DNA from: Guillardia theta CCMP2712
Taxonomy: Eukaryota; Protista; Cryptophyta
Length of the DNA: 54,797 nt
Assembly (NCBI RefSeq): GCF_000315625.1
Contig: NW_005434533.1
Location: 37,900-92,696, forward strand
Direction: 5' to 3'
The notes under the pieces were generated by a model. That model was not told the DNA's origin, made no database searches, and was given only the letters and a program-made list of their open reading frames with translations. Each line of letters begins with the position of its first letter. The stretch's first letter is position 1. A program made the translations under genes and the position numbers. This document shows positions 1 through 54,797 of the stretch, piece by piece.

Positions 1-305
1 TGATGTTCAAAAGGACTGACCAGTATGATCTGCAATTGCAGATCCCAGGAAGAAAGGAGCGGCAGACCTTCAGATTGATTCAAACAACCTCCGGTGACCG
101 GCACTTTCCTCGCACCTCCCTTCCTTCTTATCCTCAGCTCAGGACCAATCACCATCACCATAGCGCGAGCAACTCTCCGCTGGTGCAAGAGAACTTTGCG
201 TACAGGAAGAGGAAAGTGAGGAGGGCAGAGATCGAGGAGGTGCTGAAAAATGGAGCAGGGAGTTGGAAGAGACAAAGAAGCAGCTCGAGGAGTCTCGAGC
301 GAGGG
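1..305 (+). CDS. Possible exons of a hypothetical gene entering from the left edge
   Basis: Coding-like stretches bounded by GT donors (~93, ~306) and an AG acceptor (~142). No recognisable motif. Confidence 0.25.
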
Positions 306-326
306 TGAGTGGTGATTGAACATGAC

Positions 327-398
<72 letters not shown>

Positions 399-458
399 AT
401 GATGATGATGATGGAGATGATGATGGTGGAGGAGGAGGAGGAGGAGGAGGAGGAGGAG
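327..458. repeat. (ATG)n microsatellite followed by (GGA)n
   Basis: Directly visible; produces the spurious poly-M/poly-S/poly-I ORFs. Confidence 0.95.
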
Positions 459-739
459 CGGACAAAGGGAACTCGACAGGAAGGATTTGGGTGCCTGGAC
501 TCATGGTGGTGGGGTACAAATGAGGGGGTTGGATATGTGAATGTGTTTGGCAAGACCCTATCTGGGACACTATCACAATTTTCTTATAGATAAGTATATA
601 AAAACTGAGACCTCTATGGGCTAAGAAGCTTCAACCTGCAATTGTAGCAGCATGAAGGGGTATATGACAGCATTGTTGATTTTGAAAGGGGTAGGGGTTG
701 TTGGGTTACAGAATGTGAGTGACGTCGGGGATGGAGAAG

Positions 740-1122
740 AGAGAAAATGGAGAGGAGAGACAAGGGGAGGAGACGGGAGACAAGGGGAGGAGACAAGAGG
801 AGGAGACGAGAAACAAGGGGAGGAGACGGGAGACGAGGGGAAGAGAGGAGAGACGAGGGGAGGAGATGAGACGAGGAGACGAGAAACAAGAGGAGACGGG
901 AGACAAGGGGAGAGGAGACGGGAGACAAGGGGAGAGGAGAGACAAGGGAAAGAGGAGACGAGAAACAAGAGGAGACGAGAAACAAGGGGAGGAGAGGAGA
1001 GAGGAGAGGATACGAGAGACAAGGGGAGGAGAGGAGAGACAAGGGAAGGAGAGGAGAGACAAGCGAAGGAGGAGAGAGGAGAGAGAAGAGGAGGAGAGGA
1101 GAGGAGAGGAGAGGAAAGAGGA
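740..1122. repeat. Degenerate purine-rich minisatellite (GAGGAGAC/GAGACAAGGGG units)
   Basis: Repeated gaggagacg(g/a)ga(g/a)acaag(g/a)gga units with almost no T on the + strand. Confidence 0.85.
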
Positions 1123-1280
1123 GCTGTTAATACGATAGACGAGGATATTGACATGAATTGCTCGCCCAGTTTGTTGCCATGGATAGTCTGACTCTTCTTC
1201 TTCCTCTTGTTCCAGCATCGCTCCTCACGGCCTCCCTCCCGCCTCCCTGATCGCGGCCGCTCGACCTGCCGGCAGTCGTC

Positions 1281-2218
1281 ATGGTGCGAGCTGATCCAGA
1301 TCCTGTCGAGCGAGTGCGATGGACGAGCACGCGACGGCATGTGGCCGGGGGAGTGGAGGACGACGATGATGACAGGGAGTCAATGCTGAGAGGAGGCGTG
1401 CGGCTGGTGCCCGCGGAGGATTACGCTCCCCTTGCGCTCGACGATCCATGGTGGGTGAAGCTGCTGGGATTCAAGAGCCCAAGGAAAGCTGTCATGTTCG
1501 CCGCCTTCGTCATCGGCATGGGACTCTACTTCATCATCGCTGGAACCGTAAGGACACGCTCCTTCCTTCCTACATCCCTGAACTTGACCTCCTCTTCCTC
1601 CCTCCTCCCACCTCCTCCTCCATCTCATCCTCTTCTTGTTCCCCTATTCTTCTTCTTTCTCCTTGTCCTCCTCGTCCTTGCTCGCATTGACTTCTCACAT
1701 CTCGTCTTGCCTTCAGGTACAGGAACGATTGACTCGCGCCGTTCAGGTTGCTCAAAGTCTGGACATGATGGACACGTCTACTAACAGGTAGGAGGGAGAG
1801 GCGCGGGAGCAACAGCAGAAGAAGAGAAGGAGGAATAGAAACAAGAAGTGAAACTGAGAGACGAGGAGGGAAGGAGGGGGGGTAAGGGAAGAAGCCCGGG
1901 GTAAGGATGGGGGGGCAGGGGGGGGAGGCTGGAGTGAACTCACGTGATGGTGTTGGTGGCAGTCTAGAGAACTGGCTCGACATGCTTAGAGTCTCTCACT
2001 TCCGCAAGCCCCAGGGCGCGGGCGTGCAGTACGTCGACAAGCAGCTCGCACTCAAGTGCGCGGCAGAAGGATGGTCGGAGGCATGCACCCGCAAAGTGTT
2101 CGCCGAGCAGCAGATGCGGAGGAGAATGGCAGGAGGAGAAATGAGAGGGGGAGAGGGAGGGGGAGGAAGAGGAATGAGAGGGGGGGGGGAGGGGGAGGAG
2201 GAGGCGGGGGCGGACTAG
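1281..2218 (+). CDS. Hypothetical single-pass membrane protein, at least 3 exons
   Basis: In-phase splicing gives MVRADPD...AVMFAAFVIGMGLYFIIAGT | VQERLTRAVQVAQSLDMMDTSTN | SLENWLDMLRVSHFRK..., with one hydrophobic segment. The 3' end is uncertain and may continue into the next feature. Confidence 0.45.
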
Positions 2219-2271
2219 GACCACAGGTGTCGGAGACGATAACATATGTAGGAGGTAGAGGAAGGAGTGCA

Positions 2272-3258
2272 GGCCGCGGCGTTTTCTCAGACGAAGTTCG
2301 TCTTCCTGTTGGCATAGCGCTGCAGTTTCATCAAGCTGTTGCTCAGATGGAGGTAATGCCACCATCCTCCTCATCTTCCTTCTTCTCCCACTAGTCGTTC
2401 TCAACCTTCTCTTAATCCTGCTCATCTTCAAATTTATGCTCGTACTCCTCTTTACGTTCATACTCAATTCTCCTCCTCTTTACCTTCTTACTCATTCTCC
2501 TCCTCTTTACCTTCTTACTCATTCTCCTCCTCTTTACCTTCTTACTCATTCTCCTCCTCTTTGTCCTGCTTCTCCTCCTCCCTCTTCCCCTCCTTCTCTC
2601 GAACTTTATCATTTCCCGCATCGTGCACTTTGCTTCATCCCCTCCCATTTCTTGCTGCCTCCTCCCTCCGAATGACCCACCGCCTTCCTCTCCTTCTCTT
2701 CTCCTGACCCGCCTCGCACCCGGCAGGCGAAGGAGTGCGCATCAGGGGACATTTTTCATTATGTGTGTTACACAACATCTCGAAGACACCAGAAGAAGTT
2801 CAAAGACATGAAGAAATCGCTCAACTCCCTCATCCTCGATGTGTCCCGCGACCCTGGCGGCTCAAGCTTGCCAGGAAGTCGCAAGCAGATGCTCCTATCT
2901 TTGCTCGCTCAGGTCTGACCTGTCGTGTCTCCTCCTCTCTTCCTTGTTCCTCCTTCCAACCTCCTTCTCTCCCCTCACTTTTCCTTCCCCCTTCTCATCC
3001 TGCCATCTCTCTCTCTCTCCACACACAACGTTGTCTCTAAACGTTGCTCAGGCACTCAAGTATGGCGTCACCACTGAAATTGCTCGAAATGACCTCGACG
3101 TCAACACGGTCAGACCTGCTTTCCCTCCTTCTCCTTCTCCTTCCCCTGCCCCTTCTCCTCCCCTTCCCCCTCCTCTCGCCCGTCCGCCTTCTCCTCGCTT
3201 CCGCTTTCTCCTTCTCCTCCTCCTCCTCCTCATTATCATAGACTACACCAGCTTTTTT

Positions 3259-3309
<51 letters not shown>

Positions 3310-3478
3310 CTCCTTCGTTCCTTCTTCCCCTACTTACAACCGGCAGGCATCGATTCTTCAGGACACGCTGATTGGCATTCGAGAGAAGGAGAAGCAGCAC
3401 AGCGAGTACAACGATATCATGCTCTTCCCTGGCACCTCGCGCCTCCTCTACCGGGGCTCCTTCCTGGGCCTCAGGTGA
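2272..3478 (+). CDS. Hypothetical exons (possibly the 3' part of the preceding gene)
   Basis: GT-AG-bounded coding-like islands read ...IALQFHQAVAQME | AKECASGDIFHYVCYTTSRRHQKKFKDMKK...LLAQ | ALKYGVTTEIARNDLDVNT | ASILQDTLIGIREKEK...LGLR*. Confidence 0.35.
2461..2562. repeat. ~30-bp tandem repeat (3+ copies), intronic
   Basis: The unit actcattctcctcctctttaccttctt is repeated in tandem. Confidence 0.85.
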
Positions 3479-3953
3479 ACTTGGAGAGCGGCAGGTCGCT
3501 GGATGACGAGAGGGCAGGTTTGAAGGACAGGGCGAGATGTACTACCGCAAGGGAGATCAGGTGGCGTACAAGGGAAGTTGGAGACGAGGTGGGCGGGGAG
3601 AGAGAAGAGGAGAGGGGGGGAAGGAGAGGAGAGGAGAGGGGGGAGGGATGAGAAGCGAGGAGAAGGTCGTGACTGAAGAGGAGAGGAGAGGGGAGTACGT
3701 GACCGAGGAGTGAAGGGCGGGAGTGAAAGCTGTGAGAAGGAATTGCAGACAGCTTAAGAGGATAGAGCGGCAAGGAGGGGACTCTGGTCGTGACAGTGAG
3801 CAGGGAGGATGCACGGTTACGGGACCCTCTACGGCAGCGAAGGAGGGGAGCTTTGGAGCGGATACTTCGAGGAGGGGAGGCCGATGAGACCATGGTGGGT
3901 GGTCTGAGAGCAGCAAACAGCAAACTTTACTTGTCTTATTGTTACATATCAAA

Positions 3954-5954
3954 TCAAACGTCTACACGCGGATCCACGTACTTGGTCGCTTCGTAGAGAT
4001 AGTCCTGCTCGCCGCGGATCGGGCAGCCGATGTTGGTCAGCATGTCGTACGAACCGGCGTTGTAGCCCTTGAGCGTGAAGGGGCCGAGGTAGCCGATGAA
4101 TCCTGGCAGGGAGCCTCCACCAACGCTGATGGAGAGGTAGGAGCGACCGTCACCGACGAGGTTGTTGAGCCAGCTGACGCCCTCGATCATCTGGCCCTTG
4201 GGCGCGCGGAAGATTGAGGTAGAGATGACATCCTTGCTGCTGCTGCTGCTGAGGTCACTGAGCCAGACGTAGTTGTACGCATGACCGTCGCCATCGGCGA
4301 TGAAGAGGGTGTTGTGGTAGGAGGCGAAGTGAATGTAGCTGGGTCGAGCAGGCAAGCTGGGCTCACACCGTGTGTTGTCTGAGACCAAGGGAAGTCCATT
4401 GACCACGTCCACCTTGTAGGTGGTGAGACCGTAGGATGTGATGGGAGACTTCTTCGCCTTCGCTGCTTCATCGTCGGTGCATGCCTTGCTCACCTTGATA
4501 TGGCAAGCATCGACCGCTCCGACAGAGAACATGTACACCGAGCCGCACGGACGCACCACCGAAGCCCCACCAAGCGATTTCTGCATGTCCGTAGAGACCT
4601 CTGAGAAAGACACGAAGAACTTCTTCAGCCCGAGCTCCTTGCCCGTCGCCCCCTTGTCGTCCATGTTGTAGGCAAGTCCAGTCACAGACAGCGTGGTGGT
4701 GGCTCCGTTGACCATGGCGCAGTCCCTGGGGAAGAGGAAGCAGGCGAACTTCTCCTTCCCGCTCTTCATCTTGTAGCACTTGTCGGTGAAGGAGGAGACC
4801 TTGGAGTAGCCAGTGGGGCAGGTCTTGGAGGTGGCGGTGGGATCCACAAAGTCAGCGCCCTCCCAGTAGTCATTGAAGTAGATGTTCTTTGACGAACTGA
4901 TCTCCTTCGCCATATCGCTCTCGTTCATCGCATTGAGCTTGATCCAGGTGACCTTCTCCTTCGACAGCTGGGCTGCATACAGGGTGCCGTTCCTCAAGTC
5001 CTTGGCAATCTTGGACACAAACATGTAGAGCACGTGCCCGTCGCTGAGGTAGACAGTCTTCTTGTCAGGCATGGCAAAGGTGGAGGTAGCCTGGATGCGT
5101 CCGAGGGCGTAGCGCTTGAGGACAGAGGCGCTGAAGTCGATCTCGACGCGGCTCTCAGTCACCCACCCGTAGCTGAACTCATTGAAGCCCTTGGTTCCCA
5201 GGAAGGTTTGCATCTGCAGCGCCTTGGGAACCTGCTCGCCTCCGATGGCGGTGCACCAGGGAGTCAAGCTTCCTCCGGACGGCTGGAACAATCCAGCACC
5301 GTTGTAGAAGGGATTCGTCTGCATCCAGTAGATGGAGTCGGTGACGACTTTCGCACTCCAGGCAGAAACAGCCTTCTTCTTGCTATCGTAGGCGGGAAAC
5401 TTAAGCTCAACCATCTGAATGTCGCCCGCACTTTCGGGATCATTGACATACACGATAGCAAAGACTCGCATGCCAGTGCTGGAGATGAAGGGGATGGTCG
5501 CAGTATAGCCAACGTTGTTGCTGAAGTAAGTATCCGATCCGCTGGCATTCACGACGCAGGTTCTGTCCTTGTTTGAGCACGTTCCCATAATCTTGTCTCG
5601 AAGCACATCGTTGACTTGGCCAAACAAGATCTTGGAATTGGTGGAAGTCGCCGTCTTGTTGCAATAGTAGAATGCGCCTGCAGTGTCCTTGTACGACGTC
5701 AGTCCGCATCCAGTCTTGATCGGCACATTGAAAACGATCGGCTCCAGACCGTTGTCATCGTCGTCGTTGGAGAAGGAACCGTCACTGTATCCAAAGTTGC
5801 ACTTGCTGGTAGCAGCATACTTGGCTGCATCGGCAGCTGCTGGGTCTGAGACTGCAGTGCAATTGAGCGATGTAAGCCAGCAGGTTGTGCACTTGCGAGC
5901 GTCGACCCCAGCGAGGGCTGCCGCAACCACGAGCAAGGGCACCGCAAAGCGCAT
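3954..5954 (-). CDS. Secreted Cys-rich PhoX (DUF839)-like protein, copy A; catalytic motifs degenerate
   Basis: Intronless 666-aa ORF with signal peptide MRFAVPLLVVAAALAGVDA. PhoX-like motif order: GGSLTPW, YGWVTE, KRYALGR, MPDKKTVYLSD, LYMFVS..DLRNGTLYAA, A...GAT, CGSVY, GFIGYLGPF. Confidence 0.8.
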   Translation of the reverse strand: MRFAVPLLVVAAALAGVDARKCTTCWLTSLNCTAVSDPAAADAAKYAATSKCNFGYSDGSFSNDDDDNGLEPIVFNVPIKTGCGLTSYKDTAGAFYYCNKTATSTNSKILFGQVNDVLRDKIMGTCSNKDRTCVVNASGSDTYFSNNVGYTATIPFISSTGMRVFAIVYVNDPESAGDIQMVELKFPAYDSKKKAVSAWSAKVVTDSIYWMQTNPFYNGAGLFQPSGGSLTPWCTAIGGEQVPKALQMQTFLGTKGFNEFSYGWVTESRVEIDFSASVLKRYALGRIQATSTFAMPDKKTVYLSDGHVLYMFVSKIAKDLRNGTLYAAQLSKEKVTWIKLNAMNESDMAKEISSSKNIYFNDYWEGADFVDPTATSKTCPTGYSKVSSFTDKCYKMKSGKEKFACFLFPRDCAMVNGATTTLSVTGLAYNMDDKGATGKELGLKKFFVSFSEVSTDMQKSLGGASVVRPCGSVYMFSVGAVDACHIKVSKACTDDEAAKAKKSPITSYGLTTYKVDVVNGLPLVSDNTRCEPSLPARPSYIHFASYHNTLFIADGDGHAYNYVWLSDLSSSSSKDVISTSIFRAPKGQMIEGVSWLNNLVGDGRSYLSISVGGGSLPGFIGYLGPFTLKGYNAGSYDMLTNIGCPIRGEQDYLYEATKYVDPRVDV

Positions 5955-6094
5955 TTTCGGGGGAAGGAAAGACAGCAGGAGGGTGGGGAGGAGGAGGAAG
6001 AACAGTGAGAGGAGACTGCTACCTGCCGAGACGGGAGAAACGGAGAGGAGCAGGCGCTAGTGAAGGAGAGGAGGGAATGCCCGGGGGCGGGGGG

Positions 6095-6780
6095 ATGTAG
6101 AACCTGATTCCGATGACCCCAAGGGGGGTACTCAAGTCAGGAGAAGGTGGGTCCCCAAAGGAGTATCCGGGGGTGGGTGGTCATCGAAGTTTTTTTTTCT
6201 TGATTTTTTTATGAACCGACGTAGATCTACGTCTCTACAGGGTCTTTGTGAATGACCACCCCTACCCCCGGGATCACAGGTAACCCCCACCCCCTCCAGA
6301 CACCTGAGTGTGCCTCGAAGGTCATTGAGACTCGGGCAATGTGGACCCCACCCCCGAGACTCAACGGCTCAAGCAGTGACCCCTGCAACCCTACCCACCC
6401 ACCCTGTGCTGTACTACGTCTCTCCGATTGAGTGAGCCCTAACGGGGGTGCATGGGTAACGTGGGGTACATTAATAATTTGTGAGGGGTAGTTTGATATC
6501 ACACAAAGATGGCGCGTCCATTCTTTTTTTCTTTTCGTCATTACGATCTACTGTTGTAGTCATCGCATACGACCAAGTCGCCCACTTCCCCTCTATGTCC
6601 TCGCCAACTGCTTTTGGGTCAGGGGGTCTTGAGCCCCCTACGCCTCTTCGAAGTGAGTTTGGTTGACTTGGGGGTGGTAGAAGGTGGCAGGGAGGGGGGT
6701 GGGCAGGGTTGGAGGGGTCAAGGAGGGGTAGGGTAAGGGAGGGGGTGGGGTTGGGAGAATGACTGGATGTAGCTGAGCCC
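6095..6780. promoter_or_regulatory. Divergent promoter spacer rich in GGGGTA/TACCCC-like motifs
   Basis: Lies between two head-to-head start codons (5954 and 6917) and carries recurrent ggggta/tacccc words. Regulatory role is inferred from position. Confidence 0.5.
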
Positions 6781-6916
6781 CTTGTGATTGTGGACCTGGA
6801 TCTCCCCTTCCTGTTTCTCTTCTGCTCCGTCCTCCTCCTGACCCCCTTCCTGCTCCTCCTCCTCACCTTCCCCTCAGCTTGTTCCAACCTCTGCTCTCCT
6901 AGACCCTCCTTTCAGC

Positions 6917-8917
6917 ATGAAGGCCTGCATCGCAGCTTTCCTCCTCCTGGCGGCGGCGTCAGTCAATGCGCGCAAGTGCACAAGTTGCTGGTTGACCTCG
7001 CTCCAGTGTAGCCCTGTCGCTCCCCTGAGCAGCTCGGATGACACGACCAAGTGGGCAGCGACATCTTCCTGCACCTACGGATACAGTGATGGAACTTACG
7101 CAGTGCTGTCAGACCATGATAGTGGGTTAGAGCCTCTGGTTTTCACTGCTGCCATCTACAGTGGGTGTGGCAAGAAGTCGTACCTGGACCCGAAAGGCCC
7201 CCAGGGTTACTGTAACAAGACTGCTATCACTGGAAAGACGGACTCCAAGATCCTCTTCGGTCAAATCAACACTCTAGATGCAGCTACGATCAAAGCTGTC
7301 TGCACAAACTCGGGATACTGTACCACCGATCCAGCTGGAACTGCCGTGTATTTCAGCAACCATGTTGGCTATACTGCGACCATCCCCTTCATCTCCAGCA
7401 CTGGCATGCGAGTCTTTGCTATCGTGTATGTCAATGATCCCGAAACAGCCGGCGACATTCAGATGGTGGAGCTGAAGTTTCCGGCACTTGACAGCAAGAC
7501 CAAGAATGTTTCTACTTGGAAGCCGGTTGTTGTCACCGACTCCGTCTACTCCACGAACACCAGGGGAGTATTCCAGCCATCCGGAGGAAGCTTGACTCCC
7601 TGGTGCACCGCCATCGGAGGCGAGAAGGCTCCCGACGCTAACTCCAACACCATCAAACAATACTTCACGACAAAGTCTCCCCTTCCCACTTCCCTTAACT
7701 ACGGGTGGGTGACTGAGAGCCGCGTCGAGATCGACTTCAGCGCCTCTGTCCTCAAGCGCTACGCCCTTGGACGCATCCAGGCTACCTCCACCTTCGCCAT
7801 GCCTGACAAGAAGACCGTCTACCTCAGCGACGGGCACGTGCTCTACATGTTTGTGTCCAAGATTGCCAAGGACTTGAGGAACGGCACCCTGTATGCAGCC
7901 CAGCTGTCGAAGGAGAAGGTCACCTGGATCAAGCTCAACTCTGCGAATGAGAGCGATTTGGCTGTGGAGAGCAAGAAGACAACTACCTGGACAGACTACT
8001 GGGACGGCGCTGACTTTGTGGATCCCACCGCCACCTCCAAGACCTGCCCCACTGGCTACTCCAAGGTCTCCTCCTTCACCGACAAGTGCTACAAGATGAA
8101 GAGCGGGAAGGAGAAGTTCGCCTGCTTCCTCTTCCCCAGGGACTGCGCCATGGTCAACGGAGCCACCACCACGCTGTCTGTGACTGGACTTGCCTACAAC
8201 ATGGACGACAAGGGGGCGACGGGCAAGGAGCTCGGGCTGAAGAAGTTCTTCGTGTCTTTCTCGGAGGTCTCTACGGGCATGCAGCAATCGCTCGGTGGGG
8301 CTTCGGTGGTGCGTCCGTGCGGCTCGGTGTACATGTTCTCTGTCGGAGCGGTCGATGCTTGCCATATCAAGGTGAGCAAGGCATGCACCGACGATGAAGC
8401 AGCGAAGGCGAAGAAGTCTCCCATCACATCCTACGGTCTCACCACCTACAAGGTGGACGTGGTCAATGGACTTCCCTTGGTTTCAGACAACACACGGTGT
8501 GAGCCCAGCTTGCCTGCTCGACCCAGCTACATTCACTTCGCCTCCTACCACAACACCCTCTTCATCGCCGATGGCAGCGGGCATGACAGCAATCATGTCT
8601 GGCTGCTCGACTTCAGTGGGCAAGGAAGGCCTTTTATGCCTTCCTCAATCTTCCGCGCGCCCAAGGGCCAGATGATCGAGGGCGTCAGCTGGCTCAACAA
8701 CCTCGTCGGTGACGGTCGCTCCTACCTCTCCATCAGCGTTGGCGGAGGAACAGTTCAGAAAGGCTTTATTGGATACCTCGGCCCCTTCACGCTCAAGGGC
8801 TACAACGCCGGTTCGTACGACATGCTGACCAACATCGGCTGCCCGATCCGCGGCGAGCAGGACTATCTCTACGAAGCGACCAAGTACGTGGATCCTCTGG
8901 TGAAGCCTGCAGCTTAA
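6917..8917 (+). CDS. Secreted Cys-rich PhoX (DUF839)-like protein, copy B; catalytic motifs degenerate
   Basis: Intronless 666-aa ORF with signal peptide MKACIAAFLLLAAASVNA. Same motifs as copy A and long near-identical DNA blocks shared with it. Confidence 0.8.
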   Translation: MKACIAAFLLLAAASVNARKCTSCWLTSLQCSPVAPLSSSDDTTKWAATSSCTYGYSDGTYAVLSDHDSGLEPLVFTAAIYSGCGKKSYLDPKGPQGYCNKTAITGKTDSKILFGQINTLDAATIKAVCTNSGYCTTDPAGTAVYFSNHVGYTATIPFISSTGMRVFAIVYVNDPETAGDIQMVELKFPALDSKTKNVSTWKPVVVTDSVYSTNTRGVFQPSGGSLTPWCTAIGGEKAPDANSNTIKQYFTTKSPLPTSLNYGWVTESRVEIDFSASVLKRYALGRIQATSTFAMPDKKTVYLSDGHVLYMFVSKIAKDLRNGTLYAAQLSKEKVTWIKLNSANESDLAVESKKTTTWTDYWDGADFVDPTATSKTCPTGYSKVSSFTDKCYKMKSGKEKFACFLFPRDCAMVNGATTTLSVTGLAYNMDDKGATGKELGLKKFFVSFSEVSTGMQQSLGGASVVRPCGSVYMFSVGAVDACHIKVSKACTDDEAAKAKKSPITSYGLTTYKVDVVNGLPLVSDNTRCEPSLPARPSYIHFASYHNTLFIADGSGHDSNHVWLLDFSGQGRPFMPSSIFRAPKGQMIEGVSWLNNLVGDGRSYLSISVGGGTVQKGFIGYLGPFTLKGYNAGSYDMLTNIGCPIRGEQDYLYEATKYVDPLVKPAA

Positions 8918-8999
8918 GTACTAAAAACTTGAGAGGGTGTGTTATAACTTTTGATTAAAGAAACTTGTGTTTGATGCCGCCTTTGCCTGCGAGCAGCCG

Positions 9000-9990
9000 A
9001 GCAGCACTGAGTAAAGCCTTTCACTCAAAATTAAGTTACTGAGTCTAACCGTCGGAGTCTGAGTCAGTATCGCTGGGCGTGACTAGGCTGATGCTTTTGG
9101 GGACAGCCTCACAGCGGCAAGTCACTGGGTGCGGATAACCGCCGTTGGTTCTCGCTGTCTTGTCTCTTCTCGCCGTGTGGTGGCCTGCAGAGTCATTGCC
9201 TCCTCAGTGATCTGGCCCAGTACGGTCACTGTGGCGGCAGCGCAGGCTGAGGGACCGGTCCCCGGGCCCGCCGGGCTCGGTGCGGCGGCGAGGCTTGCCA
9301 ATAGGTTTACCATTTGTGGGGGTGGTAGCAGTACAGAAGGGGTGAGGAGGGGGTCAGTAGCTTGTGTACCCGTGGTAAGCTATCAAATTCTTATATCGTA
9401 ATATTGGTAGGGTACCATCCTGTTCAACGAACTCATGGGTGGGGGTACTCTAAGAAAAGGTCGACAGGGGGTAGGGATGTTTTGCATCCTGTCTCGGCGA
9501 AATATGCTACAAGGGGGTTATTGTTGAGAGAAAGAGGGGGGTAGGGGTATGATATGGTAAGAATGGGTAGGGAACCACATGAGGGGGGTAGGGTATTCTT
9601 GCTGGGGTAAGGTAGTCAAAATCAGACAAGGGGGTCTACTATGTAGTGAAGTATGGGTAGGTTGTGTCTAGGGATAGCAGGGGGTAGATTTCACTGATAG
9701 TGAGGGGTGGTGATGATAAATTCGACCTCAGGTGGGGCCCTAAGAACGTAGGGTGGTATGCTGTTGATGCAGGGGTAGTTTGTGAGGAGGGGGGGGGGTA
9801 CGGGTAACAGAATTGGGGGTAGGGGGTAGTACTATCGGTCGGGTACAGGAGGACCAGGGTTTGACGGGGGTAGTGTCCTTAGGGGGTCAGAGTCAATCCC
9901 TGCAGATAGGGGGTCGTTTGAATATAAATAAGGGGGTAGGGGTGGAATTCCACAAAGGAAAGACGATCATAGGGGTAGGGTGCGGACTAG
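9000..9990. other. Intergenic composite: GC-rich CCGG/CAGT tract (~9000-9300) plus G-skewed GGGGTA tract (~9310-9990)
   Basis: Abrupt compositional switch. The same two sequence types recur elsewhere in the window. Confidence 0.6.
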
Positions 9991-10004
9991 TGGCGGGAGG
10001 CAAG

Positions 10005-11271
<1,267 letters not shown>

Positions 11272-11412
11272 CAGAGACGTGGAGGCGAAAGACGGACAGA
11301 CGAATGTGTCTTCGACGACAAAACTCTTTTCATTCAAGACAAGTCTAGATCAATAATTAACGGCAGGCAAACTTCACATCGCTCCCACTCTCCGCCTCTC
11401 TCTATCCCTCGC

Positions 11413-13568
11413 TCAGTACTTGAGATGGATCAGCGCGTTGGTAAGCATGCGCACTCCTGCTCCGGGAGATGTCAAGATGCTCTCTGGATGGAACTGCACA
11501 GCAGCGATGGGGAGCGTCTTGTGCCGAACTGCCATGATGCATCCGTCGCTTGTCTCTGCTGTCACAACGAGATCCTCGGGGAGTTTGACGCAGTGCAGCG
11601 AGTGGTAACGCCCACAGGTCAGCTCGGGAGGAAGCTCCGAGAAAATCCCTTCCTCCATGTCGCCCTTAATCGTCACCTCCGACGGCTTGCCGTGTACTGG
11701 TGTTGGCAGGACCTGCTCGGCACATTAGAGGGGAGGAAGAGAAGTCCGACTGCCTTACCCCCAGCTGACCTCCGAAGTGCTCGATGATGCCCTGAAGGCC
11801 AAGACAGACTCCGAAGATCGGGATCTTGCGGTCCACGAGGGCCTTGATGGTCTTGGGGACCTGCTGGGGTTGTCACGCCAGCCGGTTGACGATGAAGAGA
11901 CAGAGGGCTGCGGTGTAGGAAGAGGAAGGGGACAAAGGGAAGAAGGGGAAGGGCGGGAGGGAGATAGGTCCAGGGAAGATGGCAGGGGATGGAGGGAGGG
12001 AGGACCTGGAAGTCCGTGGGGTTGCCAGGGCCCGGGGACAGGACGGCAAGATCGAACTTGCGAGACTTGGCGAGTCGGTCGATCTCCTTGTCGTCGAGAC
12101 CGACCTTGCCCGGATGCGAGCGGATGGTGACAACTTCAGCCCCCGTCTGCCGCAGGTAGTTGGCAAGGGTGTGGACGAACGAGTCCTGGTGGTCGATGAG
12201 GATGATTCTCTTTCCCGTCCCCCCCGTCATCTTCGCTTCGCTCTTGTGCGGCGCCGAGTCTTCTCCTCGGGGACGACGGATGGCGTCGATGAAGGCGGAG
12301 GCCTGGCGGGAGTGAGGAGGAGCAAACGGAAGATGGCGGAGGAGCAACTGAGAGGCAGAGAGGAGAGGGAGAGAGGCACGGGAAGGGGGAGAGGGAGTAG
12401 AAGCAGAGTGAGTTCGGAGTTCACCTTGAGGACAGTCTCTGCCTCCTCTGCCGGTGGGTCTGAGTCGAAGAGGAGAGTCGCTCCCGCACGAACCTGTCAC
12501 AGAAGAAGCTCAGAGGGAGCAAAGAAAGGACGAGGGCAGAGGAGTGGAGGAGGAGGAGGGATCAAACCTGTGCGACACCATCGATGATGCGGATGGTTCT
12601 GAGGGTGAGGCCTGTGTTGATGTTCCCGTCGAACCCAACGTGTCCGATCGCTCCTCCGTACCTGAGGAAGACATTCAACCCTTTTCCTTTCCTGTTCCTG
12701 CTCCCCTCCTCCACTCTGTTTCTGTTCCTGTTCCCCTTCGTTGTCGTGTTCTCCTCCTCACACTTCCTGTTCCTCTTCCTACCAGGCGCGGCAGGTCTTC
12801 TCGTGGTCCTCAAGGAACTGCATCGCCCAGGCCTTAGGCGCCCCCGTCACCGTCACTGCCCACGTGTGCGCGAGAAACGCGTCCAGCGCGTCATAGCCCT
12901 CACGAAGAACCCCCTCAACCTGCCGACCCGAGTGATGATGATGATGATGAGGAGGAGGAGGAAGAGGAGGAGGAGGAGGAGGAGCAAAGGTAGGATAGAG
13001 GGGCAGGGGCAGGAGGAGGAGGAAGAGGAGGTCGTACATGGTCGACTGTATGTATCAGCTTGGAATACATTTCGATTTGCCTTCTACCGATGACCTGAGG
13101 ACCCGATCAGCTCTGAGTACAGCCAAGGACGAGAAACAAGACGAGCAAGAGAGGTACAAGGAGAGAGAAGAAGCGAGTTGAGGAGGATGGGAGTGTGGGA
13201 GGACAGGGAGGGGTACGAAGAGGAAAGGGGAAGAGTTAAACCTGAACAGATCCTGGTTTGCAAATTCTCGATTTGTCGTTACGATCAACATCCGTACACA
13301 TGGTGAGCTCACTGCCAAACAGTCAGAAGGGCGGAAGAGAACAAGGGAGGACCGAGAAGTGCAGGAAACCGTGAGGCAGGTGTGAGGGGAGAGCGAGGAA
13401 GGGAGAGGACAGTGCGTCGGTGGGGGTTGTGGAAGTGGAGGGATAGAAGAATGGAGAAGGATGGATACCTCTCCTCCTTGATGCTGTTAAGAAGTTCTTT
13501 GATGTTGTTCGCGTCCTCGATCGCTGTCTTTCCCCTTCTGATCGTCCCTGCATGCACATCAGTCTCCT

Positions 13569-13603
<35 letters not shown>

Positions 13604-16600
13604 CTCATCGCATCTTCCCCTTCCACCCTCTCTTCTCTTCACGTACCAGAGATGGGGCAAGTCTCGATGCGCGATCCCTTGCTCCGCACGTACATCTCGG
13701 GAGACGCTCCCACCAGGTACTCCTGCGAGCGCGTCAGGAGGAGGTGAAGAGGGGAAAGAGATGAGAGCGAAGATAATGGCATGTAGAGCAGAGAAACAGA
13801 ATGCCAAGACGGAGCGAGGCAACGAAGGCAAGACGGGAGGAGAGAAGAAGAGGAGAGGAGGGGAGAGGAGAGGAGAGGAGAGGAGAGGAGAGGAGAGAAG
13901 GACAGAAGGAAAGGAGAAGAGCAACAGATGAGGAGGGAGGGCGAGCAAAGGAGAAGTGAGGAGGAGACAAGGAGAGAAGGAGAGGAGAGGCAGCAGCGCT
14001 AGGGTTACCTTGGCGCCCAGGTTGATGAAGAAGGAATAGGGCGAGGGATTTCTCTCGCGTATCCTCCGATGCAGCTCTGACCGCCCATGTCACTTTCTCC
14101 TCCCCTCGCGTCTCTCAATTAACAACCAGAAGGTCTTTCAGGACAGGGCTCGTAGAACGTTTGCGAGCAGACAACCTGCAGAGGGTTAGCTACCCTTCTC
14201 CTTTCCTCCTCTTCTTTCTCCTCACCTCAAACAAATTTCCGCACTTGAACTCTTCCTTTGCTTTTGTCACAAGTTCCGCATATTCTCCTTCCTGCTCAGG
14301 TCGTCAATGCTGCCGCCCAGCTTCCTCCTCGTCCTCGTCCTCGTCCTCCTCACCTTGTGGTCGCGATTGACCGCTGGCTTCGACCCGACGAAATCTTCTG
14401 CTCGACCCTCACGCGGCATTCCTTTTGTGCTTTTCCCCCCATAAGTGAAGTCGAAGCTGACTGAACTTCTCGTCAAATAAAGTTTCAACATCTCCCTCGT
14501 CCTCCTCCTCGCCCTCGTCCTTCTTCTCCTTCTCTCCTCCCCCTCCCCCTCCTCCTCTTCCTGTCCTCCTCCCTTTCTCCCCAGTCCTATTCTCTTCTCT
14601 TCCGGTCGTCCCATCCCGTCCTCCTGCTCGTATTGTCGTCTCCCTAGCATTCCTTGGCAATATCTCCTGGTTTCATCGTCCTTCTCCTTGTTCCCTCTCC
14701 CTGCTTCGAGTTCTCTCCGTCCCATGTTATCCTGCCCTTCTCCCTTCTCACCTTGTTTTGCAGAAGATTCATCGTATCCCACAAGCAGCAGCAAGTCAGG
14801 GATGAAAAGCACGACGTCTCGCTGTAGTCACTATCGATCAGACCAACACTAGCACAACCTCCTCCTCCTCCCCCTCCCCCTCCTCCCCCTCCTCTGTCCT
14901 CCCCTGCCCTCCTCCTCCAATCCTCTCCTCTCCTCTCCCTTATCGTCCCATCTCCAAGTCTCTTCTATCCTTTACATTCCGCTCCTCACCTGGCTGTCTG
15001 GTCGCTCCAGTCGCATTCTACATGGCTCGAACTGGAAGGTTAAATCATACCTGCAGGAGAAGGAGCAAGACGAGAGCAAGGAGACAGGAGGAGGAGGAGG
15101 AGAAAGAGAGAGAATCAAAATCAGCCAAATTCATGTGAAGGATTTTTTCTTCACCCAAATGCTCCGTAGAGGCCGAGATCAGGATCCTGCTCCGAAAAGA
15201 AGCACTGAATGATCTCGCGAACTGCACCAGCAAGAGGCCAAGTCGACGTCAGCAAAGGAGATCAAGAGAAGCAGAAGCAGGCAGCGAACAAAAGGCAGGA
15301 AGGGAGGAGGACAGGTCAAGAGACGGAGGGGGGGGGGGGGGGGATTGTGGATGAGCTCGACCAAGTGAGAAGACAGATGGCTGTTTGCTCCTTTCCTCCT
15401 CTGTGAACCTGAGATTTCTCGTCTCAACTTGAATCCATTCAGACTTTCCCTCCCTTCGCAATTCCTCTCCCCTTCCCCGACCTCCTTCCCTTCACCCTCC
15501 CCCTGTTCTGCCTGCCTCCTCCACTCACTTTTCGTTGCTCTCCTTGATGAAAACTGTCACAACGTCCGACGAAGGACACTCAATCTGTGGGAATTCAGTT
15601 CGTTTGCCACCTGGTCGGATCGGGACTACCTTGCCGATGCACGCCTTGTCTGCAAGAAAGTCCTTGATAGCCTGTAGCAGGACGAGGCCACGGGAGTTGA
15701 GAGCAGTGATCTTGGCTGTCAGGTTGCGCGATGTGATCATGATTGGGGGATCTACGAAACCCACCTGGCAGGGAACAAGCGATCAGAATCGAACAGAGAT
15801 GATCAGGGCAGTCTATGACATCGACAAGGGCAAAAATGTCAAACAGAAGAGCAGCAGAGAAAGGAATTACAGCAAGCAAACAGAGAAAGGAGTTGCAGAG
15901 AGCAAACAGAGAAAGGAGTTGCAGACAGCAAACAAAACTGCATAATAGACAAGAACAAGACAGCCTCTGATCGCTACAACTCAAATGTCTCACCTTCCAA
16001 CGGGTGTATCTCCCAGGATACTCGAACGTGGACATCATGAGCATACCCATGTGAGAGTCCAAAGCATCCACCATCTCCTCCACCTTCGCGTTGCAGTCGA
16101 CCTGGACCTCCGTCACTCCTCTCCCTCTCCCTCCATCCTCTCCCCCTCCATCCATCCTCTCCCCCTCCCTCCATCCTCTCCCTCTCCCTCCATCCTCTCC
16201 CCCTCCCTCCATGCACACACCTTGGTCTCTGTGCGGTGAACCACGATGTTTCCCCGTGTGGTGTACCCGAGGTCCCCGTTGCTCATGGCAGCCCCCGCGT
16301 CAGCAGCGCTCCGCTGGGTGATTGCCACGTACTTGTCCAGCACCTCCAGAACCTTCCCCTCCTCAATCATCGAACGCGCGATGTCCGCAGCATCCTTGAA
16401 GCTCTTCGCCTTGTCGGCCAGGAAGATGGCAGCAGCAGCATTGGCGATGATGTAGTCCTTCACCGCATCGTGCGTTGCACTCTCCCCCTTCCTCTTCTTG
16501 CTCCCGCTAATGATCTCCCTGAACAGCTTCGCTCGCTCTGCAGCGCTTCCTCCCTGCACATGGGCCAGCTCGTGCTTCTCCACTCCGAAGTCCTCCGGCG

Positions 16601-17401
16601 TCAACTTCATCTCCTTCACCTCTCCGTCCATCAGCAGCCACACATACGTCGCTCCAGCAGGGCTGATCTCGTCCAGCCCTTCCTCCGAGTGCACAATCAT
16701 CGCCCGCTGCGCCCCCTTGATCTTGAACAAGTTGGCGAACAGCTCTCCGAGGTTCTTCTTCCCCACCCCGATCACCTGGAGCGCGGGCTTCGCCGGGTTC
16801 GTCAGAGGGCCGAGCAGGTTGAAGATAGTCCTGATCCCCAGGTCCTTCCGTGCCTTGGCTACGTTCTTCATGGCAGGATGGAACGACTGCGCAAAGAGGA
16901 ACCCGAAACCGCATTCCTGGATGGCCGACGCAACTTTAGGACCGTCCAGCTGGATCTGACACCCGAGGGCCTCCAGAAAGTCGGCGCTCCCCACCGATCC
17001 TGACGCCGACCTGTTCCCATGCTTGGCGCACTTGATGCCTGCAGCCGCCAGGACCATCCCTGCTGCTGTGGAGACGTTGAAGGTGTCCAGACCGTCTCCT
17101 CCCGTCCCCACGATGTCCATGAGCTCATCGGGCGATCCAGCCTCGCAAGGAGATGCAAAGGAGAGCATCGTCTCCGCACATGCCTGGAGGATACGAGGAT
17201 CGAGCTCCTTGTGCTGGGAGGACAGGTCAGACTGCCGAAGGAGACCAGCTAAATCACCTGAAGGCAGGACAGAAACGCTCCTCGCTGTGCGTCCGAGGCT
17301 GCACCGGACATGATGTCATGCATCGCATTCTTGGCTTCCTCCGGCGTAATGCTCCTCTTCTCAGTCACCATCGCCTTCACTGCTAGCTGCACGGCCGCCA
17401 T
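11413..17401 (-). CDS. trpD-trpE-trpG: Trifunctional anthranilate phosphoribosyltransferase / anthranilate synthase component I / glutamine amidotransferase component II (TrpD-TrpE-TrpG), ~22 exons
   Basis: TrpD motifs: [44 protein letters not shown]. TrpE motifs: [74 protein letters not shown]. TrpG motifs: [34 protein letters not shown]. No stop between the domains. Confidence 0.9.
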
Positions 17402-17964
17402 GGTTGCTCAGTGCAGGTTGGCGGGCAGCAAAACGAGAAAGTTTGACGGTGGAGAAGAGATGGAGGAGGCGGGGCGATAACCTGAAGGCAGGAAGTCAGG
17501 AAAGCAAAGAAACAAGCAATGGTATCCCAGTGTGATGCAAAGGAGATGGCAACAAACATGCAAGCAGAGCAGGAGGACGCGGAGCAGGCAGGTGAGGGGG
17601 TGGATGGGGAGGAGGAGAGGTCAAGCAAGAGCAGCAGTATGATGATGATAATGAGGAGGAGGAGGAGGAGGAGGAGGAGGAGGGAAGGAGGAACAGGAGC
17701 AGCATGAGGAGCAGGAGCGACGAGGAAGTTCGAGGTTGAGGAGGGGGGGCGAGAGCGGTGGGATCCTATGACGAGCACGAGGACTTCCAAATTTTCGCCA
17801 AGATTCCGAACACATCAAAAACTAGACAAAATGCCTCAAATAGTTCCATGAAACTCTATAGTAATAAATTACTCTATTTGATATTTCATATAATTATATA
17901 CGAAAGAGAAATAAGTGAAATCACAAATAGAACCCCTCATTGATAAATCTATTTGCACTAGAAT

Positions 17965-18360
17965 AAATCAGGGGGTACAGAGCTGAATGTCGGGGGTGGT
18001 AACTAGAAACAGGGTACTGATAAGGGATGAGGGTGGGGGTACTCAGATATGTAAAGGTGCTATATTAGGAAAACGCCTTTACTGTATGATAGGGTAGGGT
18101 GGGGTGTCTTTGTTGAGGGTGGGGATATAGGGAGAGACAGCCTGGAGCTACCCCTCCAAAAGAGGGGGTAGTATGCTATAGTATTAGGGGGTACTGGAAC
18201 TAAAAGGTGACGGTGAGTCCCGCCGGCCGACGGTCGGGCGCATTCGGCCGGGCCTGGGCCCCGGGCCCGGGCCGCACGCACCCTGGCACTGACTGAGATG
18301 ATCACGTAGGACTTCCGGCCGGCGCGACTGCAGGCTTTAGGCTACTGGAGGCCGATGCTC
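17965..18360. other. Intergenic composite: GGGGTA tract (~17965-18200) plus GC-rich CCGG/CAGT tract (~18210-18360)
   Basis: Same two sequence types as at 9000-9990, in mirrored order, 5' of the minus-strand trp gene. Confidence 0.55.
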
Positions 18361-18719
18361 AGCTCATAACCGACGGAGCACAAGTTTGTTAGACTTGTAC
18401 CGGGCTATGCCAAAGTCACGGCAGATATCACATCAACCTTAGTTCAGTGTACGGTAACAAGATCGGACCGTACAGTTTTTGCTCAAGACCGAGTTTAATG
18501 CACACAAAACCAGAATTGAGGAGCACATGAGAGATAGACTGTATGCTAGGATGTGAAACCCAAGCATCCAGACATGAGAGGACCTTAGCAAGACGTCTCA
18601 GGTGATCCGACTTGCAAACGCATCCGGTCCAGGATCTTTCGTCAGCCTCAGTCAACTGACCGTACTGCGGCCTGGCAAGGCCTCAGTCCCTGGACTTCGG
18701 AGTCTCGCGCGCCGCGGCT

Positions 18720-18981
18720 GAGCTTGCCGCCGGTGCGAGATGACGCGCTCGCTATGGCTGCCGATCTAAGTTGAAGCGGCTGCTTGGACGGCAGGCGGAG
18801 GGAAGAGACGTCGAGGGAGCGCTGGAGGCGCTGGTGGAGCATGTGGAGTCCTTGTACCTCCTGCAGATCTCCCACGTCACCTCCTCATGGCGACACTGGA
18901 AGACGTAGACAGTGTGGCCGTCGTGAGGACAGTTGTAGGTGCGGAGGATGAGGAGGGAGAGACCTTCGAAGCTGACGACCC
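18720..18981 (-). pseudogene. PX (phox-homology) domain fragment with a frameshift
   Basis: After an AG acceptor the minus strand reads ..HDGHTVYVFQCRHEEVTWEICRRYKD, then in another frame HMLHQRLQRSLDVSSLRLPSK. This matches the PX pattern Y..W.V.RRY.dF..LH..L...LP.K with one base missing at the Phe codon (~18848). Confidence 0.6.
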
Positions 18982-19834
18982 TGAGATGAATGTAAGACTG
19001 TGAAACATCAGGCCCAAGAGCGCGACGTGGAGAGATGACGTGAAGAAGAGAGGAGGAGGAGGAGGAGGAAGGAGAGGAGCAGGTGGAGGACGGGGAGATC
19101 AGGGGGGCGACAAGAAGAGGGCTGCAAAGAGCAGGGGAGGGGCTGAGATGTGAGGCAAGAAGAGGATCGGGATATGGATCACGCCAAGGCGACGGCCTGG
19201 GGAGCGAGGATACAACAAGCCTTCACGACAAGCAGATAGGATACGAGAGACAGAGGGGGCAGTTGAGACGAGACAGCACGAGCACGACAACAAGAGGACG
19301 GAGAAGCGACTGGCAGGGAAGTATCCGTCGCAGGTCGAAGCATCACAGGGCTCCATCTCGATGGGCGACAGAGAGGCTGTCGATGGAATGCTGGAGGAGA
19401 GAGGCTCCTGGCTCGTGGGGCGGCGTCAGCAGCGACTCGCGCGAACTCTTTTGATGCTCGTTTCTCACATTCTCATGGTACTCACATCCTCATGATCACA
19501 CTTCTGAGCAGTGGATGTCCAAGTTTTGCAAGATCCATAAAAATGTTTCGGCCAAGCAATCTGGTAGATTTTACATCTTTACTCTGATTCTCAATTGTTA
19601 GCAGATGGTGTTGTACATGTCAGGCATCAACTTCACGAATAGATTCAAGGATATCTCACAACTAACGTGACATTTACTAGCATCTTTAGGAGATGATGCC
19701 TCTAACTAAGCCACTAGCTCGTGCTTGTTACCGTCGCTACCTCGGTGGAGCCTTGGAAATAAACGACGAGACCACTAGATCGACTATTTGCCTTCACCTC
19801 ACCAGCCCCATGCGGCAACTCGCGCACCTCCACC

Positions 19835-21271
19835 TCACTGGTCCCATGCAACTCGCGCACCTTCTGAGTCAACCGCAAACTCATTTCTCTCACTTCTCCC
19901 TTGCACTTGGCTGCCTGCATTACCTCCCAACAGCAAATCGAGAGGTGCTGGCGCTTGTTGGGGAACGACTTCGATTGGTCTTGCCACGGGCATCACCGGG
20001 ATACCCGACACCGGGTGGGCAGGTTGATTTAGATTGTTATCCATCCATTCGTCAGGCTGACAGCAGAGCATGCACACGATGATAGAGCACGTCAGCTGAA
20101 CGATGAAGAGCAGGAAACTGAACACAAAGATTGCCCAGGCGCTGCCAGTCAACGTCGGACAGAACTTGGTGCCCGCATACCTATCATACTCCTCACAAAT
20201 CCAGGGCGCTTCAATCCCCAACAAGATAGAAAGTACTATTCCTGACAACAACACGAGGATGCTGATAATCAGGTACGCAAGGTGAAAGCCTCCCCATAGC
20301 TTGGTTCGGTACTTGCTGGTCGCGATGCCGACGGCTCCGAAGACAGACACGAAGATACCAGGAACGATTCCCCAGACCCCCAGAAACACCAGCACAGCCT
20401 CTGCATCGCTTTTGTCTTGTTTACAATCATATGGATATTCGTAGTACGAATACGAGCTGCTGCTGCTGTATGAGCTTGAGCTAGAAGTAGATGATGAGTA
20501 GGAGCCGCCGTAGTACCCCGAGTTGTACCCCGAGTTGTACCCCGAGTTGTACCCGATCATCAAATCTCTGTTGTAGTCCGAGCTGTACGCGATGGAAGCT
20601 TTCGCGCTATCGTAGTAGCCCAAGTTGTATCCATTGGTGTAAGACCGCGAGTATATATAAGCATTATTCCCGGTGTTGTATCCCGAGTTGAAACCTGCAT
20701 CATATCCCGAGTTATACCCTAGCGTGTAGGTAGTCAACGAGTCTCCCTGGTCATACCCCTTGTTGTATCCCGAGTTGTATCCCGAGTTGTATCCTGAGGT
20801 GTAAGTGTAGCTCTGACCCGACAAGTCACTCCAGCTGTATCCCGAGTTGAATCCCGAGTAATAAACAGAAGTATACAGACTGCTGTAGTAAGAGGCAGAG
20901 GAGTATCCGTTGGAGACACTGCTGTAGGCTGAGGTATATCCGTAGTTGTAGAAGCCTCTGTTGTATCCATTGTTGTACCCGTAGTTGTAGGCATTGTTAT
21001 AGCTTGACCTGAAGGTGCTGTCGTACCCCCCGTTGTATCCCCGGTTATATCCCCTGTTATATCCCCTGTTGTATCCAGTGTCGTACTCTGAGGAGCTGTA
21101 GGATCCCGAGCTTGATGCCGGCGATGAAGACGGGATTGGGCAGTCGCAAGGTGGATTGTAGGCAGCTGGGACTACTCCAGCAATGAGCAAGGCGAGCCCA
21201 AGAACCATGCTCGCGATGCTCATGTGAAGAACTGACTTCATGGAGCATTTACACGTGGTTTGAAGCTGCAT
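19835..21271 (-). CDS. Four-TM membrane protein with a large Tyr/Gly/Asn/Ser repeat loop
   Basis: Intronless 478-aa ORF: N-terminal hydrophobic helix, ~240 aa of GYN(S/R/G)-rich repeats, three more hydrophobic helices, then CMLCC and a Pro-rich tail. Confidence 0.75.
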   Translation of the reverse strand: MQLQTTCKCSMKSVLHMSIASMVLGLALLIAGVVPAAYNPPCDCPIPSSSPASSSGSYSSSEYDTGYNRGYNRGYNRGYNGGYDSTFRSSYNNAYNYGYNNGYNRGFYNYGYTSAYSSVSNGYSSASYYSSLYTSVYYSGFNSGYSWSDLSGQSYTYTSGYNSGYNSGYNKGYDQGDSLTTYTLGYNSGYDAGFNSGYNTGNNAYIYSRSYTNGYNLGYYDSAKASIAYSSDYNRDLMIGYNSGYNSGYNSGYYGGSYSSSTSSSSSYSSSSSYSYYEYPYDCKQDKSDAEAVLVFLGVWGIVPGIFVSVFGAVGIATSKYRTKLWGGFHLAYLIISILVLLSGIVLSILLGIEAPWICEEYDRYAGTKFCPTLTGSAWAIFVFSFLLFIVQLTCSIIVCMLCCQPDEWMDNNLNQPAHPVSGIPVMPVARPIEVVPQQAPAPLDLLLGGNAGSQVQGRSERNEFAVDSEGARVAWDQ

Positions 21272-21529
21272 GAGGAGACGGGCCGGTGTTGGAGGTCTGC
21301 GCTTGATTGAGGTGGGAACGGATAGCAGGATGATGGTTGACAGAGTAGATGACAGGGGGGGGGGTGTCTGGTGGGTGGTTCAGCGTGGAACCATGGGTGG
21401 GTGGTTCAGCGTGAAAGCATGGGTGGGGGGTGGGTCAAGCTTTGAATTCAGTGGGGCCGCATCGTGTACCCACCCTCTCAAGTACTTTCCGATCCCGCAC
21501 GGTCCAACCGTCCGATAAGGCTGTTACAT

Positions 21530-21915
21530 TTACTCAAAGTTAAGTTAAAAATCAGTACGAGGACCGTACAATCAGGAGATCGGATGCGCTGCAATGATTT
21601 GACCGGACTCCCACCTCCCACCAGTCACGTGATCATCGGATCCGATCGGAGGGATCGCTGTGGCCGCCGCCGAAGGCCCGGAATGACTGAGACGCATAAC
21701 GGGCCGGAACAGCACCCGCGATCATCGGACGATGGCAGCGAACTTGCGGGGGAGCCTCGGAGTCCGGGCCCGGCCGGCGGCGCCGCCGCGCCGCCGCGCC
21801 CGTCACCGTCCGAGTCCGTGCGGCCCAGCACGACCACTAGGGCCTCAAAGCCAAGTTCGTTAAAAATCAGTACTGGCCGCAGCACTGGCTTCGCCGGGCA
21901 CCACAGTGGAACCGT
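21530..21915. repeat. GC-rich CCGG-type intergenic element bracketed by a 15-bp direct repeat
   Basis: gttaaaaatcagtac occurs at 21544-21558 and 21859-21873, with a GC-rich core containing ccgggcccgg between them. Confidence 0.55.
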
Positions 21916-22012
21916 TTCCAACTCAGTTCATTCAATAGTACTCAGTAACAGTCATTGAAGATTCTTTCGGCTGAGTGATAAGTGACTTGTCGCTTTAGAG
22001 ACGATGCGTGAA

Positions 22013-23101
22013 TCATGTTTCCTTCGCCAGCTCCTCGTCCTCCGCAGACCTTCTGTTGTGCACGTAGAACAAGATCCCCGCGATAATGAGTGCTCCTCCT
22101 ACCAACTTCAGAACAGCGACACCCCCGTCGAACGGCTCGCCGAAGCCAGAGCCAGGGAGGATAGCGAAGATGAGGAGGGATATACCCCATGCACCAACGA
22201 TCCTGAAGCTCAGGACCGACTCCTTGGTTGTTGCTCCGAAGTACTTGTTGATGGCCGTGGCAGCGATCATCTCGAAGAGGCTCATCAGGATAGTCCCCAA
22301 GATCAACAGCCCAAGGATCCAGTCGCTGAAGATGGCAGAGATCGTGCCCAGCGAGTCCTCCAGCACCTCTCCGTCGCTCCCTGGCAGCAGCTGCGCCATG
22401 AAGAGCACAGCGAACATAATCCCGCACCCCATCAACCCCGACACCCCCGTGAAGACATAGACGTCCACGTCCATGCTCCGCTCCTGCAGCGCTATCTCCG
22501 CCACGACCTGCTCGAGTCCGTCTGACATGGTCGACAAGACGACGAGCACGATCCCAACGATGGCCAAACTCGTGACTGCACTCGTGTGCACATGTACGAA
22601 GCAAGCAAGCACTGAACCCCCGATCACAAGGAGAAGGGAAAGGGCGATCCAAGGGTTCATAGGGCTGCGCTGGGATATGTATGCTGAACCCAGCGCTGTG
22701 AAAGCGACCAGCCCTGCGGCTCTCACCATCACGACGATAGAGACCGGAAGAAACATCATCGACGAATACTCCAGCATCCCTCCTACTGCCCCGAAAGACA
22801 CCATGACAAAAATCTTGTAGTAGATGTGCCGCGGGAGCGAACGCGGGCTCCAGTTGCAGAAAGGAAGAATCAAAATCTTACCCAGGAAATAAGTAGAGGC
22901 GAAGAACAGAGGCTTCGAAAATCTGCTTCCTCCCTCCTCCGAGCCGTGCCCGAGCTCGGGGTCATACACTGAAGCCATCTTGGCAAAATTCATCCGGAGG
23001 CCGATGGTCAAGATAGCAATGAAGGCAAGGCCGAGCATCTGGTAGAATCGTTGATCCCCCAACCTGGGGGCAATGCCCAGCAAAGGTTTTTCCTCGTTCA
23101 T
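22013..23101 (-). CDS. Drug/metabolite-superfamily transporter, SLC35F6-like nucleotide-sugar transporter
   Basis: Intronless 362 aa with ~9-10 hydrophobic helices and motifs FSKPLF..YFLGK, LPVSIVVMVR, LEQVVAE, LPGSDGEVLEDS, INKYFGATTK. Confidence 0.75.
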   Translation of the reverse strand: MNEEKPLLGIAPRLGDQRFYQMLGLAFIAILTIGLRMNFAKMASVYDPELGHGSEEGGSRFSKPLFFASTYFLGKILILPFCNWSPRSLPRHIYYKIFVMVSFGAVGGMLEYSSMMFLPVSIVVMVRAAGLVAFTALGSAYISQRSPMNPWIALSLLLVIGGSVLACFVHVHTSAVTSLAIVGIVLVVLSTMSDGLEQVVAEIALQERSMDVDVYVFTGVSGLMGCGIMFAVLFMAQLLPGSDGEVLEDSLGTISAIFSDWILGLLILGTILMSLFEMIAATAINKYFGATTKESVLSFRIVGAWGISLLIFAILPGSGFGEPFDGGVAVLKLVGGALIIAGILFYVHNRRSAEDEELAKET

Positions 23102-24040
23102 GTCTGTTTCCTGCCAAGATCAAGCCTACGAAGTGGTAATCAGCAGGTAATCAACTTCGTTGAAAAGATGTAGTTCATGAAGGCTAGTAGGCAAGTTTGA
23201 TGTAAAACAACAACAAGAGTTCATGATATATGAAGCTAAGTTAATATTCTTGTGAAAAAAAAAGAACATAGAGTTTCACATGTTCTCACAAGTTTTGATC
23301 GAATCCTTCTTAAAATGAATTGTTTCTACCTCATTCAATTCTAAACCATTCTCCTCCCCTCAACTGCTTTCCACTCCGCACCACCGCTCTCCTCATCTTT
23401 CCCCCTCTCATTCACTTCCTTCAGTCGTGCTCTCAGCTCTTTCTTACTCTCCTCTCCTCCTCTCCCTCATCGCGTGCCATACCTGCATTGTCCCTTCGCT
23501 CTTTTTACCCCGGCCGCCCCTACCCCACTCCAAGTAGATGGCACCCTGAATTATCCATGAAAGTACCCACCTTTTATAGCGGTGATAATACTACCCTACC
23601 TCCCTTCCGCAGATCCTTTTACGAATTTATTTTTCAATTTTTTTTTGTTTTGATTATTTTTTTCCTACGGTTGGAGCGCGGCGCAGAACATGGCGAGGAG
23701 CGTTGGAAAGGAGGGAAGAAGAGCGAGGAAGGGAAGGGGAGGGAGCACGAGAGCAAGATCACTGTCAAGAGGAAGGGAGAGGAGAGGGAAGAGCAAGAGA
23801 AGGACAGAGAGATGGACGGAAGGACGATGTGATTCAAGGAAGCAACCTAAAAGAACGAGAAAGAAGGTGAGGGATAGAGCGAGGGTAGAGTAGTTGTGCA
23901 GGATGGAGAAGGGAAGTACAAAAACGCAAACTTGCTGGGAGGCAAAACATTCGTGGTAGTGTAGCAGATTGAAAGACTTGGGAATAACAGCATGCGCATT
24001 TGATTCATGTCTTATCCCTCACAATCCTGCAGACTTCATC

Positions 24041-27000
24041 ATGCCTCCGAAATCTGCACCACCCAAGAAGCCTATGTGAGAGCTGGGGTGATGGAGGGGC
24101 TGCTGTTGACAGACGAGGCAGGAGGCGGGAGAGCGTGTCAGGAGAGGTAGGACTCAAGGCAGACAAGAAAAAGGACGACGATGCTCAGAGCGGGTGAGCG
24201 ATTCCTCCTGCACGTCTGCATGCTGACGACGAGGACAGGTGGGTCGAGCCGACGACGGTGGTGGTGAAGCCTCCGGAGCAGCTGGACCTGACGGAGAAGG
24301 AGCTGAACACGGAGATCACTCGCATCCTGAGCGCTAAGGACCCCATGGCTCCTCATAACATCACAAGATACAGGCGCGACCCTCCTCTCCTCTGCTTCCA
24401 GCCCCACCTCCTCTTCTACCCAACCTTTGCCTCTCCCTCCCCCTTCCCCTCTCTCCCTCCACCTCCCCCTCTCTCCCTCCCCTCTCCCTCCCCTCTCCCC
24501 TTCCCTCTCCCTCCCCCTTCCCCTCTCTCCCTCCCCCTCCCCCTCTCTCCCTCCCCTCTCCATCCCCTCTCCCCTTCCCTCTCCCTCCCCCTCCCGCTCT
24601 CTCCCTCCCTCTCCCTCTCCCTCTCCCTCTCCCTCTCCCTTGCTCCTTCCTCGTCCTCCTCCTCCTAAACGTCCTCTGTTTGATGGATAATCTTGGTTGC
24701 TGATGGAGTTGTCGTTAGTTTCAAGGAGTTCACCTACAAGTTGGACCCCTCGGTCGAGCAGATGTCAACGCACTTCGAGATGGAGGGGAACCTGCTTCAC
24801 AACGAGAGCGAGGAGGGAAAGAAGATCTTGGCGGAGAAGGTGGGAGGCGAAACATCTTCCCCTTTTGAACTCTTTCCCGGTTCCCTCTCACCTGACAAGA
24901 TGCTGTACATGCCATGTCAGTCATCGGACATGTCACTTGTCTTCATGACTTACATCTTGCATCTCCATATCTCATCACACATCACATCACAGTGATATCA
25001 CTATCACAATCACAGTTTCACCTGTCTTGACCACATTTTGCTTCTTCACACCTTCTCTATCCCGAGCGGATCCAACGGGCGTCGCAGGCGGCGAAGGAGG
25101 AGGCGAGAAGGCGAGCGGCTGAGAACGAGTCGCTGGGAGCCGGAGAAGGGTATCACGACGACAAACCCCACCGGTGAGACAAAGTTTGGAACTTTCAAAC
25201 TTTTCATCTTTCCGAGTTTCGAACTTCCCTCACACAAAGTTTGTCAGGAATCAGTTCAACTTCTCCGATCGCGCTTGTCAGACTGCAGCTCCTCCCATGC
25301 GCGACCGCGAGATCTTCACGCAGCCTCCTCCCTCCATCTCCTTCGGTGATGACCCCCCCCCCCATCCAAACTCTCCTCCCTGCCTCCCTCCCTCCCTCCC
25401 TCCCTCCCTCCTCCCTCCATCTCCCACGAAGCTGATCTTCTTGCCCCCGTCATCCCCTTCCCTCCCTCTCCCCTCCTCCCTCCATCTCTTTCGGTGCTGC
25501 TTCAGCTCCGATCGCATTTCCCCCCATTCATCCGTCTCCCCCTACCTCCTCCCTCTTCATCTCCTCATTTCTCCCTCCTCCCCTTCTCGCCCTCCTCCTC
25601 TTGTGGTCTGACATGACGCAGGAAACACTGTCACTCTCTGCGAAGTGTTCGATGCCTACACGGAAGATCTTGAGCGACAGAAGATTGCCAAAGAGCGAGC
25701 CGGTTTGTCCGCCTCCTCCCCTCTCCTCTTCTCCCTCTCTGCTACTCCTTCTCTTCTTTCGTCCCCATCTTCCTTCTTTAATCATTGTACGTGAATGACA
25801 TTTCCTCTCTAGCTGTTGCTGCAAAAGTTTCAAAGAATGTTCAGAAGACGGAAGAGGTACGATGAGAATGGTGGTGGTGGTGGTGATGATGATGATGATC
25901 CATCACCACCACCGTCTCCTTCACCTCCTCCTATACTATTACACATCCTCCTCCTCCTCCTCCTCCTCATCATCATCATCATCATCATCATCAGCATCCT
26001 CGGTCTCCTTCTTATCCTCATCCCCATCCTCCTCCTCCTCCTTATCTTCATCTTCATCCTCGCTCGTCCTCCTCCTCCTCCTCCTCGTCTTGGTCCTCAT
26101 CACAATCACGATCTGTTCCTCCTCGTTCTTCTCCTCTGCATTTTTCACCTCTTCTTCGTCAAGCACGTCTCTCTTTTCCCTCCTCATCTTCGCCGCAGGT
26201 CATGTGCCTGGACTTCCATCCCACGCACGCCTCCCTCCTCGCCGTTGGATGCTACGATGGAACAGTAAGAGGAGGAGGAGGAGAGAAGCGGAGGAAAGGA
26301 AGACAAGAAAGGGACTTCAAGGAGGAGGAGGAGGAGGAGGAGGAGGAGGAGGAGGAGGAGGAGGAGGAGGAGGAGGAGGAGGAGGAGGAGGAGGAGGAGA
26401 GAAGCGGAGGAAAGGAAGACAACAAAGGGAGGATGAGGACGAGAAGAGGTGTAGGAGAAGCAGGAGGAAGTTGTCGGGGGAGGAAGGAAGGAAGGAAGGA
26501 AGGAAGGAGATGGAGGGAGATGACTGGACGCCAGGTGATGATCTACGACATCCGAAGCAAGACCAACAAGCCTCTCTTCCAGGTCCTCCTCCTCCTCCTC
26601 CTTACTCCTCCTTGCTCCTCCTTGCTCCTCCTTGCTCCTCTCCCCCCTCCCCTCTCTCCTCCTCCTCCGCCTCCTCCTTTCTCCTCCTCCCTCTCCTCCT
26701 CCTCCTCTCCTTTTTCGTTTTCTTTCTCTCCTCTGTCTCTGACTTTTCCCATCAGTCGACTGTCAAGACCGGCAAGCACACAGATCCTGTCTGGCAGGTG
26801 AGACAGTCGAGCCGTCAGAGTGGGAGAGGGCAAGAGGAAGAGAGGAAAAGTTTGGGAGGAGGTGGAGGTGGAGGTGACAAACGAGAGCCAGGACGAGGAA
26901 GGGGAGAAGGGAGATGAGGAAAAGGGAAAGAAGGAGAAGAGAAGAATGGAAAGGAAATGGAGGGAAGAGGATGGAGGAAGGGAGTAGGAGAGAGATGTTT

Positions 27001-28914
27001 TGATTGAACATGTGCAGGTGATGTGGCAGCAGGAGGATCTCTCAAAGAATCCAAACTTCTTCAGGTTGATGATCCTCTTTCATGAGATGAGATATTAACT
27101 CGTTCTTCCTCTTTCCCTTTTCCTCTTCCTCTTCCACCATCCACTCTCGCTTCTGCTCTCTCCATCCTTCTCTTCACTTCATCAGCGTCTCCTCGGATGG
27201 TCGAGTCACCCTATGGACAATGTAACAAATCAAATTTCTCTTGCCTTCCTCTTTCCCTCCCTTCTCTCCTCCCCTCTTCCTCACTCCTCCTCCCTCTCTC
27301 CTCTTCCCGCTCCTCCCGCTCCTCCTCCTGCTCCTCTCTCTCTCTCTCTCTCTCTCTCCTCCTCCTCTCTCCTCCTCTCTCTCTCCTCTCTCCTCCTCGC
27401 CCCCAAGGCTGAAATCCAAATAGGAGCAAGAACGAGCTGCAGCACACTGACGTGATGGAGCTAAAGCTGGCAGGGATAGTCAGCGAGGTAGTGGAGGGGG
27501 AGGGGGAGGAGGAGGAGGAGGAGGAGGGAGGTTGTGATGGCCCATCAGGAGGGAGAAGAGCACGAGGAAGCTTCGCTTGTCGGCCTCGCAGGAGGATGCT
27601 GCATTGACTTCAACAGCAAGAGTGAGAGGAGGAGGAGGAGGAGGAGGAGGAGGAGGAACTGATCACTTGTATCACAGGCGAGCACTTGTTTGTGGTGGGC
27701 ACTGAAGAAGGAAGAATTCATAAGTGCTCCAAGGCATATAATTCGCAGGTGCCGACCTTGGCTCCTTCATCTTATCGTCTTTGACTTGTCTCCGTCCTCT
27801 CGCAGTATTTGGAGACTTATGACGGTCACTACATGGCTGTCTATGGAGGTCAAACTGACTGAACCCACCGCATGCAACCACCACCAACAACAACACCTCC
27901 TCCCCCCTCCCTCCTCCCCCCTCCCTCCTCCTCCCCTCCCCTCCCCTCCCCTCTCCCCTCCTCTTTCTTCCATCCTCCTCCTCCTCTGCCTGCTACTACT
28001 TGTTCTCTCCTCCTTCTCTCGTGCGCTCCTCCTCGACTCCTGTCGTCCTGCTGACCTTCTCATCAACTCTGCTCTCCCCTGCTCTCGTCCCTTACCGCTC
28101 CTCATTCTTGCTCCCTCTGCTCCTCCCTGCCCACTGACTGACTTCTGGCAGATCCATGTCTTCGACCTTGCTGAGAATAAACATGAGCCAATGTGCGACC
28201 AGAAAGTTGTGCGAAAGAGCAAGGTAACGCTCTTCTCCTGCTCCTGCCCCTCCCTCTCCCTCCTACTTCCCTCCTGCCTCCCTTGCCGCTCCGTCTGACT
28301 CATGGTTCAGCTCACCCATCTTGCGTTCAATCCCAAGCATCCCATCCTCATCGTCGGCGACGATCACGGAGGAGTTTTGTGAGCAAGCCAGTCTTTTCCT
28401 CCTCCTCTTCCTCCTTCTCCTCCCCCCTCCCCCTCCCTCCTCCTCCTCTCACTGCCTTCTGCAGATGTCTCAAGTTCTCGCCCAACCTCAGGAAGACGGA
28501 GGCACAGAAGGTGAAGGAGAGCGAAAGCTTTTAAGCAGGCCCTCACTGCCATGCAGAGAGCGGAGGCGATGAAGAACGAAGGAGCAGAGGTGCAGGAGGA
28601 GGAGGAGGAGGAGGAGGAGGAGGAGGAATCTCGCGCTTGACACGTGTAACAGCAAGTGAAGAAGCCTCCTCCCAAGAAGAAAGGGTGAGGCGTGAGGCAT
28701 TTAGTGTGCGCGTGACATGAGCTGCAGAGGAGGAGAGGCGGCGGAAGACGATGACAAGAAGAAGCAAGTCAACCCTGCGGTACTCGCAGCCCTCCCCACG
28801 TCATGGCGACTGACAAGCGTGTCCTCTCAGGAGCTGGAGATGGAGAAGCTTGAGAAGATCCTTGGCATCTCCTCCGTGGAGCCGGTCAAGAACGCCCCTC
28901 CTGCTGCCGCCTAG
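24041..28914 (+). CDS. DNAI1: Axonemal outer-arm dynein intermediate chain (IC1/IC78/DNAI1-like), multi-exon, apparently lacking some exons
   Basis: Exons read MPPKSAPPKKP, VKPPEQLDLTEKEL..ITRILSAKDPMAPHNITRY, VRNQFNFSDRACQT, VMCLDFHP..LLAVGCYDGT, GKHTDPVWQ, SVSSDGRVTLW, FVVGTEEGRIHKCSKAYNSQ, YLETYDGHYMAVY, IHVFDL, LIVGDDHGGV, LKFSPNLRK. Confidence 0.88.
26272..26400. repeat. (GGA)n microsatellite inside a DNAI1 intron
   Basis: Long perfect GGA run. Similar runs occur at ~45240-45310, ~47790-48020 and ~49420-49700. Confidence 0.9.
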
Positions 28915-29082
28915 AGTGTACAAGAGCGAGGAGGGGGCAAGAGCAGGAGGGAGAGCAGGAGGAGCAGGAGTTGGAGAGCAGGAAGAGACTGAGGAGGAGG
29001 AGGGGGTGGAGAGGGGCAGGAGGAGGAGGCAGCTCTGCCCCTGACAGTGCTGAGAGAGGCTACAAGAAGTGACTTGTTAACA

Positions 29083-29505
29083 TTACAACGCATTTTTCAA
29101 CGTAGAGCACATCGGGCACTGAAGACCCACGTCGCTGTCCTTGTGCTGGTTTCCCAAGATAGTCTTCCAGCTCTGCGCTCCACCGATCTTCAAGATGGGG
29201 GTCTGCGAATCCGAGTGTGAGACGAGGATGGGGGGGAATGAAGGGAGTGATAGAAATGAGAAAGGAGGGGAGGAAGAAAATACAATGAAAGGAGATAGTA
29301 GAATGAACGAAGAACGAGCGATGAAAGAGGAGACGGGATAAGATTTACAAAGATGGCAAGAGGAACGCGAAGTGGGGGCAGGGGAAGGGGCAGGGGCAGG
29401 AGGAACCTTGTCCCCAGGCATGGCAGGATGGATTCCTCCTGAGTGAGCCCACCACGTGTTGTTTCCAGGATCCTGAAGCCATGCATACTTGCCAATCTTG
29501 AGGTC
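29083..29505 (-). CDS. Small hypothetical protein, 3' exons (ends CPMC..LKNAL*)
   Basis: In-frame GT-AG-joined exons DLKIGKYAWLQDPGNNTWWAHSGGIHPAMPGDK | TPILKIGGAQSWKTILGNQHKDSDVGLQCPMCSTLKNAL*. Start not found. Confidence 0.4.
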   Translation of the reverse strand, partial: DLKIGKYAWLQDPGNNTWWAHSGGIHPAMPGDKVPPAPAPSPAPTSRSSCHLCKSYPVSSFIARSSFILLSPFIVFSSSPPFSFLSLPSFPPILVSHSDSQTPILKIGGAQSWKTILGNQHKDSDVGLQCPMCSTLKNAL

Positions 29506-29700
29506 CTGCGGGAGGATTGGTGAGGGTGAGAAAGGGAGAGATGCGGATGAACTTGGAGAAAGAGATGGGAAAACCAAAAGAAGCATATCTCTCAGAAAAA
29601 TTGGATCCTTGAGTCACAGGCAAAATACACCATCACAATGAAATCTCGTCTCTTGACTTCTCCTTTCTCTCCTTCAAATCCGTCCTCGTCTGTCGTTGTT

Positions 29701-29733
<33 letters not shown>

Positions 29734-30099
29734 TACCTCCTCCTCCTCCTCCTCCTTCTCCTCCTTCTCCTCCTCCTCCTCCTTCTCCTCCTCCTCCTGG
29801 TCCGCGCTCTCCGGTGTGGACTCACCTCGAACATTTTTCGGTCTATTTCGGGATCCCTACCCCTGCTACCGATGACTACCTCACCCCCAACGTCTTAAAT
29901 ACCCCTCATTTTACCTGCAAAACTTCTTTCAAGTATAGGGTGGGTGATCGAGACAAGGTGTGGGGGTAGCGATATAACCCTACCCATACCTTGCTCACGG
30001 ATCCGCATATGAAATAGACCCCTCCTGATTGAGGTCACCCCACCCCTTCGATCATCTGGCAAAGCACCGGTGCTATGTTTCCCGAAGAATTTGAATAGC

Positions 30100-31767
30100 A
30101 TGGCGTGGGGAGGAACTCGTGGCGGCATGGCGCTGTTGGGCTTCGAGGAGGAGGAGGCAGAGAGGAAGTTCAACATTTCCTTCGATGATATGACCTTCTC
30201 TTCGCCCTCACAAGCCCATGTCAAGCACATGGAAGTCGTCATGCACTTCCTCATGATCAAGGCGTGTCCCGGGGAAGCACAGCCTGCTTTCAAACTTCTC
30301 TGGCCGATTGTCGACAAGGCGCAGGGGAGAGAGTTCAGGAAGTGGGTCAGTGACAAGCTAGCTTCCATGCAGAAAGAGAGGCTGATCCCATCCACCCCCA
30401 TCGTACGATCCACAATAATCGAGAACCCTGGCGGAACCAAGTTCATTGCCATCTTGAACTACCTCACACAATATGTCATGAGGAAACAGCTCAAGACCAT
30501 GGGTATTGAAGTAATCTTGCTACAGTTCAACAAAGATCATGCACAGGTCTGTGTTGACGTCCTGAACCTTAGAGTGGAAAAGGAAAGGGCCCGATTTCTG
30601 CAACACGCCAATAGGTGCGCTGCAGAAAATGCAAGGCTGGAAGCGTTCGCGGGTAAGGTGGCAGAAACCATTAAGACTCTTGCATCTGATCGCGAGGATG
30701 TTCGAGCGAAGTATGAGAAGCTCAAGGCTGAAGAGAATCTTGGCGACATCGAAAGCTTGAGGAGGGAGGTTGAGGCGGAGGCGAGCGCGGTGCGGGACTT
30801 GTGGAGCGAGCTGGAAGCCGGGGATGTTCAAGCCGAGAGTAACCGAAGGAATGTGAAGAACATGGTTGTCAAAGACGATGACGAACTCGTCGTTGACCTG
30901 CACAGCATGAGCGAGAGCTCAGGACATGACATGAAGTTTCTCGGAGAAAACCCTAGTGTCGAATCTCTTCTGCAGAGGTGGGCAGCTACCATGAGCCAAC
31001 TGCACAAGTATCTGATCAGAGTTCCTTCCCCTGACAACGGCCTCCACAACCTTGCTGCGTTAGCTGAGAGCTCGCAGTCTCTGTCAGCTGACTGCGACAA
31101 GAGGCTGGAAAGCGTTCGCTCCCTCAAGGAGCAGCTGCGGGAGCAGATTCACCTTGTGGAGAAGTCGATTGGGAGCTTGCAGGCAGAGATCTATCCTACC
31201 TTGCAGTTTCCTGGCTTTCTGGATTCGGATGAAGACCTCCCTGACGAAGCTGAGGAAGAAGATTGCGCCGTGTCTGAAAGGATCGAAATCTCCCAGTCAT
31301 CATCTCAGGCAAGCAGCGCTGGGGCGACTGAAGCCCAACAGCCCGCTGTCACAGCTGACACTCCTGTTGAGGAAAATCCCATAGAGCTCTCAGCTCAAAC
31401 CCCACATGAGGTGAAGAAGAAACTATCCTTGGATGGGGAAAGGAAGGAAGCCATCTCCGTCAACCATCATCTCAGCCCTAGCAGAACACCAGGGAGCGGG
31501 GGCAATGCCTCGCAACGCAAAGATATACTCCTGCAGGCTCCCCATTCTGCCACGGGGAAGGAGAATTTCTCGCCTGTTGCTAAACCCTCAAGGATCCCGT
31601 CTTTGCTCGCCAAGCATGCGAGCACTGGCTCCAGCTCCGAAGACTCGGGTGGGGGAGGGAAGACTTGGAAGCCGGACGTCGACGGGGACTCCGCGATTGA
31701 GAGGAGGAGAGCAGTGCTGAGACAGAAGCTGCAGGGAACTTTGAACGATGACTTCTTAAAGCCCTGA
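30100..31767 (+). CDS. HAUS6: HAUS augmin-like complex subunit 6-like protein
   Basis: Intronless. N-terminal LLGF..FSSP..MEVVMHFL..FKLLWPIVDKAQGREFRK..IVRSTIIENPGGTKFIAIL matches the HAUS6_N pattern, followed by coiled coil and a disordered tail. First in-frame ATG is at 30100. Confidence 0.78.
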   Translation: MAWGGTRGGMALLGFEEEEAERKFNISFDDMTFSSPSQAHVKHMEVVMHFLMIKACPGEAQPAFKLLWPIVDKAQGREFRKWVSDKLASMQKERLIPSTPIVRSTIIENPGGTKFIAILNYLTQYVMRKQLKTMGIEVILLQFNKDHAQVCVDVLNLRVEKERARFLQHANRCAAENARLEAFAGKVAETIKTLASDREDVRAKYEKLKAEENLGDIESLRREVEAEASAVRDLWSELEAGDVQAESNRRNVKNMVVKDDDELVVDLHSMSESSGHDMKFLGENPSVESLLQRWAATMSQLHKYLIRVPSPDNGLHNLAALAESSQSLSADCDKRLESVRSLKEQLREQIHLVEKSIGSLQAEIYPTLQFPGFLDSDEDLPDEAEEEDCAVSERIEISQSSSQASSAGATEAQQPAVTADTPVEENPIELSAQTPHEVKKKLSLDGERKEAISVNHHLSPSRTPGSGGNASQRKDILLQAPHSATGKENFSPVAKPSRIPSLLAKHASTGSSSEDSGGGGKTWKPDVDGDSAIERRRAVLRQKLQGTLNDDFLKP

Positions 31768-31799
31768 TTGACAGGATTCGACACAAACTGAGTCGCAAG

Positions 31800-33230
31800 G
31801 CGGCGGGCAAAGCCTCCGTCAGCCTCACCCATTGAAGTGTAGCATAAAGCTCAGAAACTTCGGGATCACCTGCCAATCATCGGATGCGAGTCCGCAAATG
31901 ATTCGTCCTTCACGTGATTCGCCGGCGAGACTCACACGGCGGCACTGCCGCAGTCCGACTGTCACGTCACATCTCAGTAGTATCCCGATGATGATCGTCT
32001 CTACGGTCACAAGTTCACGGCCACGCGGCGGGCGCTGGGTGACCGCCGCGTGGCCCTGATTTACGGTAGCGGCTACGATCCCAGCCTGCCAGAAGCAATT
32101 TCAACGACCGTCGCGGCACTGTGTCGCAATTGAATGATGTACTTGCCAGAAGTGAGATGTACGGTACTTGCCAGCTTGCCAGAAGCCCCGGGGGCCTCGG
32201 GCCCGGCCGTCGCAATGATCATACGGTACATCACGATGATATTGACTATAGAGCCCCATTCCTCTTTGGGGACCCCACCCTCAATTTCCCAAGTCCATGT
32301 CGAGATGTACCCCTCCATGAGTAGGTGATGACCCCACCGTGTACTCAATAGCCCTTTGAATCTGCTCTACCGGTGCTTTCTAGTCATGGAACTACCCCCT
32401 TTTGACACACAAGTACCCCTCCCTATTTACTACCCCGTGGGATGTGTAGTAAATCTACCATGATCGAGTCCATGACCCTACCCCCACCCCCATTTCTGAA
32501 GGGTCGTTTCTTGACTACCCTACCTCCTAATGCAACGTAATCTACCCCTACTAGAGTCCCCCAGTGATTCGTGGTCGATAGTAGACCCAGGACCCCCGTC
32601 ACTGCTGACAATCTACCACCCTACCCATGATCGTGAAACTATCAGTATCTCAGGTACCCCACCTTTCTGTTCTCAACTTGCGTTCACAGTACCACCATGA
32701 CAACGGGTTGTGCATTCCTAGACCCGTACATTACCATAGATCACGGGTTCAATATAGGCTGATATTCATTGAATAGTACCCCTACTTTGTCACCCCCACC
32801 CTAGACTTATCCTCCAAGGAGAATACCACCCGGGTACTTGTCAATAAGCACCCAACCACTGTCATGGCCCCACCCCACCCTGGCAAAATCGGACAGATCT
32901 CTGACCTTCATAGCTAGGGTGGACGGTGGAGGTGCTATAGCCTTAGGAATCCTATGCCCACGAGTCCTAGTGACCAGGTCCTACCCGCTTAGCCCCTCGT
33001 GCAACGATAAGACCCCACTATACCCCATTAAAACAGAAAATTTTCTCACTAACTTTAGTTATTGGAACTTTCTGGTAATACTGTTCTCACCACCCCGACC
33101 CCCACCCCCCACCCCTTGATAAATAGTACCATTATAATAAACCATATTCTCTACTACTGTGACTTAGTACCAATAGTTATAACTAATATTTTCTGTTACT
33201 ATCAAAGTACCACGGGGGTCACTCTCTAGG
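31800..33230. other. Intergenic composite: GC-rich CCGG/CAGT tract (~31800-32230) plus C-skewed TACCCC tract (~32250-33230)
   Basis: Dense taccc/accccc words upstream of the ATG at 33280, with a GC-rich palindromic segment before them. Confidence 0.6.
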
Positions 33231-33279
33231 GGGACGAGGTCATCCTCCGCTCCCGCCAGATCATCTCTCCGCCGCGGCC

Positions 33280-35916
33280 ATGGCGTCTACCGCAGCCGCG
33301 CCTGAGCTCAGCCCCCAAGACCGCAAGCTCATCGACACTCTCAGAGACTTCCTGCTCGCACAGTTTGAAGGTTCCATGCTCCCTCCCTCCTTCGTATCCC
33401 CGTCTTCTTGCTCCTTTCAACAGCCCCTATGCCGTTTCCTGCATTGTTGACTGGGGAGGGTCACACCTTCGTGGGACGGGAGGGAGATGTTGATGTTATT
33501 ATCGTGTGTATGAGACCCTTCGTCTTTTTCTCCATGTCTTGTATGCTCAGAGGAAAGTGATGATACATATGCATGGGCTCTGTTATACTCTGCTGAGACC
33601 ATGTGGTGATAAGTAACTAACGATCCGCCTCATGTACAGCTGCGAGCAATATGCCAGATGCGAGAATACTAGAAGCGTTGAAGAACAATTCTATGGATGT
33701 CTCACGCGCACATGAAGAGCTTTGTGCTGAAATGGAACGTAAGCACGCTCATTCAATCCACCCGCACTGGAGCATTGATGTGCTTCTGCCAGGCTCTGCA
33801 TGGGACACAGTGGAGACAAAGAAAGAAAAGAAAAAAGGCGAAAAGAACTCACAATCTGGGGGACACCAAGTATGTTGCACCTCCAACATGCAAAATCTTG
33901 TTCCCGCTGACAGCTGGTAGGATGATCATTCATCTTCGGCGCCATCTGGAAGGGGACGTGGAAGGGGTGCAGGACCAGGAAGAGGTTCGAACCTCAGAGC
34001 TTACTAGTAGCAGACCAGTTGACCTCTTTCTTCTTCTGCTGCAGGTGGAGGAAGAGGCGATTTCGCGTCTGATGGTACAACCAGAGGCGGCAGGGGTGGT
34101 GCCGACCGCGGAGGAAGGGGTGGCCCTCCTCAAGGTCCTTCTGCTGCAGATCGCGGTGCAAGAGGTGGGCGAGGGCGAGGTGTTGCGCCTCGACCACAGC
34201 CTGCCCCTACCCCTGCACAGCCAGTTGCAGCTCCTGCTGCTCCTGCTCCTGCTCCTCAGCCAGTTCGTGATGCCCCCATCCCACAGAACCAGTGGAGCAA
34301 AGGCCGCCCTCGGACTGAAGAGATTGTAAAACCTCCAGAGAAACCAATGCAGCAAGCTGCCGAAGTTCCCCAGTCGGTCTGGGGTCAATCTGGTGCTGTT
34401 GATGTTGCAGCTTCCGCTGGAGGCATGCAAGGAATGATGCCTTCAACCTCGGCTGGTCAGGGAGCTGGAGTCGGCAACAGTGCTTCCTCCAACAATGCCA
34501 GCGCTATGCCACAGTATTCTCAAGCAGCGAATGCTGAACACAGTCTCGCTGCTGGATTTGCCAACATGGAGCTTTACCCTTCACAAGCAAAGGCACAGCA
34601 TGCGGAAGGTGCGGTTCAACAAGTTCCACAGTCCGCCCAAGCACAGGATTTGTCCGCTGGATACTCCGCTTCGACAGATGTACATCAATACTCGAATGCT
34701 CAGATGGCGAATGCTGCAAACTCTGGATTGCAGTATGGGTGAGCTTTTCATCCGTGTTTTGCCATGTATTGAAGCTTTGTATGTCAGGTATCAAGGAGCT
34801 TCAGGGTCCACGGCTTCTCATGTCGCTCCTCAAACCAAGAACCCTGTCATGCAAGAGCAGTCTCAACAGTCTGCAGGATTGCAGAGCAAGGGCGATCAGG
34901 ACAATATGGGATATGCTGCCAATACCGACACCATGCAGCAAGCCTCTCAGATGATGAACGCTGCCAACCCTGGATTCCAATACGGAGGGTAAAGTGCTTC
35001 ATACCATCTGCAGCCCTGATTGACTTCTTGCGCGATCAGATATGGGATGCCCATGGTTTCAGGCGCTGGAGTTCACATGCAGCATCGTGGCCAGCAACCT
35101 CATGGCATGCAGGAAGGTCAAGACAGTCAACAGACCCCTCAGCATCCCAACCCTGTCTATGCAAGCATGATGTTCCCTCAGTATTGGAATAACTTGGCTG
35201 TTCATCCTCACCAGGTCTAGCGTGATTTTATGTCCAACGCTCGAGGGTGATCGTTTCCCCTGCAGATGGCTGGGCAGATGGCTACTCTGTACATGCCGTA
35301 CCACACGGGTTATGGTGGTATCCCAAGCCAAATGTACAATGGACAAGGATTTTCACAGCAGCAGCTTGGCGGAAACAAGTCTTACAACGCCAACCAGCAG
35401 GGAAAGGTAAGTTTTTTTTACTTTCAATCACTCATCCTCAAATTGACAGCTTCTGACACTTGGACAGCAACAACAGTCAGCTTATGCAGGCGCATATCCA
35501 GGCAGCGCCGCTGGCTTCTCCCAGTTTGTGGGCTCCGATGCCAACACAACTGCCTCGACCGCAGACTTCTACAAAGGTCAAGGATCAGCTGCGTACGCAT
35601 ACCCGAACATGTACGGCGGTATGGCTGCCATGAGTGACGGGATGACGGGCTTCGGACAGACAGGTGGAATCTCACATTCGTGCTCAGACTTGAAAAGCTG
35701 ATATTCTTTCAGCAGGCTTCGGTGGCATGGCTAACCGCAGCACAGCAGGTCAAAGCTCGACATCCATGTCAGGTACCTCCGAGTGATCTGATGACGCGCC
35801 GGGTTCGTGACCGAGGGACAGATGCCATGTACCAGTATAACGCTCAGTCATCCTACCAGGGTAACTACCCCGGGGGTTATGATACTGAGAACAAGGGAAG
35901 CTGGGGGGGCAGATAA
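33280..35916 (+). CDS. UBAP2/Lingerer-like protein (UBA/CUE-like N-terminus, RGG region, Q/G/Y-rich low-complexity tail), multi-exon
   Basis: MASTAAAPEL..; DARILEALKNNSMDVSRAHEEL; SAWDTVETKKEKKK; RGGRGGADRGGRGG; then Q/A/M/Y-rich exons ending ...GSWGGR*. Confidence 0.65.
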
Positions 35917-36173
35917 AGGAGAGAATGAGTGGAATGTTGCGGCCGACGCCTTGAAGTTTGATCTCGGAAGCGAGCGCGTTGGGACGGCAGTGTACATATG
36001 TGTATGATGCAGATCAATTGAGCCATCCCCACAGACTTCATAGGTTTCTACTGTAGAATATCCACGTAAACTCTTACCCGGCGTTCTGAAGCCTCAACAG
36101 CCATGCTTGCTCCCCCTCACCACCCCCATCTGAACACCTACCCCCCTACGTTGCACAAGCTACGTCCGCTCAC

Positions 36174-36980
36174 CTACCTTGAGGAAGAAACACCCCTTCG
36201 TCTCTCGTCCTCCTTCTCTTCGAGGTGCTTCTTGTCAGAAATTGCCTCATACACCTCGTCGATCGTGTCGGCACCCGGATACGACGGCATGTTGACGTGA
36301 ACCGTCTTGCTGTCAACAGCAGCTGCATCCTCTAGCTCGCCGTTCATGGCGTCCTCACAGCCAGCCCCGATGCCGCAGAGGGATTGGAAGCGACCTTTGA
36401 AGGCGTTGCTGGGGCTTCCCTTCCACAGCTTCTTCTCTATGTCCATATCCTTCTGGTACTCGTCCATGGCCGCCTTGACCTCGTTGAGAATATCATCGCT
36501 AGGCTTGTCCGGGAGACCCTCGAGGACTTTGTCTTTGTCGAGGTTTTCAGCAACCTGAATGTTGTTGTCATTGAAGTACTCGCAGCCTGATCCGATCCCG
36601 CAAAGCTTCTGGTGCTTGGCACCCTTGCGATGACCTGCAACTCGCTTGAGGCCAGTCATCTTTAGGAGGTTGAGGGGGCCCCCATAAGGAGGATCGCGGA
36701 ACGGGAATGAGCTACTCAATCCCTCGACCCCGTCGTTCATGTTGTACTGGGCCGGGTTCTGATGCAGATAGTCGTTGAGCCAGAGATGCTGCTGTCGGCT
36801 GGAGAGGAGAGGAGACTGAGATTGCACGAGCGTGGTGGTAGAGTTCGATCGGAGCAAGACTACTCCAACCTGCAACGATCAAGTCAACTCCTTTGCCCTC
36901 TCGTCCTCCTCATGCGTTACCGCGGCCAGCAGCCCCACGGCTATCACGCTTGCGACAGACACGACGGGGGAGACTCTCAT
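36174..36980 (-). CDS. Hypothetical signal-anchored protein with duplicated QxLCGIGxGCE motif
   Basis: Exon 36980-36921 (MRVSPVVSVASVIAVGLLAA) splices in phase to the exon from 36869 (VGVVLLRSNS...). Contains QKLCGIGSGCE and QSLCGIGAGCE. The 3' end may splice further. Confidence 0.6.
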
Positions 36981-37924
36981 CCTGCGAGAGAGGGTCAGAA
37001 GGAGCGAATTTGTGGATTCGGTTGAGAAAAGGGACACTTGGTCAACAACAACCACAGAGTTGTGGTCTTCTCGTCACATCGCACTCTAAGTTTATGTGTC
37101 TTCGTATCCATGACATGAAATTAACAATGATCAATCACATGAACACTTATCAAACAAGATGTCAACAATCTGTCACATGAAACGCAATGCCATCACCTCG
37201 ATCGCCCAAGGATGCAACAAGTAAAAGAACAAGAATGAAGAACGTTTGAGAGGTGCAACATGAGACAATATCAATAATTCCATCTATAAAGTCGCACTAT
37301 CTACGCCGCATTCAAAACTGCTCCAACACCTAATCTTGTCTCGGGATACCTTGTCTGACACTTCACTAGCAACCCTGCCTCTCACACACGAAGCTGCTCC
37401 TCTTCCTCTTCCTTGAGCTTCTTCTCCCTCCCTCCCCTCTCCCTCCTCCTCTCCCTCCCTCGCCCCCCTCCTCTTCCTCCCCCCTTCCTGTTCTGCAGCG
37501 GCGAAGAGCCATGCTGCTAGGGGAATGAGGGGGATGAGGTTCTAATCTCGTTGGGTCAGAGGTGGGATCAGGGTGGGATGAGGGTAAACATTGTATGAGG
37601 GGGATGAGGGCAATAAGACTAACGGAAAAGCGTTTCCAGGAGGAGGCAGTTGGAGGAAAGGAGAGGAGAGGAGGAACGAGGACAAGAAGGAGAGAAGGGG
37701 GAGGAGAAGGAGAGAGAGGAAGAGGACGGGACGAGGAACAAGAAGTCTCCTCCCTGCTCTGACACTTGACATCAAGAAAGCAGCTGCGTTGGATCCGCGG
37801 GTGAGGGTGAGGAGTTGTGGGCAGTTTCAACGATCGAAAAGACTTCTGTAAAGGATTGGATGTTCATGAGCTGGAAGTGATAAGACATTGACGATCTTGA
37901 TCGCAAACATCCTTAGCCTCTGAT

Positions 37925-38941
37925 ATGACTCAACGTGCACTCTCGCACAAGAAACCTGGGCACTTCGGCCAGCCAGTCGAATATGCTGACACAGCAGCCT
38001 CGTATTCACACGACGACATTCCAGAGAAGGCGAAACTCGCCAAGAAGCAGATCCTTCACTTCCTGGACCCCAACATCTTAGCTCTCAAGAAGAAGCCATG
38101 GAACAACCTCACTCAGCCTTCGGGGCCCTTTGCGAGCGATCATGGGCCGCTCTACCAGGGGATGCCTTTCCAGCCCAAGTTCCCCAACGCGAGTTTGAAG
38201 AGGACGCTGCATATCGGCACGAGCACCAGGCCTGAGATAGACTTCCGAGCCGAGAAGATCCCGAAGAGAGACCCCATCCTGCCCGTCAAGACCTCCAAGC
38301 TTGCCTTCGACCCTCGCAAGATCCTCGGGCCCAAAGTCCCGGCCAACCTCGGAGGCACGGGGATGCCGGAGGTGAACATGCACACGACGGTCCCGCCAGG
38401 CAGAGACGCGACGAAGACGACGAGATTCATAGTGGACGTGGACGCGACGGGAGGGCTGGACATGAAAGAAGCGTGGAACCCGAGCACGGCTGCTGACGTC
38501 AAGTGGCAGAACATCACCTACACGACTCAGCTGGACAAGGCGTTGGTGAACACCAAGAAGCGAGAGATGCAGTACACGACGAAGAGAACGAGCTTGAGGT
38601 CAACCTACTTGAGCAAGCGCGATGAGCAGAGAGAGCAGAAGCGGATCAACGCTCTCAAGGAAGGGAACTTCGAGGACTACATGATCGCGATGGGGAAGCT
38701 CCGCGACAAAGCAGAGAGTGTGGAGGCCGACGCAGCGAAGCAGAAGGAGCTTGATCGCATGGAGATCGTCTTCTCCAAGGAGTGGAAGGCGAAGGAGTAC
38801 TTCTGTGATGGCGTTTGGAGGTTCGACCCCGTGGAGGGGAGGCACTGCTGGTCTTGCTGTGGCTCCTTCCAGCTGGACGGACCGGGCTGCCAGCCCAAGA
38901 AGAAGGCAGGGAAAGGGTGGAACTTTGCGTCTATCAACTGA
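37925..38941 (+). CDS. Hypothetical basic protein with a C-terminal Btk-type zinc-finger-like motif
   Basis: Intronless 338-aa ORF with strong GC3 bias; C-terminus CDGVW..HCWSCC..DGPGC. Confidence 0.65.
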   Translation: MTQRALSHKKPGHFGQPVEYADTAASYSHDDIPEKAKLAKKQILHFLDPNILALKKKPWNNLTQPSGPFASDHGPLYQGMPFQPKFPNASLKRTLHIGTSTRPEIDFRAEKIPKRDPILPVKTSKLAFDPRKILGPKVPANLGGTGMPEVNMHTTVPPGRDATKTTRFIVDVDATGGLDMKEAWNPSTAADVKWQNITYTTQLDKALVNTKKREMQYTTKRTSLRSTYLSKRDEQREQKRINALKEGNFEDYMIAMGKLRDKAESVEADAAKQKELDRMEIVFSKEWKAKEYFCDGVWRFDPVEGRHCWSCCGSFQLDGPGCQPKKKAGKGWNFASIN

Positions 38942-38997
38942 AGTGGAAGTAAAGATTTTCATCGTGATAGTGCGCGAGTGTCGGAGCTACCCCGATC

Positions 38998-40332
38998 TCA
39001 GTTTTTCCCATGATCTCTCTCGAGGAACGAAGTAATGCTCGACAGCCACAAGAGCCTCTGGGCAGGATAGAGATGTACAGGATGATCGCAGCCCGGGATG
39101 ATGCGCCAGGCCTTGTCCATGCTCGCTATGCTCAGGAATAGCTCCTTCTGCTTCTCGATGGAGGTGTAGGTATCTTTCTGTTGACAGCAAGTCAGCGGCA
39201 GGACACAGGTGTCCTCCTCTTCCACCTCCCCATGGATCACAAGCGTAGGAACGTGAACATCCTCCCCCCTGCAAGCGTTGAACTCATCCAGCTTTGACCA
39301 TGAAACCTGCCAAGGTATCAGGGAATGCGAGAGGGAGGAGGCGAGTCGCCTTGCGAGGATCCCATTTCAGCGCCTCGTCGCCGAAGGCCTGAGCAGCTTC
39401 ATCGTCAATTATCCCCGGGACCTGCACTCCAAATCACGACAAAACTTTCGAGGATGCCGAGCACCGTCCAGTCTTCCATGGCGCCTTCCATGGTGTTTGC
39501 GATGTAGGGTGGGGGCTTGTTGTAGTCTTCCTTGGAGGGAGGGCTGTAGACAACGTCCTTGTCGAAGATAGAGCCGTAGAGAACAAGCTGGGAGATGCGA
39601 TCTGCATGCTTCTGAGCGATCAGCTGCGCGATCAGAGCACCCTGGAGCGACTTCAACGTCAGTACGCGCCATAGCTGCTCCCTCTCTTCCTCTTGCCTGG
39701 GACCACCCGACGAGCGGAGGCTTCTGATGTCCTTCCTTGGCCAAGTAGTCCAGCACGGCAAGGACGTCGGAGACGCACTTGTTGGGCGTCGTCCACCCCT
39801 CCTCGTCCCTCTTGGTGCCCCCCAACCCCCTGAAGTCAGGAGCGAACACTAGCCAACCCCTTGAGGCCATCAGGTCCATCGTGTTGGCTCCAAGATAGGA
39901 AGCGCCGTCTCTCGGCGGGCTACCAACCTTCATGAAGCACGTCAACCTCACCTCCTCCTTTCCTCCCTCGCGCACCTGAAGATCCCAGACTGGACGGGCA
40001 GACCATGTCCGCCCGTGGAGCAACACGATCGGCTTGCCGTTAGCTGGTCCCTTCTTCCACAGGGAGATCTCGTGTCCATCATGTGCAGATACAACTATCT
40101 TCTCGGGCTCGGTCGTCGCCATGGTGATATGCACTGGAGCACGCCGAGGAGAGGAATGGCGGATGTCGCAAACCCTGTTTCCTGTCCGGTGGGAGGAGGA
40201 AAGAAGACTAGAGCGATCAGAGCACGAGGATCTCCATGCAAGCGATGGGACGAAGCTCGAAACAGTCGATCCGTGCAGGATCAGAACTAGAATGGTGCAG
40301 AAGACAAGCTTTCTTGAATAGTCATTCAACAT
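38998..40332 (-). CDS. Alpha/beta-hydrolase with bipartite plastid-type presequence, multi-exon
   Basis: Signal peptide ending ..TVSS-FVP, then an S/R-rich transit peptide. Motifs LLHGRTWS, DFRGLGGT, GWSQ|G (nucleophile elbow), PTLVIHGE|KD (acid) and GCDHP (His). Confidence 0.82.
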
Positions 40333-41058
40333 CTATCCTCTCAACTGCGAAACAACCATCAAGTCACGACGTCTCACAATGTCTCGTCCTCCCTCCTTGC
40401 CCTGAACTACCTTCAGCAACCCACTCCGATTCTCTGATCCTTGCTTCCCTTCCGTTTCCGCCCTCTCCTCCTGCCTCCCCGCGCTCCCTCGCTCTCCTTG
40501 CCATATTCCCCTTCACCTGCATGCGCTTGTTTCCTGCTTGTATGAGCAATTTTCGCTATCTTTCTGAAGTTGAAATCAATCTCCTATTTTTGAATTTTAA
40601 AGATCAAAAGGGTTGAATCATAAATACTTGTATGAAATTTGAGTAAAATCCAGGCAGGAGATACGCCGCAATGGGCGCAGGGAAGACGGCGGGGCAGTGG
40701 GGGTTGGAGGAGGATGGGAAGGTGAAGGTGGTGATGATAAGGGTGAGATTGTAGATCAAACATGTTGATACTTGGCATCTGATGTTGACTTCAAGTTTAT
40801 CACCCAAGAATGCATAGTAGAACTACTGTCAATGTTACCAAGGCAAAGCTAGTGTGGGGTGCAGAACGACTTTGGCGAGAAGGAGTGAGCGAACGTTGGA
40901 GATTTTGCTGTATCTGCTTGCTGTTAGAATGATGGGATGGGAAGGTGTGCTGGTAACGAAGAGGAGGTTTAGCGCTCCATGGACGCGTGGAAGTACTGTA
41001 GTGTTTGCCGGTCGTAATTCATCAGCCGTTGGAGAGCTTGACGTCAGAGTTTAAACCC

Positions 41059-44000
41059 ATGGAGATGTTGACAGTCTCCATGAGGTCTCTCGACCTTCCC
41101 CTTGTTTGTTCAACACGTTGCAAGATGAAAGTCAGATGGAGATGTTGCCTCTCATCGAGAGAGACGGAGCAGGCATAACGAGATTGTTTGTGTGCAGGTC
41201 TTGATGCCATTGCAGCTAAGATGACAATGAGATCGCACGTTCTTGTCAGAATCTCGCTCCTTCTCCTCCTCCATCTCACTTGCATCAGACCTTTCGCCCT
41301 CAGACACTGTACGCTCTTCCCCAAACAGCACACTGCTCTCCTTCGACACCCAGCCCTTGCTCGAGCAAGAACAAGCAAGAAGGCGTTGAGCCCCCGATGC
41401 TCTGAACCCGCGGGAGTGCAGGACAGTCACCTCAAGTGGATGGAAGGATCAGCACCGCCATCTCAGAACTTACAAGGCGCGTCCTTGCATGATGTTCATG
41501 CGCACCTGGACGAAATCCTCAACTCCCTGTGGGACGACAAGATAGAAGTGGAGGGGTTCAGACAGCCGATCCCTCGGACAGGCAACACGTCGCACATCAA
41601 ACATGTCGTCGGTGGATTCTCCGTCGTCATCCGAATCCCAGAGAGTGGGATCGCGTATCGCATGCAGCCGATGCGGTCGATGAAGCACGGAATTACCTGG
41701 GTCGCCTTCTACAAGATGCTGGAGGAGGTGGCAAACGATAAAGTCTCGATCCCCACGGCCCTGAGGAACGACGCGATCTTCAAGCCAGACCGAACTACCA
41801 TCTTCGAAGCTGGGATCGGCAAGAAAGCCTGGGAGGACCTCGAGTTCGTTCAGGAGTTCCAGGTAAGGCCGAGCTGTGGACCTTGTTGGTGAGTGAAGAG
41901 CTTGTAGGACGAGAGACTCAGGCATGCGACGAAGCGGCTGGTGCAGCATCGGAGAAACGTCATGAAGGAAGGATCGTTGAACTACCGCAGTGGGAAATGT
42001 CGATCAGCATCAGAGTGCGAGATCGAGTCGGATGAGGACGGGGGGATGGTAGGGAAGCGTGCGAGAGGGTGTGACGAAGAATCACGTTTGTGGTGTAGTT
42101 TACAGGAGTTTCCATCGTGAATGGGATCATGTTTCCTTCCCATTGGTTCTGGGTGAAGGTTAGAAACCCCTCCTCTTCCTCTCGCCTTCCCGTCCTCCTC
42201 GTCCTTCGTCTTCCTCCTCTCGCCTCCTCCTCCTCCCTCCTCTTCTGCGTGAGACGGGCAAGCAGGTGGGGAGACCGAGCGAAGTGAATGTAGACGACGG
42301 CAAGTCGGAAGGATATCGGGGGCACGAGGAGGCTCATTCGCACCTGTCGGTTGTGAGGCAAGATGACATCAAGAGGATAAAGGTAAGCTGCCGCCAGCCT
42401 GTTCGCACGTTGACGAGGACCGGGGAGCAGGGATCTGAGCTGGCCTCTGCCTTGCTGCTGAGAAAAACTCAATCGAAAGAAAAGCAGGAAAACTCGGTCC
42501 CGATGGCTGTGGACTTGAAGCCTGTCTTCACCCTGGTCTCCGTCTTCCCTCATGCTCAGGTGCGAACGATGACGCGTACTGGCTCGGTGACGTTGACGAC
42601 AGGGTGATGTGGGAGGGCTGTGCAAGAAACTCTGGGCAAAGGGAGCGCAAGACAACGTGACTACGTTGGTCTTGCAGGTACACAAGAGAACTCTCTCATC
42701 CCCTGCACTTGCTGTTCGTCTCCTGAGTTCCCACTGCCTGCCTCTTTAATGCTCCCTTCTTTCTCCTCTTACCCTCACCTGTGTTGTTTGTACATGTTCT
42801 TCTGTTTTCCTCCTCCTCGTCCTCCTCTTCATCCCTGTGTTGGACTTGATCCTCACCCTCACCCTGTTGCTCTTCCTGATGCTCCTGCATTAGAGTGTCC
42901 TGCGAGGTCTGAGGCGACTGCATGCCATTGGCGTTCCGCATGGAGACCTCAAGGCAGCCAATGTGAGTTGGAAGGGGAGGAGGAGAAGAGTAGGAAAGGA
43001 GCAGGAGAGGAAGGGGAGCAGGAGGAGGAGGGGGGGGGGGGAGGAGCAGCAGCAGCAGCGTTTTCTCAACATTTGTGCTTCAGGTGCTCTATGCTAGTGG
43101 ACGATTTTGCCTCACCGACCTGCCGGCGTTGAACTGGAGTGGTAACTGCCCCTCACTTCCTTTGAAGAGACCTGATGGTGTTACAGCAACTCCGGTCTTG
43201 ACAAAAGACCCTGTTGCACAAACTATGGTGAGATTCATCTAATGCTCATGATCTTCATCGCCTTGAGCACTAATGCTCATGATCTTCATCGCCTTTCAGC
43301 AATCATCACCACCATCACCTTCATCGTCGTTGTCCTCATCATCTTCACCATCATCATCACCACCACCACCACCATCTCCTTTACTTGCTTGCAAGAACGA
43401 GTTCCATGATGATTTCTTCCTGCAGATTCGGGGAAAGCGTCTCCTTTGCAATGACATGTGGGGATTAGGTTTCATAGGCCTGGTGAGTCTGAGAAAGTCA
43501 GGAGGAGGAGCGAGAAGAAGTGGGGGAGAGTTTGGAGCGGAAAAGGAGAAAGAAGGAGCAGGAGAGTGGGGAGCAGGAGCAGGAACAAGTGGAGCAGGAA
43601 CAAGAGGAGCAGGAACAAGAGGAGCAGGAACAAGTGGCAGAGGCAGAGGAGGAGAAGGAGGGATCCCTGATCATTACTAGTCATTGGTGTGCGGATGCGA
43701 AAGGATGGAGACAGTCAAGTCAAACCTGCGACAGATTGATCCCTTGGACTACAGGTGCTGCTTCTTGCTCCACACCTCCCGATAGTCCCTCACTTCCTCC
43801 TCTTATTCCTGCCTCCTGCCTTCTTCCCTCCCTCCCTCCTCTTCCTTCGTGACTTCTTTCTCCTCCTCTCTCCTCCTCCCTCCCTCCCTCTCTCCCTCCC
43901 CTCTCGTTCCCTCCTCCATCTCACATTCCTCCCCCTGACTTCTTTTCTCCAGTTCGACCAGCAGCGTGTCAAGGAAGCTCGACGGGGTCACCCAGAACTG

Positions 44001-45026
44001 GCTGGTCACGATCCTCCTCCTCCTCTCCTCCCTCAAGGGGCGAGGTAGCGCTGCCTTCCCTTCCTCGCTCCCCTCACTCTGTTCCCTTCCTCCAGGTCTT
44101 GCCCTCTCTCCCATCTGCCTCAACGTTTCGGAGGCAGCGAAGAAAGCTCTCACGTCCTCTTGGATCCGGCGCAACGTGCCAGCAGTTCAGAATCCCTCCT
44201 ATCGAGTAACTTCCCTTGCCTCTACTCTCTTTCGCCCGTTCCCCCTACCCCTCCTCCACCTCTTTCTCTGCCTTCCATCCTCTCTCCTCCTCTTCCGCCT
44301 CGCTCCTCCACCTCCTCCCTCCTTGCCTGCTGGGGTGACGGAACTTCAGGAGGAATGTGCTTTCAATGCAGACCTGTTGGCTGAGAAAGTCTTCACATCA
44401 GGTAAGCCCTCATTTCATCTTCATATTCCCATCACCTTCACCTTCGTTCTCCTTTTCTTTCCTCCAGTCTCACCCCGCCCCCTTCTCGTCCTCTTTCTCG
44501 GATCCTCCACCTTCTTCTATCTCTCCCTCGGGTCCTCATGATCTCACCATTGTCCGTCAGATCGCTCGACGTCGCTCCTCGAGTCTCTCTGCTACTGTCT
44601 CGATGTCACTGACGTCGCTCGCAACGCTCTCGCCATGCCGTGGCCGGTGGAGGATGCTTGAACCCTCCCCCTCCCCTCATCCTCTTCTCTCCCTACATCC
44701 TCCTCCCTTCCTTGGCTTCAAACGCCCCCTCCCCGAACGTGAATGAATTTGCAATCGCAGCATTGGTTTGCCCGGGGAGCGCTGGAACAACAAGTCCCCC
44801 TCTCTTCAGTGAGGACAGTGTGAGGAGGCAAGGAGGGAGGAGGAGGAGGAGGAGTGCGGGAGGAACACACGGAGCGATTGCTATGCGATCTGCAGCAGAA
44901 ACAACTTCAGCCCTTCGGACGATCGTCAGGGAAGGAGGGGAGGGCAGGACTCTAGCAGCTTGAAGCGCAAACTTTGCTTGCGGCTCAAGAAGTTAGTGCG
45001 ACGTGCACTACATGCCGCCAAGGGTA
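41059..45026 (+). CDS. Atypical protein-kinase-like protein, multi-exon; ends uncertain
   Basis: Exons at ~42894-43485 splice to SVLRGLRRLHAIGVPHGDLKAAN|VLYASGRFCLTDLPALNWS|..|..NDMWGLGFIGL, i.e. catalytic loop, DFG position and subdomain IX. Confidence 0.55.
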
Positions 45027-46709
45027 GAAAAAGGAGCGCCGCTGACAGAGCCATAGCCGAAGGCAAGCTTGATCTAGGGGAGGAAAAGTCAGCGAGCAGC
45101 CCAGAGAGATGCGACAGAGACTCAGAGGAAGAGGGAGTATTTGGGACCTGCTTGAAGATCCTCTCCTTCCAGAACCTCTCAGTGTTCTGAACTTCTCGCT
45201 TGGGGATGCCGTCCTGCAGCGTGTCAGCCTTCTCCATCCCCTCCTCCTCCTCCTCCTCCTCCTCCTCCTCCTCCTCCTCCTCCTTCTCCTCCTCCTTCTC
45301 CTCCTCCTCTCCTTCTCCTTTCCACATCCTCTCCTCCTCGTCATCTCCTCCTCCCGCCATGGCTTCTCACCTGCAGGAGCTCAAGCGTGCAGCCCTCGTG
45401 CGCGCCGCGGTCTCGGATGGTGATTCGAAGGTTGGAGAACTTTCCAGGAGCCCAACAGTTCATCCTCCACTTCCCTCGCAAGTGTTCGTTGACCACCACC
45501 TCTTCGTAGCCGCCTGCATCCCGCGGATCAGAAGAGCAGCTCGAGACTGGTGGGGGGTCGGGGGGGAGGAGAGAGGAGAGAGGAGAGAGGAGAGAGGAGA
45601 GGAGGGAGAGAGGAATAGAGGACAGGAGAGATGGAGGAGTGAAGTGAAGGGCCAGCGAAGGGAGTATGTTGGCAGTGAGATTGGCAACGAGGAGCATGGC
45701 AGCACAGACCTGTGACGAGGCCTGAGAGGATGGAGAATCGTCCTCCTGGCTTCGACTCGATCATCGCGTCAGAAGATCTTGTGTAGGCGTTCACACGCCC
45801 AGCGTTCATCAGGCAGTCCCAGATGTCGTCAGGGCGGGCCGAGAACTCTTCGACGATCGTGAGGTCCCCGGTCTCGTCTCCACCTTGATCAACTGTCGTC
45901 GGCGTCTTGGGCTCTTCGATCACCTTGTTGACCTTCGCCATCTTCTCTGCCGCCTCCTTCACCTTCTCCGTGTCTCGTGGCGGCGAGTCGCTGTTGGAGG
46001 AGGAGGCCTTGGCGTTGAGGTCGTCCAGGAAGGCCTGGACAGCTTTCACGACCTCTCTCGTCCCATCCTTCCGCAGCCATCGACCAGCCGCTGCTCTCTC
46101 CTCCCCTGTGCCGAGCACTCGAGCCTCGATCTCAAGCTCGTTCCTGTCGTCGACCGTCACCTCGGGGAAGACAACTTCGGCGGTGAGCGGAATCTCCGAC
46201 CCCGAGCCCTTGCTGCAGGTTCCTTCGAGGGACAGGACGAGACGGATATCGCAGAGAGGCCACAGGCGTCCCTTGCGGAGATGAATGACGCAGTCACCCG
46301 TCATGCTCGTCACGTTCACAACCTCCAGGTACCCACTGAGCCCTTCGAAGTTGGACATCTCTGACCTGACACCCTTCACCCGCTCAGCCAGCTGCTGTCT
46401 TGACCATGGCATCATGTCCCTCTCTTCCCAGTGCCAGGAACCACAGTTTCTTCCATCCTCCCTGTCCTGTACGATCCATCGTGGGTCTCCTTTCCCCACC
46501 TCTGCGCCTCCTCGCAGCCTGAGCGTCGGGCAGGGGCGGGCTAGGGAGCCGAAGCAGGGCAAGGAGGATGGAGGACCGGAGAGCATGTGAGGGACGTTGG
46601 AGGAGAAGGGGGAGGAGAAGGGGGAGGGGGAGGGGGACGCGGCACAGGAGAGGAGGACGAGGACGAGCGCCGCCATCAGCCGCAGCAGATCCATCATGTT
46701 CTCTCGCAT
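45008..46709 (-). CDS. AHSA1: Activator of Hsp90 ATPase (Aha1) with signal peptide and transit-like extension, 4 exons
   Basis: GKGDPRWIV..REDGRNCGSWHWEERD and RKGR in the N-domain. C-domain EEFSARPDDIW..PGGRFSILSGLVTG, KWRMNCW, CTLELLQ|DGIP, FWKERIFKQ|IKLAFGYG. Confidence 0.88.
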
Positions 46710-46734
46710 GTTCTACCGATCCGCGCGGGGATGA

Positions 46735-47335
46735 GGGCGTTGTCCATGGCCCCAACGGCCCCCGCCGGCCCCGGGCCGCGCCCGCGCCGCGGCCGGGGGC
46801 CCGCCCTTCCAGTCTTGCTCCGTCGGCCCGCCCTTCGAAGCCTGGAGGCTTATGGCAGGCTCAGCGCCGCCCAGTCCCTCACACTGAGAGTCATGAGAGC
46901 AGTCCTCAGAAGGCCCGGGGGGGGGCAGGCGCCGGGCCCGGGGGGCGGCGGGGCCGACCGTACTCGGAGTACTACGGTACCGTCAGTGTCGCCGGTAGTC
47001 ACGGCGAGTCACTGCGGCAACCCGGCGTCACTCGGACTCAGCCCGGCCTAGCACGCGGCGGCAAGCAGGCTTGCCAGTGACTCGGGCGCGGTGGGCATGG
47101 CCGGCGTGATTCTTCCGAGACTCGGAGGCCCGGTCACGGCCCGGTGCTTTGACTCAGTACCATACTGGCCCCCCGGTGAGTGACGGGAGCCTGCGCCGTG
47201 GCCGGCCGGGGGGCTCGGCGGGCAGCCGGGCGCCGCAGGCTTCACGGCCCGGTTTGTTGCCCGGCCCCCGCCCGGGCACGCGGCCCGGCCTCAGCCGACT
47301 GTGACACGGTTACAGTGGCGGCCAAGTACAGTCCT
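46735..47335. other. Very GC-rich CCGG/CAGT intergenic tract 5' of Aha1
   Basis: Dense ccgg, ggcc, cagt/actg words, including ccgggcccgg at ~46932. Confidence 0.6.
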
Positions 47336-47506
47336 TCTTCGCGTCCGACCTAGCTTACGACACGGTTTCAAAGATGATCATCGGTAACAACAACTGCCAG
47401 GGGTGCTCGTCTGTGAACTACGGGCTGCAGCCGCTGAGTGCGAGCTGAAGTGAGGGGACATGTAAAGTTATTCATATTTACTGTCCTGATTCAAGTCAGA
47501 CTTACT

Positions 47507-49338
47507 TTACACGCCCGGTCCCACGTAATCAATGGCCACGTCCTTATGATCAGATCTCTGCCAGCCGCTCCTCCTCCTCCTCTCCTAGATCGACCCCAGC
47601 TGCTGTCCACCTACACCCCCAGGAACGAGGGTCTGCTAACGTTGGCGGATGCTGCACCTGACGCTCCTGCTGCTTCACTCAGCTTTCTCACTCCTTCACA
47701 TGTGCGTGCGATGACCTGCAGGGTCGTCGACGATCAAGCCATCGGGGTCGTCGTCGTTCAGATCTCCGATCTTCTTCTCTGCCCAGGAGGTGAGGAGGAC
47801 GAGGTGAGGAGGAGGAGGTGAGGAGGAGGAGGAGACGGCGAGAGGAAGGACGGGAGGAGGAGGATGAAGGAGGAGGAGGAGGAGGATGAAGGAGGAGGAG
47901 GCGAGGAGGAGGAGGAGACGGCGAGAGGAAGGACGGGAGGAGGAGGATGAAGGAGGAGGAGGATGAAGGAGGAGGAGGTGAGGAGGAGGAGGAGGAGGGT
48001 GAGGAAGGTGGAGAGGAGGAGGAGATGGAGAGGGCGGGAGTTACACAACAATATCTTACCGTCTCCCTCCACTACGAGCGCCTTGTCTGTCACGTACAGG
48101 TCAACTCGAGCGGCGGCAGCTGCTACGTTGTGCTCTCACCTGCCGTCGCTGCCGTCCGGCTCCTGGAGTTACACACTGGAAGAATCAGCTCCCTCGGCTC
48201 CCTGAGCAGGAGGTCAGCTGACTGAAGCCCTTCAGCGTCCACCAGGGGCCCACCAGCCGAGGATCCTTGCCTTTTTGTGAAGTATCTCATCTGTCTTTTC
48301 CCTTCCATGAAGATTGTGAGGGCACAAGGAGCAGTCAAGAGTCTTCTTACCATGAGTTTGTCTTGAGGGAGATTACAGTGTTTGCCCAGTCCACAATGTC
48401 GTTGAGACGGTTGGAACCCTGACGAGAGCAGTCAGGAGGGCACCGCACTTACTCGACGACTCGCCTCATGCGGGATGAGATTCCCGATCTTGATCTTGTG
48501 CAGTCGATGGGACCAGCGCTCGTAAGAACGCTGAGCTGGGACGTGAGGAGGAGACAGACGAAACAGCACGGCAGACCTTGTACTCTAAGAGGATCTCGGA
48601 CAGGCTGTTGTACTCGCACTCCTTGAACATGAGGTCCGGTCGCCGACTGAGGCCGATGGCGCCAAGTTTGCAGTTGTAGCGGATCACCTTCAATGCAAGG
48701 ATGAGGCAGTAGGAGGGAGGGAGGGAGGAAGGGAGGGAGGGAAAGGCAGAGAAGTCAAGGTACGCGAGTGAAGGGAATGTAGTGGAGGGATGACGAGAGG
48801 GAGGGAGTGAGGGGATGGAGGAAGGGAAGGGGGGAGGGAGGGAGGGAGGGAGGGAGGAAGGAGGGGGTGCAGGAGACAAGCTTACCAGCACGATGTGTCC
48901 ATACTTGTGGCCATCGATCTCGGAGTTAAAGATGACGGGGAGTCTCTCAATATCCGACATGGTCTGCGTCAGGTAGATGCCCAAGTAAACGGCCTCCACA
49001 CACTTGATGGGCAAGCATTCCCGGATGACGCGCTTGGCGACTTCCAGAACTCGGAAGAGACTCTGGTTCTGACGAACTCCCTTGACGTTGAAGAAGTTCT
49101 CTCCTGTGAAGTTGTACTCGAACCCCTCGATGTACTTTTGGATCATCCTGTGCCGGGACGTGGGATCGCTCGTGAGGTTGAGCCGCGGGACATCAGGGCG
49201 AGGAGGGCACGGAAGGTCTGATCTGGTTTTGATCGCCTTTACCATCTCAGCAAGTTTTTCTTCTGAGAGCGGAAAGCTCACGTCCTTGAACTCAGGCAGC
49301 TCCGTCAGGGCACGTGACACCTTGGACTTGTAGTCCAT
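47507..49338 (-). CDS. VASH: Vasohibin-family tubulinyl-Tyr carboxypeptidase, multi-exon
   Basis: IQKYI..FEYNFTG..FF, IRECLPIKCVEAV (catalytic Cys), YGHIVL (His), GAIGLSRRPDLMFK, SLSEILLEYK|RSYERWSHRLHKIKIG. The C-terminal exon chain is tentative. Confidence 0.9.
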
Positions 49339-49784
49339 GGTGCTCCGACCTCTCTTCCTCTCTCCACCTTTCCCCCTCCCCCTCTCTGCTATCTCATTAT
49401 CGGTTTCAGCTCTTTCACAACCTTTCCTCCTCTTCCTCTTCCTCTTCCTCTTCCTCCTTCCTCCTCCTCCACCTCCTCCTCTACTCCTCCTCCTCTTCCT
49501 CCTTCCTCCTCCTCCTCCTCCTCCTCTACTCCTCCTCCTCCTCCTCTACTCCTCCTCCTCCTCCTCTACTCCTCCTCCTCCTCCTCTCCTCCTCCTCTCC
49601 TCCTCCTCTCCTCCTCCTCTCCTCCTCCTCCTCCTCCTCCTCCTCCTCCTCCTCTCCTCCTCTCCTCCTCCTCTACTCCTCCTCTACTTCCTCCTCCCTT
49701 CAGCACGCTTCATCAAGTCCAGTGGCGAACATGGCAGGCCGTTGAAATTTCCAGCACCTCATCCCCGCTCATTCACTCCCACAC

Positions 49785-50100
49785 TGTGACACCCCAGTAC
49801 GGTCTGCCTCAGAGTCTGCCCAGTGCCTGCCAGTCCGAGGCTGCAGCCAGTCTGCACCCGGGGGCCCCAGCCCACACCTGAGCCCACACCCAGTCCTGCC
49901 ACTGGTCCTGCCAGTCCTGCACCCAGTCACTGGCTCAGCTGAGTCACCTGCCCTGTCACTCTCCTCAGAGGCCGCTGGTCTCCGGGACTGGCCTGCCAGC
50001 CTCCGGCTCGCCGGGAGGGGGCAGTCCGGTCCTGTTCCAAGTTCACCGTTTTTGCGGCTGCTGTTATTGCCAGCCGCCTGTTTCAGTGCGGCCGCGAGTC
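49785..50100. other. CCAG/CAGT-rich degenerate short-period intergenic tract
   Basis: Iterated ccagtcctgc / cacccagt units between vasohibin and eIF3e. Confidence 0.55.
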
Positions 50101-50243
50101 ATTGTCTGTGATCGCCGCGTTCAGGCTCAGCTGGCGCCGGGCGATTGATCGGACGACCGTGAACGGTGACACATTGCCACATACTTTGCATCGAAGAATA
50201 TCTTATTTCTAGCTTTTCAAAATCCCCTCTTTCCAAATATCTT

Positions 50244-52195
50244 CTACATATCGTCTTCCCTATCGTACTTTGATCTCTGCTTGGTGAAGTTTCCCGCAAG
50301 CACGTAAGAGCGAAAGCACAAAGACTTGGTCTTAGTGCAAACCTGAAGCAATGGTCAGCTATCAATCGCCAGACTGAAATATTCTCACCTGCTGATACAC
50401 GCTCGGCTTCGTGCTACCCATGATGACATGATGCTTTTCCGAGTCAATCTTCGCATCTAGTCTTGCATTACGAATTAAGTTCACGATCCACAGCTCTGCC
50501 TCTTCTTGTCCCATGTTCAACTTATCAGCAAGCATAGAGATGTCTATGCACTGATGAATCCTGCAGTAAGTCTCGAAAATGAACAATCTTGCATTCTGAA
50601 TGAATTCCTCGCTCAATCCTTGCAGGAAGTAGTCACTCGCAAGCAGTTTCTCGCACTGCCTGAGCTTCTCCTGTGCGCTATCGAAGTCGTAGTTAACCAG
50701 CAGGCACTCCACGAACTCTGTGATGGGGTCCCTGTACGTGTGGTGCTCCTGCTGAATGATTCTCACAAGGTCCTTGAGGGCGTTTCTTCGGCGGGGGTTG
50801 GTGATCACCGCTGCTGCCAGGTACCTCAAGATGTGCGAGCAGTTTGTCTGGATGGTCTGAAGATAGGGAGGAGAGAAGAAGAGATCGATGACCTCGCTCC
50901 TTGAGTTAGAAAGTTTGCTGGCTTCAGGCTTGAAGTACACGAAAAGACTCCAATGCACCAGCCAAGTACGCTGCTCGAGCTGCTGCAGAGGGTTGGACCA
51001 GTGCTGCGCGGGTGGATCAGCGAATCGAATTCAACCGAGTCAAGCATCCTCTCACCTTGGTGTCGATCGCTTCCCTCAGCGTTCGGAGATCATCTGCCGC
51101 CTCCTCCCACTTGCCAAGGAGGATTTCGGACGCCAGTTTTCCCCATAGAGCAGAGAAAGCATTCTCTGAGTTAGGATCGGCAGTGAGCATTCTGTAGATG
51201 GGGAGGAATTCAGCAGCTCCCATCTTGTCAGATCCCTCCACCATTCCATAATTTCCGCATTCAAAGTACAATTTCGCATATTTGTAAAGGGCCTCCACGT
51301 GCTCGGGAATGATATTGTGTTTCTCCTTGAGTGACACCAACGCTTCCCTGTATGCCTGCGCGCTCTTCTCGCGGCTCTCCCCCTCCACCTTGATCTTGCT
51401 GAGGGAAGGATCTTCGATGACAGTCAGGAGCTGCTTGCAGTCAGCCTTGAGGGCCTTCAGTTGCAGCACGACATCCTGCCTTTGGTTCTTCAAAGCTGCA
51501 TCAGAGACTCAGTATGATCATGATAGGTTCAGATCAATCAAATTGAACTTTGTACCTTCCGGAACGTCTTCAGTCTTGTGGATCGCCTTATACTTCTCGA
51601 TAGCAGAGTCGATGAGCTTGGTTTTCTGCAACAAGTCGAACTGGGCTTTCAAGATATCCTCCTCCGCATAGATCTGAAAACCGAGTCAGAGCCGAGCAAA
51701 ATCTTGCATCAATCCGGCATAAGAGTCGTAATCACGCATTCAACATGGAGTTCAGCGATCAAATATAAAAATTTGTAAGATATGAATTCGTTCCATACTC
51801 GAGCAAAACGTACATCACGCACAAATTCCCATCTCCTGAGAAACATAGCAATTTTCCGGAAATAGAACTGCTTTCATCCTAAGAACGAAACATGAATCTG
51901 AGACGAGCTACCATACAGAACGGAGAAGTTCACATGAATAATTCAGTACAAAAGATCATGTAAAGCATCAATCGAAACAGATACACCATATCAGCGATCA
52001 AACATCCATGGCACACAAACCAATGCATGTAAGACCATTCAGAAGAGAACCTCAAGACTCCAACAAGGATTGGAACAGGAGGGGGAGGGGAGGGGAGAGG
52101 CTTACTCCTTGCTGCTGGACGTGCTCGAGCAGGGGAAAGATCAAGTGTTTGTCCAGATAGCGCGCCATGCGCGGTACCAGATCCAGCCCTGCCAT
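50244..52195 (-). CDS. EIF3E: Translation initiation factor 3 subunit E (INT6), 5 exons
   Basis: [107 protein letters not shown]|V..KTKSL. Confidence 0.95.
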
Positions 52196-52548
52196 CCTCG
52201 CCGATGCCACGAGGGCTGCCCTGCCGTCGAAAAAAAAGATAACCGTTATCACAACCGTTATTCTCTTCTCCATGCATGTGTAACGGTCAACTGATCGTTA
52301 CATTATTACCCTCATCCCCTTGCAAGCCCCTGCGAGGCCGCTTCATGGTCTGCTAGCCTGCCGTCGACGCGACCTCCTCCTCGTCCTCCTCTTCCAGGCG
52401 CCCCCTTCCCTCCCCTTCCTCGTAGCCTGAAGACATTTCAGCTGGAAGCCTGTGTGCCTGCTCGCCTCTCTTGGCTGGCAATCTTCTCAGCTCTGCCTGA
52501 TCCAGGCTGTTTGCGCCCTGATTCCCGACGTCGTTCCAGATATTGTGG

Positions 52549-54797
52549 ATGCAGCGCACAATCCTGCCCATCCTCTTCACTCTCGTGGCGCCTTCGCTCG
52601 CATTCACTCCGACGATCGGTCTCCGCAGGCCGTCCCCTGTTTCTTCTGTGAGCCTCAAGCACTACAGGAGCTCGCCGCGCCTGAGGTCTGGCCGGGTCTC
52701 GTTTAGGATGCAGCAAGAGATCCAGGACGGCGAAGGTCCTCGAGAAATTCTTGAGTGGGCGAAGAAGAGGGAGCAGGAGAGGGCCAAGACCCCCGATGCC
52801 TCTACTGTCCCCTACGGTGAGTGGGAGTCGCCCATCACTTCCAAGGACATCACAGACGGGACTGTTGGGTTGGGGTCGCCGACATTCGATGGCGAAGAGT
52901 TGTACTGGCTGGAGTCTCGTCCCAATGAAGGAGGTCGGCAAGTTATCGTGAAGATGGAGGGAGGGCAGCCTGTCGACCTGACTCCTCCCTCCTTCAACGT
53001 GCGCAGCCGCGTTCACGAGTATGGCGGTGGGGACTTCATAGTTAACAAAGGCGTCATCTACTTTGTGAACTTCGTGGATCAAAGGATCTATGCTCAGCTG
53101 GCGTTTCCAGGGGTCGATCCTGTTCCCATCACCCCAGAGGGAAAGTTTCGCTTCTCCGACATGGTCGTGGACGAGCGCAGGAGCCGCCTGATCTGTGTGG
53201 TAGAGGATCACAGTAGAGAAGGAGAGCCGACAAACTTCATCGGGTCGGTCAAGACGGACGTTGAGGAGGGAGCTGCTCTTACTCCTCCTGAGGTGCTCGT
53301 GGATGGGCAGGACTTTTACGCTTCTCCTCGTCTGTCGCAGGATGGGGAGCAGCTGGCGTGGGTGAGTTGGATACACCCGAACATGCCGTGGGACGCGACG
53401 GTTCTTACTCGGGGAGCCCTGGATGCGAGCGGAAAGGTTGCCAGCAGGAAGGTGCTGGCGGCAGGGCAGGAGTCGATCATGAACCCTGTACGTGCTTGAT
53501 GTCCGTGCCGGCTCCGCCTTGTGACGTGCCTCAACAGACTTGGGATGCCTTCGGTCAGCTCTACTTCATCTCCGATCGCTCTGGCTGGTACAACATCTAC
53601 AGAGAAGGTTTCGTCGGAGTGTCCGCAAAGAATGCTCTCGTTTCTGATGAACATGCAGACGAAGGAGAAGTTGTTGCGGTGAAGGAGATGGAGGCAGAGT
53701 TCGCAGGTCCCATGTGGAAGTTGGGTAAGACCTGACAATCTCATGTTGGTTTCTGACACCTGCCGGTAGGATCGAAGCCGTTCGTTTTCCTCCCCGACGG
53801 AAGAATCCTCTGCAACATCAAGCAGGTGGGTCGAGGACAGCTGGAGAAGGGAAGGGCAGTGACCGCAAGTTAGCCCAAGGTGGCTGGGAGCCGTCTGTCG
53901 ATTCTTGACCCTTCCAACGGGAAGGTGGAGGTACAAGGAACTCTCGTGGAGAGGGAGGAGGTGAAGTTGTCGCAGAACATAGCTTCTTCCTACACCCATG
54001 TCGGAGGGTTCGCTGTGAGCTTTTCTCATCCTGTGCAAGCTCGTTGGTAAGGAGCAGCCTTGCAGGTATCAGAAGACAAGATCTCTTTCCTCGGAGGCTC
54101 CGCCCGGCAGCCTACAGAGCTTGTCATCGCTCCGGTGAGGAGGAGGAGTTTACAGCTGCTGCTCCAGCTTGTCTTGACATCCTGCAATGTCAGATCGCCA
54201 AGTTTCCAGCGAAGAAGTCGGACCTGACTGTTGTGAAGAAATCATCGAAACTAGAGGTTCCCTCCGCCCTCCCTCCCTCCCTCTCTCCCTCCCTCCTCCC
54301 TCCCTCCCTCCCTCCCTTCCTCCCTCTCTTCCTCCCTCCATCCATCCATCCCACCTCGCCCTCTCTCTCGCCCGTGGTTGTTGAAACATCCTGAATTTTC
54401 TGCCTCCTTTGTCTTCTTGTCCGTTCATTTTTCTCTCAATTTGATTTCTTGCTCTCGTTTAGATCAAAAGTTTGTACCTCTCCGAACCAACATCGATCGA
54501 GTTCCCTACAGGTGACTATTTTTTCCCTCTCCTCTTGCTCCTGCTCCTGCTATGTCCCCACTGCATTGAATCGGTTGAGCTTCTGCAGGACGTCCGGGCC
54601 AGACTGCATGGATGATTTACTATCCACCCCAGGTACTTCTCCTTCATCCCTCTGCCTCCTCTACACACCCTCCTCCTCTCCTGTCCTGTCCTTCCCTCCC
54701 CTCTCCTCCCCTGGGGGACTCCACTCGAGGCCGGGGGGGGGGGGCTTGTTGGGTTAGGGCTGGCGGTGCCAACAGCTAGGAGGACTGTTGGTAATGG
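52549..54797 (+). CDS. S9-family (acylaminoacyl/dipeptidyl) peptidase with bipartite plastid presequence; truncated at the window end
   Basis: Signal peptide ending SLA-FTP plus an S/R-rich transit peptide. PYGEWESPIT, WLESRPNEGGRQV, FNVRSRVHEYGGG, DFYASPRLS, WIHPNMPWD, FISDRSGWYNIY and AEFAGPMW match the propeller of bacterial-type S9 peptidases. Confidence 0.88.

What the first reader, a model, noticed from the sequence alone, without database searches (positions are those of the whole stretch)
3954..8917. Secreted PhoX-fold proteins that appear to have lost most of the Fe/Ca active site (candidate pseudo-enzyme family)
Seen: both 666-aa proteins keep PhoX-like scaffold motifs in order. Established: PhoX phosphatases bind an Fe-Ca cofactor through a Cys (xCA/CxG), the Glu of GRxxHE, an R/K-x-E motif, the Asp of PD(N/G) and the Glu of xE(V/T)TG. 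By-eye alignment gives QPSGGS (Cys to Ser), GRIQAT (no Glu), TLSVTG (no R/K-x-E), RPSYI (no Asp) and GQMIEG (Glu displaced); only GGE, LSD and IAD acidic residues remain. The ORFs are intact, have signal peptides and many conserved Cys. Inference: a repurposed, disulfide-stabilised beta-propeller acting as a surface, binding or structural protein rather than a phosphatase.
Basis: partly seen in the sequence, partly recalled or inferred. Interest (0 to 1): 0.8.

Follow-up and report, generated by a model that had tools for sequence, protein, structure and literature searches.

The report
Metal-site-less PhoX-fold secreted proteins
Two neighbouring genes of the alga Guillardia theta encode secreted proteins that keep the shape of the bacterial-type phosphatase PhoX but have lost nearly all the residues that hold its iron-calcium centre. 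They belong to a family found so far only in cryptophyte algae, and it probably no longer works as a phosphatase.

Summary
Window 3954-5954 (-) and 6917-8917 (+) are two intact, intron-less, divergently oriented 666-aa ORFs, 78% identical. Each has an N-terminal signal peptide and 18-19 Cys.

Pfam, NCBIfam and PDB sequence searches find nothing directly. The PhoX relationship is nevertheless solid:
- A profile of cryptophyte sequences alone hits PF05787 proteins at E 1.7e-22.
- hhalign against a bacterial and algal PhoX-like clade gives probability 100%, E 9e-53.
- The AlphaFold model matches P. fluorescens PhoX best (Z 20.5, 424 residues aligned).

Sixteen positions are invariant in that PhoX-like clade, and at least ten of them are the same residue in solved PhoX. 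The window proteins keep only 4-5.

Nine cryptophyte proteins (Guillardia, Hanusia, Proteomonas, Baffinella and environmental sequences) share the loss and form one clade. The former ligand positions are poorly conserved among them. G. theta also carries a separate multi-exon PhoX-type gene with every ligand intact.

Best reading: a secreted, non-phosphatase PhoX-derived propeller whose role is still unknown. This is a new variant of a known kind. Full-length mRNA in G. theta was not shown. The scan had already noted the third paralogue on other DNA.

The parts
3954..5954 (-). Gene 1: intron-less 666-aa ORF (P0001), a PhoX-fold protein without the metal site
6917..8917 (+). Gene 2: intron-less 666-aa ORF (P0002), 78% identical paralogue in divergent orientation
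5955..6916 (.). 962-bp spacer between the two divergent start codons, presumed to hold both promoters. It has no inverted-repeat symmetry.
   Evidence: the repeat arms stop inside the ORFs
5898..5954 (-). Signal peptide of gene 1 (residues 1-19). The mature end RKC..CW is conserved in the five Guillardia and Hanusia proteins, so no transit peptide follows.
6917..6970 (+). Signal peptide of gene 2 (residues 1-18)
5505..5897 (-). Cys-rich N-terminal region of gene 1 (residues 20-150). It is modelled with low confidence. Against gene 2 its synonymous sites are saturated and dN/dS is 0.16-0.42.
4188..5279 (-). Span of gene 1 holding the former PhoX ligand positions: S226 (Cys179), Q241 (Glu194), T290 (Glu273), G306 (Asp292), T425 (Glu387), S539 (Asp479), G555 (Asp496), M589 (Glu532)
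7580..8674 (+). The same former ligand positions in gene 2: S222, K237, T290, G306, T423, S537, G553, M586
3957..4076 (-). 40-residue C-terminal tail of gene 1 (GY..GS.D.L.N.G.P...). It is absent from bacterial PhoX-like proteins, partly invariant across the cryptophyte clade, and modelled with low confidence.
4249..4871 (.). Largest gene-conversion block: 623 nt, 97% complementary to 7994-8616. Further blocks are 4898-5172/7699-7973, 3970-4104/8761-8895 and 4114-4222/8640-8748.

Best explanation
The two genes encode secreted (ER signal peptide), Cys-rich six-bladed beta-propellers. They descend from the PhoX-type alkaline phosphatases that algae share with bacteria. In an ancestor of the sampled plastid-bearing cryptophytes, one copy lost the Cys thiolate and most of the carboxylates that build the Fe3+/Ca2+ cluster, and also the Arg/Lys that contacts phosphate. 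So it can no longer assemble that cofactor or hydrolyse phosphate esters the PhoX way. The scaffold was kept under selection and gained a Cys-rich N-terminal part and a conserved 40-residue C-terminal tail. It was duplicated several times, and in G. theta it sits as an inverted pair that exchanges sequence by gene conversion. It most likely acts without catalysis, as an extracellular or endomembrane-lumen binding or structural glycoprotein. Phosphatase work is left to a separate ligand-complete PhoX-type gene on another contig. Shown: homology, fold, residue losses, clade-wide distribution, and the co-existing intact gene. Inferred: absence of activity, disulfides, secretion, and the binding or structural role.
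For: Homology: the cryptophyte-only profile A2 hits PF05787 proteins at E 1.7e-22 and 1.3e-19 and 534 proteins at E<=1e-3. hhalign of A2 against the bacterial-clade alignment A3 gives probability 100%, E 9.3e-53, 450 columns. Fold: Foldseek ranks P. fluorescens PhoX first at E 2.5e-11, with the next propellers near 1e-6. VIA-align gives Z 20.5, rmsd 3.7 and 424 aligned residues, against about 270 for other propellers. All listed ESM Atlas structural neighbours are PF05787, best TM 0.72 over 529 residues. Ligand loss: A3 aligns to solved PhoX at E 1e-20, which fixes C179, E193/194, E273, D291/292, R385, E387, D479, D496, E532 and Q550. Of 149 domain copies, 95 keep all 16 signature residues; the cryptophyte proteins keep 4-5 (read-out). 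PMC11098088 names D292 and R385 as PhoX active-site residues. Relaxation of the old site: mean pairwise identity within the clade is 0.23 at ex-ligand columns, 0.35 over all columns, and 0.52 at other bacterial-invariant columns. Not decaying genes: the ORFs are intact, and dN/dS is 0.16-0.42 where the copies are old. Orthologues come from transcriptomes of Hanusia, Proteomonas and Baffinella. The clade is monophyletic with support 0.987. An intact counterpart lies at G000:C44:240817-243337, whose exons carry every signature motif.
Against: No activity or metal-binding data exist. E267 and D297 are kept in all members. E240, D305 and D554 are kept in the long paralogues, so one residual Ca2+ site cannot be excluded. 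The model is only moderately confident (pLDDT 63), and I could not inspect its coordinates. The exact ligand list of the primary PhoX structure paper could not be read. It rests on invariance, on PMC11098088 for two residues, and on my memory for Cys179. Full-length mRNA of the two window genes was not seen in G. theta. The only RNA contigs cover the last 650 nt of gene 1 and are chimeric. The test on ex-ligand column conservation is weak (permutation fraction 0.058).
Confidence: 0.68

Rival explanations
1. It is still an enzyme but with different chemistry. The propeller funnel was rebuilt around the retained E267 and D297 (with E240, D305 and D554 in the long forms). It may hold a single Ca2+, as in other six-bladed propeller hydrolases such as lactonases, PON1 and DFPase.
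For: E267 and D297 are invariant in all nine cryptophyte proteins and in bacteria. The next best structural matches after PhoX are Ca-dependent propeller lactonases and paraoxonases, Z 15-19. New clade-invariant residues exist, such as Y546-H547-N548.
Against: The positions lining the old site are variable within the clade. That argues against a new conserved catalytic constellation there. E240 and D305 are not kept in the short paralogues. E267 and D297 are also invariant in true PhoX-like proteins and may be structural. By alignment, YHN lies in a strand before the former GED loop, not at a ligand position.
Confidence: 0.18
2. It is still a phosphatase. It would use non-homologous residues, or a ligand set that the alignment misplaces.
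For: Psip1 shows that a PhoX-like active site can hide behind very low sequence similarity (PMC11098088). The Glu two residues after the Glu532 position (E591) could in principle shift into place.
Against: Three independent alignments agree. At least eight ligand or substrate positions are replaced by Ser, Thr, Gly or Met. E591 is not conserved in the other cryptophyte proteins, which have A, S or Q there. The Cys position is S, A, Q, M, V or G across the clade.
Confidence: 0.06
3. The genes are decaying relics of a PhoX gene (unprocessed pseudogenes) with no function.
For: Very little RNA over the two genes in the runs examined. They lie in a subtelomeric setting.
Against: Three intact ORFs of 547-666 aa exist in G. 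theta. The family is conserved across four genera with transcript-derived orthologues. dN/dS is well below 1 in the old parts. Thirty-nine columns are invariant across eight diverged members.
Confidence: 0.03

Closest known systems
Pseudomonas fluorescens PhoX (PDB 3ZWU, 4A9V, 4ALF, 4AMF), the Fe3+/Ca2+ alkaline phosphatase; Pfam PF05787
   Same: Same six-bladed propeller with its extra elements, aligned over 424 residues at Z 20.5. Both are exported proteins. The scaffold motifs occur in the same order (W after the Cys site, WV.E, GR, MPD, LY.A, GAT, CG.VY, G.LGPF).
   Different: No Pfam hit. Cys179, Glu194, Glu273, Asp292, Arg385, Glu387, Asp479, Asp496, Glu532 and Gln550 are all replaced. 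It has an ER signal peptide where bacterial PhoX uses Tat export. It has an added Cys-rich N-terminal part and a C-terminal tail.
Algal PHOX, the P-starvation-induced Ca-dependent alkaline phosphatase of Chlamydomonas. Relatives here: Gonium pectorale KXZ55887.1, Myrmecia bisecta KAK9805169.1, and the G. theta gene at G000:C44:240817-243337
   Same: Belongs to the same sub-clade of PF05787 as the nearest ligand-bearing relatives. These are eukaryotic secreted proteins, thought to come from bacteria by gene transfer (PMC10735309).
   Different: Those proteins keep 16 of 16 signature residues. The two green-algal proteins named here carry two PhoX domains each. The window proteins keep 4-5 of 16 and have a single domain.
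Psip1 of marine picocyanobacteria (PMC11098088)
   Same: Another very divergent PhoX-fold protein that standard domain searches miss.
   Different: Psip1 retains almost all PhoX active-site residues and is an active Fe/Ca phosphatase. The cryptophyte family is the opposite case: recognisable homology with the site gone.
Other ligand-poor PF05787 relatives, e.g. Caenispirillum salinarum WP_404383183.1 (annotated 'alkaline phosphatase PhoX'), an Ostreobium quekettii protein, and MGnify MGYP006275996287
   Same: They also lack many signature residues, scoring 4-10 of 16. Two of them group next to the cryptophyte clade in a FastTree tree with support 0.979.
   Different: They have no Cys-rich N-terminal part and no C-terminal tail, and different residues are lost. 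The grouping may be long-branch attraction.

Membership tests
PhoX alkaline phosphatase (PF05787) | Scores above the curated Pfam gathering threshold | tested here: not met
   Zero Pfam and NCBIfam hits at E<=10 for both window proteins and for P0003-5, P0013 and P0019
PhoX alkaline phosphatase (PF05787) | Common descent with PF05787 proteins (profile-level homology) | tested here: met
   Cryptophyte-only profile hits PF05787 proteins at E 1.7e-22. hhalign probability 100%, E 9.3e-53.
PhoX alkaline phosphatase (PF05787) | PhoX-type six-bladed propeller fold | tested here: met
   Foldseek E 2.5e-11. VIA-align Z 20.5 over 424 residues. ESM Atlas TM 0.72.
PhoX alkaline phosphatase (PF05787) | Iron-binding cysteine (Cys179 of P. 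fluorescens PhoX) | tested here: not met
   S226 and S222 in the window proteins; A, Q, M, V or G in the other cryptophyte members. The role of Cys179 is from my own knowledge of the structure paper, which could not be read.
PhoX alkaline phosphatase (PF05787) | Carboxylate ligand set (Glu194, Glu273, Asp292, Glu387, Asp479, Asp496, Glu532) | tested here: not met
   Replaced by Q, T, G, T, S, G and M in P0001. Window proteins score 4-5 of 16 against 16 of 16 in 95 of 149 domain copies.
PhoX alkaline phosphatase (PF05787) | Phosphate-contacting Arg385 (Lys in the algal and bacterial sub-clade and in Psip1) | tested here: not met
   A gap or Ser at this position. Role of R385 as stated in PMC11098088.
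PhoX alkaline phosphatase (PF05787) | Fe/Ca-dependent phosphomonoesterase activity | not testable with these tools
   Needs purified protein
Pseudoenzyme (inactive homologue of an enzyme family) | Homologous to an enzyme family but lacking its catalytic or cofactor residues | tested here: met
Pseudoenzyme (inactive homologue of an enzyme family) | Maintained by selection and expressed | tested here: inconclusive
   Conserved across four genera, with transcript-derived orthologues. dN/dS 0.16-0.42 in old parts. Full-length mRNA was not seen in G. theta.
Pseudoenzyme (inactive homologue of an enzyme family) | Demonstrated lack of the ancestral activity | not testable with these tools
   Needs an assay

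The most novel reading that the evidence does not exclude
The family is a cryptophyte-specific set of variable extracellular recognition proteins. A dead PhoX propeller serves as a stable scaffold. Its loops diversify (patches with dN/dS near 1 between the two window copies), while subtelomeric inverted copies shuffle blocks by gene conversion. It could serve cell-cell, mating or prey-predator recognition.
Probability: 0.1. Interest if true: 0.8.

Novelty: new variant of a known kind. Interest (0 to 1): 0.55.

Why it matters
PhoX genes are counted in ocean and soil surveys as markers of organic-phosphorus use and of iron demand. A whole eukaryotic clade that keeps the fold but not the metal site would be miscounted by any loose homology search, and several bacterial relatives annotated as 'alkaline phosphatase PhoX' also lack many ligands. 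The family also offers a natural experiment on what a PhoX propeller can do without its Fe-Ca cluster. It comes with a built-in control, because the same alga keeps a ligand-complete PhoX-type gene. No paper found here describes a PhoX-derived pseudoenzyme.

Tried and rejected
- Direct Pfam, NCBIfam and PDB sequence searches of the window proteins: no hits.
- Cryptophyte-only profile against PDB: no hits. The link to solved PhoX needed the bacterial-clade profile.
- Single bacterial relative P0006 against PDB: only collagen-like noise.
- The primary PhoX structure paper could not be fetched. Four other papers and two word searches gave no ligand list.
- PF05787 scan of the whole G. theta assembly found nothing. 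That was a false negative caused by short exons, because profile A3 found the C44 gene.
- Expression: the RNA-labelled contigs cover only 3937-4602 and are chimeric, and raw RNA reads were near zero with only 6% of the run read. This gives no verdict on expression.
- A first read-out of ligand columns used a wrong offset and was redone.
- Pseudogene reading: rejected (see rivals).
- Plastid targeting: rejected. In the Guillardia and Hanusia members, conserved mature sequence starts right after the signal peptide, with no transit-peptide-like stretch.
- Exons of the C44 gene were inspected one by one and never joined into a spliced model. For that reason the gene is absent from the tree.
Full report
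**What is in the sequence.** Window 3954-5954 (-) and 6917-8917 (+) are two uninterrupted 666-codon ORFs facing away from each other across a 962-bp spacer. The proteins are 78% identical. The window has low coding density and no tRNA genes. The protein search names the source: a 43%-identical paralogue on the same 162-kb contig is GUITHDRAFT_166161 of Guillardia theta CCMP2712. The window is G000:C141:37900-92696. Earlier notes of this scan place telomeric retro-elements 24-30 kb to its left, so the setting is subtelomeric.

Each protein has a hydrophobic N-terminus and no other hydrophobic segment. They have 18-19 Cys and 4-5 N-glycosylation sequons. In the five Guillardia and Hanusia proteins, conserved mature sequence (RKC..CW) starts directly after the predicted cleavage site. 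This looks like a plain ER signal, not a bipartite plastid signal. A transcript-derived Hanusia phi protein aligns end to end at 66% identity, which supports intron-less gene models.

**Is it PhoX-like?** Direct searches fail:
- Pfam and NCBIfam give nothing at E<=10.
- PDB sequence search gives nothing.
- A profile of the five closest cryptophyte proteins does not reach PDB PhoX.

Indirect evidence is strong and consistent:
- The single sequence hits three bacterial proteins carrying PF05787 at E 2e-17 to 2e-11 (Pfam confirmed).
- The cryptophyte-only profile A2 hits them at E 1.7e-22 in a 5.8-billion-protein library.
- The same profile finds 534 proteins at E<=1e-3 and 299 at E<=1e-10 in an exhaustive HMMER search.
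- hhalign of A2 against A3, an alignment of 25 bacterial members, gives probability 100%, E 9.3e-53 over 450 columns.
- An AlphaFold model (pLDDT 63, pTM 0.75) has P. fluorescens PhoX as its best Foldseek match at E 2.5e-11, five orders of magnitude ahead of other propellers.
- VIA-align gives Z 20.5, rmsd 3.7 and 424 aligned residues spanning both proteins. Other six-bladed propellers align over about 270 residues.
- All listed ESM Atlas neighbours, by features and by structure, are PF05787 clusters, with best TM 0.72 over 529 residues.

**Are the ligands gone?** Profile A3 aligns to solved PhoX at E 1e-20 in two stretches (first stretch also). The chain index of 3ZWU equals the residue number. 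This fixes Cys179 (NCA), Glu193/194, Glu273 (GRFKHE), Asp291/292, Arg385 and Glu387 (RPE), Asp479 (PDG), Asp494/496, Glu532 (EVTG) and Gln550. PMC11098088 names D292 and R385 as PhoX active-site residues. The role of Cys179 as the iron ligand is from my memory of the structure paper, which is not held.

I took sixteen positions that are invariant in the bacterial clade. At least ten of them carry the same residue in solved PhoX, and Arg385 corresponds to an invariant Lys. Of 149 domain copies found by the search, 95 carry all sixteen, including green-algal PHOX proteins. The cryptophyte proteins carry four or five.

In P0001 the replacements, in P. fluorescens PhoX numbering, are:

| PhoX residue | P0001 |
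|---|---|
| Cys179 | S226 |
| Glu194 | Q241 |
| Glu273 | T290 |
| Asp292 | G306 |
| Arg385 | gap or Ser |
| Glu387 | T425 |
| Asp479 | S539 |
| Asp496 | G555 |
| Glu532 | M589 |
| Gln550 | G612 |

Two further bacterial-invariant Glu positions (E413 and E426 in P0006 numbering) are F408 and T421. Residues kept are E240, E267, D297, D305 and D554, the last as Asp where the bacterial clade has Glu. Three alignment methods agree.

**How wide is the family?** The nearest full-length relatives share the N-terminal CNKT region and the C-terminal tail. They come from Baffinella frigidus CCMP2293, Proteomonas sulcata, Hanusia phi and environmental assemblies. All lack the ligands. In a FastTree tree of 141 domain copies, the six cryptophyte copies long enough to be retained form one clade (support 0.987) on a long stem. 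Their apparent sisters are two ligand-poor bacterial-type proteins, which may be long-branch attraction.

G. theta has three copies, all on contig C141. The third lies 21 kb beyond the window and had already been noted by the scan.

**Is the old site reused?** Within the clade the ex-ligand columns are poorly conserved. Mean pairwise identity is 0.23 there, against 0.35 for all columns and 0.52 for the other bacterial-invariant columns. The Cys position alone reads S, A, Q, M, V or G. That is what a released site looks like, not a rebuilt one, though the permutation test is only marginal (0.058). Clade-specific invariant residues lie elsewhere: Y546-H547-N548, W595, N598, S605 and the tail.

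**A ligand-complete counterpart in the same genome.** The Pfam model found nothing in the assembly. Profile A3, however, found a multi-exon gene at G000:C44:240817-243337. Its separate exons encode NPCAGS, GSEEYEPD, PWEV, GRRGHE, ITDDGS, EFEKWEG, SPDN, IGEDT, GAESTS and QHPYGESD, which is every signature. Its best matches are bacterial and green-algal PHOX proteins at 40-65% identity per exon, and it barely matches P0001. PMC10735309 reports algal PHOX, including cryptophyte homologues, as a bacterial transfer and as the P-starvation phosphatase. So the alga has both a presumably working PhoX-type gene and three site-less ones.

**Selection and gene conversion.** Between the two window copies, the first 150 codons are saturated at synonymous sites, with dN/dS 0.16-0.42. 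Long central and C-terminal blocks are identical or nearly so. Short patches (residues about 237-262, 353-383 and 563-592) have dN/dS of 0.8-1.1. The DNA similarity consists of inverted-repeat blocks that stop inside the ORFs. This fits an old duplication homogenised patchwise by gene conversion, and it agrees with the scan's note s1-448864.

**Expression.** Orthologues in three other genera come from transcriptomes. For G. theta itself the evidence is poor. The contigs from runs guessed to be RNA cover only 3937-4602, and raw RNA reads over both genes are near zero, though only about 6% of that run was read. See the unexplained joint below.

**Interpretation.** I commit to a secreted, non-phosphatase PhoX-derived propeller with a binding or structural role (0.68). 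A rebuilt enzyme using the retained E267 and D297, perhaps with one Ca2+, is the main rival (0.18). A still-active phosphatase (0.06) and a decaying pseudogene (0.03) are unlikely. No paper found here holds both 'PhoX' and 'pseudoenzyme', and none mentions GUITHDRAFT_166161. It is a new variant of a known kind. The fold and family are known, the clade-wide loss of the cofactor site is not, and the new role is open.

**Unexplained.** Contigs from three studies run from 4602 into an exon that lies 8.3 kb to the left on the contig (C141:34147). The joint has canonical GT-AG signals on the minus strand, but the two pieces are in non-colinear order. An N run at C141:35229-35676 was left alone.

Noticed in passing
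window 3937-4602, joined to L006 position ~1501 (G000:C141:34147): Contigs from three studies (kind guessed as RNA) join an AG acceptor inside gene 1 (window 4602/4603, minus strand) to a GT donor. The donor ends an exon encoding ..INGAIVLKSFLTG, which looks like part of a clathrin-adaptor mu-like gene, 8.3 kb away. On the minus strand the donor lies downstream of the acceptor, so the joint is non-colinear. It could be trans-splicing, a back-splice or an unassembled duplicate. The fusion reads gene 1 out of frame.
   Followed up: partly
L015 (G000:C44:240000-244200), exons between 240817 and 243337, + strand: A multi-exon PhoX-type gene of G. theta with a signal peptide and all 16 signature residues. 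The Pfam PF05787 scan of the genome missed it, probably because the exons are short.
   Followed up: partly
window 2839-3960, + strand: A neighbouring + strand gene has a GT..AG intron at 3587-3801, seen in RNA contigs and raw reads. Its last exon runs to about 3960 and overlaps the stop codon and 3' end of gene 1 (convergent overlap). Its ORF has no Pfam hit.
   Followed up: partly
P0052 (Caenispirillum salinarum WP_404383183.1), P0021 (Ostreobium quekettii), P0137 (MGnify), P0044-46, P0066, P0072, P0152: Other PF05787 relatives in bacteria and a green alga also lack many of the 16 signature residues (4-10 of 16). At least one is annotated 'alkaline phosphatase PhoX'. Ligand loss seems to recur in this superfamily.
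   Followed up: partly
P0010, P0011 (metagenomic, bacterial-type), P0012, P0014 (green algae): These proteins carry two complete PhoX-like domains in tandem, both with all signature residues. In P0010 the two halves are nearly identical.
   Followed up: no
window 1-1500 and 9000-10500: Strong strand asymmetry (GC skew 0.4-0.48, AT skew up to 0.33), meaning long purine-rich tracts on the + strand next to the gene pair.
   Followed up: no
L006 2583-3030 (G000:C141:35229-35676): A run of N between the adaptor-like gene and the window. It is either an assembly gap or a withheld stretch. I did not probe it.
   Followed up: no
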